Positions 1 through 64,000 of a stretch of 64,000 nt of DNA are shown one piece after another; within the stretch, counting starts at the first letter, position 1; each line of letters starts with the position of its first letter. The stretch covers positions 4,048,976-4,112,975 of the forward strand of contig OY781463.1 of assembly GCA_963676725.1 (NCBI GenBank). Direction: 5' to 3'. The notes beneath the pieces are model-generated. The model had not been told where the DNA came from, searched no databases, and was given only the letters and a program-made list of their open reading frames with translations. Made by a program: the position numbers and the translations under genes. This DNA comes from Bacteroidales bacterium. Its GTDB lineage: Bacteria; Bacteroidota; Bacteroidia; Bacteroidales; WRLA01.

Positions 1-1787
1 TATTTTTGTTCCTTCACTGTTTCCAGCGCATTCACACAGCACCAATCAAATTCCACACTGCTGCCAATACGGTATGCCCCGGACCCTAACACAATGACCG
101 ATTTTCCATCGTTTTCATAGTCTATATCATTGCTTTCACCGCCATAGGTCATATACAAATAATTGGTTACAGCAGGATATTCTGCCCCCATGGTATCAAT
201 TTGCTTAACCACGGGAACAATACCCAACTTTTTCCTGTAATTACGCACACGCAGGAGATCCTCAGAAATATCAGCATCTTCACTTTTTAGCACAAGCCGT
301 GCAATTTGAAAATCGGAATATCCGGCCATTTTGGCTTCCCTGAGCAATTCAACCGACAGATTTTCAAGGGTATTTGACCTTAGCAAAACATGTTCTATAT
401 TATAAATATGCTTCAGTTTTTCAAGAAACCAGAGATCGATACCTGTAAGGGCATGAACCTCCTCAAGCGGATAATTCTCGAGGAATGCCTGATAAATCAT
501 AAAAATACGCTTGTCGGTTGGCTCTGAAAGTTCTTTGGCAAGATTATGTACCCTAAATTCTTTATTGCCCGCAAAGCCGTGCATCCCCTGGCCAATCATG
601 CGAAGACCTTTTTGAATGGCCTCTTCAAAAGTACGCCCAATGGCCATTATTTCACCAACGCTTTTCATTGACGAACCAATTTGCGCCGATACTCCATGAA
701 ATTTCCCCAAATCCCATCGTGGAATTTTGCAAACGACATAATCCAATGAGGGTTCAAAAAATGCAGAGGTTTCCGTTGTGACTGAATTTTTTAATTCAAA
801 AAGTCCATAGCCCAAAACTAATTTTGAGGCAATAAATGCCAGAGGATATCCGGTTGCCTTGCTGGCCAGTGCAGACGACCTCGACAGACGTGCATTGACT
901 TCAATTACTCGGTAATCCTCGGAGTTTGGGTCGAGGGCATATTGCACATTACACTCTCCGATAATACCGAGGCTTCTAACAATTTTGATGGACAGCTCGC
1001 GTAAAAGATGATATTCGCGGTTGGATAAGGTTTGGGATGGAGCCACAACAATACTCTCACCTGTATGAATGCCCAAAGGATCAAAGTTTTCCATATTGCA
1101 AACAGTAATGCAATTGTCGTATCGATCGCGCACGACTTCGTATTCAATCTCCTTCCATCCTTTCAGTGATTCTTCCACCAACACCTGTTCGGAAAAGGAG
1201 AAAGCGTTCCCGAGAAGTGAAACCAGTTCTTCTTTATTATTACAAAAACCACTTCCCTGTCCTCCAAGGGTATAGGCGGCCCTGATGATCAGTGGAAAAC
1301 CAATGGTTTGGGCTGCTTTCATTGCTTCCTTCCGGTCGGATGCTGCAATACTGCGCGGCGTTTTTACATCAATTGAATCTAATTTTTGAGCAAACAATTC
1401 CCTATCTTCGGTCGTCATAATGGTTTCCACAGGTGTACCCAATACCGCTACATCATACTCTTTCAGGATGCCATTATTAAAAAGCTCCACACCACAGTTT
1501 AAGGCTGTTTGCCCTCCAAAAGCAAGCATGATCCCTTGTGGCCTCTCTTTACGAATAACCTCTGTAACATACAGGCTGTTTACAGGCAAGAGATAGGTCT
1601 TGTCTGCAATTTTTTCGGAAGTCTGAATGGTTGCAATATTAGGATTAACAAGCACACTCGTAATCCCTTCTTCCCGAAGCGCTTTTAATGCCTGCGATCC
1701 ACTGTAATCAAATTCTCCTGCTTCGCCAATTTTCAAGGCACCGCTGCCTAAAACAAGTACTTTTTGTATTTTATGGTGTTTTTTCAT
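1..1787 (-). CDS. carB: Carbamoyl-phosphate synthase large subunit, N-terminal about 595 codons (3' end off the window)
   Basis: The frame is open from the ATG at 1785-1787 to the window edge, so it is absent from the ORF track. My translation starts [36 protein letters not shown]. The codons at the left edge read [20 protein letters not shown], which is the start of the second ATP-grasp half. Confidence 0.93.
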
Positions 1788-1820
1788 GCTGCTGAATATT
1801 ATTGAAATTCCTGGTCCATT

Positions 1821-2906
1821 TTATTTTTTAGATTGTACAATCTGATCTACAAAATCATCAAAAAGAAATTCTGTATCAGTAGGTCCTCCTGAGGCTTCCG
1901 GATGAAATTGAACGGCTGACACCATTTTGGTTTTATGACGAATACCTTCACAGGTGCCATCGTTCAGATTGTAAAACCAGGTTTCCCAATCGTCGGGTAG
2001 CGTTTTTGTGTCTACTGCGAAACTATGATTTTGAGAGGTGATATAGCATTTATTGGTTCCAACGATCCGCACAGGCTGGTTGTGGCTTCGGTGACCATAT
2101 TTCAATTTATAGGTTTTCGCTCCCGTAGCAAGTGCCATAAGCTGCGACCCCAGACAAATCCCAAAAATAGGTTTTTCCGCTGTCATAGCCCCTTTAATAT
2201 GACGAATCGAAGCAACGCATATTTCAGGATTTCCCGGCCCATTAGACAGGAAAAGCCCGTCGTAGTCTTCGTTTGTATAATCGTAATCCCATGGAACCCT
2301 GATAATTGTGCAATCCCTTTGCAATAAGCATCTTAGAATATTTGTTTTAATGCCAAAATCAACAAGCATAATCTTGTACCTGCCCTTTCCGTATACCTGT
2401 TTTTCAGGCGTGCTAACCATTGCAACCAAATTATCCGCATTGGGATTATACCATTCTATCTCATTATTAATGATAATTTTTGCAGGCATTGCACCATGCG
2501 TGCGGATATGTTGTGTTAAAGCACGGGTATCGATTCCATACAAACCCGGAATTTGGTTCTCCTCGAGCCATTTGCCCAAACTTTTTCGAGCTGCCCAGTG
2601 GCTGAATTCAAAACTATAATCTGAAATTATCAGGCCGGTTACCTGAATTTTTTCCGATTCAAAATTATTGATTAGGCCGCTATCAGGATCAAACTCCGGA
2701 TTGGGAACACCATAATTACCGATTAAAGGATAAGTTGCCACTAATATCTGACCTTTGTACGAAGGATCCGTAAGGCTTTCGGGGTAACCGGTCATAGCAG
2801 TGTTAAAAACAATTTCTCCTGCGGCACTTTGTTCGTAACCAAAGGAGTAACCATGGAAAATTGTTCCATCTTTGAGTTGGAGTTCTGCTTTTCGTGATTT
2901 TTGCAT
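1821..2906 (-). CDS. carA: Carbamoyl-phosphate synthase small subunit (glutamine amidotransferase)
   Basis: 361 aa. It has the small-chain N-terminus (LKDGTIFHGYSFGY) and the GATase nucleophile context FGICLGSQL, with HPE near the C-terminus. It lies 33 nt upstream of carB on the same strand. Confidence 0.93.
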   Translation of the reverse strand: MQKSRKAELQLKDGTIFHGYSFGYEQSAAGEIVFNTAMTGYPESLTDPSYKGQILVATYPLIGNYGVPNPEFDPDSGLINNFESEKIQVTGLIISDYSFEFSHWAARKSLGKWLEENQIPGLYGIDTRALTQHIRTHGAMPAKIIINNEIEWYNPNADNLVAMVSTPEKQVYGKGRYKIMLVDFGIKTNILRCLLQRDCTIIRVPWDYDYTNEDYDGLFLSNGPGNPEICVASIRHIKGAMTAEKPIFGICLGSQLMALATGAKTYKLKYGHRSHNQPVRIVGTNKCYITSQNHSFAVDTKTLPDDWETWFYNLNDGTCEGIRHKTKMVSAVQFHPEASGGPTDTEFLFDDFVDQIVQSKK

Positions 2907-2913
2907 TTTTGTG

Positions 2914-2949
2914 AAATAAAAAAAGGGAAACCTCTTAACGAAGCTTCCC
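2914..2949 (-). terminator. Intrinsic-terminator-like hairpin plus U-tract 8 nt upstream of the carA ATG (candidate attenuator)
   Basis: The minus-strand RNA reads GGGAAGC-UUCGUUAAGAG-GUUUCCC followed by UUUUUUUAUUU. The 7-bp stem includes one G-U pair that forms only in the minus-strand transcript. No upstream ORF on that strand needs terminating. Confidence 0.5.
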
Positions 2950-3060
2950 TTGTTGTTTAAAAAATATTTTTACTACCGGGTCAGGACACCCATCGATATT
3001 CAAATGTATGGAAATTAGTAATCTCTTCACTGACCCGAATTAAATAATCTTATCGGGATG

Positions 3061-3068
3061 CAAAAATA
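3061..3068 (-). promoter_or_regulatory. Bacteroidota-type -7 box (TATTTTTG) for the carA leader
   Basis: Exact match to TAnnTTTG on the minus strand, about 155 nt upstream of the carA ATG. Confidence 0.35.
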
Positions 3069-3664
3069 ATTATTTTTAGGCATTCCCAAGATTAAGTTTT
3101 TGTTAGATTTGATAATATACCTGTATTAAACTAATAATAAACAGCATACGAATCGGAATAAATAGTCTGAGGTGCATTAGAATATGCGAAGACTCAAAAC
3201 CCTGATACATTATTATCATTGCAAACTCAATAGAAAAACGCATTTAGCCTTAATAATTCACAAATTCTTTTATTACGAAGGTAAACCACCTCAATAGAAA
3301 GGAATGCTTAATTCTTTGTGCTCAAAATAGCATGGCTATTCCTGTGCGCCAAAAATCTGCGCTCCCTTTCTCCTATTGCGCTTTGCATTGAGTCACTGAG
3401 TCTGTCGAATGTGCTCATGACAAAGATTCATGAATTAATCAGGCTAGAATCACCCACCAATGACTAAAAAAAACATCATTTTAAAACAATGGAGCGCAAA
3501 TGCCTCAATTTATTATATCTGACTCAATTATAGCACAAAGCCAATGGCTGGAAACGGATTTGTATTTCTTTGCTTTCCATTTTTATTTGATGTTCACAAA
3601 CAATGAATTTAGTATATTGCACGAACAATTAGAATACACATGATTTTTCCCAAAAGGCTTTAAT

Positions 3665-5524
3665 ATGAACAAGAGAGTAAGATCTTTATTATGCCTCGCT
3701 GTATTGCTCACATTAACCATTCACCTGAGGAGTGAATGTATTGACATCGCGGAAAAATATCAGGAAAAAAACATCATCATTCTCCATTCTTATCATCAAG
3801 GGCTTGAGTGGACAGATAATATTTCCGAAGGCATTTTGGATGCTTTTAAAGATTGCCCTGAATTCAATCTGGTATTTGAATATATGGACACCAAAAGAAA
3901 CAGCTCCGACAGCTATCTTTTAGAATTGAAATCTTTCTTGGAGATAAAAAAACAAAAAATCCCAATTGCCGGCATCATAGCATCTGATAATGCAGCTTAT
4001 GATTTTCTTACAGACTATGGAACACCCTTTTATAAAGACGCTCCAATTGTGTTTTGTGGTGTAAATAAAGCAGACACTAGTCGTATTCGCCCTTTTAGCA
4101 ACTATTATCTATTTCGCGAAACAGCAGATCATCTTGCCAACCTCAATGCCATTTCTCAAATTTTCCCCGAAAAAGACACAATTGTTATCATTAACGACAA
4201 TACGCTCACCGGGCAAGCCATTCGAATGGAGCTCGAAGATGCTCTTTCACAATATCATCAAAAACAGCATATTAAATTCCTCTCCTCTTTCACACTTCAA
4301 GAATTAAAATCAGAGGTTGCAAAGCTTAGCGATGCCAATATAATTTATCTACTCGTTGTGAATCAGGATAAAAACGGTAAATTTATTTCCTATCGCAACG
4401 GCATCAAACAGATACAATCAGCTACGGATTTGCCCATTTTTGGATCTTGGGATTTTTACCTGAACAAAGGCCTCTTTGGCGGCAAAATTACATCCGGATA
4501 CCAACAGGGGATGCTGGCAGCACAATTACTTAAAAGAATGATCAAAGACAGCAGCTTTAATCCGGAGAAAAAGGTATATGATGTGGAAAATAAATTTATT
4601 TTCGACAATCTGGAACTGATAAAGCACAAAAAAACAAAGGAAGACCTCCCCCAAAATTGTGAAATCATCAACAAAAAAAGCAATAATACCCTGAAATATT
4701 TACTGGTATTATTGGCCGGGGCCTTTCTTCTTATTATTGTACTTATTGTACGACTCCTTATAAGAAGAAAACGGCAACATCAGCTGAAAATAATTGTTGA
4801 TGAAAAAACTGAGGAGCTTAAAAATATCATACAAAAGAAAGATGAGTTTTTCTCCATACTTGCACACGATCTTCGTTCACCACTAGGGGCCTTGATGAAT
4901 CTGAGCAAACTTCTTCTTGAGGAGGAAGCCTCTACACAGAAAGAACAAAAATCAATACAGCAACGAATTGAACGGCTTTCAACAAAAACATTTTGCCTAT
5001 TGGAAGACCTTATTTTCTGGGGGAAAATGCAATTTAAGAATGGGCCTGAACCTGACATAAGAACTTTTCGGCTGGCTCCATTGATTCAGGAGCTTACATC
5101 ACTATACAACCTAAATCGATCCAATATCACAATCAAAAACGAGATAAAAAAGGATCAGCTGATTGACTCCGACGAATTTATCTTAAAATATATAATGAGA
5201 AACTTGGCACAAAATGCCATTAAATACAGCCATAAAAATGGCAAGATTATTATTGGAGCTAAAAATGATAGTATATCATGCACAATATGGGTTCAGGATT
5301 TTGGTATTGGAATGTCGCAAAAAACCATCAACAGTATAAAAAGTGGACACCCGCTACAGACAAAAGGGAATACAGGCCAAAGTAGTTATGGCCTTGGTCT
5401 TAAAACAGTTATAAGTTATCTTAAACTACTAAAAGGGGAACTGCATATTGAAAGCGAAGAAGGGCTTGGATCAACATTTTCAATCACCTTGCCATGCAAA
5501 CTGGAGTCGTCGGCTTTACTCTAA
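3665..5524 (+). CDS. Sensor histidine kinase with a large periplasmic solute-binding-like domain
   Basis: 619 aa. It has an N-terminal signal/TM segment, a roughly 300-aa extracytoplasmic domain and a TM helix (LLVLLAGAFLLIIVLIV). The H-box is FFSILAHDLRSPL, with N and G boxes NLAQNAIKYS, DFGIGM and GLGLK. Confidence 0.85.
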   Translation: MNKRVRSLLCLAVLLTLTIHLRSECIDIAEKYQEKNIIILHSYHQGLEWTDNISEGILDAFKDCPEFNLVFEYMDTKRNSSDSYLLELKSFLEIKKQKIPIAGIIASDNAAYDFLTDYGTPFYKDAPIVFCGVNKADTSRIRPFSNYYLFRETADHLANLNAISQIFPEKDTIVIINDNTLTGQAIRMELEDALSQYHQKQHIKFLSSFTLQELKSEVAKLSDANIIYLLVVNQDKNGKFISYRNGIKQIQSATDLPIFGSWDFYLNKGLFGGKITSGYQQGMLAAQLLKRMIKDSSFNPEKKVYDVENKFIFDNLELIKHKKTKEDLPQNCEIINKKSNNTLKYLLVLLAGAFLLIIVLIVRLLIRRKRQHQLKIIVDEKTEELKNIIQKKDEFFSILAHDLRSPLGALMNLSKLLLEEEASTQKEQKSIQQRIERLSTKTFCLLEDLIFWGKMQFKNGPEPDIRTFRLAPLIQELTSLYNLNRSNITIKNEIKKDQLIDSDEFILKYIMRNLAQNAIKYSHKNGKIIIGAKNDSISCTIWVQDFGIGMSQKTINSIKSGHPLQTKGNTGQSSYGLGLKTVISYLKLLKGELHIESEEGLGSTFSITLPCKLESSALL

Positions 5525-5665
5525 AGCAGTTTTCAGGGCTTATGCACCTATTGATCACACAGAACAATCCCTAATCATGCGAACAAAAATTTTTTAATTA
5601 CTGATGCAGTAAAAGGATATATTTTGTATATTGCAGGGAAAAGCGGCAATTAAAAAAACAGCATC

Positions 5666-6070
5666 ATGGAAGAAAACAAAACAGTAAAAAATTGGACAGA
5701 CCGTATTTTTCTGATTGCAGAAGATCTGGAGCATAATTACATTTATTTAAAAAGCCTTCTGGAACTCAAGGGGGCTGAAGTAATTTGGGCACAGGATGGC
5801 AAAAAAGCCGTAGAATTATGCAAAGAAGACAAAAAAATTGATATGGTACTGATGGACATTAACCTCCCAAAACTAAGCGGGCGCTCTGCCATCAGTCAGA
5901 TTAAATCATTCAGACCCGATTTAACCATTATTGCAGTAACAGCCTATGCCTATTCCGGAGAAAAAAGCAAAACAATCGAAGCTGGGGCAGACGCATTTTT
6001 AACCAAACCTGTTAAAAAAGAAAACCTATACGAAGCTATTGATATATTTTTTACCTCAGAGCATATATAG
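5666..6070 (+). CDS. Single-domain response regulator (receiver only)
   Basis: 134 aa. It has an acidic pocket (IAEDLE), the phospho-Asp context VLMDINLP, and AVTAY and TKP motifs. No output domain is present. Confidence 0.85.
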   Translation: MEENKTVKNWTDRIFLIAEDLEHNYIYLKSLLELKGAEVIWAQDGKKAVELCKEDKKIDMVLMDINLPKLSGRSAISQIKSFRPDLTIIAVTAYAYSGEKSKTIEAGADAFLTKPVKKENLYEAIDIFFTSEHI

Positions 6071-6090
6071 CATGCCCTAATCAACAAAAA

Positions 6091-6127
6091 AGGCTGTTTC
6101 AAAATAATGTTTGAAACAGCCTTTTTT
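6091..6127. terminator. Bidirectional rho-independent terminator
   Basis: Perfect 13-bp inverted repeat aggctgtttcaaa / tttgaaacagcct with a 6-nt loop, flanked by an A-run and a T-run. It sits between convergent genes. Confidence 0.7.
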
Positions 6128-6143
6128 ATTAAACAGCAAAAAT

Positions 6144-6992
6144 TTATCTACTAAATGTCCGGGAATATTCTTTGGGGTGTATACTCAAAACAGGAATATC
6201 GGAACGATGCACCATTTGTTGTGCGTAGGGGCCAAGCCAAAGGTTCGAAGTGGTTGTAATCTGCTCAGTCATAATAACAATCATATTTGCATCTACTTCA
6301 TGGGCATAATCCAAGGTACTACTCGTAACATTTTTCGTATCAATTGATTTCAACACAAAATCAACTTTCTGGTCTTCAAGATATTCTGCAACTTGTTTGC
6401 TATAAGTAATTACATCTTCCTGAACGGCTTTTACAGATGTATAATAGAGTGCCAGAATATGGATTTCTGCTTTAAAATAGCGGGCAAATTGCACGGCATA
6501 AGGCACTTTTTGTCGAGTCGAAAGAGTAGAATCGATTGGGACAACAATTTTCTGAAGCGGTTTGTCCAATTGACAACTTTCACGGATAGTAAGCACCGGG
6601 CAACTTGCCGCCGACACAACTTTATAGGCATTGCTTCCCATCCAAAATTCCTCGAAACCTGACGCACCATGAGTACCAATTATAATCATGAATGCATTTT
6701 CTTCTTGGGAATAGTTCACTATTTCCTGATATACTTTCCCCTCCCTGATGGTATGAGAGATCCTATCGCGCGCAATTTTTTCCGCTATTTGATCTTCTAA
6801 TTCGGCGAATAGCGCTTCAATTTCTTCCTCAATATTTTGGTATTTATAGATAACCTCCTTAGTAAAATCAGGACGTTTTACCCATACCAATTTAATAAAA
6901 GCTTCGGTTTTTTGCGCAATCGACACAGCATGCCATAATGCATTCACAGAACAAGCTGAAAAATCGATTCCTACGACAATATCTCTTTTCAT
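6144..6992 (-). CDS. Universal stress protein, tandem UspA domains
   Basis: 282 aa in two Usp halves. It has VVGIDFS and the ATP-binding-type motif GTHGASGFEEFWMGSNAYKVV. Confidence 0.85.
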   Translation of the reverse strand: MKRDIVVGIDFSACSVNALWHAVSIAQKTEAFIKLVWVKRPDFTKEVIYKYQNIEEEIEALFAELEDQIAEKIARDRISHTIREGKVYQEIVNYSQEENAFMIIIGTHGASGFEEFWMGSNAYKVVSAASCPVLTIRESCQLDKPLQKIVVPIDSTLSTRQKVPYAVQFARYFKAEIHILALYYTSVKAVQEDVITYSKQVAEYLEDQKVDFVLKSIDTKNVTSSTLDYAHEVDANMIVIMTEQITTTSNLWLGPYAQQMVHRSDIPVLSIHPKEYSRTFSR

Positions 6993-7025
6993 GGTGCAAG
7001 TGGTTGATGGTTTGTATACGAAGGA

Positions 7026-7433
7026 TCACTCTTTAAGTTTCGGCAAATGAATAAAATCAGGAACGATAAATGCATTTGGGTATTCCCTGCTGATTTTTTC
7101 GAGTGCCCCTTCTGCATCCATACGGCTACGAAAATCGCCAACACGAACCTTATAATAGGGCTCATTAAAAAGCACATAAGCACTTGTTTCTTCGAATAAA
7201 CCCAGAAACTCGTCTCGTGTGTCATTGGCTAGTTTTTTGGAATTATTGCCTGATTCAAAAAACACCTGAATCCGAAATCCTTCAATACCCGGATTCATCA
7301 TATTGATTTGCAATTTCTTATCCAATAGAGTATCGATACGTGCATCTTGATAAACACGTACCGAGCCTGTTTGTGCACTCAAGCCAAAGCCCAAAAACAG
7401 AAAAATAAATAAAATGTTATAGCGTAATTTCAT
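7026..7433 (-). CDS. Secreted SPOR-domain (peptidoglycan-binding) protein
   Basis: 135 aa. It has a signal peptide (MKLRYNILFIFLFLGFGLSA) and a SPOR-like core FRIQVFF...YKVRVGDFRSRMDAEGAL. Confidence 0.8.
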   Translation of the reverse strand: MKLRYNILFIFLFLGFGLSAQTGSVRVYQDARIDTLLDKKLQINMMNPGIEGFRIQVFFESGNNSKKLANDTRDEFLGLFEETSAYVLFNEPYYKVRVGDFRSRMDAEGALEKISREYPNAFIVPDFIHLPKLKE

Positions 7434-7485
7434 CCCTTTATACTATTAATCCGCCAAATTATTCATCAAAGCGGCTTTTAAAATA

Positions 7486-8313
7486 TTATGACTTTGATTG
7501 TACATTAAAGACCGGGCAATCAGCATGATTTACCAATTGTTGGGCCAAGGTTCCCATCATTACACTTGCCGCTGTAGTTTCCTGCTCTGTCATAATGGCG
7601 ATTATATCCGCGCCTTTTTTTCTGGCAAATGAAAGAATTGAAGAGGATGGGTTATAGGTTTCCAAGCAATGTATTTCATAATCCACTCCGGAATCTTTAA
7701 AACAAGCTTCCGCTTTATGCGTATATTCATCCACCTTACGCCGGATTGACTTCAGGTTAGTTTTATACAATTGCAGGATAAGCACCTTCATCGAGGCTGC
7801 TTTTGCAAATTTCTTCACGGCAAGTGCTTTTTGTGCCGTGCTTGTAGTATTATCAACAGGAAAAACAATAGTATCCATATTCTTTTCTAAAGAATAATCG
7901 CTGCGTATTGTAATCACCGGACAAGCAGAATGTGTAACGATGCGGTATGCATTGCTACCAATCCAATACTGCTCATAACCACTAACACCATGCGAACCAA
8001 CAATAACCAAATCAGCATTGATTTGGTCTGCAACAAAAGCCACTTCTTTATACACCTTGCCTCTGCGCAATTTATAATCAAGCTTACCTTCCGTAAGTTG
8101 ACCCTTATGGTCTGTTAATAATTCTTCAAACGACTCCCTGTCTTCCTTCCGGTAGTTTACTCGGGAGCCTTTATAGAGGTTTAATTCCCCTATTTGATCA
8201 TCGACCCAAAGCATGGTAACATCAGCTTTGATGCGGTTTGCAAGGATGATGGCATATTTCAATGCATGAATGGATCCTTGCGAAAAATCTACGGCTACTA
8301 ATAATTTTTTCAT
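7486..8313 (-). CDS. Universal stress protein, tandem UspA domains (paralog of 6144-6992)
   Basis: The ORF track extends to 8355. I prefer the internal ATG at 8311-8313 (MKKLLVAVDFS), which mirrors the paralog's N-terminus. It has the GSHGVSGYEQYWIGSNAYRIV motif. Confidence 0.8.
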   Translation of the reverse strand: MKKLLVAVDFSQGSIHALKYAIILANRIKADVTMLWVDDQIGELNLYKGSRVNYRKEDRESFEELLTDHKGQLTEGKLDYKLRRGKVYKEVAFVADQINADLVIVGSHGVSGYEQYWIGSNAYRIVTHSACPVITIRSDYSLEKNMDTIVFPVDNTTSTAQKALAVKKFAKAASMKVLILQLYKTNLKSIRRKVDEYTHKAEACFKDSGVDYEIHCLETYNPSSSILSFARKKGADIIAIMTEQETTAASVMMGTLAQQLVNHADCPVFNVQSKS

Positions 8314-8499
8314 TTCCCTCCCTTCTGGTAAAATGTTCTTTGCTAATATACGCATATTCCTGATAAAAACAAAAAAGATCTTTCGGCTTTCAAAATATTT
8401 TACGAGATCACACCAAAACTTCGGGCAATCGAAAAATATTCTGGCACTCTCTTAAAAGACCCTTAATTATCTTAACGAAAAGTGCAGGGGGAAATTTTG

Positions 8500-8507
8500 T
8501 ACTTTTG
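8500..8507 (+). promoter_or_regulatory. -7 box TACTTTTG upstream of ruvB
   Basis: Exact TAnnTTTG 19 nt before the ATG at 8527. It lies inside the ORF-track N-terminal extension, which argues for the 8527 start. Confidence 0.35.
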
Positions 8508-8526
8508 TGTGATATATCGTTTTAAA

Positions 8527-9558
8527 ATGAATGAGAACCTTGATCCCAGCGGCCAACAATTAAGCAAAGGCGAAAAAGACATTGAAAAAGTTTTGCGACC
8601 TGCAGTTTTTGAAGATTTTGCTGGTCAGCCCAAAGTTATTGAAAACTTAGGTGTTTTTGTGGCTGCCGCGCGTCAACGCGGTGAAGCCCTCGATCATGTA
8701 CTGCTCCATGGCCCACCGGGTTTGGGAAAAACAACCTTATCCTATATTATTGCAAATGAGCTAAGCGTGAACATCAAAATGACTTCGGGCCCTGTGCTTG
8801 ATAAACCGGGCGATCTTGCAGGATTGCTTACAAACCTGGAGCCTAATGATGTTCTTTTTATCGATGAAATTCATCGCCTAAGCCCTGTTGTTGAAGAATA
8901 TCTGTATTCGGCCATGGAAGATTATAAAATCGATATCATGATTGAAACAGGCCCAAATGCACGAAGCGTTCAAATCGAAATCAACCCATTTACTCTTATT
9001 GGCGCGACAACCCGTAGTGGTTTACTTACAGCACCTTTGCGCTCACGATTCGGAATCAACTCCAGACTAAATTATTATAATACAGAGACTCTGGCACATA
9101 TTGTTCTGCGTGCTGCGGGCATTCTTAAAGTTGAGCTTGATGAAGATGCAGGCTTCGAAATTGCACGAAGAAGCCGTGGAACCCCAAGGATTGCCAACCT
9201 CTTGCTAAGGCGTATACGCGATTTTGCGCAAATATTAGGCGATGGGAATATCGACCTTAAAATAGCAAAATATGGCCTGAAAGCACTAAATGTTGATATG
9301 AATGGCCTCGATGAAATGGACAACCGTATTCTATCAACAATCATCGAAAAATTTAAAGGTGGGCCGGTTGGTTTAACAACAATTGCCACTGCCGTTGGCG
9401 AAGATTCAGGAACAATTGAAGAAGTTTATGAGCCATTTCTGATACAGGAAGGATATATTATGCGCACACCACGCGGACGCGAAGTGACAGAAAAAGCCCT
9501 GAAACATCTTGGCAAAACCATCCTGAACCAACAAAAAGACCTTTTCAGCGATCTGTAA
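8527..9558 (+). CDS. ruvB: Holliday junction branch-migration helicase RuvB
   Basis: It has Walker [10 protein letters not shown], Walker [10 protein letters not shown], and the RuvB-typical RPxxFxDFxGQ N-terminus ([11 protein letters not shown]). The start is moved to MNENLD. Confidence 0.95.
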
Positions 9559-9566
9559 TAAAAGCT

Positions 9567-10499
9567 TTGACTCAAAAAACCATAAATAAGCAAAAGGTTA
9601 AGGAGCTTGCATTGGAAGCCGGTTTCGATTTTTGTGGCATCGCTCATGCCGGCATTCTAAATTCCGAACAGAAGCATCTTCAAAACTACCTGAGCAATGG
9701 CTGGCATGGGGAAATGGCCTATATGGAAAAGCATTTTGAAAAACGATGCGACCCACAAAAACTTGTAGAAGGAAGCAAAAGCATTATTGTACTCTTGCAC
9801 AACTACTTCCCAAAAACAGAACTAAAAACTGCCAACAACTTTAAAATTGCCCGCTACGCCTATGGAGAAGACTACCATCATGTTTTAAAAGAAAAAATGG
9901 GCAAAATAGTTCAGAATCTGGAACAAGAATTCGGTGCATTTTCATACCGCATTTTTACTGATTCTGCGCCTGTATTGGAACGAGCTTGGGCGGTGCGAGC
10001 CGGACTTGGAGCCATAGGAAAAAACGGAAATCTTATTGTTCCAGGTCATGGATCATGGTTTTTTATCTCAGAAATTATCTGCTCGCTTGATATTGAAGCC
10101 GACGAAGCATTTACAAAAGACCTTTGCGGGAAATGCTCCAAATGCCTCGATGCCTGCCCCACTTCTGCCTTTGCAGACGCCTATAAACTCGATGCCCGAA
10201 AATGCCTCTCTTATTTAAGCATTGAGAAAAAAGGTGAAATTCCGGAGGAATTTAAAGGGAAAGGTAGGGATTTTATTTTCGGTTGCGATATTTGCCAAGA
10301 GGTTTGCCCGCACAACCGACACGCCAAAGCTCATACAGAAAACTTATTTGATCCGAATGAAGCCCTTTTTGAAATGAATAAAGATTCTTGGGAAAAACTG
10401 AGCAAAGAAGAATTTCGGGGGATTTTTAAAAAATCTGCCGTAAAACGGAGCAAATACGAAGGACTGATGCGCAATATCCTTTTTCAAAAAAACAAATAA
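9567..10499 (+). CDS. queG: Epoxyqueuosine reductase (tRNA queuosine biosynthesis)
   Basis: 310 aa. Cys clusters CGKCSKCLDACP and CDICQEVCPHN follow a QueG-like N-terminal region. The apparent start is TTG. Confidence 0.88.
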   Translation: MTQKTINKQKVKELALEAGFDFCGIAHAGILNSEQKHLQNYLSNGWHGEMAYMEKHFEKRCDPQKLVEGSKSIIVLLHNYFPKTELKTANNFKIARYAYGEDYHHVLKEKMGKIVQNLEQEFGAFSYRIFTDSAPVLERAWAVRAGLGAIGKNGNLIVPGHGSWFFISEIICSLDIEADEAFTKDLCGKCSKCLDACPTSAFADAYKLDARKCLSYLSIEKKGEIPEEFKGKGRDFIFGCDICQEVCPHNRHAKAHTENLFDPNEALFEMNKDSWEKLSKEEFRGIFKKSAVKRSKYEGLMRNILFQKNK

Positions 10500-10568
10500 C
10501 AGCACTCATTCCCCTCCGAGAACTAGCAAAAAAAAACATCCCAAACAACTCTTTACGAGATAAATAAA

Positions 10569-13500
10569 CTAGCCCTGCAATACTTTCAGCAAATCAAAAG
10601 CCATTTGCACATCCGTAGCTTTGGAATAAATCAGACGCAAACCACCATTCACTTCCTTCATCCGGCAGCTTTGAGAACTGCTCGGAAGCTTCTGCAATAT
10701 TGTTTGGAAAACAGCTGATTCGAAAAACGCTGGCTGGCTTCGTGTAAAATGACAGACCATTTTCTTTTGCTTTAGCACCAATTTCTCGAAACCCAGTTTT
10801 CCGGCCAGCCACCTCAATCGCAGCGTTTGAATCAATTCTTTTGCAGGCTGAGGCAAGGGACCGAAACGATCAATCAGGTTTTTCTCAAAAAGGAGAAGTT
10901 CTTCTTCTGTTTTCAGGTTATCTAATTCTTTATAAAGCACCAGCCTTTCTGTGATACTCGTCACATAATTTACCGGCAGCATAATTTCAAGATCTGTTTC
11001 CACTTGGCAATCAACTACAAAAACATCCTCTCCCTCCTCTTCATACAAGCCTTTAAATTCTGTTGTTTTCAAGTCCTGCAGGGCTTCATCCAGAATTTTC
11101 TGATACATTTCAAAGCCAATCTCGGAGATAAACCCACTTTGCTCACCGCCGAGTAAATTCCCTGCCCCTCGAATGTCGAGATCACGCATTGCGATGCTCA
11201 AGCCACCACCGAGATTAGAAAATTCCTCAATTGCTTTTAATCGTTTTCTTGCCTCTTCGGTAAGAGAGGACAATGGCGGCGAAAGCAGATAACAGAACGC
11301 CTTTTTATTAGAACGGCCAACACGCCCTCGTAATTGGTGCAAATCACTCAGCCCATGATTATACGCGTCATTAATCAGGATCGTATTGACATTTGGAATA
11401 TCCAGTCCCGATTCAATAATCGTCGTGGCCACAAGCACGTCATATTCATGATCGATGAAATCGAGCATCACCTGTTCAAGTTTTTTTCCATCCATTTGGC
11501 CATGAGCAATAGCAACCTTCACATCGGGGCAAAAGCGCTTAATCATGCCGGCCACATCAATAATGTTCTGCACGCGATTATGAACAAAAAATACCTGACC
11601 GCCACGATTCACCTCAAAAAGAATGGCATCCCTGACGATTTCCTCATTAAAAGGCCGAATCTCTGTTTGCACTGCCTGCCTATTTGGTGGCGGTGTATTA
11701 ATCACAGAAAGGTCGCGGGCTCCCATCATGCTAAACTGAAGGGTTCTGGGGATTGGCGTTGCCGTAAGTGTTAGCGTATCAACATTTAGTTTTAGGTTTC
11801 TAAGCTTTTCCTTAGCAGAAACACCAAATTTCTGTTCTTCATCAATAATTAAAAGGCCGAGATCGCTAAACTGAACGTCTTTCCCAATTAAGCGGTGTGT
11901 GCCAATAATAATGTCGATTTCCCCCTTCTTCAACTTCTCCAAGCTTTCCTTTTGTTTGGCCGAGGATTTAAAACGGTTGATATAATCAATAGTGCAGGGA
12001 AATTCTTCGAGGCGTTCAGTAAAAGTACGATAATGCTGCAAGGCCAGAATGGTTGTCGGCACAAGCACAGCAACCTGCTTACTGTCAGCTACTGCTTTAA
12101 ATGCTGCACGTATGGCCACTTCAGTTTTTCCAAAGCCCACATCTCCGCAAATCAGGCGATCCATTGGCACATCTGATTCCATGTCTTTTTTAAGAGCTGC
12201 GGTGCTTTTCTGCTGATCGGGCGTATCCTCATAAATAAAAGAAGCCTCGAGTTCATGCTGCAAATAGGTGTCTGGGGCAAAAGCAAAACCTTCACTGGCT
12301 TTTCGTTTGGCATAGAGCTTTATCAGCTCGCGGGCTATATCTTTAAGCTTTTTGCGCGTTTTATTTCGTGTTGTTGCCCAGGTTTTTGTGCCTAATTTAT
12401 TTAAAGATGGACTAGTGCCTTCCTTGCCGACATATTTCGCAATGCGGTGCAGCGAATGAATACTCACATAAAGCAAGTCTTCATTACGATAGATAAGGCG
12501 AATAACTTCTTGCCTTTTTCCATTATTTTCGATGGTTTCAAGCCCGTCAAAACGGCCTACTCCATGATCAATATGCGTTACAAAATCCCCTTTTTGAAGA
12601 TTATAAATTTCTTTTAGGCTAATACTTTCCCGAGCGCTAAAATCATCACGCAAACGAAAACGATGGTATCTGTCAAAAATCTGATGATCCGTATAACAAG
12701 CCAGTTTTACATCTGCATCAATAAAACCGGCATGCAAATCAAGGTTTAGGCTTTTGTACGGCAGGGCATCTTCGCTCATTTCTTTTTCGCGTATGTCCTC
12801 AAAAATCTGATGAATACGCTTTAACTGCCTTTGGCTTCCGGAGCATATCCAGGTATCCACACGATCCTGATAATTCTGTTTGATTGCTTCGAGGAGCATA
12901 TCAAAATTCTTATTGAAATGAGGCTGTGATTCTGTATTGAAGGCAAATTTCTTGGCCGGAAAAAAAGCTCTTTTACCCAGCTCAATAGTTTTAAAGGCAG
13001 CAATACTGTTTAAAAATCCGTCTTTTTGCACAAAAAGCTGATTCGGAGGCAAATGCGAAACCTCCCCTTCCAAATTATTAAAAAGCTGTTCTGCATTTTT
13101 ATAGGATGACGCGATGGTATCGGCACACAAATCTGTTTCATTCAACCAGAGGATTGTACGGCTTGGCAGGAAATCGAGAAAAGACTCCCGTTTTTCTTCT
13201 ACGGTACGATCTTGAATATCGGGCATTAAAGACACTTTTTTCATCATCTTTACCGATAATTGATCTGAAGGCTTAAAGCTCCGGATTGATTCTACTTCAT
13301 CGCCAAAAAACTCGATGCGATAGGGCAAATCGCTACTGAAGGAAAAAACATCGATAATACCGCCACGCAAGCTAAACTGGCCGGGGCCAATTACAAAATC
13401 AACGCGTTCAAAACCGTATTCGACCAGAACATCCAAAACAAAATCCTGACCCAAATCATCCCCCTGTCGGATGGTAAGCGTATTTTTCTTCAGGTAATTT

Positions 13501-13928
13501 TTTGTAACCACCATTTCGCCAAGCGCTTCCGGATAAGTAACAATCAAAAGATCCTTACCAATAGTACTGATTTTGTTCAGCACTTCTGCACGGAGCACGA
13601 CATTGGAATTATCGGTTTTTTCTATCTCGTATGGCTTACGATAGGTGGTAGGGAAAAACAATATCCTGCGCTGATCGAAGCTTAAGTCACTTTCGTCGAA
13701 CAAATGCTCCAAATCGTTATAGAAATATGCGGCTTCTTCCTTATCGGGCATTACAAATAAATGAATACCCCGAATTACTTTATAAATAGCTGATGCATAA
13801 ACAGCAGGAGCTGAACCACGAAGTCCGTTCAATTGAATATGTTTCTCCTCATCATTTTTAAGGATTTTTGCTATTTCCTTAATATGAGGATTTTTGTGCA
13901 CTATATCGAGTAATGGCTGATTTTCCAA
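10569..13928 (-). CDS. mfd: Transcription-repair coupling factor Mfd
   Basis: 1119 aa. It has a CarD/RID-like segment (GDFVTHIDHGVGRF) and helicase motifs GDVGFGKTEVA, DEEQKFG and LTATPIPRT. The only in-frame start is TTG at 13926-13928. Confidence 0.95.
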   Translation of the reverse strand: MENQPLLDIVHKNPHIKEIAKILKNDEEKHIQLNGLRGSAPAVYASAIYKVIRGIHLFVMPDKEEAAYFYNDLEHLFDESDLSFDQRRILFFPTTYRKPYEIEKTDNSNVVLRAEVLNKISTIGKDLLIVTYPEALGEMVVTKNYLKKNTLTIRQGDDLGQDFVLDVLVEYGFERVDFVIGPGQFSLRGGIIDVFSFSSDLPYRIEFFGDEVESIRSFKPSDQLSVKMMKKVSLMPDIQDRTVEEKRESFLDFLPSRTILWLNETDLCADTIASSYKNAEQLFNNLEGEVSHLPPNQLFVQKDGFLNSIAAFKTIELGKRAFFPAKKFAFNTESQPHFNKNFDMLLEAIKQNYQDRVDTWICSGSQRQLKRIHQIFEDIREKEMSEDALPYKSLNLDLHAGFIDADVKLACYTDHQIFDRYHRFRLRDDFSARESISLKEIYNLQKGDFVTHIDHGVGRFDGLETIENNGKRQEVIRLIYRNEDLLYVSIHSLHRIAKYVGKEGTSPSLNKLGTKTWATTRNKTRKKLKDIARELIKLYAKRKASEGFAFAPDTYLQHELEASFIYEDTPDQQKSTAALKKDMESDVPMDRLICGDVGFGKTEVAIRAAFKAVADSKQVAVLVPTTILALQHYRTFTERLEEFPCTIDYINRFKSSAKQKESLEKLKKGEIDIIIGTHRLIGKDVQFSDLGLLIIDEEQKFGVSAKEKLRNLKLNVDTLTLTATPIPRTLQFSMMGARDLSVINTPPPNRQAVQTEIRPFNEEIVRDAILFEVNRGGQVFFVHNRVQNIIDVAGMIKRFCPDVKVAIAHGQMDGKKLEQVMLDFIDHEYDVLVATTIIESGLDIPNVNTILINDAYNHGLSDLHQLRGRVGRSNKKAFCYLLSPPLSSLTEEARKRLKAIEEFSNLGGGLSIAMRDLDIRGAGNLLGGEQSGFISEIGFEMYQKILDEALQDLKTTEFKGLYEEEGEDVFVVDCQVETDLEIMLPVNYVTSITERLVLYKELDNLKTEEELLLFEKNLIDRFGPLPQPAKELIQTLRLRWLAGKLGFEKLVLKQKKMVCHFTRSQPAFFESAVFQTILQKLPSSSQSCRMKEVNGGLRLIYSKATDVQMAFDLLKVLQG

Positions 13929-13947
13929 AGCGTTTGGTTTTCTGGCA

Positions 13948-13955
13948 CAAAATTA
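13948..13955 (-). promoter_or_regulatory. -7 box TAATTTTG upstream of mfd
   Basis: Exact TAnnTTTG on the minus strand, 19 nt from the mfd start codon. Confidence 0.35.
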
Positions 13956-14006
13956 GTGAATTCAAATCAATCACTTCCGTATTGAAGTGAACAAAAGGCA
14001 TTATTG

Positions 14007-14014
14007 TATCTTTG
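14007..14014 (+). promoter_or_regulatory. -7 box TATCTTTG upstream of aspartate kinase
   Basis: Exact TAnnTTTG, 56 nt before the ATG at 14071. Confidence 0.35.
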
Positions 14015-14070
14015 TGGCACAAAGGGCCCTGAAAATTGCCCATCACACCAAACAAAAAGTACATTAAGAT

Positions 14071-15348
14071 ATGCTTGTTTATAAATTTGGAGGAGCATCC
14101 GTAAAAGATGCCGAATCGATCCGGAATATGGTTGATCTAATAGAAAACTCTGAAGAAAAACCGGATTTTATTGTTATTTCAGCTATGGGAAAAAGCACAA
14201 ATGCTTTAGAAAAAGTAGTTGCGCTATGGAAGCAAAAAGAAAAAGAAAAGGCTATTGCTGCCTTAGAAAAAATAACAGAACAGCATTTACGGGTAATTCG
14301 TGATTTATGGCCTGGCAATCATCTTATTTCAGAAAAACTAATTCTGTTAAAAGATCATGTTATCAACGCTTTAACCAAGATAAGCACGGTGCGCAGCCGC
14401 CAAAATATTTATCCACTTATTGTTTCTTTGGGCGAATTATTCAGCACGCTTATCATCCATGAATATATGGAAAGCATTGGTTTAAAGGTTGTTTGGACTG
14501 ATGCCCGCAACTTTATCAAAACAAAGGAAGACGCAGAGAACAGTCCTGTTGTTTTTTATCGCACAAAGCCTTTGCTCCAAAACCTATACAAAAAAGCACA
14601 AACAGAAGCTCCCGGCCATATGATTATTACTCAAGGGTTTATATCATCTAGCAACCATGGCAAAATAACTACTTTGGGGCGAGAAGGATCGGATTATACA
14701 GCCTCGCTTATTGCCGGACTTCTCGAAGCCGATAAGCTTGTAATCTGGAAAGATGTTCCGGGTTTTATGACTGCCGATCCGGCCAAGTATCCTGATGCTG
14801 TTGTTTTGGAAAAACTTCCCTATTCAGAAGCTGTTGAACTAGCATATTATGGTGCAAAAATCCTGCATCCCAAAACGATAAAACCTATTTATGAACAAAG
14901 GATTCCACTCTACCTAAAATCCTTTTTGCACGCCGAAGCCCCGGGAACATTAATCAGTTATTTTGATGAGGACCTTAAAATACCACCTTGCTATATCGAA
15001 AAAGGGAATCAGGTTTTATTTTCATTATCAACCAGGGATTTAAGCTTTATAAACGAGCATCATATTCGGAAAATCTATAGCCTTTTTGAAAAGCAAAAAA
15101 TAAAAATCCGATTGATGCAAAATGCTGCACTAAGTCTTTCCTTTTGTTTTGATTATGACGAAAAACGTCTTGAATTATTAACAGAAAGCCTAAAAGACAC
15201 CTATGAGGTACGCTACAATCATCCTGTTAAATTATTCAATATCAGATATTACGATAACGCATGCGAAAACAAGGTTGCTGTGGGTCATCGCATTTTACTG
15301 GAACAAAAAAGCCGAAGAAACCTGCAGCTCGTTGCCGAAGAAATATAA
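14071..15348 (+). CDS. lysC: Aspartate kinase (monofunctional)
   Basis: 425 aa. It has the amino-acid-kinase N-terminus MLVYKFGGASV, the motif TLGREGSDYTA, and a C-terminal ACT-like region. Confidence 0.9.
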   Translation: MLVYKFGGASVKDAESIRNMVDLIENSEEKPDFIVISAMGKSTNALEKVVALWKQKEKEKAIAALEKITEQHLRVIRDLWPGNHLISEKLILLKDHVINALTKISTVRSRQNIYPLIVSLGELFSTLIIHEYMESIGLKVVWTDARNFIKTKEDAENSPVVFYRTKPLLQNLYKKAQTEAPGHMIITQGFISSSNHGKITTLGREGSDYTASLIAGLLEADKLVIWKDVPGFMTADPAKYPDAVVLEKLPYSEAVELAYYGAKILHPKTIKPIYEQRIPLYLKSFLHAEAPGTLISYFDEDLKIPPCYIEKGNQVLFSLSTRDLSFINEHHIRKIYSLFEKQKIKIRLMQNAALSLSFCFDYDEKRLELLTESLKDTYEVRYNHPVKLFNIRYYDNACENKVAVGHRILLEQKSRRNLQLVAEEI

Positions 15349-15607
15349 GAGTAAAACCATCAAACAGCTTGAGAATAGGAAGCAAGCGGGACTAATGCAG
15401 GAATTTTGATTTCGGCAAACAATTTTCATCCTATAATTTGTGTGTATTGACTGCTGATGTAGCTATTGATATATTAGGTCTTGATATAGCGATGGTATAG
15501 GGATGGTTCCTGTATAAATCAAATAATAGAACAAGTACTCCCCTGTTTTTTGAGCCAAAGCCATCAAACAAATTTATTCCATATAGGATAATACATCTTT
15601 TCTGCAT

Positions 15608-15640
15608 TATAAAAAAGGGCCTTACTCAAAGCAAGACCCT
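15608..15640 (-). terminator. Rho-independent terminator of the DPP-IV operon
   Basis: The minus-strand RNA AGGGUCUUGC/GUAAGGCCCU pairs at 10 of 10 positions, two of them G-U. A U-run follows. On the plus strand the same helix has two C-A mismatches. Confidence 0.6.
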
Positions 15641-15664
15641 CTTTTTTAAAAAATTTCTGCTCAC

Positions 15665-17839
15665 TTATTTTAGGTGCAATTCCATAAAATCCGAAATTTT
15701 TTGGATTAAATGGGCACGATCTTTTCCATGCACATTATGCTCATGTCCGGGATATACAAAATAATCTACTTGCACGCCTTCTTCGATGCAGGCCTGAATA
15801 AAAGACAAGCTGTTTTGCCACACCACAACAGGGTCGCTGGTACCATGAATCACCAGAAGATCTGTTTTCAGATTCCCTGCTTTATCTGTTAAGCGTGCTG
15901 CATCATAGCCTTCCGGATTTTGCTGTGGTGTATCCATATAACGTTCACCATACATAATTTCGTAGTATTTCCAGTCGATAACAGGACCACCGGCAGAGGC
16001 TGCTTTAAAGATATCGGGATGGTTCAGCACCATGCTGATGGTCATAAAACCACCATAGCTCCAGCCATCAATACCCATACGTGTTGTGTCTACATAATCG
16101 AGGCTTTTCAGGAATTCTATGCCCTTCATTTGGTCTGACATTTCCTGTTTTCCAAGATTTCTATGGATCATACTTTCAAATTCAAAGCCCCTGTTTTGTG
16201 TTCCATGATTGTCGAGTGTAAAAACCACATAGCCTTGCTGCGCCATATAGTTTAGGTAGATCCCACCACCGGCAAGCCAAGAATCATTGACCAATTGCGA
16301 ATGAGGTCCACCATAGACATATACAAAAACAGGATATTTTTCCCCTTCCTTAAAGTTGGCAGGCTTTATTAAACGATAGTATAAATCATCACCATTATCA
16401 GCTTTCAGGCTGCCAATACTTGTTTCTCCCAAAGCATATTCGCTCAATGGATCCGGCGCAGTAAGCAGGTTTTGAACTACTTTTCCTTTGGCATCAATCA
16501 CATCAATAATGCGGGGCACATCAGTACTGCTATATGAATCAATGATATAACTGCCTTTATAGTTTACCCGTGCAGCATGGGTGCCATGTTCTTTTGAGAG
16601 CCTTAGCATCTTGCCCGAAGTAATATCCACGCAATAAATCTGTTCTTGCAGTGGGTTTCCAATGGTGGTTGTAATAAAGAGTTTCCGACCTTTGGCATCC
16701 TGCCCTGCAATTGCGGTAACAGTCCAATCCCCTTGGGTCAATTGCTTGACTAATGTCCCTTCTTGGGTATAAACATATAAATGCTGAAAACCATCGCGTT
16801 CGCTAAACCAAACAAAATCCTGATTTTTATTATTCAGGAAAAACGGGCCATGCTCCGGCTCCACATAGCGCTCATTTTTCTCCTCAAAAAGTGTATTGAC
16901 CAAAGCGCCTGTTTCGGCATCATAACGGTTTAATTTTAAATGGTTTTGATCGCGGTTGAGTACGGCAATATAGATGTATTTTGAATCGGGCGACCAGGTT
17001 ACATTCGTTATGTATTGTTCTTTTTCCTCTCCTGTTTCCAGATAAATTGTTTTTTGATTCTGAATATTATAAACGCCTAATGTCACTTCATGGCTTTTCA
17101 TTCCTGCCATTGGGTAGCGCGTCGGTTTTACTTCTGCAGCTCTTGCCGTAATATCCACAATTGGGTATTCAGTTACCATTGATTCATCCATTCTGTAGAA
17201 GGCAAGCATCTGGGCATCAGGCGACCAAAAGGTTCCTTTTTCGATGCCGAATTCGTTGCGGTGCACATCGCTATGGCCACAAACAATTCCGGGATTTGTT
17301 TCGTTGGTAATGGCAATTTCTTCTCCATCAAGGCTCAGAAAAAGATTATTCTCCTTGGTATAGGCAATTCGATAATCCTTATCAGACACATCAACATTTT
17401 CAGCTTCAGCCGGATAAAAATTTGCTTTTTCTACTGTTTTTTCATCAAAATGATACAACATAATACTGTTTTTGACTTTAAAACGCATGGTGTTTTCTTC
17501 CGGCCAATTCACAGATGCGATATAGCGCAATGTATCGAGTTCAGCTTTTTTTAGAGCAGAATTTAATTGGCTTAAAGTAATCAAGGTATCGCGTTGGGTA
17601 TTATTGGCTTTTCCGCGGAGAATGCTTTGATATTTCGAACCAACATAGGTGAAATAATCTGTTTTAGCCTGCCATTGCAAATTTGTAATACGCTCAGGAT
17701 AAAGGCTGTAATTCATATATGCAGCATCTGCAGCGGTAAATTGTTTGTCCTGGGCCTGAAGATGGAAAAGCCCTGTAAAAAGCATAGCAAACAAAAAGAG
17801 AACTAAATTTTTCATAGGATAAAATAATTTGGGGGTCAT
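15665..17839 (-). CDS. Dipeptidyl-peptidase IV family serine peptidase (S9B)
   Basis: 724 aa. It has a signal peptide, a beta-propeller N-domain, the nucleophile motif GWSYGG, and a C-terminal GTSD...PGHEH. An alternative start at 17815 (MKNLVLF) is possible. Confidence 0.9.
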   Translation of the reverse strand: MTPKLFYPMKNLVLFLFAMLFTGLFHLQAQDKQFTAADAAYMNYSLYPERITNLQWQAKTDYFTYVGSKYQSILRGKANNTQRDTLITLSQLNSALKKAELDTLRYIASVNWPEENTMRFKVKNSIMLYHFDEKTVEKANFYPAEAENVDVSDKDYRIAYTKENNLFLSLDGEEIAITNETNPGIVCGHSDVHRNEFGIEKGTFWSPDAQMLAFYRMDESMVTEYPIVDITARAAEVKPTRYPMAGMKSHEVTLGVYNIQNQKTIYLETGEEKEQYITNVTWSPDSKYIYIAVLNRDQNHLKLNRYDAETGALVNTLFEEKNERYVEPEHGPFFLNNKNQDFVWFSERDGFQHLYVYTQEGTLVKQLTQGDWTVTAIAGQDAKGRKLFITTTIGNPLQEQIYCVDITSGKMLRLSKEHGTHAARVNYKGSYIIDSYSSTDVPRIIDVIDAKGKVVQNLLTAPDPLSEYALGETSIGSLKADNGDDLYYRLIKPANFKEGEKYPVFVYVYGGPHSQLVNDSWLAGGGIYLNYMAQQGYVVFTLDNHGTQNRGFEFESMIHRNLGKQEMSDQMKGIEFLKSLDYVDTTRMGIDGWSYGGFMTISMVLNHPDIFKAASAGGPVIDWKYYEIMYGERYMDTPQQNPEGYDAARLTDKAGNLKTDLLVIHGTSDPVVVWQNSLSFIQACIEEGVQVDYFVYPGHEHNVHGKDRAHLIQKISDFMELHLK

Positions 17840-18813
17840 TAATAATTTCGTTGGACTAATTTATTGGCAAAAGCCTTCAGCACATTTTTCCGTTCATCAT
17901 CGACCTGAAGCATATCCAGTTCGAGCAATGCTTCTTTGTGGTATTTTTTCATTTCGTTTTGGGTTGCGATTCCGGCTTTCGAACGGTCAAATATTTGCCT
18001 GACAGACTGTATTTTCTCCTCCTTTTTAAAATCCTTGCCGCTATAAAACTCAATAAGCTTATTCTGATCGTCGCTATTGGCAAGTTTCAGGGCAGTAAGA
18101 TAAAGGAAGGTTTTTTTATTGGTTGCAATATCGTTTCCAGGGCGTTTTCCGAAGGTTTTTTCATCGCCATAGGTATCAAGATAATCATCCATCAGCTGAA
18201 ACGCCAGACCCGTATTAATGCCAAATCGGTACAAATGTTCGCAGGCATCTTCATCGGCACCGGCCATCATTGCACCTATTTTGAGGGCTGCTGCCAATAA
18301 TACGGCTGTTTTCAGTCGAATCATTTCAATATACTCTTCAACAGTAACCTCCTTTGCCTGTTCAAAATCCATATCGTACTGCTGACCTTCGCAGACCTCA
18401 ACAACAGTTTTATTAAACAACTGCATTATATGAATAATATGTGGGGATTTTGCCTTAAGAAAATACTCGTATGCGAGGGCAAACATCACATCCCCCGAAA
18501 GAATTGCTGTATTTATATTCCACTTACGGTATACGGTTTCGCGGCCACGGCGCACCGGCGATTCATCAAGAATATCGTCGTGCACCAATGTGAAGTTATG
18601 GAATATTTCGAGCCCGGCAGCGGTATGAAGGCTTTCATGAATGTTTCCCGAGAAAAGGTCACAAGCAGCAAGCATCAGCACGGGGCGAATCCGTTTTCCG
18701 CCCTGCTGCATCGTGTACAAAATTGGTTCATAGAGAGTCTCAGGAGTTTGCAAAAGAGGCTGATTGCTTAAATGCTCCTGAAATATATTGCTTAGTTCAT
18801 CCAGTGTATACAT
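17839..18813 (-). CDS. Polyprenyl diphosphate synthase
   Basis: 324 aa with two DDxxD motifs (LVHDDILDE, LMDDYLD). Confidence 0.9.
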   Translation of the reverse strand: MYTLDELSNIFQEHLSNQPLLQTPETLYEPILYTMQQGGKRIRPVLMLAACDLFSGNIHESLHTAAGLEIFHNFTLVHDDILDESPVRRGRETVYRKWNINTAILSGDVMFALAYEYFLKAKSPHIIHIMQLFNKTVVEVCEGQQYDMDFEQAKEVTVEEYIEMIRLKTAVLLAAALKIGAMMAGADEDACEHLYRFGINTGLAFQLMDDYLDTYGDEKTFGKRPGNDIATNKKTFLYLTALKLANSDDQNKLIEFYSGKDFKKEEKIQSVRQIFDRSKAGIATQNEMKKYHKEALLELDMLQVDDERKNVLKAFANKLVQRNY

Positions 18814-18871
18814 ACTGCGAAATTAAAAAATATCGCAATGCGCACGGCTGTTTTGCTACTGAATTAAGAAA

Positions 18872-19894
18872 CTAGTTTTCTGAAAAAGCAATGCTTTTCA
18901 TCATGGCTTCCAATTGACGCAGATAAACGCCTTTCTTATTATTGGGATTATACACGAATCCCTCGATGGTTACAAACATCTGAGTGCGCTCATTAACAAA
19001 CGAATAGCTTAAAAAGGGACCCCCCATAAAGTCTCCTTCAAGCGCCCAAAGCCCTGATGTTTCCACTGCATAACCATCAATAAAAGAGCCTGTTGCGGTA
19101 AAAACCGGGGGAATTACATCAACGGATGTAATCATATAACTGCTATCGGTTGGTCCGGGAACATATTTTTTACATACAGAATCGCGCATAGCAATAATCC
19201 GCTCCGGAGTAAAGGAAAGGGTATCTTTATAAGGATACTGATAAATAAGCAGGCCAACGATCAAATCTTGTTTGGCTTTCGTAATAGATTGACGCAAATA
19301 AGCATGGTTTCTATCCTCATTCACCACCTGAAATCCGGCAGGAATAATCAGACTAAAGCCAAATTTTTTCGCAAGATTATTCGAAAGTGTTAAATCCTGT
19401 CCCAATTTCATAGTTTTTTGGGTTCGTTCTATTTCAAGTTCATCAAATAGCTGAAGGAAAGACTCCTTATACTCATTAAATAGGAGGAAGAACTCCTCTT
19501 CATTTTTGGCATTAATTTTTACGACCCGCTGCGGAATGGCCCATAAATTTTTCTTGGTTTCTATAAATGATTTTGGAAGGTCTGCATCTATATTGGCAAT
19601 AAAAACATTATGGTGCTTTTTAAGCAATTTAGTGGATTCGAATTGTTTCACATTTGTAAAAGCGATGGTAAACATAGGTTCCGGTTGTGGCAATCCTTCG
19701 CGGATACTTCCAAAGAACTGAGTAATCGTATCTCCAATCAATCCGCGCCACATGACATCGGTATTGGTTACGGCCATAATTTCATTCGTTTTCCCTCCGG
19801 AATGTTTGGAACCCTTACCCGATTTACTCAGGTTACAGGACGTTAGAACAAAGAGGGCTAGAATCAACGTTAGTAAAAAAGATTTCTGCTTCAT
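18872..19894 (-). CDS. Conserved lipoprotein of unknown function (possibly DUF4837-like)
   Basis: 340 aa with a signal peptide and lipobox (LFVLTSC). The family name is from memory only. Confidence 0.55.
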   Translation of the reverse strand: MKQKSFLLTLILALFVLTSCNLSKSGKGSKHSGGKTNEIMAVTNTDVMWRGLIGDTITQFFGSIREGLPQPEPMFTIAFTNVKQFESTKLLKKHHNVFIANIDADLPKSFIETKKNLWAIPQRVVKINAKNEEEFFLLFNEYKESFLQLFDELEIERTQKTMKLGQDLTLSNNLAKKFGFSLIIPAGFQVVNEDRNHAYLRQSITKAKQDLIVGLLIYQYPYKDTLSFTPERIIAMRDSVCKKYVPGPTDSSYMITSVDVIPPVFTATGSFIDGYAVETSGLWALEGDFMGGPFLSYSFVNERTQMFVTIEGFVYNPNNKKGVYLRQLEAMMKSIAFSEN

Positions 19895-19909
19895 AAGAAT
19901 CCGCTTTTT

Positions 19910-21646
19910 TTAGGTTTGAGGTATTGCGATTTTTATTATTTGTCCGGGCTTCAGCCTTTTCGACTTTGTTAACTTATTTAATGCGATTAATTCCTCGACA
20001 CTTACGCCGTTATATTGGTTTGCAATATCCCATAAAGTATCCCCTTTTTTCACTTTATAGGAAACAATCTCATGACCTTTTTTTAAGAGGTCAACAGAAG
20101 GGTCGCGAACGATTAATCTTTGACCTTCCCTGATAGTATTTCCCTTAAGGCCATTCCATTGTTTTAATTCTTCTACACCAATACCATTTCGGGATGCGAT
20201 GAGGCTTAAGGACTCTCCCTGACTTACAATATGCGTGCCAGAATCCGACTTTTTCGTATGTTTTGATGAGGTCTTTTTTGTGCTTCCTTTTTTATCCCAA
20301 TATCCCGGAGACGGAAATACTACTAATTTTTGCCCGGGATAAATGCGTGAATTCTTTTTATTGTTCCATTTCTTTAAGCTGTTCACAGAGACATGATATT
20401 TTCGCGCAATAAGTCCGAGGTTTTCACCACTTTTCACAATATGCACCTGTCTTTCCTGCGCTTTTTTAATATCCGCCAATATCTTTTCGCGCTTTATGCC
20501 ACTTTTTGTTTTATAGGCATAAATCGCTTCTTCATTATTCACAAAGCTGCCAATTTTTTCTCTGGGCAAACGCAGAACATACATTTTTTTTGCGCTGGCC
20601 GGGATAATATCATTGCGATAGGCCGGATTAAGCACCCTCAGGATATCGATAGGCACATCCAAAACCCCGGCGACTTGTTCGAGATGCAATGCATCGTGGA
20701 CAAAAATCGTATCTGTTTCATAATAAACAATTTGCGGCTTTATTGGATAGATATTATGATCCTGATAGTGGTTCATCACATAGTTTACGGCAATAAAAGC
20801 AGGAACATATCCTCTGGTTTCTCGTGGCAAATACGGCCAAACTGCCCAATAATTTTTGGTTCCACCTGCCCGACGGATTGCCTTGTTTACATTTCCCGCC
20901 CCACTATTATAAGCAGCAAGCGCTAAAGACCATTCTCCATAAATTTCGTATAAATCAAGTAGATGCCTGCAGGCTGCATCCGTTGCTTTTATTGGATCGT
21001 TTCGATCGTCTACAAGGCTATTCACTTTCAAGCCATACATTTTGCCCGTATAATACATAAACTGCCACAATCCCTTTGCGCCAGCCCGACTACGAGCTTT
21101 TGGGTTTAAAGCCGACTCCACCACTGCAAGGTATTTAATTTCCAGCGGCATATTGTATTTGTCGAGTGTTTCTTCAAAAAGAGGAAAATACAACTCGGCC
21201 AGCCCAAGCATTTTTCCGGTAAGCTGTTTGCGCCTTTTGGTATATAAATCAATAAAATTATCAACAACCTTATTATAGGTCAGCTCAATAGGTGTTTGGG
21301 CATTTAAAGCTTCTATGCGTGCATTAATCACAGAATCTGATACTTCAGGGGTTTCTTCGGGAGCGAATGCATGAATATTCAGGATATTGGTATCTGTTTC
21401 AAGCGTATCGAAACGATAAACCAAATTAAGGGCAAGACTATCGAGCATTGCAAGCAAAGGGGAATCATTTTTCATGATAAACCCATCATCAAGGGTGTCA
21501 AAACGAAACTGAGCAAATTCCAATTGCTTAATTTTATCTTCCCGCGCCTGATTATCAACACTCAGGGTATCTGCAAGCGTTGCACTATTCATAAAAGCAA
21601 TCAGGCAGAATATCAAAAAACTATTTTTCATCATATAAATCTTCAA
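19910..21646 (-). CDS. Lytic murein transglycosylase with three C-terminal LysM repeats (MltD-like)
   Basis: 578 aa. The SLT core is AVVESALNPKARSRAGAKGLWQF...AYNSG. The LysM repeats begin at HIVKSGENL, HIVSQGESL and YKVKKGDTL. Confidence 0.85.
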   Translation of the reverse strand: MKIYMMKNSFLIFCLIAFMNSATLADTLSVDNQAREDKIKQLEFAQFRFDTLDDGFIMKNDSPLLAMLDSLALNLVYRFDTLETDTNILNIHAFAPEETPEVSDSVINARIEALNAQTPIELTYNKVVDNFIDLYTKRRKQLTGKMLGLAELYFPLFEETLDKYNMPLEIKYLAVVESALNPKARSRAGAKGLWQFMYYTGKMYGLKVNSLVDDRNDPIKATDAACRHLLDLYEIYGEWSLALAAYNSGAGNVNKAIRRAGGTKNYWAVWPYLPRETRGYVPAFIAVNYVMNHYQDHNIYPIKPQIVYYETDTIFVHDALHLEQVAGVLDVPIDILRVLNPAYRNDIIPASAKKMYVLRLPREKIGSFVNNEEAIYAYKTKSGIKREKILADIKKAQERQVHIVKSGENLGLIARKYHVSVNSLKKWNNKKNSRIYPGQKLVVFPSPGYWDKKGSTKKTSSKHTKKSDSGTHIVSQGESLSLIASRNGIGVEELKQWNGLKGNTIREGQRLIVRDPSVDLLKKGHEIVSYKVKKGDTLWDIANQYNGVSVEELIALNKLTKSKRLKPGQIIKIAIPQT

Positions 21647-21670
21647 AAGAGTAAGAAAACAAATCTATCG

Positions 21671-21678
21671 CAAAATTA
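21671..21678 (-). promoter_or_regulatory. -7 box TAATTTTG upstream of the transglycosylase operon
   Basis: Exact TAnnTTTG on the minus strand, about 25 nt from the first ATG (21646). Confidence 0.35.
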
Positions 21679-21860
21679 CGCTAATCCCAATTATGTATAG
21701 CCATTATTAGCGATTCGCGGAAAAAACAAATATATCCCATTCCGTTGGGATTCACTTAAAAAACACTTTAATCATCTAATCTCAAAGATATTATAACGCA
21801 AACTTAGAATGAATTTATATATAAATAAGCAGAATAATTGCAGGTATCAGTGTCTGGGTG

Positions 21861-21868
21861 TACTTTTG
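21861..21868 (+). promoter_or_regulatory. -7 box TACTTTTG upstream of the CoA-transferase
   Basis: Exact TAnnTTTG, 39 nt before the ATG at 21908. Confidence 0.35.
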
Positions 21869-21907
21869 CTCCTCTAAATCAGACTATAAACCCTAATAGC
21901 AGCAAAA

Positions 21908-23200
21908 ATGTACAAAACGACAGAAGCAAATCAGGCAGTTAAAATTATTAAAAGCGGAGATCGTGTGTTTATTCACAGCGTTGCTCTTGCCCCAAAAATC
22001 CTTATCGATGCAATGATTGGTCGTGCTTCGGAGCTGAGAGACGTAAATATTCTTCACATTCACACAGAAGGCCCGGCACCTTATACAGAAGAAAAATATG
22101 AAGGGATTTTTCATCTTGACTCCTATTTTGTTGGGCATAATGTTCGGGAGGCCACACAAGCAGGCCGCGCCGATTATATTCCCGTATTTTTAAGCGAAAC
22201 CCCCAGGCTAATCCGTGAAGGGGTATTGCCTATTGATGTTGCGATGGTTCAAGTTAGCCCACCCGACCGCTTTGGCTATGTATCAATTGGCACATCAGTA
22301 GATTGCTCATTAGCGGCTATACAGGAAGCAAAACATGTGATTGCCGTAGTGAACAAATATGTGCCGCGCACTTGGGGCGATGCTATGATCCATATGCGTG
22401 AAATAGACACTTTTGTCGCTCATGATGCCCCTTTAATTGAAGCCAGTTTTCCCGAACCATCAGAAATAGAATATAAAATTGGCCAGAACTGCGCTGCACT
22501 GATTGAAGACGGCGCATGTCTTCAAATGGGTATTGGCGCAATTCCAAATGCCGTACTTGCCTCATTAACAAACCATAAACACCTTGGTGTTCACACTGAG
22601 ATGTTCTCGGATGGACTCATCCCCCTTATTGAAAACGGAACCGTTGATAATAGTTTAAAAGCCATTGACAAGGGCAAAACCGTGGCTTCTTTCCTTATGG
22701 GAACCCAAAAAACCTACAGTTTTGTGGATGACAATCCAGGTGTAGCCATGATGGATGTTGCTTACGTAAATGCTGTTGCTACAATCAGAAAAAACCCTAA
22801 AGTAACCGCTATTAATTCGGCTATTGAAATTGACCTAACAGGCCAGGTTTGCTCCGATTCGATTGGATGCAAGCACTATAGCGGCGTTGGTGGACAGATT
22901 GATTTTATTCGCGGGGCAGGATTTTCTGAAGGTGGAAAACCAATTATTGCAATCCCATCTACTACGAAAAACGGTAAATTCAGTAAAATTAGCCCGATGT
23001 TAAAAACAGGCGCAGGTGTTGTTACCACACGTGCAAATATGCATTATGTTGCCACTGAATTTGGTGTTGCCGATTTATATGGCAAAAACCTACAGCAAAG
23101 GGCACACGCCTTAATCAAAATTGCCCATCCGAACCATCGCGAAGATCTTGAAAAAGCAGCCTTTGAGCGCTTTGGCAAACACTTTCTCCACGTAAAATAA
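21908..23200 (+). CDS. Acetyl-CoA hydrolase/transferase family protein (4-hydroxybutyrate/succinate CoA-transferase-like)
   Basis: 430 aa. The N-terminal region (KSGDRVFIHSVALAP) and C-terminal region (EIDLTGQVCSDSIG...SGVGGQIDF) are family-typical. Confidence 0.85.
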   Translation: MYKTTEANQAVKIIKSGDRVFIHSVALAPKILIDAMIGRASELRDVNILHIHTEGPAPYTEEKYEGIFHLDSYFVGHNVREATQAGRADYIPVFLSETPRLIREGVLPIDVAMVQVSPPDRFGYVSIGTSVDCSLAAIQEAKHVIAVVNKYVPRTWGDAMIHMREIDTFVAHDAPLIEASFPEPSEIEYKIGQNCAALIEDGACLQMGIGAIPNAVLASLTNHKHLGVHTEMFSDGLIPLIENGTVDNSLKAIDKGKTVASFLMGTQKTYSFVDDNPGVAMMDVAYVNAVATIRKNPKVTAINSAIEIDLTGQVCSDSIGCKHYSGVGGQIDFIRGAGFSEGGKPIIAIPSTTKNGKFSKISPMLKTGAGVVTTRANMHYVATEFGVADLYGKNLQQRAHALIKIAHPNHREDLEKAAFERFGKHFLHVK

Positions 23201-23230
23201 TTAGCGACTTCATTTCCTAAAGCAGAAAAA

Positions 23231-23260
23231 GCCCCATATCCGATTCGATATGGGGCTTTT
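23231..23260. terminator. Rho-independent terminator between convergent genes
   Basis: 10-bp GC-rich perfect stem gccccatatc / gatatggggc with a 6-nt loop. TTTT lies downstream and AAAAA upstream. Confidence 0.7.
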
Positions 23261-23324
23261 AAATTATCATCGTTTTATTTAACCTGCCCAATGGCAGCCG
23301 GCTTGGCGTATGGCCAGATACAAC

Positions 23325-26210
23325 TTAATGACCGATCAACACAAAACCGCTCCAATCCATAGGCAAAAGATTCTTTTCTATTGCCGAAAGTTTTGCTTTT
23401 CGCAAAGCACTTGCATATGAATCGCCTTCCAAAACATATCGATAAAAATTGAGCATAAATTCTTTGGTGTGTTCGTCGTGGATTTTCCAAAGTGAAGCAA
23501 GAATATTATTTGCTCCTGCAAAGAGAAAGCCCCTAGGCAATGCAATGATTCCTTCTCCATCTGTAATTGATCCATAGCCTGTTTTGCACGCGCTAAGAAC
23601 AACAAGGGAAGCATGAATGTCGAGATTGTACAATTCACTCATTTGCAAGAAACCATCATAATTTCCATCCCCATTTTGACTCAGAAACACACCTGTTCTC
23701 CAAGGCTGTGATTTAACAGCAACGCCATGGGTCGCAAAATGATAGATTCCATATTTTGAGGCATTATCACGAAAGGCTTTTTCCGTAGCATCTTGCTTGA
23801 TCCTTAAGTCAGATATTATTCCAAAATCCTGAAACAGTTGATTGATTGCCTGCGCTTCTTCGACCGCAAAAGGAAGAGGCATTAGATGGGCTTCATCCGC
23901 CGCAAAAACATCCATATCGTCTAATGGCAAATCCCTGAAAGGAGAACGACTGGCCAAAGCACCATCGTCACCCCCATCAAAACCCGGGGAAAGAATAAAA
24001 ATAGACTCATCATTCAAATGTTGTTCCTTTAAGGATTCATAATAAAATACAGGCGAATAATTATAGACGATATCGTGGGTTTCGATAAGCATTTTCCCTT
24101 CGTTTCCCGGAGAAGGCAACAAATCGAATGGCAACAAAAACAACATCTTATCCGGAATAACTACCAATTTATCCTTTGCACTTATATTCGATTTCACAGG
24201 CTTCAGCAAGGCATCATATAAAATGTGATTCGCAGGCATATTGGCCATATCGCCCGTTTTAATCTTTCGAAAGAGAGTATTCACCTCTTTTCCCAGATCG
24301 ACATTAAGCTGATTATGCGCCAAAAAAACGCCGTTTTTTGAAACATCAAAAATATAGACAACAGAATCGTAATAGTAATAATCGAGCAGGATTGCCGATT
24401 CGGGCATTGCTTTTTGCAGCTCCGTTGGAGAAACTTGAGCGCTTTGGTGCATTTGCGCTTCAGAACTATTTTCATCCGATCTCATTTGCATCACAAGCAA
24501 TTCCTGATTTTTCTCAAACCATTGATCACGAATAGAGATAAATTCAGCAGAGCTACTATCCTTTATTTGTTGCAATTGCGTATCAATATCCAAAATTTCG
24601 CGGTATAATTTCTGTTTTGCAATTTCTTGCTTGGAGGCATTCTTTGTTTCTTTCGCTTTCAGTTTTTGGATATATAATTGATTGGCCTTATTGGTTGAGA
24701 CCATTTCCCATAATATCTTGGTGTCCTTATCCGACAAATCAATTTCCGCATAAAACTCCAGCATTTCATGAGTCAGCAAATCGAGTTCTTTGGAATAGTT
24801 TATCATCGTTTCTTCCATGCTCAGAGCGGAAACCATATAGCGCTCATTATATTCAATAAAGCCTTGATAATGATTTGTAATTGCCTGAAGGAGTGTGTCT
24901 GAAGGCTTTTTCTCATACATTTGGCGAAGAAGGATAATTTTATTCTTCAAAGCATTGGGAATAACACTCACGAAGCCCTCTTCTATGGATGGGATCAAAG
25001 GAGCATCAAGCTGATTTTGCGGCAAGGGCTGATCCATGCTTTCAAATAATACTTCATTAAGATATGCCAATGCTTTATAAGGTTCACTTTGTTCATATGC
25101 GATTTCAGCCAAGGCATCCCGAACATTTTGCACCATAAGGTAGTTTCCCCATGCAACATATCCTTTCATAGCATCTTCCATATAAGGCAATGCTGCTTCA
25201 AATTCTTTCTTCTTGATGTGATATCTCCCTTGGCGAAATAAAAACTCGGGATAATACAGGTGGGTGCTGTCGAGCTGAGTATGAAAAATTTGGGCAGTAG
25301 AATCCATACATCGTTCGGCATTATCAAAATCCTTAAAGCGCATATATGCATCGAAAAGATTCAGGTATAATTCCAGTTTTCGGGGCGCATGATTGAGCCC
25401 ATCGACGGCAAAAAGGTCTTCATTCTTTTTGTACCAGTAGAACTGTTCGTCTTTATACTCATCACCCAAATTATTAAATGTTGTTGCCAGCATACCATAC
25501 ACAACAGCCATCATCCCTAAATTTGGGCGCTCGGCCTTTTGAAGCATTTTTAATGCCTGCTTCAGCACTTCCTTAGCGAATAAAGGGTCATAATTACTGA
25601 TATATTCCCCTTTAAGAGCTAGGGAAATACCCCCATATAAATAGAAATTATGTCGATCACAAATCGAAATCGCCGAATCGAGGATTATAAGTTTTTGATT
25701 AATCGACTCTAATTTCGGCATATTATTCGCCAATTCGATAAGGCTAGTTGCGTTTAAAAAAGGATCGCCGAGCTTTGAAAAAATGTTTGCCATTTTATTA
25801 ACATCCTGAAAACACCTTTGCTTATCCAGATAATTTGAATTGATGCCCATCACCTGATAAACAGCACCATAAGCATAGACTAAGGTATCATAGCCCTTTA
25901 ACAAATAGTTCTTTTGGGCATCAAACAGCATGCTGTCGGACATTTGCATCATCTGCGCCAAAGTAAATTCCCTGGCAATACTTGCCTGAGCATAAAGAAT
26001 CTGCTCTGCAGTATTTTGCCCGGCAGTATCCATTGCCTGAGCCAGTTCCGCATGATAGAGTAAAAGGCTATCAGGATTCCCTAAATCAGAAATCCTGATA
26101 AATTCTTGATAAAAAGTTGATGTTCGGGCTTGATTTTCTAATTCTGATGTTTGAGCATAAGCCAACACAGCCATCCAAGCCAGGATGAGCGATAAAAGTA
26201 GTTTTTTCAT
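23325..26210 (-). CDS. Exported TPR-repeat / CHAT-domain protein (caspase-fold protease family)
   Basis: The C-terminal CHAT domain has the His/Cys dyad contexts YHFATHGV and LVVLSACKTG, and TPR-like helical repeats lie upstream. I moved the start to the ATG at 26208-26210 (MKKLLLSLILAWMAVLAYAQ, a signal peptide). A -7 box and a terminator lie inside the ORF-track extension. Confidence 0.85.
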   Translation of the reverse strand: MKKLLLSLILAWMAVLAYAQTSELENQARTSTFYQEFIRISDLGNPDSLLLYHAELAQAMDTAGQNTAEQILYAQASIAREFTLAQMMQMSDSMLFDAQKNYLLKGYDTLVYAYGAVYQVMGINSNYLDKQRCFQDVNKMANIFSKLGDPFLNATSLIELANNMPKLESINQKLIILDSAISICDRHNFYLYGGISLALKGEYISNYDPLFAKEVLKQALKMLQKAERPNLGMMAVVYGMLATTFNNLGDEYKDEQFYWYKKNEDLFAVDGLNHAPRKLELYLNLFDAYMRFKDFDNAERCMDSTAQIFHTQLDSTHLYYPEFLFRQGRYHIKKKEFEAALPYMEDAMKGYVAWGNYLMVQNVRDALAEIAYEQSEPYKALAYLNEVLFESMDQPLPQNQLDAPLIPSIEEGFVSVIPNALKNKIILLRQMYEKKPSDTLLQAITNHYQGFIEYNERYMVSALSMEETMINYSKELDLLTHEMLEFYAEIDLSDKDTKILWEMVSTNKANQLYIQKLKAKETKNASKQEIAKQKLYREILDIDTQLQQIKDSSSAEFISIRDQWFEKNQELLVMQMRSDENSSEAQMHQSAQVSPTELQKAMPESAILLDYYYYDSVVYIFDVSKNGVFLAHNQLNVDLGKEVNTLFRKIKTGDMANMPANHILYDALLKPVKSNISAKDKLVVIPDKMLFLLPFDLLPSPGNEGKMLIETHDIVYNYSPVFYYESLKEQHLNDESIFILSPGFDGGDDGALASRSPFRDLPLDDMDVFAADEAHLMPLPFAVEEAQAINQLFQDFGIISDLRIKQDATEKAFRDNASKYGIYHFATHGVAVKSQPWRTGVFLSQNGDGNYDGFLQMSELYNLDIHASLVVLSACKTGYGSITDGEGIIALPRGFLFAGANNILASLWKIHDEHTKEFMLNFYRYVLEGDSYASALRKAKLSAIEKNLLPMDWSGFVLIGH

Positions 26211-26234
26211 AGATGTAATTATTCCTTTCGCAGA

Positions 26235-26242
26235 CAAAAATA
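26235..26242 (-). promoter_or_regulatory. -7 box TATTTTTG upstream of the CHAT gene
   Basis: Exact TAnnTTTG on the minus strand, 24 nt from the ATG at 26210. Confidence 0.35.
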
Positions 26243-26324
26243 CATATAAAGATGGGAATTGTGCAGCAAGAATGAATATTTGCCGTCTTTTTAAACCGAC
26301 CAGCCAAATCCGGGACATTTTAGG

Positions 26325-26370
26325 ATAAAAAAAGGCAATCTTTCTGCTATTTGATACAAAAAGATTGCCT
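26325..26370 (-). terminator. Rho-independent terminator after the small lipoprotein gene
   Basis: Perfect 11-bp stem aggcaatcttt / aaagattgcct with a 16-nt loop. A U-run follows in the minus-strand transcript. Confidence 0.7.
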
Positions 26371-26426
26371 ATTAAAACAATTGTTAAAGGGGGAGGATTT
26401 GCTAAAAAAGGAATGTCAAAACAAAC

Positions 26427-26915
26427 CTATTCAATTCCGGCGTGACCGCCCCATCCCTGAATCCAATAATGGCCTGTTTCGGGATCCTGACGCACAGTTA
26501 CATAGGCTGTTCTATCATCTCCGCCCCAATGTGTAATAAAATACTCACCATCGCCCCAGTAAGGCAATTCCCAAAGGTTTACAGAATTCCCATCAGCATC
26601 CTTGATTGTAAGCCGATATTCCCAACGATTGAGGTTTGGGATTTTTAGGGTAAAAAAGGTATGGTCTCCCGGAGCAAGAGTAATGCCGGGAATAATATTA
26701 TCGCCCCAGTCTCCGGTAGGACCCGTGTCTTCATCTGCCCTTCCATGTGGGCGCATCTGCATCCCTATAATAGAGACATCTGAAGTGGGTTCATTTGTAA
26801 ATTTAACATACAATTCATCATGCGTATCAACCGGCGTGTCGTCAGTATCGTCTTTATCACATGCGGCAAAAAACATCATGACAAACAAAAAAGGTAAAAT
26901 AGATAGGTTTTTCAT
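26427..26915 (-). CDS. Small lipoprotein, unknown function
   Basis: The start is moved to MKNLSILPFLFVMMFFAAC (lipobox), because a -7 box lies in the ORF-track extension. It is rich in D, G and W, and I recognise no family. Confidence 0.55.
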   Translation of the reverse strand: MKNLSILPFLFVMMFFAACDKDDTDDTPVDTHDELYVKFTNEPTSDVSIIGMQMRPHGRADEDTGPTGDWGDNIIPGITLAPGDHTFFTLKIPNLNRWEYRLTIKDADGNSVNLWELPYWGDGEYFITHWGGDDRTAYVTVRQDPETGHYWIQGWGGHAGIE

Positions 26916-26948
26916 GGTAATTTGATTTAGAGTAATATCTGGTTTGTT

Positions 26949-26956
26949 CAAAGATA
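26949..26956 (-). promoter_or_regulatory. -7 box TATCTTTG upstream of the small lipoprotein gene
   Basis: Exact TAnnTTTG on the minus strand, 33 nt from the ATG at 26915. Confidence 0.35.
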
Positions 26957-27071
26957 ATGCTTTTCTCCTTTCGATATAGGATAATTATCATAAAAACATC
27001 CACTAATATCAGCCTTTCATATCAACAGAAAACATCTTCAAAAGGATAACCGCAGAACGATATACGGAATA

Positions 27072-29495
27072 CTATTCATATTTAATGGCATTCGCCGGGT
27101 TTGCTGTTGCCGCTTTAAGGATATGCCAACTAACTGTAAAAAGGGTAATTAGCCCGCTAAGCACCCCTGCAAGTATATACACCCCCGCAGTAATGTTCGT
27201 ATGACTGGCGAATTGCTGCAGCCATTGATTTAAGAGCAGGTGTGCAACGGGGATAGAAATGACAAAAGCAATGAGCACTAAAACGGCAAATTCGCGGTAG
27301 AGCAAAATAAAAATCTGCATTATATTGGCACCCATAACCTTACGGATTCCAATTTCACGAGTTTTTTGTTCTGCCATAAAAGAGGCCAGTCCTAAAAGAC
27401 CGAGCAATGCTATAAAAATTGAAAATCCTGCAGCAATATTGAAAATCACAGAAAGTTTTTTTTCTGATTGGTACATCTCTTCAAGGCTTTTCGAAAGGAA
27501 CTCATAATCAAAGGGATGGGTTGTTGTGAATTGATTCCAATTTTCCTCTATAAACCCGAGTGTCTCAGCAGTATTTACCCCATCCATTTTAATATTGAGC
27601 AAGAATCCAGGCCTGCGGGTCAAAAACAAAACTAATGGCTCAACAGGATTATGTAAAGAGCGATAATTAAAATCTTTAACAACCCCAATCACTTTTGTGG
27701 GACGAGCAATATTCCCTTCCCCATCAATACCAAAGTGGATCTTTTTACCAATTGGGTTATCATGCCAGCCAAGTTTTTTGGCCGCCGCTTCATTAATAAT
27801 TGCAGCTTCCAGCAGGTCTGTAGAACCGCCACCACCATAAAAATTACGGCCTTTAATTAGGTTTAAACCCAGAACATCAATATAAGATGTATCTACCATA
27901 GTTAAATTAAGGGCAATTTCTTTCATGCCATCTTGTTGTTCAACACGCATAACCAGAATAGAATTGATGCGGCCCGGGATCCCATTCGCGCAACTCACCT
28001 CCAATATATGAGGATTTTGCATGAGCAGTTTTTTAAATTCCGGTAATTTCCATCGAAAAGTTGTATCCTGCACTTCACAACTAATCAGGTTTTCTTTAGA
28101 ATAACCCTGGTCGCTTGTTTGAAAATAATCCAATTGCCTGCCAACCACTATTGTTCCTGTGATCATCACAATAGCAATCAAAAATTGGAATACAACCAAT
28201 AATTTCCTCAGGAATCCTGATTTTCCACCAGTACTTAAACGGCCTTTTAATACCTCAACGGGTTCAAATCCTGCCAAATAGAATGCGGGGTAAATTCCGG
28301 ATGCAAAGCCAGTAAAAAGGGCAATCCCGAGCATAATCAAAACAACATTAGTACTCCTGATCAAACCAAATTCTAGGGACTTTCCTGATATTTCATTAAA
28401 ATAAGGCAATAAAAGCTCCATAAAAATCATTGCCAAAACAAAAGCCGTAACAGCCATAAAAACAGACTCATTAAGGAACTGCCTACGAATTTGCCCATTA
28501 TAAGCTCCTGCTACTTTTCGAATACCCACTTCCCTTGCTCTTTTTGACGATCGTGCCGTAGCCAGGTTCATATAATTGATGCTTGCAAGGCTTAGGATAA
28601 ATAAAGCAACAAGACTGAAAATCCAGATATAGGCTTTGTTTCCTTTCGGTAAGTCGCCACCAATAGGCTGACTATGGTGTACATCAGCCAAAGGAGTTAA
28701 AGAAATATTAAAGGACGCATTAATCTGATCACCTATTGTTTTCATGTATTTATCATAGAATGCAGGAAAGTTTTCCAGAATATTCTCAGCATCTGCATTC
28801 TCTTTTAAAAGAATATATGTATAAGGGTTTATATTCCAGAAACTTCCCGGCTCCAAGCTATTAAAACGCTCTTCACCAAACATTTCGGTTAGGGTAGACA
28901 TAGAAAGGAGAGCCCGAAATCTAAGATGGGAATTTTGTGGAACATCTTCAATAACACCAGTCACCTGATAATTCCGTTCATGATCCAGCTGTATTGTTTC
29001 GCCAATCGGGTTGTTGTCACCGAAATATTTTTGGGCAAGCGATTTTGTTAATACGATGCTGGAAGGCTCAACCAATGCAGTTTCTGCCACCCCCAAAATA
29101 AAAGGGTGTGTAAAAACATCAAAAACAGTGGAATCCGCAAAATAGATTAAGTCCTCATAATTTTCATTATCCCCATATTCAAAGAGCACATTATCGGCAT
29201 CAGCAAAACGCACAAAGGTCTCCACTTCCGGAAATTCAATTTTTAATGCAGGGCCCATTGCAATGGCGGAACTAGCAAAATCATCATGCTTATCGCCAAT
29301 TTTAAAATGGGATTCCTGTCGATAAATCCGTTCATGTTTTTCATGATATGTATCAAAAGAAAGCTCATCAAGAATAAAAAGGATTAAGAAACCCGCAACT
29401 AGCAGACCGGTAACCAAGCCAAAAATATTTAAAAAAGAATAAAATTTGTTGCGGCTGATGTTACGCAAAGCAATGAGAAAGTAATTTTTAATCAT
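27072..29495 (-). CDS. ABC transporter permease, FtsX/MacB-like (duplicated module)
   Basis: 807 aa. It has two 4-TM FtsX-type modules, each with a large extracytoplasmic domain. The N-terminus MIKNYFLIALRNISRNKFYSFLNI is typical. No adjacent ATPase gene is present. Confidence 0.85.
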   Translation of the reverse strand: MIKNYFLIALRNISRNKFYSFLNIFGLVTGLLVAGFLILFILDELSFDTYHEKHERIYRQESHFKIGDKHDDFASSAIAMGPALKIEFPEVETFVRFADADNVLFEYGDNENYEDLIYFADSTVFDVFTHPFILGVAETALVEPSSIVLTKSLAQKYFGDNNPIGETIQLDHERNYQVTGVIEDVPQNSHLRFRALLSMSTLTEMFGEERFNSLEPGSFWNINPYTYILLKENADAENILENFPAFYDKYMKTIGDQINASFNISLTPLADVHHSQPIGGDLPKGNKAYIWIFSLVALFILSLASINYMNLATARSSKRAREVGIRKVAGAYNGQIRRQFLNESVFMAVTAFVLAMIFMELLLPYFNEISGKSLEFGLIRSTNVVLIMLGIALFTGFASGIYPAFYLAGFEPVEVLKGRLSTGGKSGFLRKLLVVFQFLIAIVMITGTIVVGRQLDYFQTSDQGYSKENLISCEVQDTTFRWKLPEFKKLLMQNPHILEVSCANGIPGRINSILVMRVEQQDGMKEIALNLTMVDTSYIDVLGLNLIKGRNFYGGGGSTDLLEAAIINEAAAKKLGWHDNPIGKKIHFGIDGEGNIARPTKVIGVVKDFNYRSLHNPVEPLVLFLTRRPGFLLNIKMDGVNTAETLGFIEENWNQFTTTHPFDYEFLSKSLEEMYQSEKKLSVIFNIAAGFSIFIALLGLLGLASFMAEQKTREIGIRKVMGANIMQIFILLYREFAVLVLIAFVISIPVAHLLLNQWLQQFASHTNITAGVYILAGVLSGLITLFTVSWHILKAATANPANAIKYE

Positions 29496-29711
29496 TATGA
29501 TGGATTTAAGAACAACAGGATGAAAAACAAATAGATTTCATATTTCAATATGCACTCATTGTGCCAAAGTCACAATAATTTGTTTTTCAACATATTAACC
29601 AATAAATAAACAGAATATACCCAAAAAATAGTGTACGCAAAGCCAGAAACACTGTTCGTTTTCGCACAGAAATTTTGATAGAATAATACGGTAGATAAGA
29701 CGTTTGATTGT

Positions 29712-29719
29712 TATCTTTG
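29712..29719 (+). promoter_or_regulatory. -7 box TATCTTTG upstream of the lptF/G-family gene
   Basis: Exact TAnnTTTG, 17 nt before the ATG at 29737 and inside the ORF-track extension. Confidence 0.35.
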
Positions 29720-29736
29720 CGCATTATATCAAGTCG

Positions 29737-31173
29737 ATGAAAAAAATCTATATCCTTGTTATTCGAAGTTATCTGGGGCCATTGTTTATGACCTTCTTCA
29801 TCGCTTTGTTTATTTTGTTGATGCAATTTTTATGGAAATACATCGATGACCTTGTTGGCAAAGGCCTCGAGTGGTATGTAATTGCAGAGCTTCTTTTTTA
29901 TGCTTCTTCGACTTTTGTTCCTTTGGCTTTACCTTTAGCAATCTTATTGAGCAGCCTGATGACTTTTGGGAATTTGGGGGAGCATTACGAATTAGTTGCC
30001 ATGAAAGCGTCGGGCATTAGCTTGCGCAGAATTATGATGCCATTAGTAATCCTTTCTATTTTTATTAGCGTTTTTGCATTTTTCTTTTCGAATAATGTCT
30101 TGCCTGTGGCAAATCTCAAATTCAAATCACTGCTTTATGATGTAAAACAGCAAAAGCTGGCCTTCAATCTTAAAGAAGGGATGTTTTATCATGGCATCAA
30201 AAATTTTGTGATGCGGGCTGAAAGCAAAGAAGAAGACGGAAAAACCATTCATGGCGTGATGATCTACGACCATTCAGATAATATGGGAAATATCAAAACC
30301 ACGGTTGCAGAATCAGGAATTATGCAAATGTCTCCTGACCAACAATCTATTGTTTTTCAATTATTTGATGGCCACACTTATGAAGATCAAGTAGATCGTA
30401 AAGGCTATCGGGTTTCGAGGCCGTTTCAAAGGGTGAAATTTAAAGAACAGTACAAACGCTTCGATTTGGTTGATTTTGCTTTGCAACGCACCGATGAAGA
30501 TTTATTCAAAAGCAATTATCAAATGCTGAATTTGGATCAACTGGCCACAGCTGTTGATTCATTAAAAAAACGATTGGAGTTACGACGAGAAACCAATGTA
30601 AAATCGATTTCCAACCGTTATTATTACCTCAAACGTATCGACTCTACCATGCTTCTGGAAAGGGACAGCACAATCGTATTCGACACGAGTATTTTGGAGG
30701 TTTTCCCCGCAAAAAATATTAAGAAAGATATTAAAATGGCATTGCAGGCTGCGCGCAATATTACCGAAAACATCGGGCACAGCATTAATGACCACGAAGG
30801 ACGTGAAAAATTAATCCGAAAGCATTATGTTGTTTGGCATAAAAAATTCACCCTAAGCTTTGCATGCTTTATCTTATTCTTTGTGGGCGCACCCCTAGGA
30901 GCCATTATCAGGAAAGGCGGATTGGGTTTTCCTGTGGTTATCTCCACAGTATTTTTTGTGCTTTACCATATATTAAGCATGACAGGTGAAAAATACGCCA
31001 AAGCCGATGTTCTTCCTGTTTATCAAGGAATGTGGATTGCCTCCATTGTTTTTCTACCGATCGGGATTTTTCTTACGATTAAAGCAACCAGCGATAGCCC
31101 ATTGTTTGATATGGAAGCCTATACAAAAATATTTCAGGGATTGTGGAACCGGATAAAACCCAAGGCCAAATGA
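29737..31173 (+). CDS. LptF/LptG-family (YjgP/YjgQ) LPS export permease
   Basis: The start is MKKIYILVIRSYLGPLFMTFFIALFILL. It has multiple TM helices flanking a central soluble domain. Confidence 0.8.
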   Translation: MKKIYILVIRSYLGPLFMTFFIALFILLMQFLWKYIDDLVGKGLEWYVIAELLFYASSTFVPLALPLAILLSSLMTFGNLGEHYELVAMKASGISLRRIMMPLVILSIFISVFAFFFSNNVLPVANLKFKSLLYDVKQQKLAFNLKEGMFYHGIKNFVMRAESKEEDGKTIHGVMIYDHSDNMGNIKTTVAESGIMQMSPDQQSIVFQLFDGHTYEDQVDRKGYRVSRPFQRVKFKEQYKRFDLVDFALQRTDEDLFKSNYQMLNLDQLATAVDSLKKRLELRRETNVKSISNRYYYLKRIDSTMLLERDSTIVFDTSILEVFPAKNIKKDIKMALQAARNITENIGHSINDHEGREKLIRKHYVVWHKKFTLSFACFILFFVGAPLGAIIRKGGLGFPVVISTVFFVLYHILSMTGEKYAKADVLPVYQGMWIASIVFLPIGIFLTIKATSDSPLFDMEAYTKIFQGLWNRIKPKAK

Positions 31174-32369
31174 AAATACTGTTCCTCTGTAATAAATCCC
31201 CATGGCCGCCCAATGAAGGCGGACCAATTGCCATGAACGCATTAATAAGCGGATTGTTAAAGGCCGGACATCAGGTAAAAATAATAGCAGTCAGCTCAAA
31301 TAAATTTCCCGCCGACCCAAAAGCAATGCCGGAAGAATTCAGAGAAAAAGCCTCCTTTGAAAGTGTTGAGCTCGATCTCTCCGTGAAACCAATTGCAGCA
31401 TTCTTTAATCTGTTCACAAAGGATTCATATCATGTACAGCGCTTTGATTCGCCAGCTTTGAAATCCAAGATTAACAACGTTTTATCAGAAGAAACTTTTG
31501 ATATTATCCAATTGGAAACCATCTATATGGCTCCATATCTTGATCTTATCCGCAGCCGGTCGTCGGCACCAATCGTATTACGCGCCCATAATATCGAGCA
31601 CCTGATCTGGTGGCGCGTGGCAGAAAGCACTAAAAACATTCTTAAGAAAACCTATCTACGCCATCTTGCCAAGACCCTCAAGCATTATGAGATGAAAATC
31701 ATCAATCAGTTTCATGGAATTGCTACTATTACGGAACGAGATGCCCGTTTTTTTAAGGACCACGACTGCAATGTACCAATCACTGATATTACTTTTGGTG
31801 TAGAAAAATCGCGTTTTGAAGATTGCACACAGGACATTCTTCCAGAAGAAGGCTCATTCTTTCATATTGGCAGTATGGATTGGATCCCAAATCAGGAAGG
31901 CATCAAATGGTTTTTGGATGAAGTATGGGACAACTTTTATAAATCACATCCAAAAGCACGTTTTTATCTAGCCGGACGAAATATGCCTGAATGGCTTATC
32001 AATATGCAAAAAGAAGGCGTTGAGGTATTGGGCGAAGTAGATAATGCCATGGATTTTATGCGGTCTAAATCTATAATGCTTGTGCCATTGCTTAGCGGGA
32101 GTGGCATCCGCATTAAAATTATTGAAGGGCTAGCATGCTCGCGTGCGGTAATCTCCACACCAATAGGCGCAGAGGGCATACAATATACACAAGGCAAAAA
32201 CATGCTGATTGCCAGCACTCCCGAAGAATTTATTCATCATATGCATGAATGCTACAGCCATCCGGATTATTGCATTAAGCTTGGCAAAGAAGGTCGGCTC
32301 CTTATTGAAGAAGAACACAATGGAGAACGCATAATCGATCGCCTTATCAAATTCTACCAACAATTATAA
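31170..32369 (+). CDS. Glycosyltransferase, GT4-like (GT-B fold)
   Basis: The ATG at 31170 overlaps the upstream stop as ATGA. The N-terminus is MKILFLCNKSPWPPNEGGPIA, and the C-terminal half is of the Glycos_transf_1 type. Confidence 0.85.
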   Translation: MKILFLCNKSPWPPNEGGPIAMNALISGLLKAGHQVKIIAVSSNKFPADPKAMPEEFREKASFESVELDLSVKPIAAFFNLFTKDSYHVQRFDSPALKSKINNVLSEETFDIIQLETIYMAPYLDLIRSRSSAPIVLRAHNIEHLIWWRVAESTKNILKKTYLRHLAKTLKHYEMKIINQFHGIATITERDARFFKDHDCNVPITDITFGVEKSRFEDCTQDILPEEGSFFHIGSMDWIPNQEGIKWFLDEVWDNFYKSHPKARFYLAGRNMPEWLINMQKEGVEVLGEVDNAMDFMRSKSIMLVPLLSGSGIRIKIIEGLACSRAVISTPIGAEGIQYTQGKNMLIASTPEEFIHHMHECYSHPDYCIKLGKEGRLLIEEEHNGERIIDRLIKFYQQL

Positions 32370-32377
32370 GCATAGCC

Positions 32378-33556
32378 TTGAAACCGAAATTAATTGTCAT
32401 ATTATCGCGCATCCCCTATCCACTTGAAAAAGGTGATAAACTCAGGGCGTACCACCAAATTCGGGAGCTTTCGCATGAGTTTCGCATCTATTTGTTCGCA
32501 CTCAATAACACTACTGTTGCTATTGATAAAGCCAAAAAAGCACTAAACCCTTTTTGTCAGGAGATTCACTTTATACATCGCAGCAAATGTGCTATTGGAT
32601 GGAATATGATGCTTGCTTTCCTCAAAGGCCAGCCTGTTCAATTGGGCTATTTTTATACAAAAAAGGCACATCGAAGCATTCTTAAAAATGCACAGCGCAT
32701 TGCAGCCGACTATGTTTATTGTCAGCTTATTCGTACCGCTGAATTAGCTAAAGGCCTGCAAGGCATAAAAACCATTGATTATCAGGATGTTTTTTCGAAA
32801 GGCGTTGAAAGAAGAATAAAAAAAGCACCCTTTTACCTTAAAGGGCTTTTCCGCATGGAATATAAACGCCTGCTTCAGTATGAACAAAAAGTCTTCGACT
32901 GTTTCGAGCATAAAACCATTATTAGCAAGCCCGACCGTGATTTGATTCCACATCCGAATCGGGAGCAGATCCATATCATTCCGAATGGCGTGGATTATAC
33001 TTTTTTTAGTCCGCAAAAAAATTCCGAAAAGAAGGTAGATCTGGTATTTACAGGGAATATGAGCTATCCTCCGAACATCAATAGTGCTGAATTTTTGGCT
33101 CTGGAAATCCTTCCGGAAGTACATAAAATCAAAGCCGGGGTAAGTTTAATGATTGCAGGAGCTTCGCCGCACCCTAGGGTTCAGGCCCTTGCATCGGAAT
33201 ACATAACTGCAACGGGATGGATGGATGATATTCGTGATGCCTACAATCAAAGCCGTATTTTTATTGCCCCGATGCAAATTGGAACGGGATTGCAAAATAA
33301 ATTGTTAGAAGCAATGAGCATGAAATTACCCGGACTTACGTCTGCACTGGCAAATGATGCTTTAGGCGCCAAGGAAGGGGAAGAGCTTCTTATTGGAAGT
33401 AATGCTGCATCCTATGCCTCTCATATTATCCATTTACTTGAAAACAAAGCATTTGCCGATGAAATTGCTTCAAAGGGACAGGCTTTTGTGCATCAACATT
33501 ATGATTGGAAGTCAGCAACACTTGTTTTAGCAGGGATTATCAAAGAAAAGAAATAA
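32378..33556 (+). CDS. Glycosyltransferase, GT-B family
   Basis: 392 aa with a TTG start. It has LSRIPYPLEKGDKLRAY and a C-terminal region (IAPMQIGTGLQNKLLEAM) typical of GT4-like enzymes. Confidence 0.8.
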   Translation: MKPKLIVILSRIPYPLEKGDKLRAYHQIRELSHEFRIYLFALNNTTVAIDKAKKALNPFCQEIHFIHRSKCAIGWNMMLAFLKGQPVQLGYFYTKKAHRSILKNAQRIAADYVYCQLIRTAELAKGLQGIKTIDYQDVFSKGVERRIKKAPFYLKGLFRMEYKRLLQYEQKVFDCFEHKTIISKPDRDLIPHPNREQIHIIPNGVDYTFFSPQKNSEKKVDLVFTGNMSYPPNINSAEFLALEILPEVHKIKAGVSLMIAGASPHPRVQALASEYITATGWMDDIRDAYNQSRIFIAPMQIGTGLQNKLLEAMSMKLPGLTSALANDALGAKEGEELLIGSNAASYASHIIHLLENKAFADEIASKGQAFVHQHYDWKSATLVLAGIIKEKK

Positions 33557-33562
33557 TTGACT

Positions 33563-33985
33563 TTATTTCTTTTTTGCCGAAATCTTTTTTTGCCGAAATG
33601 CGTCAATTACTTTTTTTATTTCCGTTGGATCAATCGGCTTATTAATATACCTCAGGGGCTTATGTGCCGCCAATTTTTGAGGAATCGCATTATAAGCACT
33701 TACAATTACCACCTCAAATGCTCGAAACGGAAAACGTTGCAGTAGATCATATCCGCTTCCCCTAGGCATTTCAACATCTAAAAAAACCAAATCAGGCTTG
33801 ACACGATGAATTAATGACCAGCCTGTCTCAATTTCACGCGCATTCCCAAGAAGTTCAATATCATCCTTATACAGATTCAAGATAAATTCGAGAGACGAGA
33901 TGGCTCCCGGCTCATCGTCAATTACTATTGCTTTTATTTTATTCACAAAAAAATAATTAATCTGATGTACTATTGTTATGATCAA
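33563..33985 (-). CDS. Stand-alone receiver domain of the LytR/AlgR type, no output domain
   Basis: It has KAIVIDDEP, the phospho-Asp context VFLDVEMP, and SAYN and NKPI motifs. It ends after about 140 aa with a Lys-rich tail. The true start is uncertain (ATG at 33985, or GTG at 33946). Confidence 0.75.
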   Translation of the reverse strand: MIITIVHQINYFFVNKIKAIVIDDEPGAISSLEFILNLYKDDIELLGNAREIETGWSLIHRVKPDLVFLDVEMPRGSGYDLLQRFPFRAFEVVIVSAYNAIPQKLAAHKPLRYINKPIDPTEIKKVIDAFRQKKISAKKK

Positions 33986-34040
33986 ATGCTTTATTGAAAG
34001 GAAATAGATTTGATTCTACTCACCACTTTTCAATAATTGG

Positions 34041-34048
34041 CAAAGATA
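34041..34048 (-). promoter_or_regulatory. -7 box TATCTTTG upstream of the orphan receiver gene
   Basis: Exact TAnnTTTG on the minus strand, about 55 nt from the ATG at 33985. Confidence 0.3.
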
Positions 34049-34231
34049 CAGCATCTTATGGTTCTAGTAGGGCCTGTTTTGTTTCCGTATACAAAGCCTT
34101 GGTTTTTGTTCTTGTGCAAACAATATCTGCAATTTGAACTGCAGCAATTTTCAGGAACGACGATGAAATAATCCGATCCTCAGCTCAAAATATTCAAGAA
34201 AAACTGGGAATTTGATCGCTTCATTCTTCGG

Positions 34232-34954
34232 TTAATTTTCTTTCAATGGAGCAATTTTTTCGACCCACCATATCCACATAAAGAAGATCACTACATAAAA
34301 AAACGGGCGGAACAAATAATCGTGACTGAACTGCCAATAATCGGGTTGCCAAAGTAATACTACAGATAAGCCTGTAATTCTGAACAGATTTGTAAGGTGT
34401 ACAATAAAAACGCCCAAAGGAATAAACCAAAGTTTTTTCTTCCATGGGCCGCGGAAGAGCATCATTAATATGGCGAACTGCGAAAATTGCTTCAGCCCTG
34501 AGCAGCCTGCAGTAATAGAGATATAACCTTTATTACTAAAGTACATAGTATTATCAATAGTTGTAATATCCATACCGAGGATATGCACATCAAACCAATG
34601 GCTCTGAACAAAAACCTGATGTGCCATAAATTCATAAGCCCAATCCATAAAGGGTTTTATCGGCCAATAGAGCGCATCTGCTGCCCAGCTTCTCCATGCG
34701 AAATGAATGACAATTGTTATTAACCCAAACAAAGCAACATCGCTCAGTGAGCGCAGCTTGTATTTATCGATAAATGCATTGATTTGTTCCCTGAAGTTTT
34801 TTAGCATAGTAGTATGAGTCAATTTACAGGGGTAAAAATAATAAATAATAGCATTCAAAAGAATGACAGGAAAAGAGATAAGTAAAATTAAAGGGATTTG
34901 GTTTCGCTTAGAAATGATAACGAACACCACCAAAGATGCTAAAAGAAGAAGCAT
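34232..34954 (-). CDS. Exosortase/archaeosortase-family integral membrane protein
   Basis: It is polytopic. The candidate Cys-Arg-His catalytic set appears in family-typical contexts: ITAGCSGLKQF, HLTNLFRITG and QFSHDYLF. An alternative start at 34807 (MLKNF) would remove the 47-nt overlap with the upstream gene. Confidence 0.6.
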   Translation of the reverse strand: MLLLLASLVVFVIISKRNQIPLILLISFPVILLNAIIYYFYPCKLTHTTMLKNFREQINAFIDKYKLRSLSDVALFGLITIVIHFAWRSWAADALYWPIKPFMDWAYEFMAHQVFVQSHWFDVHILGMDITTIDNTMYFSNKGYISITAGCSGLKQFSQFAILMMLFRGPWKKKLWFIPLGVFIVHLTNLFRITGLSVVLLWQPDYWQFSHDYLFRPFFYVVIFFMWIWWVEKIAPLKEN

Positions 34955-36206
34955 TTTCGCCGGGGCTATTATAAACCGACCGGAAATAATATTTAAAGGT
35001 AGGCTCTACTTGCAGGGCTAATTTATCGCTGAGTTGGTATTCCAAGCTAAGCCCGAGGATCATGCGCAAATTACTTTCGAGTTTTTCTTCAATTGCCCGC
35101 TCATAATTGAGTAGCCGAACATCAGAAGGAATATAAGCCATTGGTTCTGTTCGATTCAAAATGAGGGCGAACTCACCACCCGCTTGCATATTCAAGCCAA
35201 AGTTTTTATATTTAACAATCTCATAACCAATCATCAAAGGAAGTCTCAGATAGGTATATCGATTGTTTGTATACGCAATTTCGTTATGGGTCACCGAATC
35301 ATAAATTGTTTCGATGGTAGTGATTAGGATAACAGAATCTGGATTGGTAGGATCGGGCACATAATAATGTACATCATAATAAAAGCCTACACTGTCGAGG
35401 GATTTATAATCGAGCACAAAAGGAGTTTCATCTTCCATCAAAGAGATGCCTGCCCCTGCTTGCAGATACATGCCGCCATCAAACTCATAACGGGCAAAAA
35501 AGCCTGCATTGATTTGACTAATATTTGTGTTTTGGCTGCTGTTCACATCAATAAATTCAGGCCCTGATTTCAGACCAAAACTAATATTCGATGGTTTGGA
35601 ATAATCATCATAAAGTCGGAAATCCCATGCTGCCGGCATTTGCGACATTAAACCATTGGACATATAGCCTTGTGGATATTTAGATTTCATAAAAGCAGGG
35701 ACACCAAATCGTTCTTGCACAACTTCTTCGCTGACAAGATTAATTTCAAAATCTGTCTCGGGCTTTTCTTCTTCCACCTGAACAATCTTGTTTTCTATAA
35801 GCTTTTCCTCGAGGGGCTTTGCTACAGGACTGGCCTTGGGCGAAACCGGAGCCTCATCCATTTGCACCACAAAGGTTCGATCATTAATTGTATTGATAGG
35901 TTCCTTTTCAATAGCGATTTGTTTCGATGGAATAGGGTTAATAAGTGCAGGATCAACAGGCTGCTCCCTATTCTCCTGCATACCAATAATAACAGATGCG
36001 GCAATAACTATAGATGTTAGGCCTGCTGCCGCGGATGATCCCATCAGATAGATATTGCTGGAGAAATTAGAAAAATTTAAGGAAGTAAATTCATTCCATG
36101 ATAATTTACTACTGATTCCGGACCAAACGGAAGCAGAGGGAGGCACCTGAACATGGCTCAGATTGTCCCTAAATAAATTATCAATATGATCGAATTCTTC
36201 CTTCAT
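34908..36206 (-). CDS. Putative anti-sigma factor fused to a C-terminal beta-barrel-like domain
   Basis: 432 aa, directly downstream of the ECF sigma gene. It has a short cytoplasmic N-terminus, one TM helix (AAAGLTSIVIAASVIIG) and a P/E-rich linker. The C-terminal roughly 220 aa have alternating beta-strand character and end in RYHF. Confidence 0.55.
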   Translation of the reverse strand: MKEEFDHIDNLFRDNLSHVQVPPSASVWSGISSKLSWNEFTSLNFSNFSSNIYLMGSSAAAGLTSIVIAASVIIGMQENREQPVDPALINPIPSKQIAIEKEPINTINDRTFVVQMDEAPVSPKASPVAKPLEEKLIENKIVQVEEEKPETDFEINLVSEEVVQERFGVPAFMKSKYPQGYMSNGLMSQMPAAWDFRLYDDYSKPSNISFGLKSGPEFIDVNSSQNTNISQINAGFFARYEFDGGMYLQAGAGISLMEDETPFVLDYKSLDSVGFYYDVHYYVPDPTNPDSVILITTIETIYDSVTHNEIAYTNNRYTYLRLPLMIGYEIVKYKNFGLNMQAGGEFALILNRTEPMAYIPSDVRLLNYERAIEEKLESNLRMILGLSLEYQLSDKLALQVEPTFKYYFRSVYNSPGENASSFSIFGGVRYHF

Positions 36207-36230
36207 TAAACTATTTAAGCGGCCAATGGC

Positions 36231-36785
36231 CTATTTTTTAAAATTCATTTCTTCCAATCGTTTTCGCAGGTATTTGCGTGCTTTTGACAATTGTGATTTC
36301 GAGGTATTATCAGAAATATCGAGCACTTCTCCTATTTCTTGATGTGTATACCCTTCAAAAACATAGAGGTTAAACACTAACCTATAGCCTTCTGGCAGTT
36401 CCTGAATTAATTTCATCAGGACTTTTTCCCTTCCATTATGTGATTCGGTCTCATAGTAAGAAGGACCATCGCCGGCCAGGCGTTCTTCCATATTATCAAT
36501 ATCAGTATGTACAGAGTACTTCAAGTTTTTACTGTAGTGCGTAATTGCTGTATTGATAAAAATACGTTTCATCCAACCTTCAAAAGAACCTTCAAACTTA
36601 TAATCTTTCACTTTAAGAAAGATTTTCACAAAACCTTCTTGCAATATGTCTTCAGCGTCATTGCGGTTTTTTGAATACCGCAGACAAATTGCCATCATTT
36701 GATGTGAATATTGGGTATACAGCTTATTCTGATAGCGACGCTTACCTGCGGAGCATCCTCTAATCAGTTTTTCATCTGGCTGCAT
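36231..36785 (-). CDS. ECF-type RNA polymerase sigma-70 factor
   Basis: It has region 2 (DAEDILQEGFVKIF) and the region 4 HTH (YTHQEIGEVLDISDNTSKSQLSKARKYLR). I use the ATG at 36783-36785. The ORF track starts 2 codons earlier at a TTG. Confidence 0.85.
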   Translation of the reverse strand: MQPDEKLIRGCSAGKRRYQNKLYTQYSHQMMAICLRYSKNRNDAEDILQEGFVKIFLKVKDYKFEGSFEGWMKRIFINTAITHYSKNLKYSVHTDIDNMEERLAGDGPSYYETESHNGREKVLMKLIQELPEGYRLVFNLYVFEGYTHQEIGEVLDISDNTSKSQLSKARKYLRKRLEEMNFKK

Positions 36786-37024
36786 TTCCAAAATGTTAAT
36801 GGTTAGACTTCTGGTTAATTTTATGGTTGCCTGAGAATTAATAATTATTTTAATCTTCAGACAAAGGCTGTTTTTGGGCGAAAAGATACGTAAAAATTCC
36901 GAACCAAAGCTTGTCAGGTTTAGTCGGACCGAAGCTAATATTTATCCAAAACTTTGGTAATGAAGCGCATAAACATGCACATTTTTTTAGCACCAATTTA
37001 CAGACAGGCTTTAAAGAAAACAAA

Positions 37025-37077
37025 AGTCGACAAAAGCAACAGCATTGATTTATGCTTCCCTAATGCTTTTGCCGACT
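37025..37077 (-). terminator. Structured terminator downstream of the RND operon
   Basis: A 14-position stem (13 paired) agtcgacaaaagca / tgcttttgccgact encloses an inner hairpin agcat/atgct. The T-rich tract TTTGTTTTCTTT follows on the minus strand. Confidence 0.5.
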
Positions 37078-37132
37078 CTCTATACCATATGTATTTTTAT
37101 GGCATAACTTTGGATTGATGAAGCGATTTTCC

Positions 37133-40100
37133 TTATTTTGAAATTATTTTAAATGTTTTCACTTTAACGAGCCATAAAGCATGATACATACTTGGCACAA
37201 TAACCAAAGTAAGGAAGGTTGCGAAAGACAATCCAAAAATAATTGTCCAAGAGATTGGTCCCCAGAAAGCGGCATTATCTCCTCCAAAGTAAATTTGGGC
37301 ATCAAAATCGCTGAGTGCAGTAATTAAGTTTATATTTAAACCAACAGCCAAGGGGATAAGACCCATAATTGTAGTAATAGCAGTTAAAAGCACGGGGCGC
37401 AAACGGGTTTGTCCGGCGCGCACAACACAATCGAGGGAATCTTCTACAGAAAGCAGTTCATTTTCATTAATGCCCAACTCATTTTTTCTACGGCTTTTGA
37501 GCAAATCAATATAATCGATCAACACAATGGCGTTATTAACGACCACCCCTGCCAGGGAAACAATACCAATACCTGTCATTACAACAACAAAAGACATATT
37601 GAAGGTTGCTAAGCCACCAAAAACACCAATTGTACTAAAGAGGACACTGGCAAGAATTATTGCCGGTTTTGCAATGGAGTTAAATTGCGTTACCAAGATT
37701 ATCATAATCAGAGACACTGCAATTAATAGCGCGCTGATCAAGAAAGCCATTGATTCTTCCTGCTCTTCTTGCTCACCGGTAAAGGATACCGTATAACCAT
37801 CGGGCATGACAAAATTTTCACAGGCTTGTTTAATCTGATTATTCACTTCGGTGGCATTATAACCAGCAATAATATTGGAATATACAGTAATCACACGATC
37901 CATATCTTTTCTGCGCACACTATTGTATGTTGTTCCGTATGATATATCGGCAACAGCAGAGATTGGGATTTGATGAATTTTTCCTGTAGCCGGATCGCGG
38001 AAGGTAATTTTTTGGTTTAATAAGGAAGGCACATTATAACGAAATTCGTCCTGCATCCTCAATTGAATCGGGAATTCATCTTCACCAACCTTATAATCAG
38101 ATACTTCTTTCCCAAAAAGAGATGTTCGTACTGTTTGAGCTATTTGCCCTGTTGACAATCCAAAGCGACGTGCTTTATCGCGGTCGATATGGATTAGAAG
38201 TTCAGGTTTACTCAGGCTCATATCTACTTTTAGTCCTTCTATTCCTGCAATAGATTTATTTTCGATAAATGCCTGGAGGCTGTCCGCGAGAAATATCAGG
38301 CGGTCGAAATCGGCACCTGCAATTTCAATATTCACAGGGTATCCAGTTGGAGGCCCTTCACGATTTTTCTCTACAGATATTTGCACGCCCGGATATTTCC
38401 CTATAAGCCCCTGACTTAAATCTTTAAGTAAGTCTCTGGAGCTTAAATCACCGCGCAACTCAAAATCTTCAAAAGTAACTGTTATCAATCCCTTATGCGG
38501 CGTTTCTTCGATGCTAAACATATCATTCTCACCACGCGCACCGGTGCCCACTGTCGTTAGCAATGATTCAACAATAACATTACGATCTCCAATTATTTTT
38601 TTCACATCACTTTCCATCACAATCATGAGTGAATCTGTTTTATCGAGATCAGTTCCTATGGGTAATTCAGCCAAGATATTCACAAATTTTGGATCCGAAT
38701 CAGGAAAGAATAAGACCTTCGGGCTGCTTGAGAAATAAAAAACAATGGTAATAATAAGCAATAAAAAAGTACCTCCAATTGCCATAAAGGGGCGTGATTT
38801 ACTCAAAACATATTTCAGTGCACGGGTATATATATTTTCGAGCCATACAAGAAAACTATTTTGAAACCAGCGTGCTGCCCTAGACAGAAAATACAGGTTT
38901 AAAATACCGATAAAAGCAAAAAGGGCAAAAAGGTTTCCCATGGTGTTTGATCCGGCAAGAAAAGAGAGGACAGAAAGTGCTGCAAGAACCAAGGCCAGAA
39001 TCCATGCTCGCTTTGCTTTTGGTATTGGTGTTTGTTCCCCGGGTTTAATAAATGTTGCTGAAATAACAGGCACAATCACTAGGGCAACAAATAAAGAGGA
39101 AGTAAGCACAATAATAAGGGTAATAGGCAAAAACTTCATAAACTCCCCGATCATACTATCCCAAAAGATTAAGGGGAAAAAAGCCGCAAGCGTTGTTGCT
39201 GTTGATGAAATAATCGGCATTGCAATTTCCCCAACGGCAAGGCGGGCCGCTTCGAGGTTTCCATAACCCTGATCAATAAAGCGATAGATATTTTCCACAA
39301 CAACAATGGCATTATCGACCAACATTCCCAAAGCAAGGATTAGGGAAAAAAGTATGATCATGTTTATTGTTGTGCCCATCAGGCTCAGAACCACAAACGA
39401 AACAAGCATACTTGTTGGAATGGCCATGCCGACAAAAAGGGAATTACGTGCACCAAGAAAAAAGAAGAGCACCAAGATCACAAAAATCACCCCCATAATA
39501 ATGGAGTTTTCGAGATTGCTCAACTGCTTGCGCACAATATCCGATTGATCGTTGGTGAGTGTCATTACTAAATCTTCCGGAATCATATGATGATTTCTAG
39601 AGTCCTCGATTACTTGAAAAATCTGGTCGGTTGTTTCAAGAAGGTTTTCCCCTCCTTTTTTCACGACCTGCAAACTTACAACAGCCTGGTCGTTAAGACG
39701 GGCGTAGTTATTCGGGTCTTTAAAACCATCTTCAACAGTAGCCACATCGCGCAAATAAACGATGTTGCCATTTTCATGTTTTACAATAATATCTTCAATT
39801 TCTGAAGCATCTTGAAACTCACCGATAATACGCACAGAGCGTCTTGTATTATTAATTCTCAACTCGCCGCCGGCCATTGAAAGGTTTTCGAAAGCAATAG
39901 CATTCTCCAGATCGGTAAAAGAAAGTTTTCTGGCTTCCATTTTGTACGGATCAACACGCACATTCACTTCCCTGTCATTAATGCCCTTAATTTCCACTTT
40001 AGATACTTCTGAAATGCCTTCCAGCTCATCTTCAAGGTATTCTGCATACATTTTTAATTCTGTAATGCTATAATCCCCTGATAAATTGATATTAATAATA

Positions 40101-40543
40101 GGGAATTCCGTAAAGTCGATATCATTCACCACAGGATCTTCCAACAGATCGTTTGGCAGATCACGTTTTGCTTTATCAACCGCATCCTTCACATCCTGAA
40201 GTGCTTTATTGATTTCTACGTCCATATTAAATTCGCAATAAATCATGGACACATCCTGTGCAGAAACCGAAGTCATTTCATTAATTCCCCTAATGCTTTC
40301 AATTTCCTTTTCCAATGGCCTGGTAACCAAGTTCTCCATATCTACAGGAGCGTTTCCAGGATAAATGGTTTGGACCATAACCGTTGGCATAAAAACTTCC
40401 GGGAAGAGCTCTTTGGGAAGGTTTATATAAGCATAAAAGCCAAAACCCATAAGCATCACCATCATAAGATATACGGTGTTCCTGTTTTTTAAGGCCCAGG
40501 TTGTTAATTTAAAATCCCTGTTCTTTATTTTTTCTTGTTCCAT
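37133..40543 (-). CDS. RND efflux transporter, inner-membrane permease (AcrB/HAE family)
   Basis: 1136 aa. It has 12 TM helices with two large periplasmic loops and a typical N-terminus (FKLTTWALKNRNTVYLMMVML). Confidence 0.93.
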   Translation of the reverse strand: MEQEKIKNRDFKLTTWALKNRNTVYLMMVMLMGFGFYAYINLPKELFPEVFMPTVMVQTIYPGNAPVDMENLVTRPLEKEIESIRGINEMTSVSAQDVSMIYCEFNMDVEINKALQDVKDAVDKAKRDLPNDLLEDPVVNDIDFTEFPIININLSGDYSITELKMYAEYLEDELEGISEVSKVEIKGINDREVNVRVDPYKMEARKLSFTDLENAIAFENLSMAGGELRINNTRRSVRIIGEFQDASEIEDIIVKHENGNIVYLRDVATVEDGFKDPNNYARLNDQAVVSLQVVKKGGENLLETTDQIFQVIEDSRNHHMIPEDLVMTLTNDQSDIVRKQLSNLENSIIMGVIFVILVLFFFLGARNSLFVGMAIPTSMLVSFVVLSLMGTTINMIILFSLILALGMLVDNAIVVVENIYRFIDQGYGNLEAARLAVGEIAMPIISSTATTLAAFFPLIFWDSMIGEFMKFLPITLIIVLTSSLFVALVIVPVISATFIKPGEQTPIPKAKRAWILALVLAALSVLSFLAGSNTMGNLFALFAFIGILNLYFLSRAARWFQNSFLVWLENIYTRALKYVLSKSRPFMAIGGTFLLLIITIVFYFSSSPKVLFFPDSDPKFVNILAELPIGTDLDKTDSLMIVMESDVKKIIGDRNVIVESLLTTVGTGARGENDMFSIEETPHKGLITVTFEDFELRGDLSSRDLLKDLSQGLIGKYPGVQISVEKNREGPPTGYPVNIEIAGADFDRLIFLADSLQAFIENKSIAGIEGLKVDMSLSKPELLIHIDRDKARRFGLSTGQIAQTVRTSLFGKEVSDYKVGEDEFPIQLRMQDEFRYNVPSLLNQKITFRDPATGKIHQIPISAVADISYGTTYNSVRRKDMDRVITVYSNIIAGYNATEVNNQIKQACENFVMPDGYTVSFTGEQEEQEESMAFLISALLIAVSLIMIILVTQFNSIAKPAIILASVLFSTIGVFGGLATFNMSFVVVMTGIGIVSLAGVVVNNAIVLIDYIDLLKSRRKNELGINENELLSVEDSLDCVVRAGQTRLRPVLLTAITTIMGLIPLAVGLNINLITALSDFDAQIYFGGDNAAFWGPISWTIIFGLSFATFLTLVIVPSMYHALWLVKVKTFKIISK

Positions 40544-40558
40544 TACTTTGCTGATTTA

Positions 40559-41695
40559 CTATTGAGCTAATTCCTGCTTCACACGCACACCATCCGACAC
40601 CATTTGGTATCCTTCTGTGATAATCATATCACCAATGTTTAAGCCTTGAGCAATCATTGTGCGGCTATCGCTGCTCCGGCCTGTTTGCACATAACGCTTT
40701 GCCGCCATCAATTTCCCGTCAATATTTTGCACAACATACACATAATCCCCTTTAAGGTCTTTGCGAATAAGCATTGATGGAATAACAATGGCATTATCGG
40801 TATAAAAATCCCTGATTTGGATCATCGCCAGAATATTTGGTTTCAGTTTTTCATTGGCATTATCCATTTTTAGTTGTAAGCGAAATGTTCTGTTTTGAGG
40901 GTTGATTACATTTCCAAGTCGATAAATAGGCAGTTGTTCCTTATAATGAGGAAAGGCCGGGAAGCTAATTTCAACCAATTCCCCTTCTTTAATTGTTCCC
41001 AAATAGTTTTCAGAAACATCTGCATTAATATAAAGTTCTGTTAAATTAACTACTTGCATTAATTGAATGCCGGGCATGGCCATTTCACCTTTTTTCACAA
41101 AGATTTCATCAACCAAGCCATCAATTGGGCTTTTCACCATAGCCATATCCAATTGACTATTTAGTGTTTCAAGCTTACTCTCCAATGATTCCACATTATT
41201 TTTAGCCTGAAGATATTCGATTTCAGAACCTATTTCCCTGTCCCAAAGGGCTTTTTGCTTTTCAAAAACGATCTTAGCCAGCCCCAAGGATGTTTTCACT
41301 TCATTAATACTGCTTTCCGTAACCGAGGTGTTTAGGCGCAATAATTTTTGTCCTTTTGTGATGCGTTCCCCTTCTTTCACAAAAATTTCTTTAATCTGCC
41401 CGTTTATTTCAGGGCTGATAAATGCCTCCTCAACAGGTTCGACATAGCCGGTTGTTTGGAAAAAATGTTCAAAGGGCTGCCCTTGAATCTTTTCTGTCCG
41501 AACAACAATGCCTTTCTTTTCCACCGGATTTTCTTTGGCTATTGTATTTTCGAGTTCATTAATATCCCCTTGCAACTGCTTTAATTCAGCCTTTCGCTCA
41601 GCAAGCTGCTGCTCGGGGCTTTTTTGGGTTTTCTCATTGGAACAGGAGCCAATAAAAATGGCCAATACCATTAAAACTACTATACTATTTTTCAT
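40559..41695 (-). CDS. RND efflux periplasmic adaptor (membrane fusion protein)
   Basis: 378 aa. It has a lipoprotein signal (FIGSCS), a coiled-coil hairpin and barrel-sandwich/beta-barrel segments. Confidence 0.9.
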   Translation of the reverse strand: MKNSIVVLMVLAIFIGSCSNEKTQKSPEQQLAERKAELKQLQGDINELENTIAKENPVEKKGIVVRTEKIQGQPFEHFFQTTGYVEPVEEAFISPEINGQIKEIFVKEGERITKGQKLLRLNTSVTESSINEVKTSLGLAKIVFEKQKALWDREIGSEIEYLQAKNNVESLESKLETLNSQLDMAMVKSPIDGLVDEIFVKKGEMAMPGIQLMQVVNLTELYINADVSENYLGTIKEGELVEISFPAFPHYKEQLPIYRLGNVINPQNRTFRLQLKMDNANEKLKPNILAMIQIRDFYTDNAIVIPSMLIRKDLKGDYVYVVQNIDGKLMAAKRYVQTGRSSDSRTMIAQGLNIGDMIITEGYQMVSDGVRVKQELAQ

Positions 41696-41789
41696 TATTG
41701 TGTCTTTTTATTTTTCTGCTTTAAAATCGATACTTTTATTTGAATGCTCGGACATCTTCAAGAATACCGAAGCAATTTTCAAAACCCCC

Positions 41790-43103
41790 TTATAATGTAT
41801 TCAGGAGCTTATCGTAATTAATTTTCCTTTGCAGCAAAGTATAAATACTTGCATAATAGTCGAATTGGGCTGTAAGTTTTTGGTTTTGCACTTGGGTCAA
41901 CTCCAAACTGCTGGCCATTCCGTTTTTATATTTCGTTTCAATTCGATCATAGATATCATCGGCCAATTTGCTGTTTTCCTTCTGGCTGAGATAGGTTGCA
42001 TAAGAAGTACGCAAATCGGAGCGGGCTTGTTCTACTTGCAGTTCCAATCCTCTTTCCAAATCTTCCAGATTATTTCCGGCCTGATCATAGGAAAACTTCT
42101 TTTGCTTCATTTTTGCATAACGCAGTCCACTACTAAAAATAGGGATGCTTGCTGTAATACCAATCATATTGGGATTAGAAAAATCGAAATCCGGTTTATT
42201 CAATTTCTCTTCATGTTGATAAAATGCGGAAATATTGGGTAAATATTCGGTTTTAGAGAGTTGCCAGTCTAATTTTGATAATTTCTTTTGCGTCTCCATC
42301 AACTGGTAGTTTAGGTTCGATGATATATCAAAATTCATGGACACCAAGCTTTCTACATCTACCTGTTCGAGGAAGTCATCAATAGACTGTGACAAAGAGA
42401 TTTGCGAATCGTATGGAATGCCCATTTGATATTTGAGCATTTTATAGGTCAGTTCCAAATTACGTTCACTTTCTGTTTTGGCATTTCTTACATTAATTAC
42501 GTTTACGCGCAGCTGATCCACATCAGTTTTTGAACCAAATCCTTCTTGCTGGTACGCTTCTGTTTCCTTCAATAAATGCTCCATGGAAAGCAGGTTATCG
42601 CTAAGTATATCAGTATTAATTTTAGAAACCAGAACGAGATAATAAGATTCCGCGATTAAGGCTTTTACTTCCTGTTCGGAAATATTCAGCTGTTTTTGGG
42701 TCAGTTGCGAATACACTTTTGAAGCCCTAAGGCCAATTATATAAGGTCCGCTAAAAATCAGCTGGCTTACGGTAATATCAAATACTGTATTATCAACAAC
42801 GCCAAGCGGCACCTCGCTGTAAGTTCCATCGCCATTTGGAAAGCGCGCAACAGGCACTTTAAAAATATTTGTGTATTGAGCGCTGGCATCAATCTGCGGC
42901 AATCCACTTGCTGTAGATTCCCATATTTTCTTTTTAGCAATTTGGGTATCAATGCGTGCATTTTTCACTTGAGTGTTTTTCTCAAGCGCCAATTGCACGG
43001 CATCATCGAGGCTTAGTTCCAATAAAGGCTCTTCCTGAGCATGCAGGAAAGCAGGCAGAATGATTATCAGACTAAGCAGAGCGAATAAATTTAGCTTACT
43101 CAT
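41790..43103 (-). CDS. TolC-family outer membrane efflux protein
   Basis: The start is moved to MSKLNLFALLSLIIILPAFLHAQ (signal peptide). It shows the tandem TolC repeat structure. Its ATG lies inside the last codons of the upstream TetR gene (AATGAGTAA, an 8-nt overlap). Confidence 0.88.
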   Translation of the reverse strand: MSKLNLFALLSLIIILPAFLHAQEEPLLELSLDDAVQLALEKNTQVKNARIDTQIAKKKIWESTASGLPQIDASAQYTNIFKVPVARFPNGDGTYSEVPLGVVDNTVFDITVSQLIFSGPYIIGLRASKVYSQLTQKQLNISEQEVKALIAESYYLVLVSKINTDILSDNLLSMEHLLKETEAYQQEGFGSKTDVDQLRVNVINVRNAKTESERNLELTYKMLKYQMGIPYDSQISLSQSIDDFLEQVDVESLVSMNFDISSNLNYQLMETQKKLSKLDWQLSKTEYLPNISAFYQHEEKLNKPDFDFSNPNMIGITASIPIFSSGLRYAKMKQKKFSYDQAGNNLEDLERGLELQVEQARSDLRTSYATYLSQKENSKLADDIYDRIETKYKNGMASSLELTQVQNQKLTAQFDYYASIYTLLQRKINYDKLLNTL

Positions 43104-43719
43104 TCGTTTTAAAGTTTTTAATTTTTTCTTCATAATAGTTCAATCCATTTTCATTAACGATACCCCTGATATGATTATCAAACATGGTATCAAATATATA
43201 GGAGAATGAAAAATCCTTGGAATGCATAAATTCGGAACGATGCATCAATTCTAATTGCTCCAAGTATATCGCCGCTGTTACATCAATATTTATGTCTTTT
43301 CTGTATAGCTGTTGACTAATGCCAAGCTGAAGATTAAACGTAATATAATCATAAACAACACTTTTCTTTTCGTGAATTAATTGCTCGAGGATTTCAGGAT
43401 AATACTTTCTTAGGTCAAAAATCATGGCAGGATTCAAATTTGCAATTTGCGTGTTTACCATCCTGCTTGCGCTGATGAGGGCATCAACAGCATTTAATTG
43501 TTTGTTCATCAAAGTTCTAAAAGCATCATCATTTTCCTTTGCCTGAAATAATAATACTTTACGTACAAGGTCCTCTTTATTATCAAAAAATTGATACAGT
43601 GTTTTTTTGCTGATTTTCATATTCCGTGCCAAATCGTCCATAGAAAGGCTTCGGATTCCAAACTCCCTAAATAATTCTAAACTGCCACTTAGAACATCAT
43701 AATATTTACCATCGCTCAT
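43096..43719 (-). CDS. TetR/AcrR-family transcriptional regulator
   Basis: 207 aa with the N-terminal HTH SMDDLARNMKISKKTLYQFFDNKEDL. The C-terminal tail is paralogous to the neighbouring TetR. Confidence 0.85.
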   Translation of the reverse strand: MSDGKYYDVLSGSLELFREFGIRSLSMDDLARNMKISKKTLYQFFDNKEDLVRKVLLFQAKENDDAFRTLMNKQLNAVDALISASRMVNTQIANLNPAMIFDLRKYYPEILEQLIHEKKSVVYDYITFNLQLGISQQLYRKDINIDVTAAIYLEQLELMHRSEFMHSKDFSFSYIFDTMFDNHIRGIVNENGLNYYEEKIKNFKTNE

Positions 43720-43737
43720 AAATAACCTCCAAAGAAT

Positions 43738-44385
43738 CTACTCGTTTTTAAAAAAGCGTGAATTCATCTTTTGCTCTTCAAAATAATCCAATCCTTCAGG
43801 AGTAGCAATCCCTCTAACAAAATTCTCAAACATAACATCAAAAAGCACTTCGAAAGAGAATTTCTGGGGTGAAAAGAGTTCGGGGTTGTGGATGTCGAGC
43901 AGCCGGCTAATATACAATCGAGCCACCAGTTCTTTGCTTAGGTCATTCCTGTACATCCCTTGCTGAATGCCTTTGTCTAAATTAATTTTAATTTTCTCAA
44001 AGATAAATTCAATACGCTTTTCTACATGTTTATTATAAATATTGGGGAAATTCTTATTAAGCCCATGAGTGATGGAAGGGCTTACATCTTTAAAATTTTT
44101 GCAGATTTCGCGGCTAACAACAAAAAGTATTTCAATTGCATTCACACCTTCAAAATCATAACGCTCAAAAATCTTGTTAAAGGCTCCCCTTTCTGATTCG
44201 AGCACAATATGCACCAGATCGCCTTTACTTTTAAAATGAACATAAAATTCATCCCTACTGATTCCGATTTTATCACACAATGTGTTAATACTCATACTAT
44301 TAATTGAGTATTTCTCTGCCAGCACCCTGGTTTTCTCTATGATTTCTTTTATTTCTTTCACTATCGTATTTTTATGGAGCGGCAA
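43738..44385 (-). CDS. TetR/AcrR-family transcriptional regulator (tandem paralog)
   Basis: The HTH is SINTLCDKIGISRDEFYVHFKSKGDL. The ORF-track start is TTG. An exact -7 box (rc tacttttg, 44383-44390) overlaps that codon, so a GTG start at 44361 is possible. Confidence 0.78.
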   Translation of the reverse strand: MPLHKNTIVKEIKEIIEKTRVLAEKYSINSMSINTLCDKIGISRDEFYVHFKSKGDLVHIVLESERGAFNKIFERYDFEGVNAIEILFVVSREICKNFKDVSPSITHGLNKNFPNIYNKHVEKRIEFIFEKIKINLDKGIQQGMYRNDLSKELVARLYISRLLDIHNPELFSPQKFSFEVLFDVMFENFVRGIATPEGLDYFEEQKMNSRFFKNE

Positions 44386-44523
44386 AAGTAGATAAAAAAC
44401 ATTTTATAATGAAAACGTTTCCTAAGAATTCGCAAAAAATTATCACTCTATGCAAAAACCTATTAAACCTGAATAATTTCATTAAAAAACAAGTCTGTTG
44501 TAAAAAAATAATTATATTTAGGC

Positions 44524-46668
44524 ATGAATTCAAAACCTTCCCTTTTCAAGGCACTATTTCTATTAACTTTTCTGTTGCTATTTATTTTCAAGACAGAAAA
44601 AGCAGTATCTCAGGCGAACAATAATTTAAGCGACAGCGCTTCTGTATTTGCATGTTTAGATAGCTTAATATCTGTTGATAATGATGAAGACATCCATGCG
44701 GAAATTGATAAGCTAATACAAATAAGCCGTAACTCAGCCTGTATTCAATGCCTGCTTGAATGTTATATTAAATCAGGGATGCTCTATGAGAAAGAAAAAC
44801 AATTTGGAAAAGCTTTAGAAGACTTTAAATATGCCGTGCATCTTTCAGATAGTGCAGGAATCCCCTCGCTTCAAATGAAATCAAATAACAGAGCCGGAAA
44901 CATTCTTGAGAGAATGGGGCAACCGGAAAAAGCATTGGTCTATTTAGAAAAAGCCAGAGCTTTAGCAACTAAGCTACAAGACAGCACATCTTATTTGGAA
45001 ATCATGCTTGGCTCAGCATCAGCACAAAGGAGGTTGCAGATGTATGACCAAACGATTGAGCTCTATTTCCATCTTCTTGATTATATTAAGCACGACACGA
45101 ACAATAAAGTCCTCCCTAAAATCTATAATGGGCTAGCCATTAATTATTTAGAACTGCGACAGAAGGAAAAGGCAAGGGATCACTTCTTGAAAGCATTACA
45201 TTACGCTTATTTAGACAAGAATCCCATATATTTTAGAACAATTCTTTTTTCTAATCTATCCAATCTATACCTGAAAAATTTCGAAATGACGGATTCAGCC
45301 ATTTATTATGGAAGAATGGCTGTTCAATCTGCAGAAAAGGAAAACAACCCCTTCATTGGAGCATTCGTAAACCTTGGAAATGTTTTTGAAGAAAACGGAG
45401 ACATGGACAGTGCTTTATTCTATTATAAAAAAGCGGAAAAGCTGCCAAGCATGCAATTTTTAAATATGGAGCGAGCTGCTGTTCAGATCAATATTGGATA
45501 TATTTTATATAGAGAGAAGAATTATCCACAAGCGCTTGGCTACCTGAACAAAGGAATTATTGCTGCGCGAGAAAGCGGAAATAAGCTGTTTGAACTTATT
45601 GCACAACAAACACTTTTTCATATAGACTCCATTACAGGTAATTACCTAAGTGCCATTGCCAGACAGCAAGAAATGGCCCGATTAAATGATAGCATACAAA
45701 ACCAAAAAACCATTGACCGTGTAAACGAACTCACCATTGCCTATGAAACAGATCTTATTGAAAAAGAGAGGGATGCACTACTTCAGCAAACAACACTAAA
45801 TGAGCGCATCATAGCAAACCAGGAATATGTTATGTGGCTTTCAGGTCTCGTATCTGTGCTTCTTTTATTGATTGTACTTCTTTTTCAACGGCATAAAAAG
45901 CGTTTACGCAAAATAAACAATGAGCTGGAACAGAAAAATCAGATATTGCTTGAGCAAAAGAAAAGCCTTCAGGATCTAAACAACACGAAAGACAAATTTT
46001 TCTCCATAATTGCGCACGACCTCCGTAGTCCTTTCAATATTCTGGTTGGTTATCTTGATTTACTCGACAAAGAATTTGACGATTTTTCTGCAGATGAATT
46101 AAAAGCCATCATTAAAGAATTAAAAGGGGCGAGCAACAATACTCTTTATTTATTGGAAAACTTGCTCGAATGGGCACGGTCGCAGCGTGGCCTAATAAAG
46201 CACACCCCAATGGAGATCAACTTGAAGGACCTTGCCAAAGAAGTCCTCGAGCTGTTAAAAAACAGGGCAAATGCGAAGAATATTGATATACAGCTGGATA
46301 TTGAAGAGAGCTGCATTGTCACAGCAGATCACCATATGACCTATACTATCTTTTTAAACCTCATCAACAATGCAATTAAATTTACTCAAAAAGGAGGGCA
46401 AATAAAAATCTACTGCACAAAGCAAAAGGATGCATTAAAGGTTTGCGTTGAAGATAATGGCATAGGCATTCCAAAAGAACAGCAAGCCGGTTTAATGAGT
46501 CTGTCCAATACTTATACCACGAAAGGCACTGAAAACGAAAAAGGAACCGGATTAGGTTTAATTATGTGCCGTGATTTTATAAGCATTATGGGGGGCAAAC
46601 TTGAGTTCACCAGCGAGCCGGGCAAAGGGAGTTGCTTCTGTTTTTCTTTAGGACTCACCAAGAAATAA
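44524..46668 (+). CDS. Sensor histidine kinase with an extracytoplasmic TPR-repeat domain
   Basis: 714 aa. It has a signal peptide, about 380 aa of TPR-like repeats, a TM helix (VMWLSGLVSVLLLLIVLLF) and a coiled coil. The H-box is FFSIIAHDLRSPF, with N and G boxes NLINNAIKFT, DNGIGI and GTGLGL. Confidence 0.85.
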   Translation: MNSKPSLFKALFLLTFLLLFIFKTEKAVSQANNNLSDSASVFACLDSLISVDNDEDIHAEIDKLIQISRNSACIQCLLECYIKSGMLYEKEKQFGKALEDFKYAVHLSDSAGIPSLQMKSNNRAGNILERMGQPEKALVYLEKARALATKLQDSTSYLEIMLGSASAQRRLQMYDQTIELYFHLLDYIKHDTNNKVLPKIYNGLAINYLELRQKEKARDHFLKALHYAYLDKNPIYFRTILFSNLSNLYLKNFEMTDSAIYYGRMAVQSAEKENNPFIGAFVNLGNVFEENGDMDSALFYYKKAEKLPSMQFLNMERAAVQINIGYILYREKNYPQALGYLNKGIIAARESGNKLFELIAQQTLFHIDSITGNYLSAIARQQEMARLNDSIQNQKTIDRVNELTIAYETDLIEKERDALLQQTTLNERIIANQEYVMWLSGLVSVLLLLIVLLFQRHKKRLRKINNELEQKNQILLEQKKSLQDLNNTKDKFFSIIAHDLRSPFNILVGYLDLLDKEFDDFSADELKAIIKELKGASNNTLYLLENLLEWARSQRGLIKHTPMEINLKDLAKEVLELLKNRANAKNIDIQLDIEESCIVTADHHMTYTIFLNLINNAIKFTQKGGQIKIYCTKQKDALKVCVEDNGIGIPKEQQAGLMSLSNTYTTKGTENEKGTGLGLIMCRDFISIMGGKLEFTSEPGKGSCFCFSLGLTKK

Positions 46669-47046
46669 GAACTCTTGAATTTTATCAATTAAACTATCCA
46701 GTCGAAGCGGTTTCGATAAAAACGCATCACAACCTGCTTCATACGCCAGATGTTCTTCCCCGGAAAGCACATACGCTGTTTGTATTATAACCGGCAGATC
46801 AGGGAGTACTTCTTTAATACGCGCAGTTGCCTCATAACCATTCATCACGGGCATATCTAGATCCATCAACACTAGATCCACCTTATTGTCATCAAGAATA
46901 GTGATCGCTTCTAGTCCATTTTCTGCCCAAAGCAATAGTGCTCCTGAATTCTTCAGTGCCACTTTGAAATATAAATTACTGGTGATTGTATCCTCAACAA
47001 TCAGGATGCTTTTTCCACTCCAGTCATATTTAAAATTATCCTGCAT
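46648..47046 (-). CDS. Single-domain response regulator (last gene of the Che-like operon)
   Basis: 132 aa with IVEDT, VLMDLDMP, QTAY and SKP motifs. No output domain is present. Confidence 0.85.
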   Translation of the reverse strand: MQDNFKYDWSGKSILIVEDTITSNLYFKVALKNSGALLLWAENGLEAITILDDNKVDLVLMDLDMPVMNGYEATARIKEVLPDLPVIIQTAYVLSGEEHLAYEAGCDAFLSKPLRLDSLIDKIQEFLFLGES

Positions 47047-47054
47047 TCGTTCAA

Positions 47055-48629
47055 TTATTCAGTTGTGGGTGCATACTTATTTAAAACCTCAAAGAGCTCC
47101 AATTGTTTGAAAGGCTTAGCAATGTAATCTGTCATTCCTGCTTCAAGGAATTTTTCTTTATCGCCCTTCATTGTGTTCGCAGTCATTGCTATAATTGGAA
47201 CCGGTGTAATGATCCCTTTTTCAGATTCGAGTCGGCGAATTAGTTTTGTTGCTTCCACGCCATCCATTTCGGGCATTTGTACATCCATAAAAATAGCATC
47301 GAAACCGATCTCAAAATATTTTTCTACCGCGATTTTTCCATTATCGGCAATATAGACTTCATGCCCTAGTTTATTCAGGTGGTGTGTGGCTACTTTTTGG
47401 TTTATTTGATTGTCTTCTGCGAGCAGCAGGTTCATTTTTCGCATGATTTGCTTTTTACTTTCCTTATTTACATTTTCATTTCCAGAAGCCAAAGCCTCCT
47501 TGAAACATGCTGTAAACCAAAATTCTGAGCCCTTCCCCACTTCGCTATTTACTCCAATTTCGCCTTGCATCATCTTCGACAGGCTTTTGCAAATAGCAAG
47601 TCCTAGCCCTGTGCCTCCATATTTTCTTGTGGTTGATGAATCGGTTTGGGAAAAAGAGCGGAACAGCTTTTTTTTCCCGTCCTCAGAGATTCCAATGCCA
47701 GTATCGCTTATCCCAAAGTACAATTTCAGGGACTGATCCTCTTTATTTTCAATTTTTGCATGCAAAGACACACCGCCCTGATGTGTAAATTTTATGGCAT
47801 TATTTAATAAGTTGATCAATATTTGTTTTAAACGGGTTGGGTCTCCTATTATAGCTTCCGGGATATCTTCTGCAATATCCAATTTTAGCCATAGGCCCTT
47901 ATCCTTTGTTTTAAAGGACAATATTTTAAGAACGGCATCAATTTCCTTGCGGATATTGAATCGGATATTTTCAAATTCCAGTTGGCCCGATTCAATTTTT
48001 GAAAAATCGAGGATATCGTTAATGATTGTCAATAGGTTTTCACTGGACACATCAACAATATCAAGATACTCTTTTTGATTTTCATCGAGTTGTGTGCGTT
48101 TCAGGATTTCCACCATCCCAACAATGCCGTTCATGGGGGTTCTAATTTCATGCGACATATTTGCAAGGAACATTGATTTGGCACTGGCTGCCGATTCGGC
48201 CATTTCTTTGGCTTTAATTAATTCTTGCTTTGCAAAACGAAGATCCAGGTGCACCTGAGCCCTTGCTTTAAGTTCTTCTGTATTAAAAGGTTTTTGCACA
48301 TAATCCACAGCCCCTGCATTAAAGCCTTTCACGAGGCTGTCGGCATCTGTTTGGCTGGTCATAAAAATAATTGGAATATCAGCAGTTGCAGGATTTGCTT
48401 TGAGTTGCCTGCACACCTCAAAGCCATCAATGTCGGGCATAACAACATCCAATAGGATCAGATCAAAACGGTTTGCACGTGCCCTAGACAGTGCTGTTCG
48501 GCCATTACGAGCCGAAGCCGTTTTATAATGAGGGACCTCTCCAAGAATTGACTGCATGAGCTCAATATTACTCTGAACATCATCAACAATCAAAATCTTT
48601 GCTGTTTTATTGTTTGTATTCATATTCAA
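47055..48629 (-). CDS. Hybrid histidine kinase, REC-HisKA-HATPase-REC
   Basis: 524 aa. It has an N-terminal receiver ([18 protein letters not shown]), the H-box [13 protein letters not shown], the N box [11 protein letters not shown] boxes DTGIGI and GTGLGL, and a C-terminal receiver ([18 protein letters not shown]). Confidence 0.88.
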
Positions 48630-48634
48630 ATCAA

Positions 48635-50191
48635 TTAATGCAAATATTCTTCCAGCACATCAAATAGTCGGTTTAACTGTAAAGGCTTTAACAGAAAGCC
48701 ATCAAACCCACTTTCTCTTGCTTTTACACGCTCATTATTCATTGTTAAGGCTGTTAGGGCAACAATAGGGATCTTAGGATAATTTGCTTTAATCCAAGCT
48801 GTTGCTTCGAATCCGTTCATTACCGGCATTTGCAAATCCATGATCACGAGATCAAATTTTTTCCGACCTTCTTTAAATTGATTTACTGCCTGCATACCGT
48901 CGATGCATTTTACAATACGAAGACCAGTTCCCATTAATGCCTGTTGCAAATACTCATGAACCATAAGGACATCATCTGCCACAAGTATTGTTTTTCCTTT
49001 CCAACGCAGTGCATCAATTTTCTCGTGCCTAGCAATCACATCTTCCTTTTGCCCAATATTTCCCTTTGCAAGAATATCAGAAAACTGGACATAAAAAACA
49101 CTACCTCCATTTTCCCTTGACTCAAACCACAGGCGGGCATTCATCATTTCCGCTAAATTTTTGGAAATAGAAAGCCCTAAACCGGCGCCTCCGGCATCGT
49201 AAATACTTTGATGGTTTAAACGCGTAAAACGATGAAAAATATCTTCACTTTTGTTTTCAGGGATACCAATACCTGTATCGCGAAGAGAAAAACGCACTTT
49301 ATTATTTCCGGGCATTTCTACGCCCATTTCCACTTCTCCTTTCAAGGTATATTTAAAGGCATTGCTTATCAGGTTCTCGAGTATCTGTCTTAAGCGATGT
49401 TCGTCTGTATTAATAAATACATCTTTTAAAGCGCCTGCATCTTTATAAATAAAATCGATATGGGCACGGCTCATGTTATTTCTTTGAACAAGAAATTTAT
49501 TATACAGCTCGTCCATTAATTCGCCGAGGGAAAACACATGTTCACTAATTTGGATTGCTCCTGTTTCGAGTTTAGAAATATCCACGATATCGTCAATCAA
49601 GCTTAAGAGATGAGCCCCGCTTTTACTGATAATATTGAGAAAGCTGTCCCTTTCCTCTTCGGAAAGTTGCTTTTGGGTAAGCAATTCGGTAAAGCCAATT
49701 ATTGCATTCATTGGCGTACGTATTTCATGGGACACATTTGCAAGAAAGGCTGATTTGAGTTGTTCGGCTTTTCTGGCAATTTCTTTTTCCCTGACTAACT
49801 GCTCATAGGTTCTTTTTAATTCGAGGTGTAATTTAACCCTAGCCAACAACTCTAAATCATTAAAAGGCTTATGAATATAATCAACACCTCCGGATTCAAA
49901 CCCCTCTAATGTGCTTTTAGTATCGTTACGAACAGTAATAAAAAGCACAGGAATATGCGCCTTTTCGGGAATCGCTTTTATTCTTCTGCACACTTCATAA
50001 CCGTTAAGATCGGGCATAATAACGTCAAGCAGTATAAGGTCAAAGTCATTTCCCCGCACTTTATTGAGTGCTTGTAGTCCATTATGAGCAATAACAGTTT
50101 TATATCCCTGGCTGCTTAACACAGTATCCATCAAGGAAGCAGAGCTTTCCTGATCGTCGATAATAAGTATCTTCACTGTGTCTTCTTTCAT
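48635..50191 (-). CDS. Hybrid histidine kinase, REC-HisKA-HATPase-REC (tandem paralog)
   Basis: 518 aa with the same architecture as its neighbour. The H-box is [13 protein letters not shown], followed by [16 protein letters not shown] and GAGLGL. Receivers lie at both ends ([16 protein letters not shown]). Confidence 0.88.
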
Positions 50192-50201
50192 TTTGATAAT
50201 C

Positions 50202-51272
50202 TTATAATTTATTTAAAAAAGCTGCAATTTGAGTTAAAGGCAGGATATGGTCCACGGCATTTTTCTTTATCGCTTCTTTAGGCATACCAAAAACAACACA
50301 ACTTTCTTCATCCTGAGCAATCGTTTTTGCTCCGGATTGTTTCAGTTCCAGTAAGCCCTGCGCTCCATCATCGCCCATACCGGTAAGCAAAACCCCAATT
50401 GCTTTTTCTCCAGCATTTCTTGCTCCGCTGCGAAAGAGAACATCAACAGCCGGTCGATGCCTGTTTACGAGTGGGCCATCTTTTATTTGCACATAATAAC
50501 CTCTTTCGTTGTGTTTTAAGATCAAATGAAAATTACCCGGAGCAACGAGGGCTTCCCCAATTCCTACGGTATCATTATTTTTTGCTTCTTTCACGCTTAA
50601 TGGGGATATACGGTTTAAACGCTCTGCAAAAGAGCGGGTAAAATCGGCAGGCATATGCTGTACAATTACCACTCCCGGCCCATTGGCACTCATATTTGAC
50701 AAGATATGGGCAATTGCTTCAGTTCCTCCGGTCGAAGCACCAATTAAAATAATTGGGTCATTCGTCCTGTTTTTCAATGACTTTTCTTTGGGCGAAGGCA
50801 GCATCACATCTGCAGAATGTTTTGGTTCTGCGGAATGTTGAATACTTTTCATGTGTTTACTTAAACGAGCAATTGCTGCAGATTTTACAGCATCTGTAAT
50901 CATTATGCGGGATTCTTCAAAAAACTCCCTTGTCGTCATTTTTGGTTTCGGAATAACCGCCATAGCTCCGTATTCAAGCGCTTTTAAAGCAGCAACAGAA
51001 CCATCAGATGCATAGCCTGAAATAATAACAACCGGTATTGGATGCTGCTTCATTAAACGTTTCAGAAAAGTAAGCCCATCCATGCGTGGCATTTCAATAT
51101 CCAATGTAATAACATCGGGCACCTCTTTCTGAATCATTTTAACTGCCTGATAAGGATCTGATACAGTATCAATTACACTAATAACAGGATCCGCCTCCAG
51201 TAATTCCTTTAATGATTGACGCACCAATGCAGAATCATCTACAATAAGAACGCGCAATTTATCTCCGATCAT
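50202..51272 (-). CDS. cheB: Protein-glutamate methylesterase/glutaminase CheB (REC plus esterase)
   Basis: 356 aa. It has a receiver (VLIVDDS, ITLDIEMP) and an esterase domain with GASTGG, HMP and LTGMGDDG motifs. Confidence 0.92.
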   Translation of the reverse strand: MIGDKLRVLIVDDSALVRQSLKELLEADPVISVIDTVSDPYQAVKMIQKEVPDVITLDIEMPRMDGLTFLKRLMKQHPIPVVIISGYASDGSVAALKALEYGAMAVIPKPKMTTREFFEESRIMITDAVKSAAIARLSKHMKSIQHSAEPKHSADVMLPSPKEKSLKNRTNDPIILIGASTGGTEAIAHILSNMSANGPGVVIVQHMPADFTRSFAERLNRISPLSVKEAKNNDTVGIGEALVAPGNFHLILKHNERGYYVQIKDGPLVNRHRPAVDVLFRSGARNAGEKAIGVLLTGMGDDGAQGLLELKQSGAKTIAQDEESCVVFGMPKEAIKKNAVDHILPLTQIAAFLNKL

Positions 51273-51292
51273 GATCTGTTATTTTTATATCT

Positions 51293-51772
51293 TTATTTAT
51301 TTCCCTGCTTTTTGATAAATTTCATCTTCACTAAACCCGTTTGGGTATTAAAGATAATCTTTCTTCCGTAATTACCACCTGTTGAAGCCCCTAAAATTTT
51401 TATATTTTCTTGTTTTAAAAGCTCATAAGCGGTTTGCACATTGCGGTCGCCAATATTGAAAACATCATTTTCGGTATTAATTACCCTGCCCCCTCCAAAA
51501 ATCTTGGCAATAATATCATTGCGCCGTGACCCGTTTTTTGCCAATAAAGCAAGGCATTTTAAAACAGCAATATTCCCATACTTTGGAGATTGAAGGCCCT
51601 GCCCGTTCCATAATGGCAGCATATAATGACAGATTGCACCGGCTTTAAGGTGTGGGTCATAAAAACAAATAGACACACAAGAACCTAATAGCGTGCTCAC
51701 TTCAGCCTCACTAGAAAAATAAATTTCGCAAGGCTTCAGGAAAATATTTTTTATTTCTTTATCGCCTATCAA
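51293..51772 (-). CDS. cheD: Chemoreceptor glutamine deamidase CheD
   Basis: 159 aa with LLGSCVSICFYD and ICHYMLP motifs (the catalytic Cys and His contexts). Its TTG start overlaps the upstream stop as TTGA. Confidence 0.85.
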   Translation of the reverse strand: MIGDKEIKNIFLKPCEIYFSSEAEVSTLLGSCVSICFYDPHLKAGAICHYMLPLWNGQGLQSPKYGNIAVLKCLALLAKNGSRRNDIIAKIFGGGRVINTENDVFNIGDRNVQTAYELLKQENIKILGASTGGNYGRKIIFNTQTGLVKMKFIKKQGNK

Positions 51773-52647
51773 AACAATTCCTCATCAGTAAACAGTGCAT
51801 CTTCATCTTCTTCCTCATTCGTTAGTTCGGGCAAAACAACAGTAAATGTACTTCCTTGCCCTTCTTTGCTCTGCAAACGGAGTTCGCCATCGAGAAGCTC
51901 AACGAGGGCTTTTGTAACAGACAGACCCAAGCCTGAACCTGTATTTAGGCTATGTATGCTCTCATCAAGTTTTTTGAAGCGCTGGTAAATTCGTTGCAGG
52001 TCTTTTTCGCTAATACCCACACCATTATCTTTGATATGGATTTCGATGTGATTTTCAAAACATTCGATATGAATTTGCACCGACGAATCAATGCGCGAAA
52101 ATTTAAGGGCATTACTAAGTATATTACTGATTATCAAATCAATTCTTCGCTTATCTGTTCCAAAAGAAAAAGCTTTTTGCATATACTCATTCTTTATGAG
52201 GCGATAATCTATTTTAATGCGGTTTTTATCGGTCTCAAACTTATGGTTCGCCACAATACTCTGGATAAGCTCGTCAATATTGGTCCGGCTAGGCTCCAGT
52301 GATGTTTCCCCGGCCTCAATTCGTGCAGCTTCAAAAATATTATTCATTTGAAAATCAAGGTAAAATGCTTCAGAATAAATTAAATCGCCCATTTTACGAG
52401 CCACCTGACCTTCATCATCGTGCAATTTTTGGATACTACCGGCCAGTCCTAAAATCGATGCAAAAGGATTTATTAGTTCATTAGTTATATTTGAGATAAA
52501 ATGACTTTTCATTGCTTCAGATTGCCGAAGCTGTTCATTAATCAGCACCAATTCTGAATTTAAGGACGCGATCTCGGCTTTTAAGCCGGCATACTCTGAG
52601 AGACGCTCGCTTAGGTAAGCAATTAGTTCTTTATCTTTTTTATCCAT
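51769..52647 (-). CDS. Soluble histidine-kinase-like protein lacking the canonical phospho-acceptor His
   Basis: 292 aa with no TM helix and an N-terminal coiled coil. Its degenerate H-box is HFISNITNELINPF, compared with [13 protein letters not shown] in the neighbouring kinases. The HATPase boxes are intact (ISNILSNALKFS, DNGVGIS, GSGLGLS). It ends in an acidic tail, EEEDEDALFTDEELF. Confidence 0.75.
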   Translation of the reverse strand: MDKKDKELIAYLSERLSEYAGLKAEIASLNSELVLINEQLRQSEAMKSHFISNITNELINPFASILGLAGSIQKLHDDEGQVARKMGDLIYSEAFYLDFQMNNIFEAARIEAGETSLEPSRTNIDELIQSIVANHKFETDKNRIKIDYRLIKNEYMQKAFSFGTDKRRIDLIISNILSNALKFSRIDSSVQIHIECFENHIEIHIKDNGVGISEKDLQRIYQRFKKLDESIHSLNTGSGLGLSVTKALVELLDGELRLQSKEGQGSTFTVVLPELTNEEEDEDALFTDEELF

Positions 52648-52648
52648 G

Positions 52649-53521
52649 TTACATGCTGTTTTTTTGATAAATAGTCGGTAAAATATTTTGCAATGGAATG
52701 TGCATATTGATTAAAGATTCAGAATGCCCAATAAAAAGGTAGCCTCCATTTTTTAAGCTTTCTGCAAATTTCATACTGATTTCTTTCTGGATGGAGCGAT
52801 CAAAGTAGATTAAAGTATTTCTACAGAAAATCAGATCATAGGCGGCAATTTTATCGTTTGGAAAGTTCTCCAAAAGGTTGAAAATTGAAAAGACTACCCG
52901 TTTTCTGATTTCAGAAGAAATTCTTATCAGGTTTTTCCTATGATCCTTAGAGCGAAGCAAGTATTTATGCCGAAACCTTTCCGGAATATCCATAGCCTTT
53001 TCGCCCTGATAAACAGCTTTTTGTGCTGTATTTAACACATTATAGGAAACATCGCTGGCATGTATGATAAAGCCGGCAGGCCATTTATCCTGCAACATAT
53101 CCTGCAACAAGAATGCAAGGCTGTAAGGTTCTTCACCGGTTGAGCAGCCCGCACTCCACACCATAAGAGGCTTGGAATCCTTGCGTTTTACCAGAATCTC
53201 AGGAATAATTGTTCGCTCAAGAATTTCAAAATGCCGAAATTCCCTGAAGAAGCTTGTTTTATTTGTTGAAACAACATCGATCAGTTCAGTAGGTTCTTTG
53301 CGAGCTCCTTCTGCGCTAAACAGATAGCGAATGTATTCAGAATAGCCACTCATATTTAAGGCAATGAGCCTTTTACGCAGGCGCCCCTGAAGCATTGTCT
53401 TTTTCCCCGGGGGCAGTTTGATTCCAAAGCGTCCTTCAATATATTGGCTCAGGCGCGCAAACTCCTCATCATTTAATGGGCTATAATCTGCAAATACCTG
53501 ATTTTTATCCATATACACCAA
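52649..53521 (-). CDS. cheR: Chemotaxis protein methyltransferase CheR
   Basis: 290 aa. It has the N-terminal helical domain (FARLSQYIEGRFGIKL), the SAM-binding segment VWSAGCSTGEEPYSLA, and FCRNTLIYFD. Confidence 0.9.
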   Translation of the reverse strand: MVYMDKNQVFADYSPLNDEEFARLSQYIEGRFGIKLPPGKKTMLQGRLRKRLIALNMSGYSEYIRYLFSAEGARKEPTELIDVVSTNKTSFFREFRHFEILERTIIPEILVKRKDSKPLMVWSAGCSTGEEPYSLAFLLQDMLQDKWPAGFIIHASDVSYNVLNTAQKAVYQGEKAMDIPERFRHKYLLRSKDHRKNLIRISSEIRKRVVFSIFNLLENFPNDKIAAYDLIFCRNTLIYFDRSIQKEISMKFAESLKNGGYLFIGHSESLINMHIPLQNILPTIYQKNSM

Positions 53522-53610
53522 TCAATTCTATTCGTTCCTGTGGAAATTCATTCAAACAATCAACATTTCCTTTCTCTTGTTGCCATCAACAAACCGGCAG
53601 GAGACTAGGT

Positions 53611-55263
53611 TTAAAAACGCTCAAATTCGCTATCTAGGGAATCTCCGAGATCAATATGAACCCCTTTGTTTTTCCCTGGAGCTTCATTATTAAATTGCGC
53701 ACGAAATGTTTGTGCTTTATTTGGCTTTGATTCTTTTCTTTTGATGTTTTGTTTCCCAATCTGGCGGCTTCGGAAATAGGAAATAACATCCAGAAGCTGA
53801 TCCGCTTGAGAACTCAGCTCCTCTGCACTTGTAGCCATTTCTTCTGAAGCGGCAGCATTTTGTTGCGTAACTTCATTTAATTGCTGGATGGCATTATTAA
53901 TCTGCTCTGCTCCGGCATTTTGTTCCATACTTGCTGCGGCGATTTCCTGCACAAGCTGAGAAGTCATCTGAATATCAGGCACAATCGTCTTCATTATTGC
54001 CGATGCATCTTCAGCAATATCGACACTTTTACGGGAAATTTCATCGATTTCGGCAGCAGCCAGTTTACTGCGTTCTGCCAATTTGCCCACTTCTGCGGCC
54101 ACAACACCAAAACCTTTGCCATGTTCGCCTGCCCTGGCAGCTTCAACAGCAGCATTTAAAGCAAGTATATTTGTTTGAAAGGCGATATCACCAATGATAC
54201 TAATTTTATTCGCAATTGATTTCATTGCCTCCATTGTTGTATGCACTTTTGTACTTCCAGCTTCAATATCTTTGGCTGCTTTAGCAGCAATTATCTCTGT
54301 TTGTTTTGCATTATCAGTGTTTTGCTGAATATTTGCTGTCATTTCTTCAACAGAGGAACTCACTTCTTCAACAGAGGAAGCCTGTTCGGAGGCGCCCTGA
54401 CTAATATCCTGAGATGTATTGCTTAGCTGCATACTTGCATCGGTTACATTCTGTGAAGCACCACTAACATTAACCAGCACTTCTTTAACCCTTGCGAGCA
54501 TTTGCCGGAAGGAAATAACGAGTTGGCCCATTTCATCTTTTTGGTCAAAATCGAATTCAGCATCAAGGTTGCCATTGCCTACTTCAGAAACAAATGCCGA
54601 AATACCTCGAACACTGCTTCCAATATTAAAAGCAATTAGATAGGCGAGCAGACCGCCAAATAGCACAATAAAAAGTGCCACAAAAAAGATAACCCATTCT
54701 ATCTCATTAGCTAGCTTAAACATTCCTTCATCGGTTTCAAGGCTTTGACTCACAACAGATTCCATATCTGCCAGCAAATTACCCACTTGATTTAACAGAG
54801 GCAAGGTTCGTGTTTGATAGATATCAAGAGCTTCTTTATAGTCAGTATCGTTTCCGCTGGCCAATAAATTTTTAATCTTCATTGCGCTTTGATGGAGTTC
54901 TTGGTGGGGTTTTTCTATTTCCCGGAGATATGATCTTAGCTCGGGAACTAATAAAACAGCTTTTTCGCGCTCACTTCCATAATACCATTCCCCGAGGCCG
55001 CACTGATGCGCATCTGTTTGCACAATCAAATCGTTATTGTTATTGATAATATCCTTAGAAAGCTGCAATGCCCAATTTAAATGATCCTCATGCTTTTGTA
55101 TAAATAGAGCTTTCAGGTTATTTCCTTCCAGAGCTTCTTCAGCTTTATCTACTAATTTATTAATCCCTATAATAGTGCCAATGGAGAGAGCAATGATCAT
55201 CACCAATGCAATACCAAACGACAGAATAAATTTATGCCGGATTTTTAAGTCTTTGAATCTCAT
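53611..55263 (-). CDS. Methyl-accepting chemotaxis protein (2 TM, CZB-like periplasmic domain, HAMP, C-terminal pentapeptide)
   Basis: 550 aa. TM1 is about aa 12-34 and TM2 about aa 189-211. It has a HAMP domain and the conserved MA hairpin [34 protein letters not shown] long flexible tail ends in SEFERF. Confidence 0.92.
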
Positions 55264-55281
55264 GTTTGCTATTATTTGATG

Positions 55282-55758
55282 TTAATTTTCTAATTCAGTT
55301 TTTATAAAGAGGGTGTCATCGCGGGAGAACAAATTATCAATATCCAAAATCATAACGAAGAAATCGTTCAAGCGCATTACGCCTTGGATCAGAGAGGAAT
55401 TGAACCTTTTCCCCAAATCAGGAAAATCAATGATGTTGCTTTCATCGAATCGGTACACTTGCTTCACACGATCAACAATCATCCCTAGTTCAAAAGACCC
55501 ATCGTTAAAATTGATTTCGACAACAATAATGCATGTTTCCCTTGTATTTTCGATGGTTTCCAACCCAAATTTTGCTCGCGTATCAACAACAGGAAGCACA
55601 TTGCCCTGATGATTGATTACGCCTTTCACAAAAGGAGGAGATTGGGGAACCTTAGTAAGTGTTTGCAATTCCAATATCTTCAAAACCCTTTGCACATTCA
55701 ATGCAAAAAGCTCCTCATTTATTTGAAACACCAGATAGGAATCAGACTTTTGTTCCAT
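55282..55758 (-). CDS. cheW: Coupling protein CheW
   Basis: 158 aa with a CheW-like fold signature (YLVFQINEELFALNVQRV...GVINHQGNVLPVVD). Confidence 0.9.
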   Translation of the reverse strand: MEQKSDSYLVFQINEELFALNVQRVLKILELQTLTKVPQSPPFVKGVINHQGNVLPVVDTRAKFGLETIENTRETCIIVVEINFNDGSFELGMIVDRVKQVYRFDESNIIDFPDLGKRFNSSLIQGVMRLNDFFVMILDIDNLFSRDDTLFIKTELEN

Positions 55759-55760
55759 AG

Positions 55761-57830
55761 CTATTCCTTATTAATAAATTTTTTAACAATATTGTCTATA
55801 TCAATGACCAGAGCGATGCTTCCATTTCCCAATATCGTAGCTCCGGAAAAAACCTCATGTTTTCTTAAATACTTGCCTAATGGTTTGAGAACGGCCTGAT
55901 GTTCACCAACAACATTGTTCACTTTTAATGCAATAAGCTTTTCTTCCTGCTTTACGGTAACCACATAACTTTCACCATTAGACGCATCTTCACAAAGGAG
56001 AAGAGGCAGATCAACAAAAGGCAATTGTGCATCATGAATATGAATTAAGCCATCAGTAAATTTTGACATATGAACATCATCGCCCCGATAGACTGTATCG
56101 ATAATACTCATTGGGAAAATCACATTATTTGACCCAATAGTTACAAGCAGGCCATCAAGAATAGAGAGGCTAAGAGGAAGTTTCAAGGTAAAAACAGATC
56201 CTTTGCCTTTCTCTGAGCTAATATCAAGGCTTCCCCTTAATTCTTCAAGTTTTCGGCCAACAACATCCATTCCTACTCCCCTTCCGGACACATCCGTAAT
56301 TTCCTTTGCAGTAGAAAAGCCGGGTTTCATAATGAGTTGCCAGGTTTCTTTTTCTGATAATATTGTTGATTCGGTGATCATCCCACTTTCGATAGCTTTT
56401 GCCCGAATGCGTAGTGCATCAAGTCCGCGGCCATCGTCTTTAAGGGAAATATATACATTTGTTCCTGAATACCAAGATTTTATCATAATTTGCCCTGCAG
56501 CAGGTTTTCCCATGGCAATCCGTTCCTCTGTGCTTTCAATTCCATGATCGATGCTGTTTCTTAAAATATGCATTATTGGATCAGCCAATTCTTGGATTAT
56601 ATTTTTATCCAATTCAGTATCAGTACCTTCAGTAAGCAAATTCACTTCCTTATTGAGTGCCGCACCTAAGTCCCTTGCCAACCTTCTGAAGCGTGTCAAC
56701 AGGCTATTCAGGGGCACGAGGCAAATATCAAATGCATTTTCCCTTAAGCGACGTGTAAGCTTCTGAATAGATTCTGCCAAAGCGATCAATTCATTATCTT
56801 GACGCATATCTGCTATATTCGCAAATCTAGCCTGAACAGTTACCATTTCTGAAACCACATTCATTAATTGATCGAGTTTTTGGGAAGAGACCCTTATGGT
56901 ACTAATCTGCTGTCCAAAAGCAGTTTCCAGGATTTTTTTCTCCGAATCCAATTCCTCTGAATTCTTCTTTTGAAGTGTTTCTTTTTTCTCTACAACAGAT
57001 TCCTGAGGGGACTGCTCCAATGCATGCTTTTCGATTGCTATATATTTCTTTAGGCAATCCTCTCCAAAAGAGAGTATTTCTAGTATTTGTTCCTTTTGGA
57101 CAGAAAAAGCTGTTTGTTCCGTTTTTTCGATCGTAAGCGCACAATCGTCTTCAACAAAAATAAATACATCACGAATATCGCTTTCCGAAGCATCAGTACA
57201 TAAGAACATTCGCCATGAAATACTACAAGCCTGTGGGTTCAATACAGAAAAGGCAGGAATTTTTGATGTGTCTGCATAGCAGATCATCTCACCCATTCCT
57301 GCGAGTTCATCGATGAGATAGAGTGGACTTGTTCCATTTTCCAAAATATGCTCGTCAGGTATAAATTCGATATACCATACGAATTGTTCTATTTGGTCTA
57401 TTTTAGGGGAAAGCTCCCCAGATGAAATAGAAATTGCCGCCTTTTGCTGTATTTGTTGGTCGGGCTTTCCTAGTATTTGTGTTATTTGCTCAACGAGAAG
57501 CCCTTCATCTAATTCTTTTTCGGGTTGCTCGTTCAATAAGGCTTTAAGATGATCAACGGCATTGAGGCTCAGCTGAGTAATTTGCTGGCCGGGATATAAT
57601 TTATCATCTCGGATTTTTTGGTAAAGCGACTCTAAATGGTGCGTAAACTTACTGATGCGGTCGAAGCCAAACATTGCCCCACTACCTTTCAGTGAATGCA
57701 TCAAGCGGAAAATTTCATTCACACAAGCTTTGTCTTCCGGATTTTGATCGAGACGCAACAAAAGCTCTTCAAGCTGCGCAATAAACTCTGCAGCTTCTTC
57801 CCTGAATTTCTGCTTGAATTCTTCTTTCAT
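55761..57830 (-). CDS. cheA: Chemotaxis histidine kinase CheA
   Basis: 689 aa. It has the Hpt/P1 domain with HSLKGSGAMFG, a dimerisation segment (IRVSSQKLDQLMN), the HATPase domain (LRNSIDHGIE, DDGRGL, GRGVGMD) and a C-terminal CheW-like P5 domain. The roughly 170 aa between P1 and P3 are unassigned. Confidence 0.93.
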   Translation of the reverse strand: MKEEFKQKFREEAAEFIAQLEELLLRLDQNPEDKACVNEIFRLMHSLKGSGAMFGFDRISKFTHHLESLYQKIRDDKLYPGQQITQLSLNAVDHLKALLNEQPEKELDEGLLVEQITQILGKPDQQIQQKAAISISSGELSPKIDQIEQFVWYIEFIPDEHILENGTSPLYLIDELAGMGEMICYADTSKIPAFSVLNPQACSISWRMFLCTDASESDIRDVFIFVEDDCALTIEKTEQTAFSVQKEQILEILSFGEDCLKKYIAIEKHALEQSPQESVVEKKETLQKKNSEELDSEKKILETAFGQQISTIRVSSQKLDQLMNVVSEMVTVQARFANIADMRQDNELIALAESIQKLTRRLRENAFDICLVPLNSLLTRFRRLARDLGAALNKEVNLLTEGTDTELDKNIIQELADPIMHILRNSIDHGIESTEERIAMGKPAAGQIMIKSWYSGTNVYISLKDDGRGLDALRIRAKAIESGMITESTILSEKETWQLIMKPGFSTAKEITDVSGRGVGMDVVGRKLEELRGSLDISSEKGKGSVFTLKLPLSLSILDGLLVTIGSNNVIFPMSIIDTVYRGDDVHMSKFTDGLIHIHDAQLPFVDLPLLLCEDASNGESYVVTVKQEEKLIALKVNNVVGEHQAVLKPLGKYLRKHEVFSGATILGNGSIALVIDIDNIVKKFINKE

Positions 57831-58192
57831 CGCAGCACCTTTTTAATAATAGCAATAAGTCTATCCTCCTGAAACGGCTTTGTTAGCCAACCGGTTGCCC
57901 CTTTGCTTCTGGCTTCCTTTTTGACATGAATTCCTGTTTCAGTACTTAAAAACAAAATTGGGATATGCTTGTATCCATCTAATTTACGCACTTCAGCAAT
58001 AAGTTCCATGCCATTCATATTGGGCATATGCAAATCCGTCATCAACAAGTCGATGGTACGGCCATCAAAATATGTCAACGCATCACGGCCATCCATTGCT
58101 TTCATCACATTATAGCCGTTTCGATCTAAAGTGAACTCGAGCATTTCACGAATACTTGCAGAATCATCAACAATCAGAATATTTTTTTTCAT
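57827..58192 (-). CDS. cheY: CheY-like single-domain response regulator
   Basis: 121 aa with ILIVDDS, LLMTDLHMP, FLST and GWLTKPF motifs. It has 4-nt overlaps with both neighbours. Confidence 0.88.
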   Translation of the reverse strand: MKKNILIVDDSASIREMLEFTLDRNGYNVMKAMDGRDALTYFDGRTIDLLMTDLHMPNMNGMELIAEVRKLDGYKHIPILFLSTETGIHVKKEARSKGATGWLTKPFQEDRLIAIIKKVLR

Positions 58193-58524
58193 ATTTGGCT
58201 CCCTGACAGTTCATCAAACAAAACATCTAAAGCATTATTACAAATAAGAATGTATAGGTCGTCCCTCAGAACAGCTTCAATATTTGTTTGCAGCTTTTTT
58301 TCAGCACGTTCTTTTTTTATTGCAAATAGCATCTGCAAAAAAGCAATATCCACACTTTCCACCTCTGACAATCGTATATAAAGCGGCTTACTTTCACCAC
58401 TTACTTTTTCCGCTTCGGCACTTATGTCCCTAATGGAAGAAATACCAAGTTCTCCTTTGTAAACCAATAGGTTACAATGAGCGACATCATTATTAAACAA
58501 ACTATGTTCGGCAGAAAATCCCAT
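58189..58524 (-). CDS. STAS-domain protein (anti-sigma-antagonist fold), first gene of the Che-like operon
   Basis: 111 aa. The pattern LVYKGELGISSIRDI...YIRLSEVESVDIAFLQML matches the STAS beta-alpha layout. The position of the phosphorylatable Ser (DSSG in SpoIIAA) reads DIAF. Confidence 0.65.
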   Translation of the reverse strand: MGFSAEHSLFNNDVAHCNLLVYKGELGISSIRDISAEAEKVSGESKPLYIRLSEVESVDIAFLQMLFAIKKERAEKKLQTNIEAVLRDDLYILICNNALDVLFDELSGSQI

Positions 58525-58870
58525 ACTATAAGTTAATAATCCTAATAGATTCTTTTACAACACTATAATTTCTACGAAAATTGAGCAACATAGTTACTTA
58601 ATAGGGGAAAAGGAAAACTAAAACAGGATTTTGCCCCAGTCATTCAATCCATTTACCAAAGCAAAAAGCGCAATACTTCAACAATACACCCATTTTTAAA
58701 ACACAAAAACACCACATATATCAAACAGAAAAAGCACGCCCATCCATCGTCCTTGAAGAGAATTGCACATCAAAAAACAGAAATATTATTCATAAACAGC
58801 GAAATTTCATCCAATATTCCGTAATTTTACAGGAGCATACGAACAGCCAATCAACCAATAATTATTAGAA

Positions 58871-61768
58871 ATGCGAAGAAACATCACAAATCCAATAATT
58901 TTCACTGTCTTCTTTGTCTTATTATGTTTTCACATTAGTGCGAAAATTAATAGCACCGGCACACCCAAAGTCCGCAACTACGACAATTCCACAATACTTG
59001 CCGGCCCCCAAACCTGGATGATCAGTACATCAAGTTCAGGAATAATGTATTTTGCAAATAACGACGGACTGCTACAATTTAACGGTCAGGATTGGGAAAT
59101 CTATCCTCTGCCCAAGGCAACCGTTGTGCGCAGTGTTTATCCAACGGATGAAGGAAAAATTTATGTGGGTGGATTTAATGAGATCGGCTATTTCTCAGCT
59201 GGATTCAATGGCGATTTACTATATCATTCATTAATTCCTCTCTTACCAGAAGAAGCAAAAGACTTTGGGGATTTATGGAAAATTTACGACACACCACAAG
59301 GCATTGTTTTTCAATGCTATAAGCAAATAATGATTTTAACGGACAGCACTTTTCATGTTCTTAAAGCGCCCGGGCAATTTCATTTTTCATATTCCGTACA
59401 CGGAGATATTTATGTTAATGACCTAGAAGTTGGGATTATGAGGCTTTCTGGCTCCAGACTCGTCAGGATGCCGGGACTGAATCGCTTAAAGGGAATGTTG
59501 ATTTGGTCTATTTTGCCTTTTGGGGATAATTTACTTATTGCCACATCACAAGATGGAATATTCCTTTATAATGGGCTGGAGCTTACAAAATGGGACAATC
59601 AGGCATCGAGAAGGCTTTCCGAAAAACAACTCTTTTGCGGTTTGCATCTCCCCAACAATAATTATGCTTTTGGAACAATTCAGGACGGTTTTCTTATATG
59701 CGACACCCTAGGAAACATATTGCAAAGCATTAATCTTGAAAACGGATTACAGAACAATACTGTTCTAAGCATGCAAATAGATCAATATCAAAACCTTTGG
59801 TTGGGGCTTGACCATGGCATTGACTATGCTGAAATAAATTCACCCATTACATACTTAGGGCATTTTAATGGTCTCAGTGCGGGTTATACAGCCGTATTGC
59901 ATAACAAAAACCTATATTTTGGAACCAATAGAGGTCTATTTTATGCGAGTTGGCCAAGATTGCAGGAAAGCGACAACAAAAATATTTTTAAAATTGTCCC
60001 CGGGACAGAAGGACAAGTGTGGTCATTAAGTGTTATCGACAATAACCTTTTTTGTGGCCATAATTCCGGAGTATGCATTATTCAGAACAACAAGGCTGAA
60101 TGGATCTCCAAAGAGCCGGGCGGATGGACCTTTATTCGACCCACAAATCATAAAAGCCTACTGCTTTGCGGCACATATAACGGATTAATCCGTTTTGAAA
60201 AAATTAATGGCAAATGGGAAAACGGAGGGAAAGTAAAAAACTTTAGTGAATCTTCCCGATTTCTTGCCAATGCCGGCAAAAATAGTTTCTGGATGAGCCA
60301 CGGATATAAAGGCATCTATAAAATCGTATTAAACAACTCTTTGGACAGCGCAATTCAAATAAACCTTTTCGACACAAGCGATGGCCTGCCAGACAATACC
60401 GGGGCAAATGTTTTTCAATTGTTTGGCAAACCAGTATTTACAACGAGCGACGGCTTTTATTCCTTTAATAATTTATCCAAACAATTTTATAAAGACAAAA
60501 GCATAAACAATCTCTTTCCCGTTGAAGGAATAGAAACAATTTACGAGGACAAGCAAAATAACCTATGGTATTTCACAAAAACCGAAGCGGGGGTATTTCG
60601 GCTGCAAGAAGACGGCAGTTATAGAAATGTAGATGTCCCTTTCCGGGAACTAAAAGGCAGTTTCATTAAAGGATTTCAGTTTGTATACCCTTTAGATTAT
60701 AAAAACACATTTTTTGGTACCCAAAAAGGATATGTGCATTATACCCCGGAATACCAAAAAAATTACACTCAGGAATACAATTGTTATATTCAATCAGTCA
60801 AACTTCTGGCAAACGACTCCTTATTATATGGAGGAAACCTCCCCACGCAAAACTCATTAGCAATCTCTTTACCATTTAAATACAATCAGTTGTATTTTCA
60901 AATTGCAGCCAATGATTTTGAGAATCCGAACAGTTTGCAATACGCAACCTTTCTGGAAGGTTTTGAAGAAGGATGGTCGCCATGGCAAAAACGCATGTCT
61001 AAAGAATACACAAATCTTCCTTATGGAGACTATGTCTTTCATGCCAAAGCCCTTAATATATATGGCCACGAATCCTCAAAGGCAGAAATTTCTTTCACAA
61101 TTTTGCCCCCATGGTATTTTAGCAGCTACGGCTATACGCTCTATTTCTTTCTTTTCCTGATCATGCTTTTTTTATTTTATCGCTATGTCAGGTATCGCAC
61201 ACAGCGAATGAAAGACAAGGAAAAAAAGCGCCAAGAGCAAATGTACCGTGAACGCGAAAAACAATTAAAAACATCAGCCCTTGAAGCAGAAAAAGAAGTA
61301 ATACGGCTTCGGAATATAAATCTAAGAGCCGAAATGATCCAAAAAGACAAAGAATTGGCAAATGCAACAATGCAGATGATTCAAAAAAACAAATCTTTGT
61401 CCGTTATTAAAAAAAGCTTGCAACGACTTTCCTCAGAATCAAACGACGAATTAACAAAGAACCAAATGAACACATTAATTCGTAAGATTAACAGGGAAAT
61501 GGATAGCGAAAAACAATGGAAGGTGTTTGAAGATCACTTCGAGAACGTTCATGAAACCCTACTCAAACGTATTAAAGCAAAATACCCCGATTTAAGCCCT
61601 AGCGAATTAAAACTCTGCGCCTATCTGAGGCTCAATATTTCCAGCAAAGAAATTTCCACACTGATGAACATTTCGACAAGGGGGGTCGAAATAAGTCGGT
61701 ACCGCCTCAGGAAAAAACTCAATATAAGCCGCGAAACTAATTTGACAGAGTTTATTATGAAATTCTAG
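58871..61768 (+). CDS. Membrane one-component regulator: beta-propeller/Y_Y_Y sensor plus LuxR-type HTH
   Basis: 965 aa. It has a signal/anchor, propeller repeats and a Y_Y_Y region (YFQIAANDFENPNSLQYATFLEGFEEGWSPW...YGDYVFHAKA). These are followed by a TM helix (YTLYFFLFLIMLFLFY), a coiled coil and a GerE/LuxR HTH (LSPSELKLCAYLRLNISSKEISTLMNISTRGVEISRYRLRKKL). Confidence 0.85.
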   Translation: MRRNITNPIIFTVFFVLLCFHISAKINSTGTPKVRNYDNSTILAGPQTWMISTSSSGIMYFANNDGLLQFNGQDWEIYPLPKATVVRSVYPTDEGKIYVGGFNEIGYFSAGFNGDLLYHSLIPLLPEEAKDFGDLWKIYDTPQGIVFQCYKQIMILTDSTFHVLKAPGQFHFSYSVHGDIYVNDLEVGIMRLSGSRLVRMPGLNRLKGMLIWSILPFGDNLLIATSQDGIFLYNGLELTKWDNQASRRLSEKQLFCGLHLPNNNYAFGTIQDGFLICDTLGNILQSINLENGLQNNTVLSMQIDQYQNLWLGLDHGIDYAEINSPITYLGHFNGLSAGYTAVLHNKNLYFGTNRGLFYASWPRLQESDNKNIFKIVPGTEGQVWSLSVIDNNLFCGHNSGVCIIQNNKAEWISKEPGGWTFIRPTNHKSLLLCGTYNGLIRFEKINGKWENGGKVKNFSESSRFLANAGKNSFWMSHGYKGIYKIVLNNSLDSAIQINLFDTSDGLPDNTGANVFQLFGKPVFTTSDGFYSFNNLSKQFYKDKSINNLFPVEGIETIYEDKQNNLWYFTKTEAGVFRLQEDGSYRNVDVPFRELKGSFIKGFQFVYPLDYKNTFFGTQKGYVHYTPEYQKNYTQEYNCYIQSVKLLANDSLLYGGNLPTQNSLAISLPFKYNQLYFQIAANDFENPNSLQYATFLEGFEEGWSPWQKRMSKEYTNLPYGDYVFHAKALNIYGHESSKAEISFTILPPWYFSSYGYTLYFFLFLIMLFLFYRYVRYRTQRMKDKEKKRQEQMYREREKQLKTSALEAEKEVIRLRNINLRAEMIQKDKELANATMQMIQKNKSLSVIKKSLQRLSSESNDELTKNQMNTLIRKINREMDSEKQWKVFEDHFENVHETLLKRIKAKYPDLSPSELKLCAYLRLNISSKEISTLMNISTRGVEISRYRLRKKLNISRETNLTEFIMKF

Positions 61769-62071
61769 AAAATCTCCGCAAACACTCTCCAAAACACCAC
61801 TTCTTATTTCTTGTCACAGTCTATATTTCTTCTACCACCGGGCTTTGGATATGAAATATAAATGAGCAGGCAAAACAAAACTTTCTAAATATCTATATTA
61901 TTGTTTATCAGTACATTAAAAATATACTGATGTATTATTGATGTAATAAAAACTCTTTAATGATGAGTTTTTGTTGAAGCTATTTATTTGGAAACCCTTT
62001 CATACATGAACTACTTTCGTCACTGGAATTTTCATCAAATCAACCGCATTACTCACCAAATTACTAAACCA

Positions 62072-64000
62072 ATGATTAAAAAGTACACAGTATTAGTATT
62101 AACATTTCTCTTGCTCAGCAGCCTCGCCATGGCTCAACAGAATGAGCTGCGCGGAGTGGTTATTTCCGGCGATGACGGCATGCCCATCCCAGGCGTGACA
62201 GTGCTGGTAAAAGGCACAATGAACGGTACAACAACCGACATTGACGGAAATTATTCCATCAAAAACGTTCCTATTGATTCAACTATTTTGTTCTCTTATA
62301 TAGGAATGACTACTCATGCCTTTCAATATGACGGCAGGGTCAAATTGGATGTAACATTAGAACCGGTCGCCACGGATATGGACGAAGTGGTTATTGTGGG
62401 TTATGGTGTACAAAAAAAGAGCGTTGTTACCGGCTCTATTGCCAAGATTGATTCAGACGCCATCAATGAAACATCAAATGTTCGCGCAGAAGACGCCATG
62501 CAAGGAAGACTTGCCGGCGTTGCTGTCACTTCCAATTCCGGACAACCGGGAGCCTCGGCACAGGTGCGCATCCGTGGTACATCATCAATAAACAGCGGCA
62601 ACGAACCTCTTTATGTTGTTGATGGCATCCCTATTACCGGTGGCCTTGATTTTTTGAACCCCGGAGACATCTCTTCCATAGAAGTATTGAAAGATGCTGC
62701 CTCTGCAGCAATTTACGGTTCACGTGCAGCAAATGGTGTTGTATTAATCAGCACAAAAACAGGACAAGGCCCGAGCGGACAGTCCGAAAATAAATTTCAA
62801 GTAAGCTATTCCGGTTACTATGGCTGGCAAAATGCTTGGAAAAAACTAGACCTTCTTAATGCACGCGAATATGGTGTTATTATGAACGAAGCCACCGTTA
62901 ATGGTGGAGGAACACCAATATTTAGCGATCCTCAATCGCTTGGTGAAGGCACTGATTGGCAAGACGAAGTGTTTTATGAAAATGCTCCAATCCAAAGCCA
63001 CCAAATTAGTATCACAGGAGGCAACGATAAATCCAGCTACCTCACCTCTTTTTCATATTTTAGCCAGGACGGTATTGTTGCGGAGGGAAACTCCAATTAC
63101 GAAAGAATTACCCTGCGATTCAATTCAGACCACAAATTAACAGACAAATTTACCTTTGGAAATACCTTTGGTTATGCGCATGTTCAAAGCCGTGGTGTTG
63201 ATGAAAACTCAGAATGGGGCTCACCCCTATCCCGCGCTTTAAATATGGATCCTGTAACTCCGGTAGTTATCACAGATCCGGAAATTGCAGCCCAATATGC
63301 AGCAAATTACCCCAATGCGCTTCAAAATGCAGACGGAAATTATTACGGCATTTCGCCCTATGTTACTTCCGAAATACTGAACCCTGTTGCAGCCCTCTCT
63401 ATTCTAAACCAAAAAGGATATTCCGATAAATTTGTTGGAAACCTCTTTGCCACCTATGAAATTATTTCCGGTTTAAAATTCAGGACACAATTTGGAGCAG
63501 ATCTGGCCTTTTGGGGAAGCAATGGTTCGCACCCAAAATTCTATCTGAATGCAACTAATTATGCCGATTACAACTCAATGAATCGCGCATCAGCAAAAGG
63601 AACAACCTGGAATTGGGAAAACACTTTGACTTATCAAAAGACAATTGCCAAGAAACACGATATTACAGCACTCATCGGAACCTCAGCATTTAAAAGCTCT
63701 GGAGACAATATGGGCGGTTCAAAACAAGGCATGCCTTATTACGATCCAAATATGAACTATTTTGATTATGCTCAAAACGAAGAAAGCGAACAGGTTTATG
63801 GTTATGGGTGGGAAAACAGCCTTTCTTCTGTTTTTGCCCGTGTTAATTATGCTTTCGATGATAAATACCTCTTTACAGGTATTATCCGTAGGGACGGTTC
63901 TTCCCGTTTTGGCCCGGACAATAAATATGCAATCTTCCCTTCCGTATCTGCAGGATGGATCCTTTCAGAAGAAAACTTCCTCAGCGAAAACAAGACGATT
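62072..64000 (+). CDS. SusC/RagA-family TonB-dependent outer membrane receptor (5' 643 codons; continues off the window)
   Basis: My translation from the ATG at 62072 reads MIKKYTVLVLTFLLLSSLAMAQQNELRGVVISGDDGMPIPGVTVLVKGTMNGTTTDIDGNYSI, a signal peptide plus a CarbopepD_reg-like domain. A plug region with DEVVIVGYGVQKKS follows. The frame is open to the window end. Confidence 0.9.
   Translation, partial: MIKKYTVLVLTFLLLSSLAMAQQNELRGVVISGDDGMPIPGVTVLVKGTMNGTTTDIDGNYSIKNVPIDSTILFSYIGMTTHAFQYDGRVKLDVTLEPVATDMDEVVIVGYGVQKKSVVTGSIAKIDSDAINETSNVRAEDAMQGRLAGVAVTSNSGQPGASAQVRIRGTSSINSGNEPLYVVDGIPITGGLDFLNPGDISSIEVLKDAASAAIYGSRAANGVVLISTKTGQGPSGQSENKFQVSYSGYYGWQNAWKKLDLLNAREYGVIMNEATVNGGGTPIFSDPQSLGEGTDWQDEVFYENAPIQSHQISITGGNDKSSYLTSFSYFSQDGIVAEGNSNYERITLRFNSDHKLTDKFTFGNTFGYAHVQSRGVDENSEWGSPLSRALNMDPVTPVVITDPEIAAQYAANYPNALQNADGNYYGISPYVTSEILNPVAALSILNQKGYSDKFVGNLFATYEIISGLKFRTQFGADLAFWGSNGSHPKFYLNATNYADYNSMNRASAKGTTWNWENTLTYQKTIAKKHDITALIGTSAFKSSGDNMGGSKQGMPYYDPNMNYFDYAQNEESEQVYGYGWENSLSSVFARVNYAFDDKYLFTGIIRRDGSSRFGPDNKYAIFPSVSAGWILSEENFLSENKTI

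Follow-up and report, generated by a model that had tools for sequence, protein, structure and literature searches.

A conserved HisKA-type protein without its phospho-acceptor histidine in Bacteroidales chemosensory operons, and its possible role as a phosphatase

Introduction

What does a histidine kinase-like protein do in a chemotaxis operon when its phospho-acceptor histidine is missing? The question is raised by a gene between cheR and cheD in a 64,000-nucleotide stretch of a Bacteroidales genome, the whole of which is referred to here as the window. The gene encodes a His-less HisKA/HATPase_c protein (pHK), a soluble DHp and CA protein without sensor or transmembrane domain. An earlier note, made from the letters of the window, had read Asn in place of the acceptor His and had considered either a His farther upstream as a shifted acceptor or a His-independent kinase of the RsbW/SpoIIAB type, partnered by a STAS protein of the same operon. 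Public databases call pHK proteins "sensor histidine kinase" or "HAMP domain-containing histidine kinase", and full-text literature searches turned up no account of a kinase lacking its His in the che operons of Bacteroidetes.

Results

The pHK gene lies within a chemosensory operon, of which the following features were found in the window:

58189..58524, minus strand: STAS_2-like protein, first in the operon, scoring 24.1 bits against a cutoff of 29.2
57827..58192, minus strand: cheY-like single receiver, a candidate substrate
55761..57830, minus strand: cheA (Hpt, H-kinase_dim, HATPase_c, CheW)
55282..55758, minus strand: cheW
53611..55263, minus strand: MCP (CZB, HAMP and MCPsignal) with the C-terminal pentapeptide EFERF
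52649..53521, minus strand: cheR, directly upstream of pHK with a 1-nt spacer
51769..52647, minus strand: pHK ORF, 292 aa, ATG start, stop codon at 51769-51771
51293..51772, minus strand: cheD, whose TTG start overlaps the TGA stop of pHK (TTGA)
50202..51272, minus strand: cheB (REC and methylesterase)

The close spacing from cheR and the stop/start coupling to cheD, both reported in the earlier note, were confirmed in the sequence, as was the STAS protein at the head of the operon. CheY and CheD keep their active-site residues. The gene order cheR-X-cheD-cheB, where X is pHK, was present in 80/80 fetched loci, with a median of 1 nt between the stop of X and the start of cheD (≤10 nt in 76/78 loci), and STAS was upstream of cheY in about 60/62. 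The X family is a fixed component of the Bacteroidales/Marinilabiliales chemosensory operon, in the usual order STAS-cheY-cheA-cheW-(mcp)-cheR-X-cheD-cheB. CheY and the REC domain of CheB were the only receiver proteins in most loci, and scanning the clusters revealed no cheC-, cheX- or cheZ-like ORF inside them; neither a PP2C partner nor a sigma factor was seen there. Clusters of the Marinilabiliaceae carry a stand-alone HPt ORF between cheY and cheA; neither the window's clade nor the Salinivirgaceae clusters have it.

The phospho-acceptor column was assessed by alignment with other kinases. The H-boxes of four comparison kinases quoted earlier all match the window exactly: FFSILAHDLRSPL at 4847-4885 and FFSIIAHDLRSPF at 45997-46035 on the plus strand, and two further boxes at 49709-49747 and 48132-48170 on the minus strand. 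In pHK the box reads FISNITNELINPF (52462-52500, minus strand). In phmmer searches against the PDB, the pHK segment "fisNItNElinPf" aligned to "fvsNVsHELrtPl" of WalK (4u7n, E 4e-27) and to "fiaNIsHELrtPl" of HK853 (3dge, E 1.4e-24), in matches spanning pHK residues 38-281. Because both alignments put N56 at the acceptor position, the proposal that Asn replaces the phospho-acceptor His is upheld. The Arg that canonical HELRTP boxes carry at H+3 is also lost.

Profile searches placed pHK among HisKA-type proteins. HATPase_c was matched in Pfam at E 1.1e-26, HisKA at residues 46-113 with 25.0 bits, below the gathering score of 26.9, and HATPase_c_2 with 18.1 bits, below the cutoff of 27.4. The alignment to the HisKA, HisKA_2, HisKA_3 and HWE profiles that the earlier note had called for yielded a sub-threshold HisKA match only, with Asn in the acceptor column as given by the pairwise phmmer alignments. 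Membership of HisKA_2, HisKA_3 or HWE was rejected, as no Pfam match was found at E ≤ 10, and we therefore regard pHK as HisKA-type; a precomputed HisKA match is absent from most of its homologues. HisKA and HATPase_c were the only domains that Pfam assigned, with no PAS or other sensor domain; no HAMP domain was detected in pHK, and the CheC/CheX family gave no Pfam match at E ≤ 10.

The following features were recognised within the pHK gene:

52429..52641, minus strand: residues 3-73, predicted as one long helix in which DHp alpha-1 follows an N-terminal coiled-coil extension
52462..52503, minus strand: altered H-box H49-F62, HFISNITNELINPF, within the most conserved segment of the family
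52501..52503, minus strand: His49, seven residues upstream of N56 (family alignment)
52480..52482, minus strand: Asn56 codon AAT in the phospho-acceptor His column, read directly from the sequence
52468..52479, minus strand: E57-L-I-N60, a retained E/D-x-x-T/N motif followed by invariant P61 (motif function from PMC3510030)
52312..52410, minus strand: residues 80-112, predicted as DHp alpha-2 and carrying the conserved EAFxLDFQxxNIFxAAxIEAG
51826..52155, minus strand: HATPase_c catalytic/ATP-binding domain, residues 165-274 (Pfam and family alignment)
51772..51822, minus strand: acidic tail, residues 276-292, EEEDEDALFTDEELF, ending in E-x-F-COOH (predicted disorder and family alignment)

The DHp hairpin, of the four-helix-bundle type, occupies residues 44-113, and in the AF2 model the helix extension is the only N-terminal addition. 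Foldseek placed the model nearest to HK853 from its RR468 complexes (TM 0.77 to HK853) and to DivL (4q20). The N box (N175, N179), G1 box (D207-x-G-x-G211) and G2 box (G237-x-G-L-G-L242) are all present, as is the F box, and the ATP-binding residues checked are invariant in 231/231 sequences, in line with the earlier view that these boxes look functional; judged from its sequence, the ATPase domain is intact. The ORF length and the tail also agree with the earlier description of a soluble 292-aa protein with an acidic end. Across the family the tail finishes in Phe in 214/226 sequences and has Glu at −2 in 181/226, while the second of the last five residues (position 2) is Asp or Glu in 158/226, with no aromatic among its commonest residues; aromatic residues (FF) occur 6-8 residues before the end, at variable spacing.

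Within the Bacteroidales/Marinilabiliales, relatives of pHK occur in no fewer than 536 species-level genomes. The pattern used in the genome scan, the peptide FISNITNE, is biased toward N56, a bias that was countered by a phmmer search with residues 71-292 alone against 1.84 billion representatives, which recovered 40 relatives. N56, N60 and P61 were invariant both among close relatives (186/186) and among those recovered without the H-box in the query (40/40), and E57 was present in 37/40 of the latter and in 228/231 (~99%) of all sequences carrying the position. The orthologue check on N56 suggested earlier thus found it kept in all 226 distinct family sequences that cover the H-box, which excludes a chance pattern and agrees with the view that the Asn is no single-base sequencing slip. 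Nine nucleotide-pocket residues (N175, N179, D207, G209, G211, G237, G239, G241 and L242) were each present in 231/231 sequences, R223 in 230/231 and F224 in 231/231. The H-box helix was the most conserved part of the protein (entropy 0.65 bits in the H-box/alpha-1 vs. 1.74 in the CA domain), and no His column reached 98% anywhere along it. With Asn in the true acceptor column, kept by orthologues alongside an intact ATPase domain, the function of pHK should therefore be independent of His56.

To look for covariation, the DHp columns were paired with those of CheY, CheB, CheW, CheR, CheD and CheA and their mutual information was computed with APC correction. The top z was 4.3 for CheY, 5.6 for CheB and 6.9 for the control CheW; top scores were equal or higher for control proteins, and the 52-79 paired loci are too few, and too confounded by phylogeny, to point to a partner.

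Discussion

We tentatively propose, as a reading that falls somewhat short of an even chance, that pHK is a HisKA protein which binds nucleotide but is dead as a kinase, and that it docks CheY~P or CheB~P and removes the phosphate via E57-x-x-N60. In the HisKA motif H-E/D-x-x-T/N, the Thr/Asn at H+4 is needed only for phosphatase activity (PMC3510030), and this residue is present in pHK as the invariant N60, followed by the invariant P61. Loss of the His need not end such activity: H371A CrdS still brings CrdA~P's half-life down from 53.5 to 2.6 min (PMC3510030), and mutating the phosphorylatable His abolished phosphotransfer and not the phosphatase reaction (PMC7005713). CheX uses ExxN (PMC3510030).

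A pHK dimer would dock the phosphorylated receiver (CheY or the REC domain of CheB) on DHp alpha-1, as HK853 docks RR468, and E57 and N60, possibly with the N56 amide, would position a water so that the aspartyl phosphate is hydrolysed. Without His56, pHK would neither autophosphorylate nor take the phosphate back, which would make it a one-way sink. The strictly conserved ATP/ADP pocket may be a cofactor or regulatory site, since the phosphatase activity of EnvZ and NtrB is nucleotide-stimulated. In addition, pHK may stand in for CheC and perhaps also bind CheD, a role suggested by its fixed, tightly coupled slot directly upstream of cheD, which is held by cheC elsewhere, and the acidic tail, with its E-x-F-COOH end, probably acts as a tether to some partner.

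Some evidence weighs against the phosphatase proposal. HisKA phosphatases can do without E57 in the reaction, although it is nearly always kept here, and a His-less enzyme might be slow because the His makes CrdS and HK853 better phosphatases. We also know of no HisKA protein that acts on CheA-fed CheY. The constraint on E57, on the ATP contacts and on N175, which we take to be the N-box polar residue implicated in autophosphorylation chemistry, appears to exceed the obvious needs of a nucleotide "cofactor" and would fit phosphate transfer or hydrolysis from ATP.

Other readings differ in how they deal with the missing His and the intact pocket. Only the missing His speaks for a kinase gene in decay or inactivated in one strain, or for an error of sequencing, and the probability of such a reading is negligible: several independent assemblies carry the identical pHK protein, at least 226 distinct sequences all have N56, no region of the protein is more conserved than the H-box, and synteny is kept in 80/80 loci; N56 invariance, H-box conservation and synteny together rule out strain-specific decay. 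It is also very improbable that pHK is a true autokinase phosphorylated on His49, which lies on the same face of the helix a heptad farther upstream, as had been suggested. The CA domain is intact and H49 is kept in 185/186 close relatives (213/225 sequences overall), so the orthologue check bore out this residue among near relatives, but it failed in the set recovered without the H-box, where H49 is present in only 28/40 and replaced by N, Q, K, Y, S or D in 12/40. The gene context does not change with the residue: members with N, D and Y (three confirmed) still adjoin cheD-cheB, and those with D and Y are also preceded by cheR. Further, the residue after H49 is the invariant, non-acidic F50, so the general base needed for HisKA autophosphorylation is missing there, and no His is invariant in the family. 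H49 was rejected as the acceptor on family-wide conservation and gene context.

The remaining readings accept a His-independent function. It is rather unlikely, though less so than any other alternative, that pHK is a non-catalytic pseudokinase of the DivL type, whose DHp/CA unit only senses phosphorylated CheY or CheB by binding and signals to CheD, CheR/CheB or the receptor array through the acidic tail and the coiled coil at its N terminus, with dephosphorylation not accelerated; it might, for instance, sequester CheD in the way CheC does in B. subtilis. Fold and sequence searches both place DivL (4q20) among the best matches, and DivL is described as a sensor of a phosphorylated response regulator (PMC4211667). 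Like pHK, this Caulobacter HisKA/CA protein has a conserved, rather than decayed, non-His acceptor residue, which is Tyr in DivL and Asn in pHK. The conservation of the DHp surface above all other regions, the tight and conserved genetic coupling to cheD and the conserved C-terminal E-x-F tail, which suggests docking, also favor such a role. However, DivL is large and membrane-anchored, relays its signal to CckA through PAS domains and lies outside chemotaxis operons, whereas pHK lacks a comparable output domain and has a strictly conserved ATP pocket, and simple binding requires neither the invariance of N60-P61 nor that of every ATP-binding residue. Less probable still is an active phosphotransferase that uses ATP on a target other than its own His, or an ATPase switch. 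The target could be a His in trans, on CheA P1 or on the stand-alone HPt of Marinilabiliaceae, or a partner Ser/Thr, as in RsbW/SpoIIAB, plant phytochromes and PDK-type GHKL kinases. The complete conservation of N175, N179, D207, G209, G211 and G237-L242 (all 231/231), the ~99% conservation of E57 at the general base position, the STAS protein kept in the operon and the extra HPt between cheY and cheA in Marinilabiliaceae are all consistent with this reading, but that HPt is absent from the clusters of the window's clade and Salinivirgaceae, the Arg at H+3 is lost and no PP2C partner was seen in the clusters. RsbW/SpoIIAB share with pHK the GHKL ATP-binding fold, His independence and a STAS protein in the operon, yet they consist of a single HATPase_c_2 domain without DHp, whereas pHK has a full DHp with HATPase_c, a sub-threshold HATPase_c_2 score and a STAS partner without a phosphorylatable Ser. 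When aligned by eye to SpoIIAA, the STAS of the window reads V-D-I-A-F, with Ile at the position of SpoIIAA Ser58, which we take as the reference phosphorylatable Ser directly after the conserved Asp, and those of other loci read D-[I/L/V/M/T]-[T/S/A]-F at the same site, so that Ser/Thr is lacking at this position in the window and most loci. The earlier suggestion of an RsbW/SpoIIAB-type kinase acting on STAS is accordingly not favored, having been rejected on domain architecture and the missing Ser; the position of STAS upstream of cheY in most loci leaves room for a non-phosphorylating pHK-STAS interaction.

The phosphatase proposal finds its closest parallel in HisKA kinases operating in phosphatase mode (HK853-RR468, EnvZ, NtrB/CrdS), with which pHK has the DHp hairpin and HATPase_c in common. 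WalK and HK853 are its best sequence matches and the HK853-RR468 complex its best fold match, and the pHK box NE(I/L)(I/V)NP(F) corresponds to HEIKNPL of NtrB/CrdS with His replaced by Asn and Lys by Ile/Val, while the H+4 Asn and the next Pro are kept. In contrast to these kinases, no pHK family member has the acceptor His, and hence none has kinase or phosphotransfer activity through that residue; pHK also has an acidic C-terminal tail ending in Phe, lacks a sensor or transmembrane domain, and is encoded in a Che operon instead of beside a cognate DNA-binding response regulator. With the CheY~P phosphatases (CheC/CheX/FliY, CheZ), pHK shares the slot directly upstream of cheD, as in cheC-cheD, and its E57-x-x-N60 resembles the ExxN of CheX/CheC in presenting an acid and an amide on one helix face, a likeness at the level of the motif only, which is also the ordinary HisKA E-x-x-N. 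The folds of CheC/CheX and pHK are unrelated, and pHK adds a nucleotide-binding domain. By analogy, we infer that pHK may be functionally equivalent to CheC-type phosphatases.

Bacteroidales/Marinilabiliales are gliding rather than flagellated, and the pHK family is a fixed part of their little-understood chemosensory system. More broadly, and more doubtfully, the family may represent an unrecognised core class of chemotaxis protein, a phosphatase of CheY~P (or CheB~P) that derives from HisKA, is gated by ATP/ADP and takes the place of CheC/CheX/CheZ in these non-flagellated, gliding Bacteroidales, physically coupled to CheD and tethered by an acidic tail resembling a pentapeptide. If so, signal termination and receptor adaptation would be joined in one protein. 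Natural selection appears to have fixed a kinase-null HisKA/CA module that keeps the phosphatase residue and the nucleotide pocket, such that the family offers a natural separation-of-function variant in which the phosphatase activity and nucleotide binding of HisKA proteins can be studied apart from the His. As none of its members carries the acceptor His and no HAMP was detected in the pHK of the window, several hundred database annotations are probably misleading.

The tail of pHK is acidic and disordered with an E-x-F-COOH end, as is the C-terminal pentapeptide of chemoreceptors (NWETF-type) that tethers CheR/CheB. The published definition of the pentapeptide requires that the second and fifth of the last five residues be aromatic (PMC7390727), and the pHK tail falls outside it because position 2 is Asp or Glu and not aromatic, so a true MCP-type pentapeptide was rejected.

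Among the other proteins of the clusters, the MCPs end in [N/E/D]-[Y/F]-E-x-F, and CheR is closest to the pentapeptide-binding CheR of Salmonella.

A histidine kinase homologue without the acceptor histidine

The protein encoded between cheR and cheD, here called pHK, is homologous to HisKA kinases but lacks the acceptor histidine that defines them.

51769..52647, minus strand: pHK open reading frame, 292 aa
52482-52480, minus strand: codon AAT, Asn56 of pHK

Its H-box reads FISNITNELINPF, and the four comparison H-boxes quoted in the earlier note are present in the window letter for letter. Pfam returned a strong HATPase_c match (residues 165-274, E 1.1e-26) and a HisKA match (residues 46-113) of 25.0 bits, just under the gathering score of 26.9, while HisKA_2, HisKA_3 and HWE gave none at E ≤ 10. 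When all PDB sequences were searched with phmmer, residues 38-281 aligned to WalK (4u7n, E 4e-27) and HK853 (3dge, E 1.4e-24), with Asn56 in the column of the phosphorylated histidine ('NItNElinP' vs. 'NVsHELrtP' in WalK and 'NIsHELrtP' in HK853). The codon and this HisKA-type alignment bear out the earlier reading of Asn, not His, in the acceptor column. The pHK start codon lies 1 nt from the cheR stop, and at its other end the gene shares bases of its stop codon with the TTG that starts cheD; the independent gene call of the public assemblies agrees with this arrangement. Every detail of that initial observation was confirmed.

Distribution, synteny and residue conservation

Searching 5.8 billion proteins at E ≤ 1e-5 gave 536 matches. 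Among the 120 matches listed, homologues were ~300-aa proteins with 42–64% identity, from Bacteroidales, Salinivirgaceae and related MAGs, most lacking a recorded Pfam HisKA match. When one genome was scanned for each species, at least 536 genomes proved to carry a relative. Represented among the 80 loci fetched are Marinilabilia, Thermophagus, Anaerophaga, Geofilum, Alkaliflexus, Natronoflexus, Alkalitalea, Labilibacter, Carboxylicivirga, Breznakibacter, Salinivirgaceae, Williamwhitmania and rumen/faecal Bacteroidales. Placing the Che proteins of the window on these loci gave the order cheR-pHK-cheD-cheB in 80/80 as far as each contig goes, usually within a core of cheY-cheA-cheW-(mcp)-cheR-pHK-cheD-cheB. 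Between the pHK stop and the projected cheD start the median distance was 1 nt; values ran from −11 to 14 nt, with 76/78 loci at ≤10 nt.

Across 186 distinct close sequences, N56, E57, N60, P61 and F62 were each kept in 186/186 and H49 in 185/186. The genome scan used the pattern FISNITNE, so its sequence set is biased towards that motif; to remove this bias, residues 71-292 alone were used to query 1.84 billion representative proteins. This yielded 45 short members of the family, and the H-box is covered in 40 of these.

Conservation of H-box positions in the unbiased set.
N56: 40/40, no replacements
N60: 40/40, no replacements
P61: 40/40, no replacements
E57: 37/40, replaced by Q twice and A once
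H49: 28/40, replaced by N six times, Q twice, and K, Y, S and D

No alignment column of the family reached 98% His. The H-box and α1 (residues 44-73) form the most conserved segment, with a mean entropy of 0.65 bits vs. 1.74 bits for the catalytic (CA) domain, and the nucleotide-binding residues N175, N179, D207, G209, G211, G237, G239, G241 and L242 were each present in 231/231 members. pHK is therefore a member of a family and not a decayed gene: with the family maintained, synteny in 80/80 loci and N56 invariant, decay or artefact is excluded as the source of the missing histidine. Orthologues with a canonical box, which the earlier note had considered as a sign of strain-specific decay, were not found among the 186 and 40 sequences.

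In 39/231 members, e.g., those with the rumen-type NAINFNR, Asn/Glu takes the place of the N-box Lys (NAxK; residue 182, window 52102-52104), all other nucleotide-binding residues being invariant; this could reflect relaxed phosphate contacts in one subclade. NCBI names many members (P0027, P0072, P0074, P0076, P0079, P0099 and others) 'HAMP domain-containing (sensor) histidine kinase', which appears to be annotation carry-over, since the window's pHK has no HAMP domain by Pfam and the acceptor His is missing family-wide.

Predicted structure and C-terminal tail

The AF2 model (mean pLDDT 77.9) has one long helix (residues 3-73), a second helix (residues 80-112) and an α/β CA domain whose ATP lid (residues 222-238) is disordered. 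Pfam identified no sensor or PAS domain, and no transmembrane segment was seen in pHK. The best PDB fold matches were HK853 in RR468 complexes, at E about 1e-17 and a target-normalised TM of 0.77, and DivL, a pseudokinase (4q20, TM 0.76–0.80). The tail is disordered (pLDDT <50 at residues 280-292) and ends in Phe in 214/226 sequences, with Glu at −2 in 181/226; positions −3 to −6 are acidic, and Phe-Phe lies at about −6 to −8. It resembles the chemoreceptor pentapeptide, but that definition requires aromatic residues at positions 2 and 5 (PMC7390727) and the tail has one at position 5 only; a true pentapeptide is ruled out by position 2.

A candidate phosphatase and alternative readings

HisKA kinases carry the motif H-E/D-x-x-T/N, whose Thr/Asn at H+4 is needed exclusively in the phosphatase reaction, and CrdS H371A still lowers CrdA~P's half-life from 53.5 to 2.6 min (PMC3510030); mutating the phosphorylatable His abolishes phosphotransfer and leaves the phosphatase reaction (PMC7005713). 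CheX uses ExxN and CheZ DxxxQ (PMC3510030). The family box, N-E-(I/L)-(I/V)-N-P-F, corresponds to H-E-I-K-N-P-L, the NtrB/CrdS box, with His and Lys replaced; the acceptor has therefore been lost, and the phosphatase residue is kept under absolute constraint. No CheC/CheX/CheZ-like ORF occurs in the Che clusters of the family. In Bacillus and Thermotoga operons cheC lies directly upstream of cheD, the slot that pHK holds here. Phosphatase activity of EnvZ and NtrB is stimulated by nucleotide.

Because of the kept N60 box, the lack of CheC/CheX/CheZ in the clusters and the cheC-like slot, we tentatively propose that pHK is a kinase-dead, nucleotide-binding phosphatase. From the observed sequence features, conservation and synteny we infer a substrate, a catalytic route and a link to CheD: the DHp hairpin would dock CheY~P or CheB~P, E57/N60 would hydrolyse the receiver acyl phosphate, ADP or ATP might serve as cofactor or regulator by analogy with EnvZ/NtrB, and pHK might additionally act on or with CheD. 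Covariation of the DHp with CheY and CheB, set beside control proteins, gave no information on the partner. pHK may work like CheC/CheX, whose folds are unrelated.

A non-catalytic sensor or scaffold like DivL would account for the tail and for the conservation of the DHp surface, but is somewhat unlikely, as it leaves the invariance of N60 and of the ATP pocket unexplained; DivL is alike in principle and differs in the replacing residue, size, domains and pathway. That pHK is a still-active phosphotransferase, or an ATPase, with another protein as its target agrees with an ATP pocket conserved in full, along with E57 and N175, yet we consider it improbable with no substrate evident. The operon STAS protein, which the earlier note had offered as partner in an RsbW/SpoIIAB-type mechanism, has Ile/Leu/Val at what we take, by eye against SpoIIAA, to be the Ser58 position, and that mechanism is not favoured; the stand-alone HPt of Marinilabiliaceae is absent from the window's clade. 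Highly improbable is the shifted acceptor suggested earlier, H49, which is present in most members but fails family-wide conservation (28/40) and lacks an adjacent acidic residue; members with N, D or Y at this position still have cheD-cheB downstream, and those with D or Y also have cheR before. Full-text literature searches turned up no description of the family, and we place pHK among pseudo-kinases or phosphatase-only kinases, in a context new to them in that it is a fixed part of a Che operon.

Other components of the Che clusters

53611-55263, minus strand: cluster MCP with CZB zinc-binding, HAMP and MCPsignal domains, ending in EFERF
52649-53521, minus strand: CheR, best alignment to Salmonella CheR (1af7/1bc5), E 2e-42
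58189-58524, minus strand: STAS_2-like protein heading the Che operon, sub-threshold Pfam match (24.1 bits)
46648-50191, minus strand: downstream of cheB, a tandem pair of REC-HisKA-HATPase_c-REC hybrid kinases, each with a canonical SHEIRTP box, and a single-domain receiver

An [N/E/D]-[Y/F]-E-x-[F/Y] terminus, most commonly NYEKF, was found in 50/54 cluster-linked MCPs (loci L001-L080). It is a predicted CheR/CheB-tethering pentapeptide, and the system therefore appears pentapeptide-dependent; these termini share only the E-x-F-COOH end with the pHK tail. CheR aligns to 1bc5 with no gap across the β-subdomain loop, the pentapeptide binder in 1bc5, consistent with a pentapeptide-dependent CheR. 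A small STAS-like ORF (roughly 100–125 aa) lies upstream of cheY in about 60/62 loci, and the STAS_2-like proteins have a hydrophobic residue in place of the phosphorylated Ser of SpoIIAA.

Some Marinilabiliaceae have an additional ~110-aa ORF between cheY and cheA (L018 5287-5631, L058 5666-5995, L024 5698-6027 and others) with a CheA-P1-like motif, H-x-x-x-G-T-G/A-P-M-L/V-G-F, that looks like a stand-alone HPt protein; Salinivirgaceae clusters, like those of the window's clade, lack it. The hybrid-kinase pair and receiver, found in the window's clade (also at L001-L004, L033, L076 and L087), are missing from most other loci of the family; they could form the phosphorelay through which this Che system gives its output. 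About 25 further Marinilabiliaceae loci, as well as L018 (14919-17019) and L058 (14657-16720), carry about 2.5–5 kb downstream of cheB another CheR-like and CheB-methylesterase-like pair, divergent in sequence (28–31% identity), which may be one CheB/CheR fusion protein.
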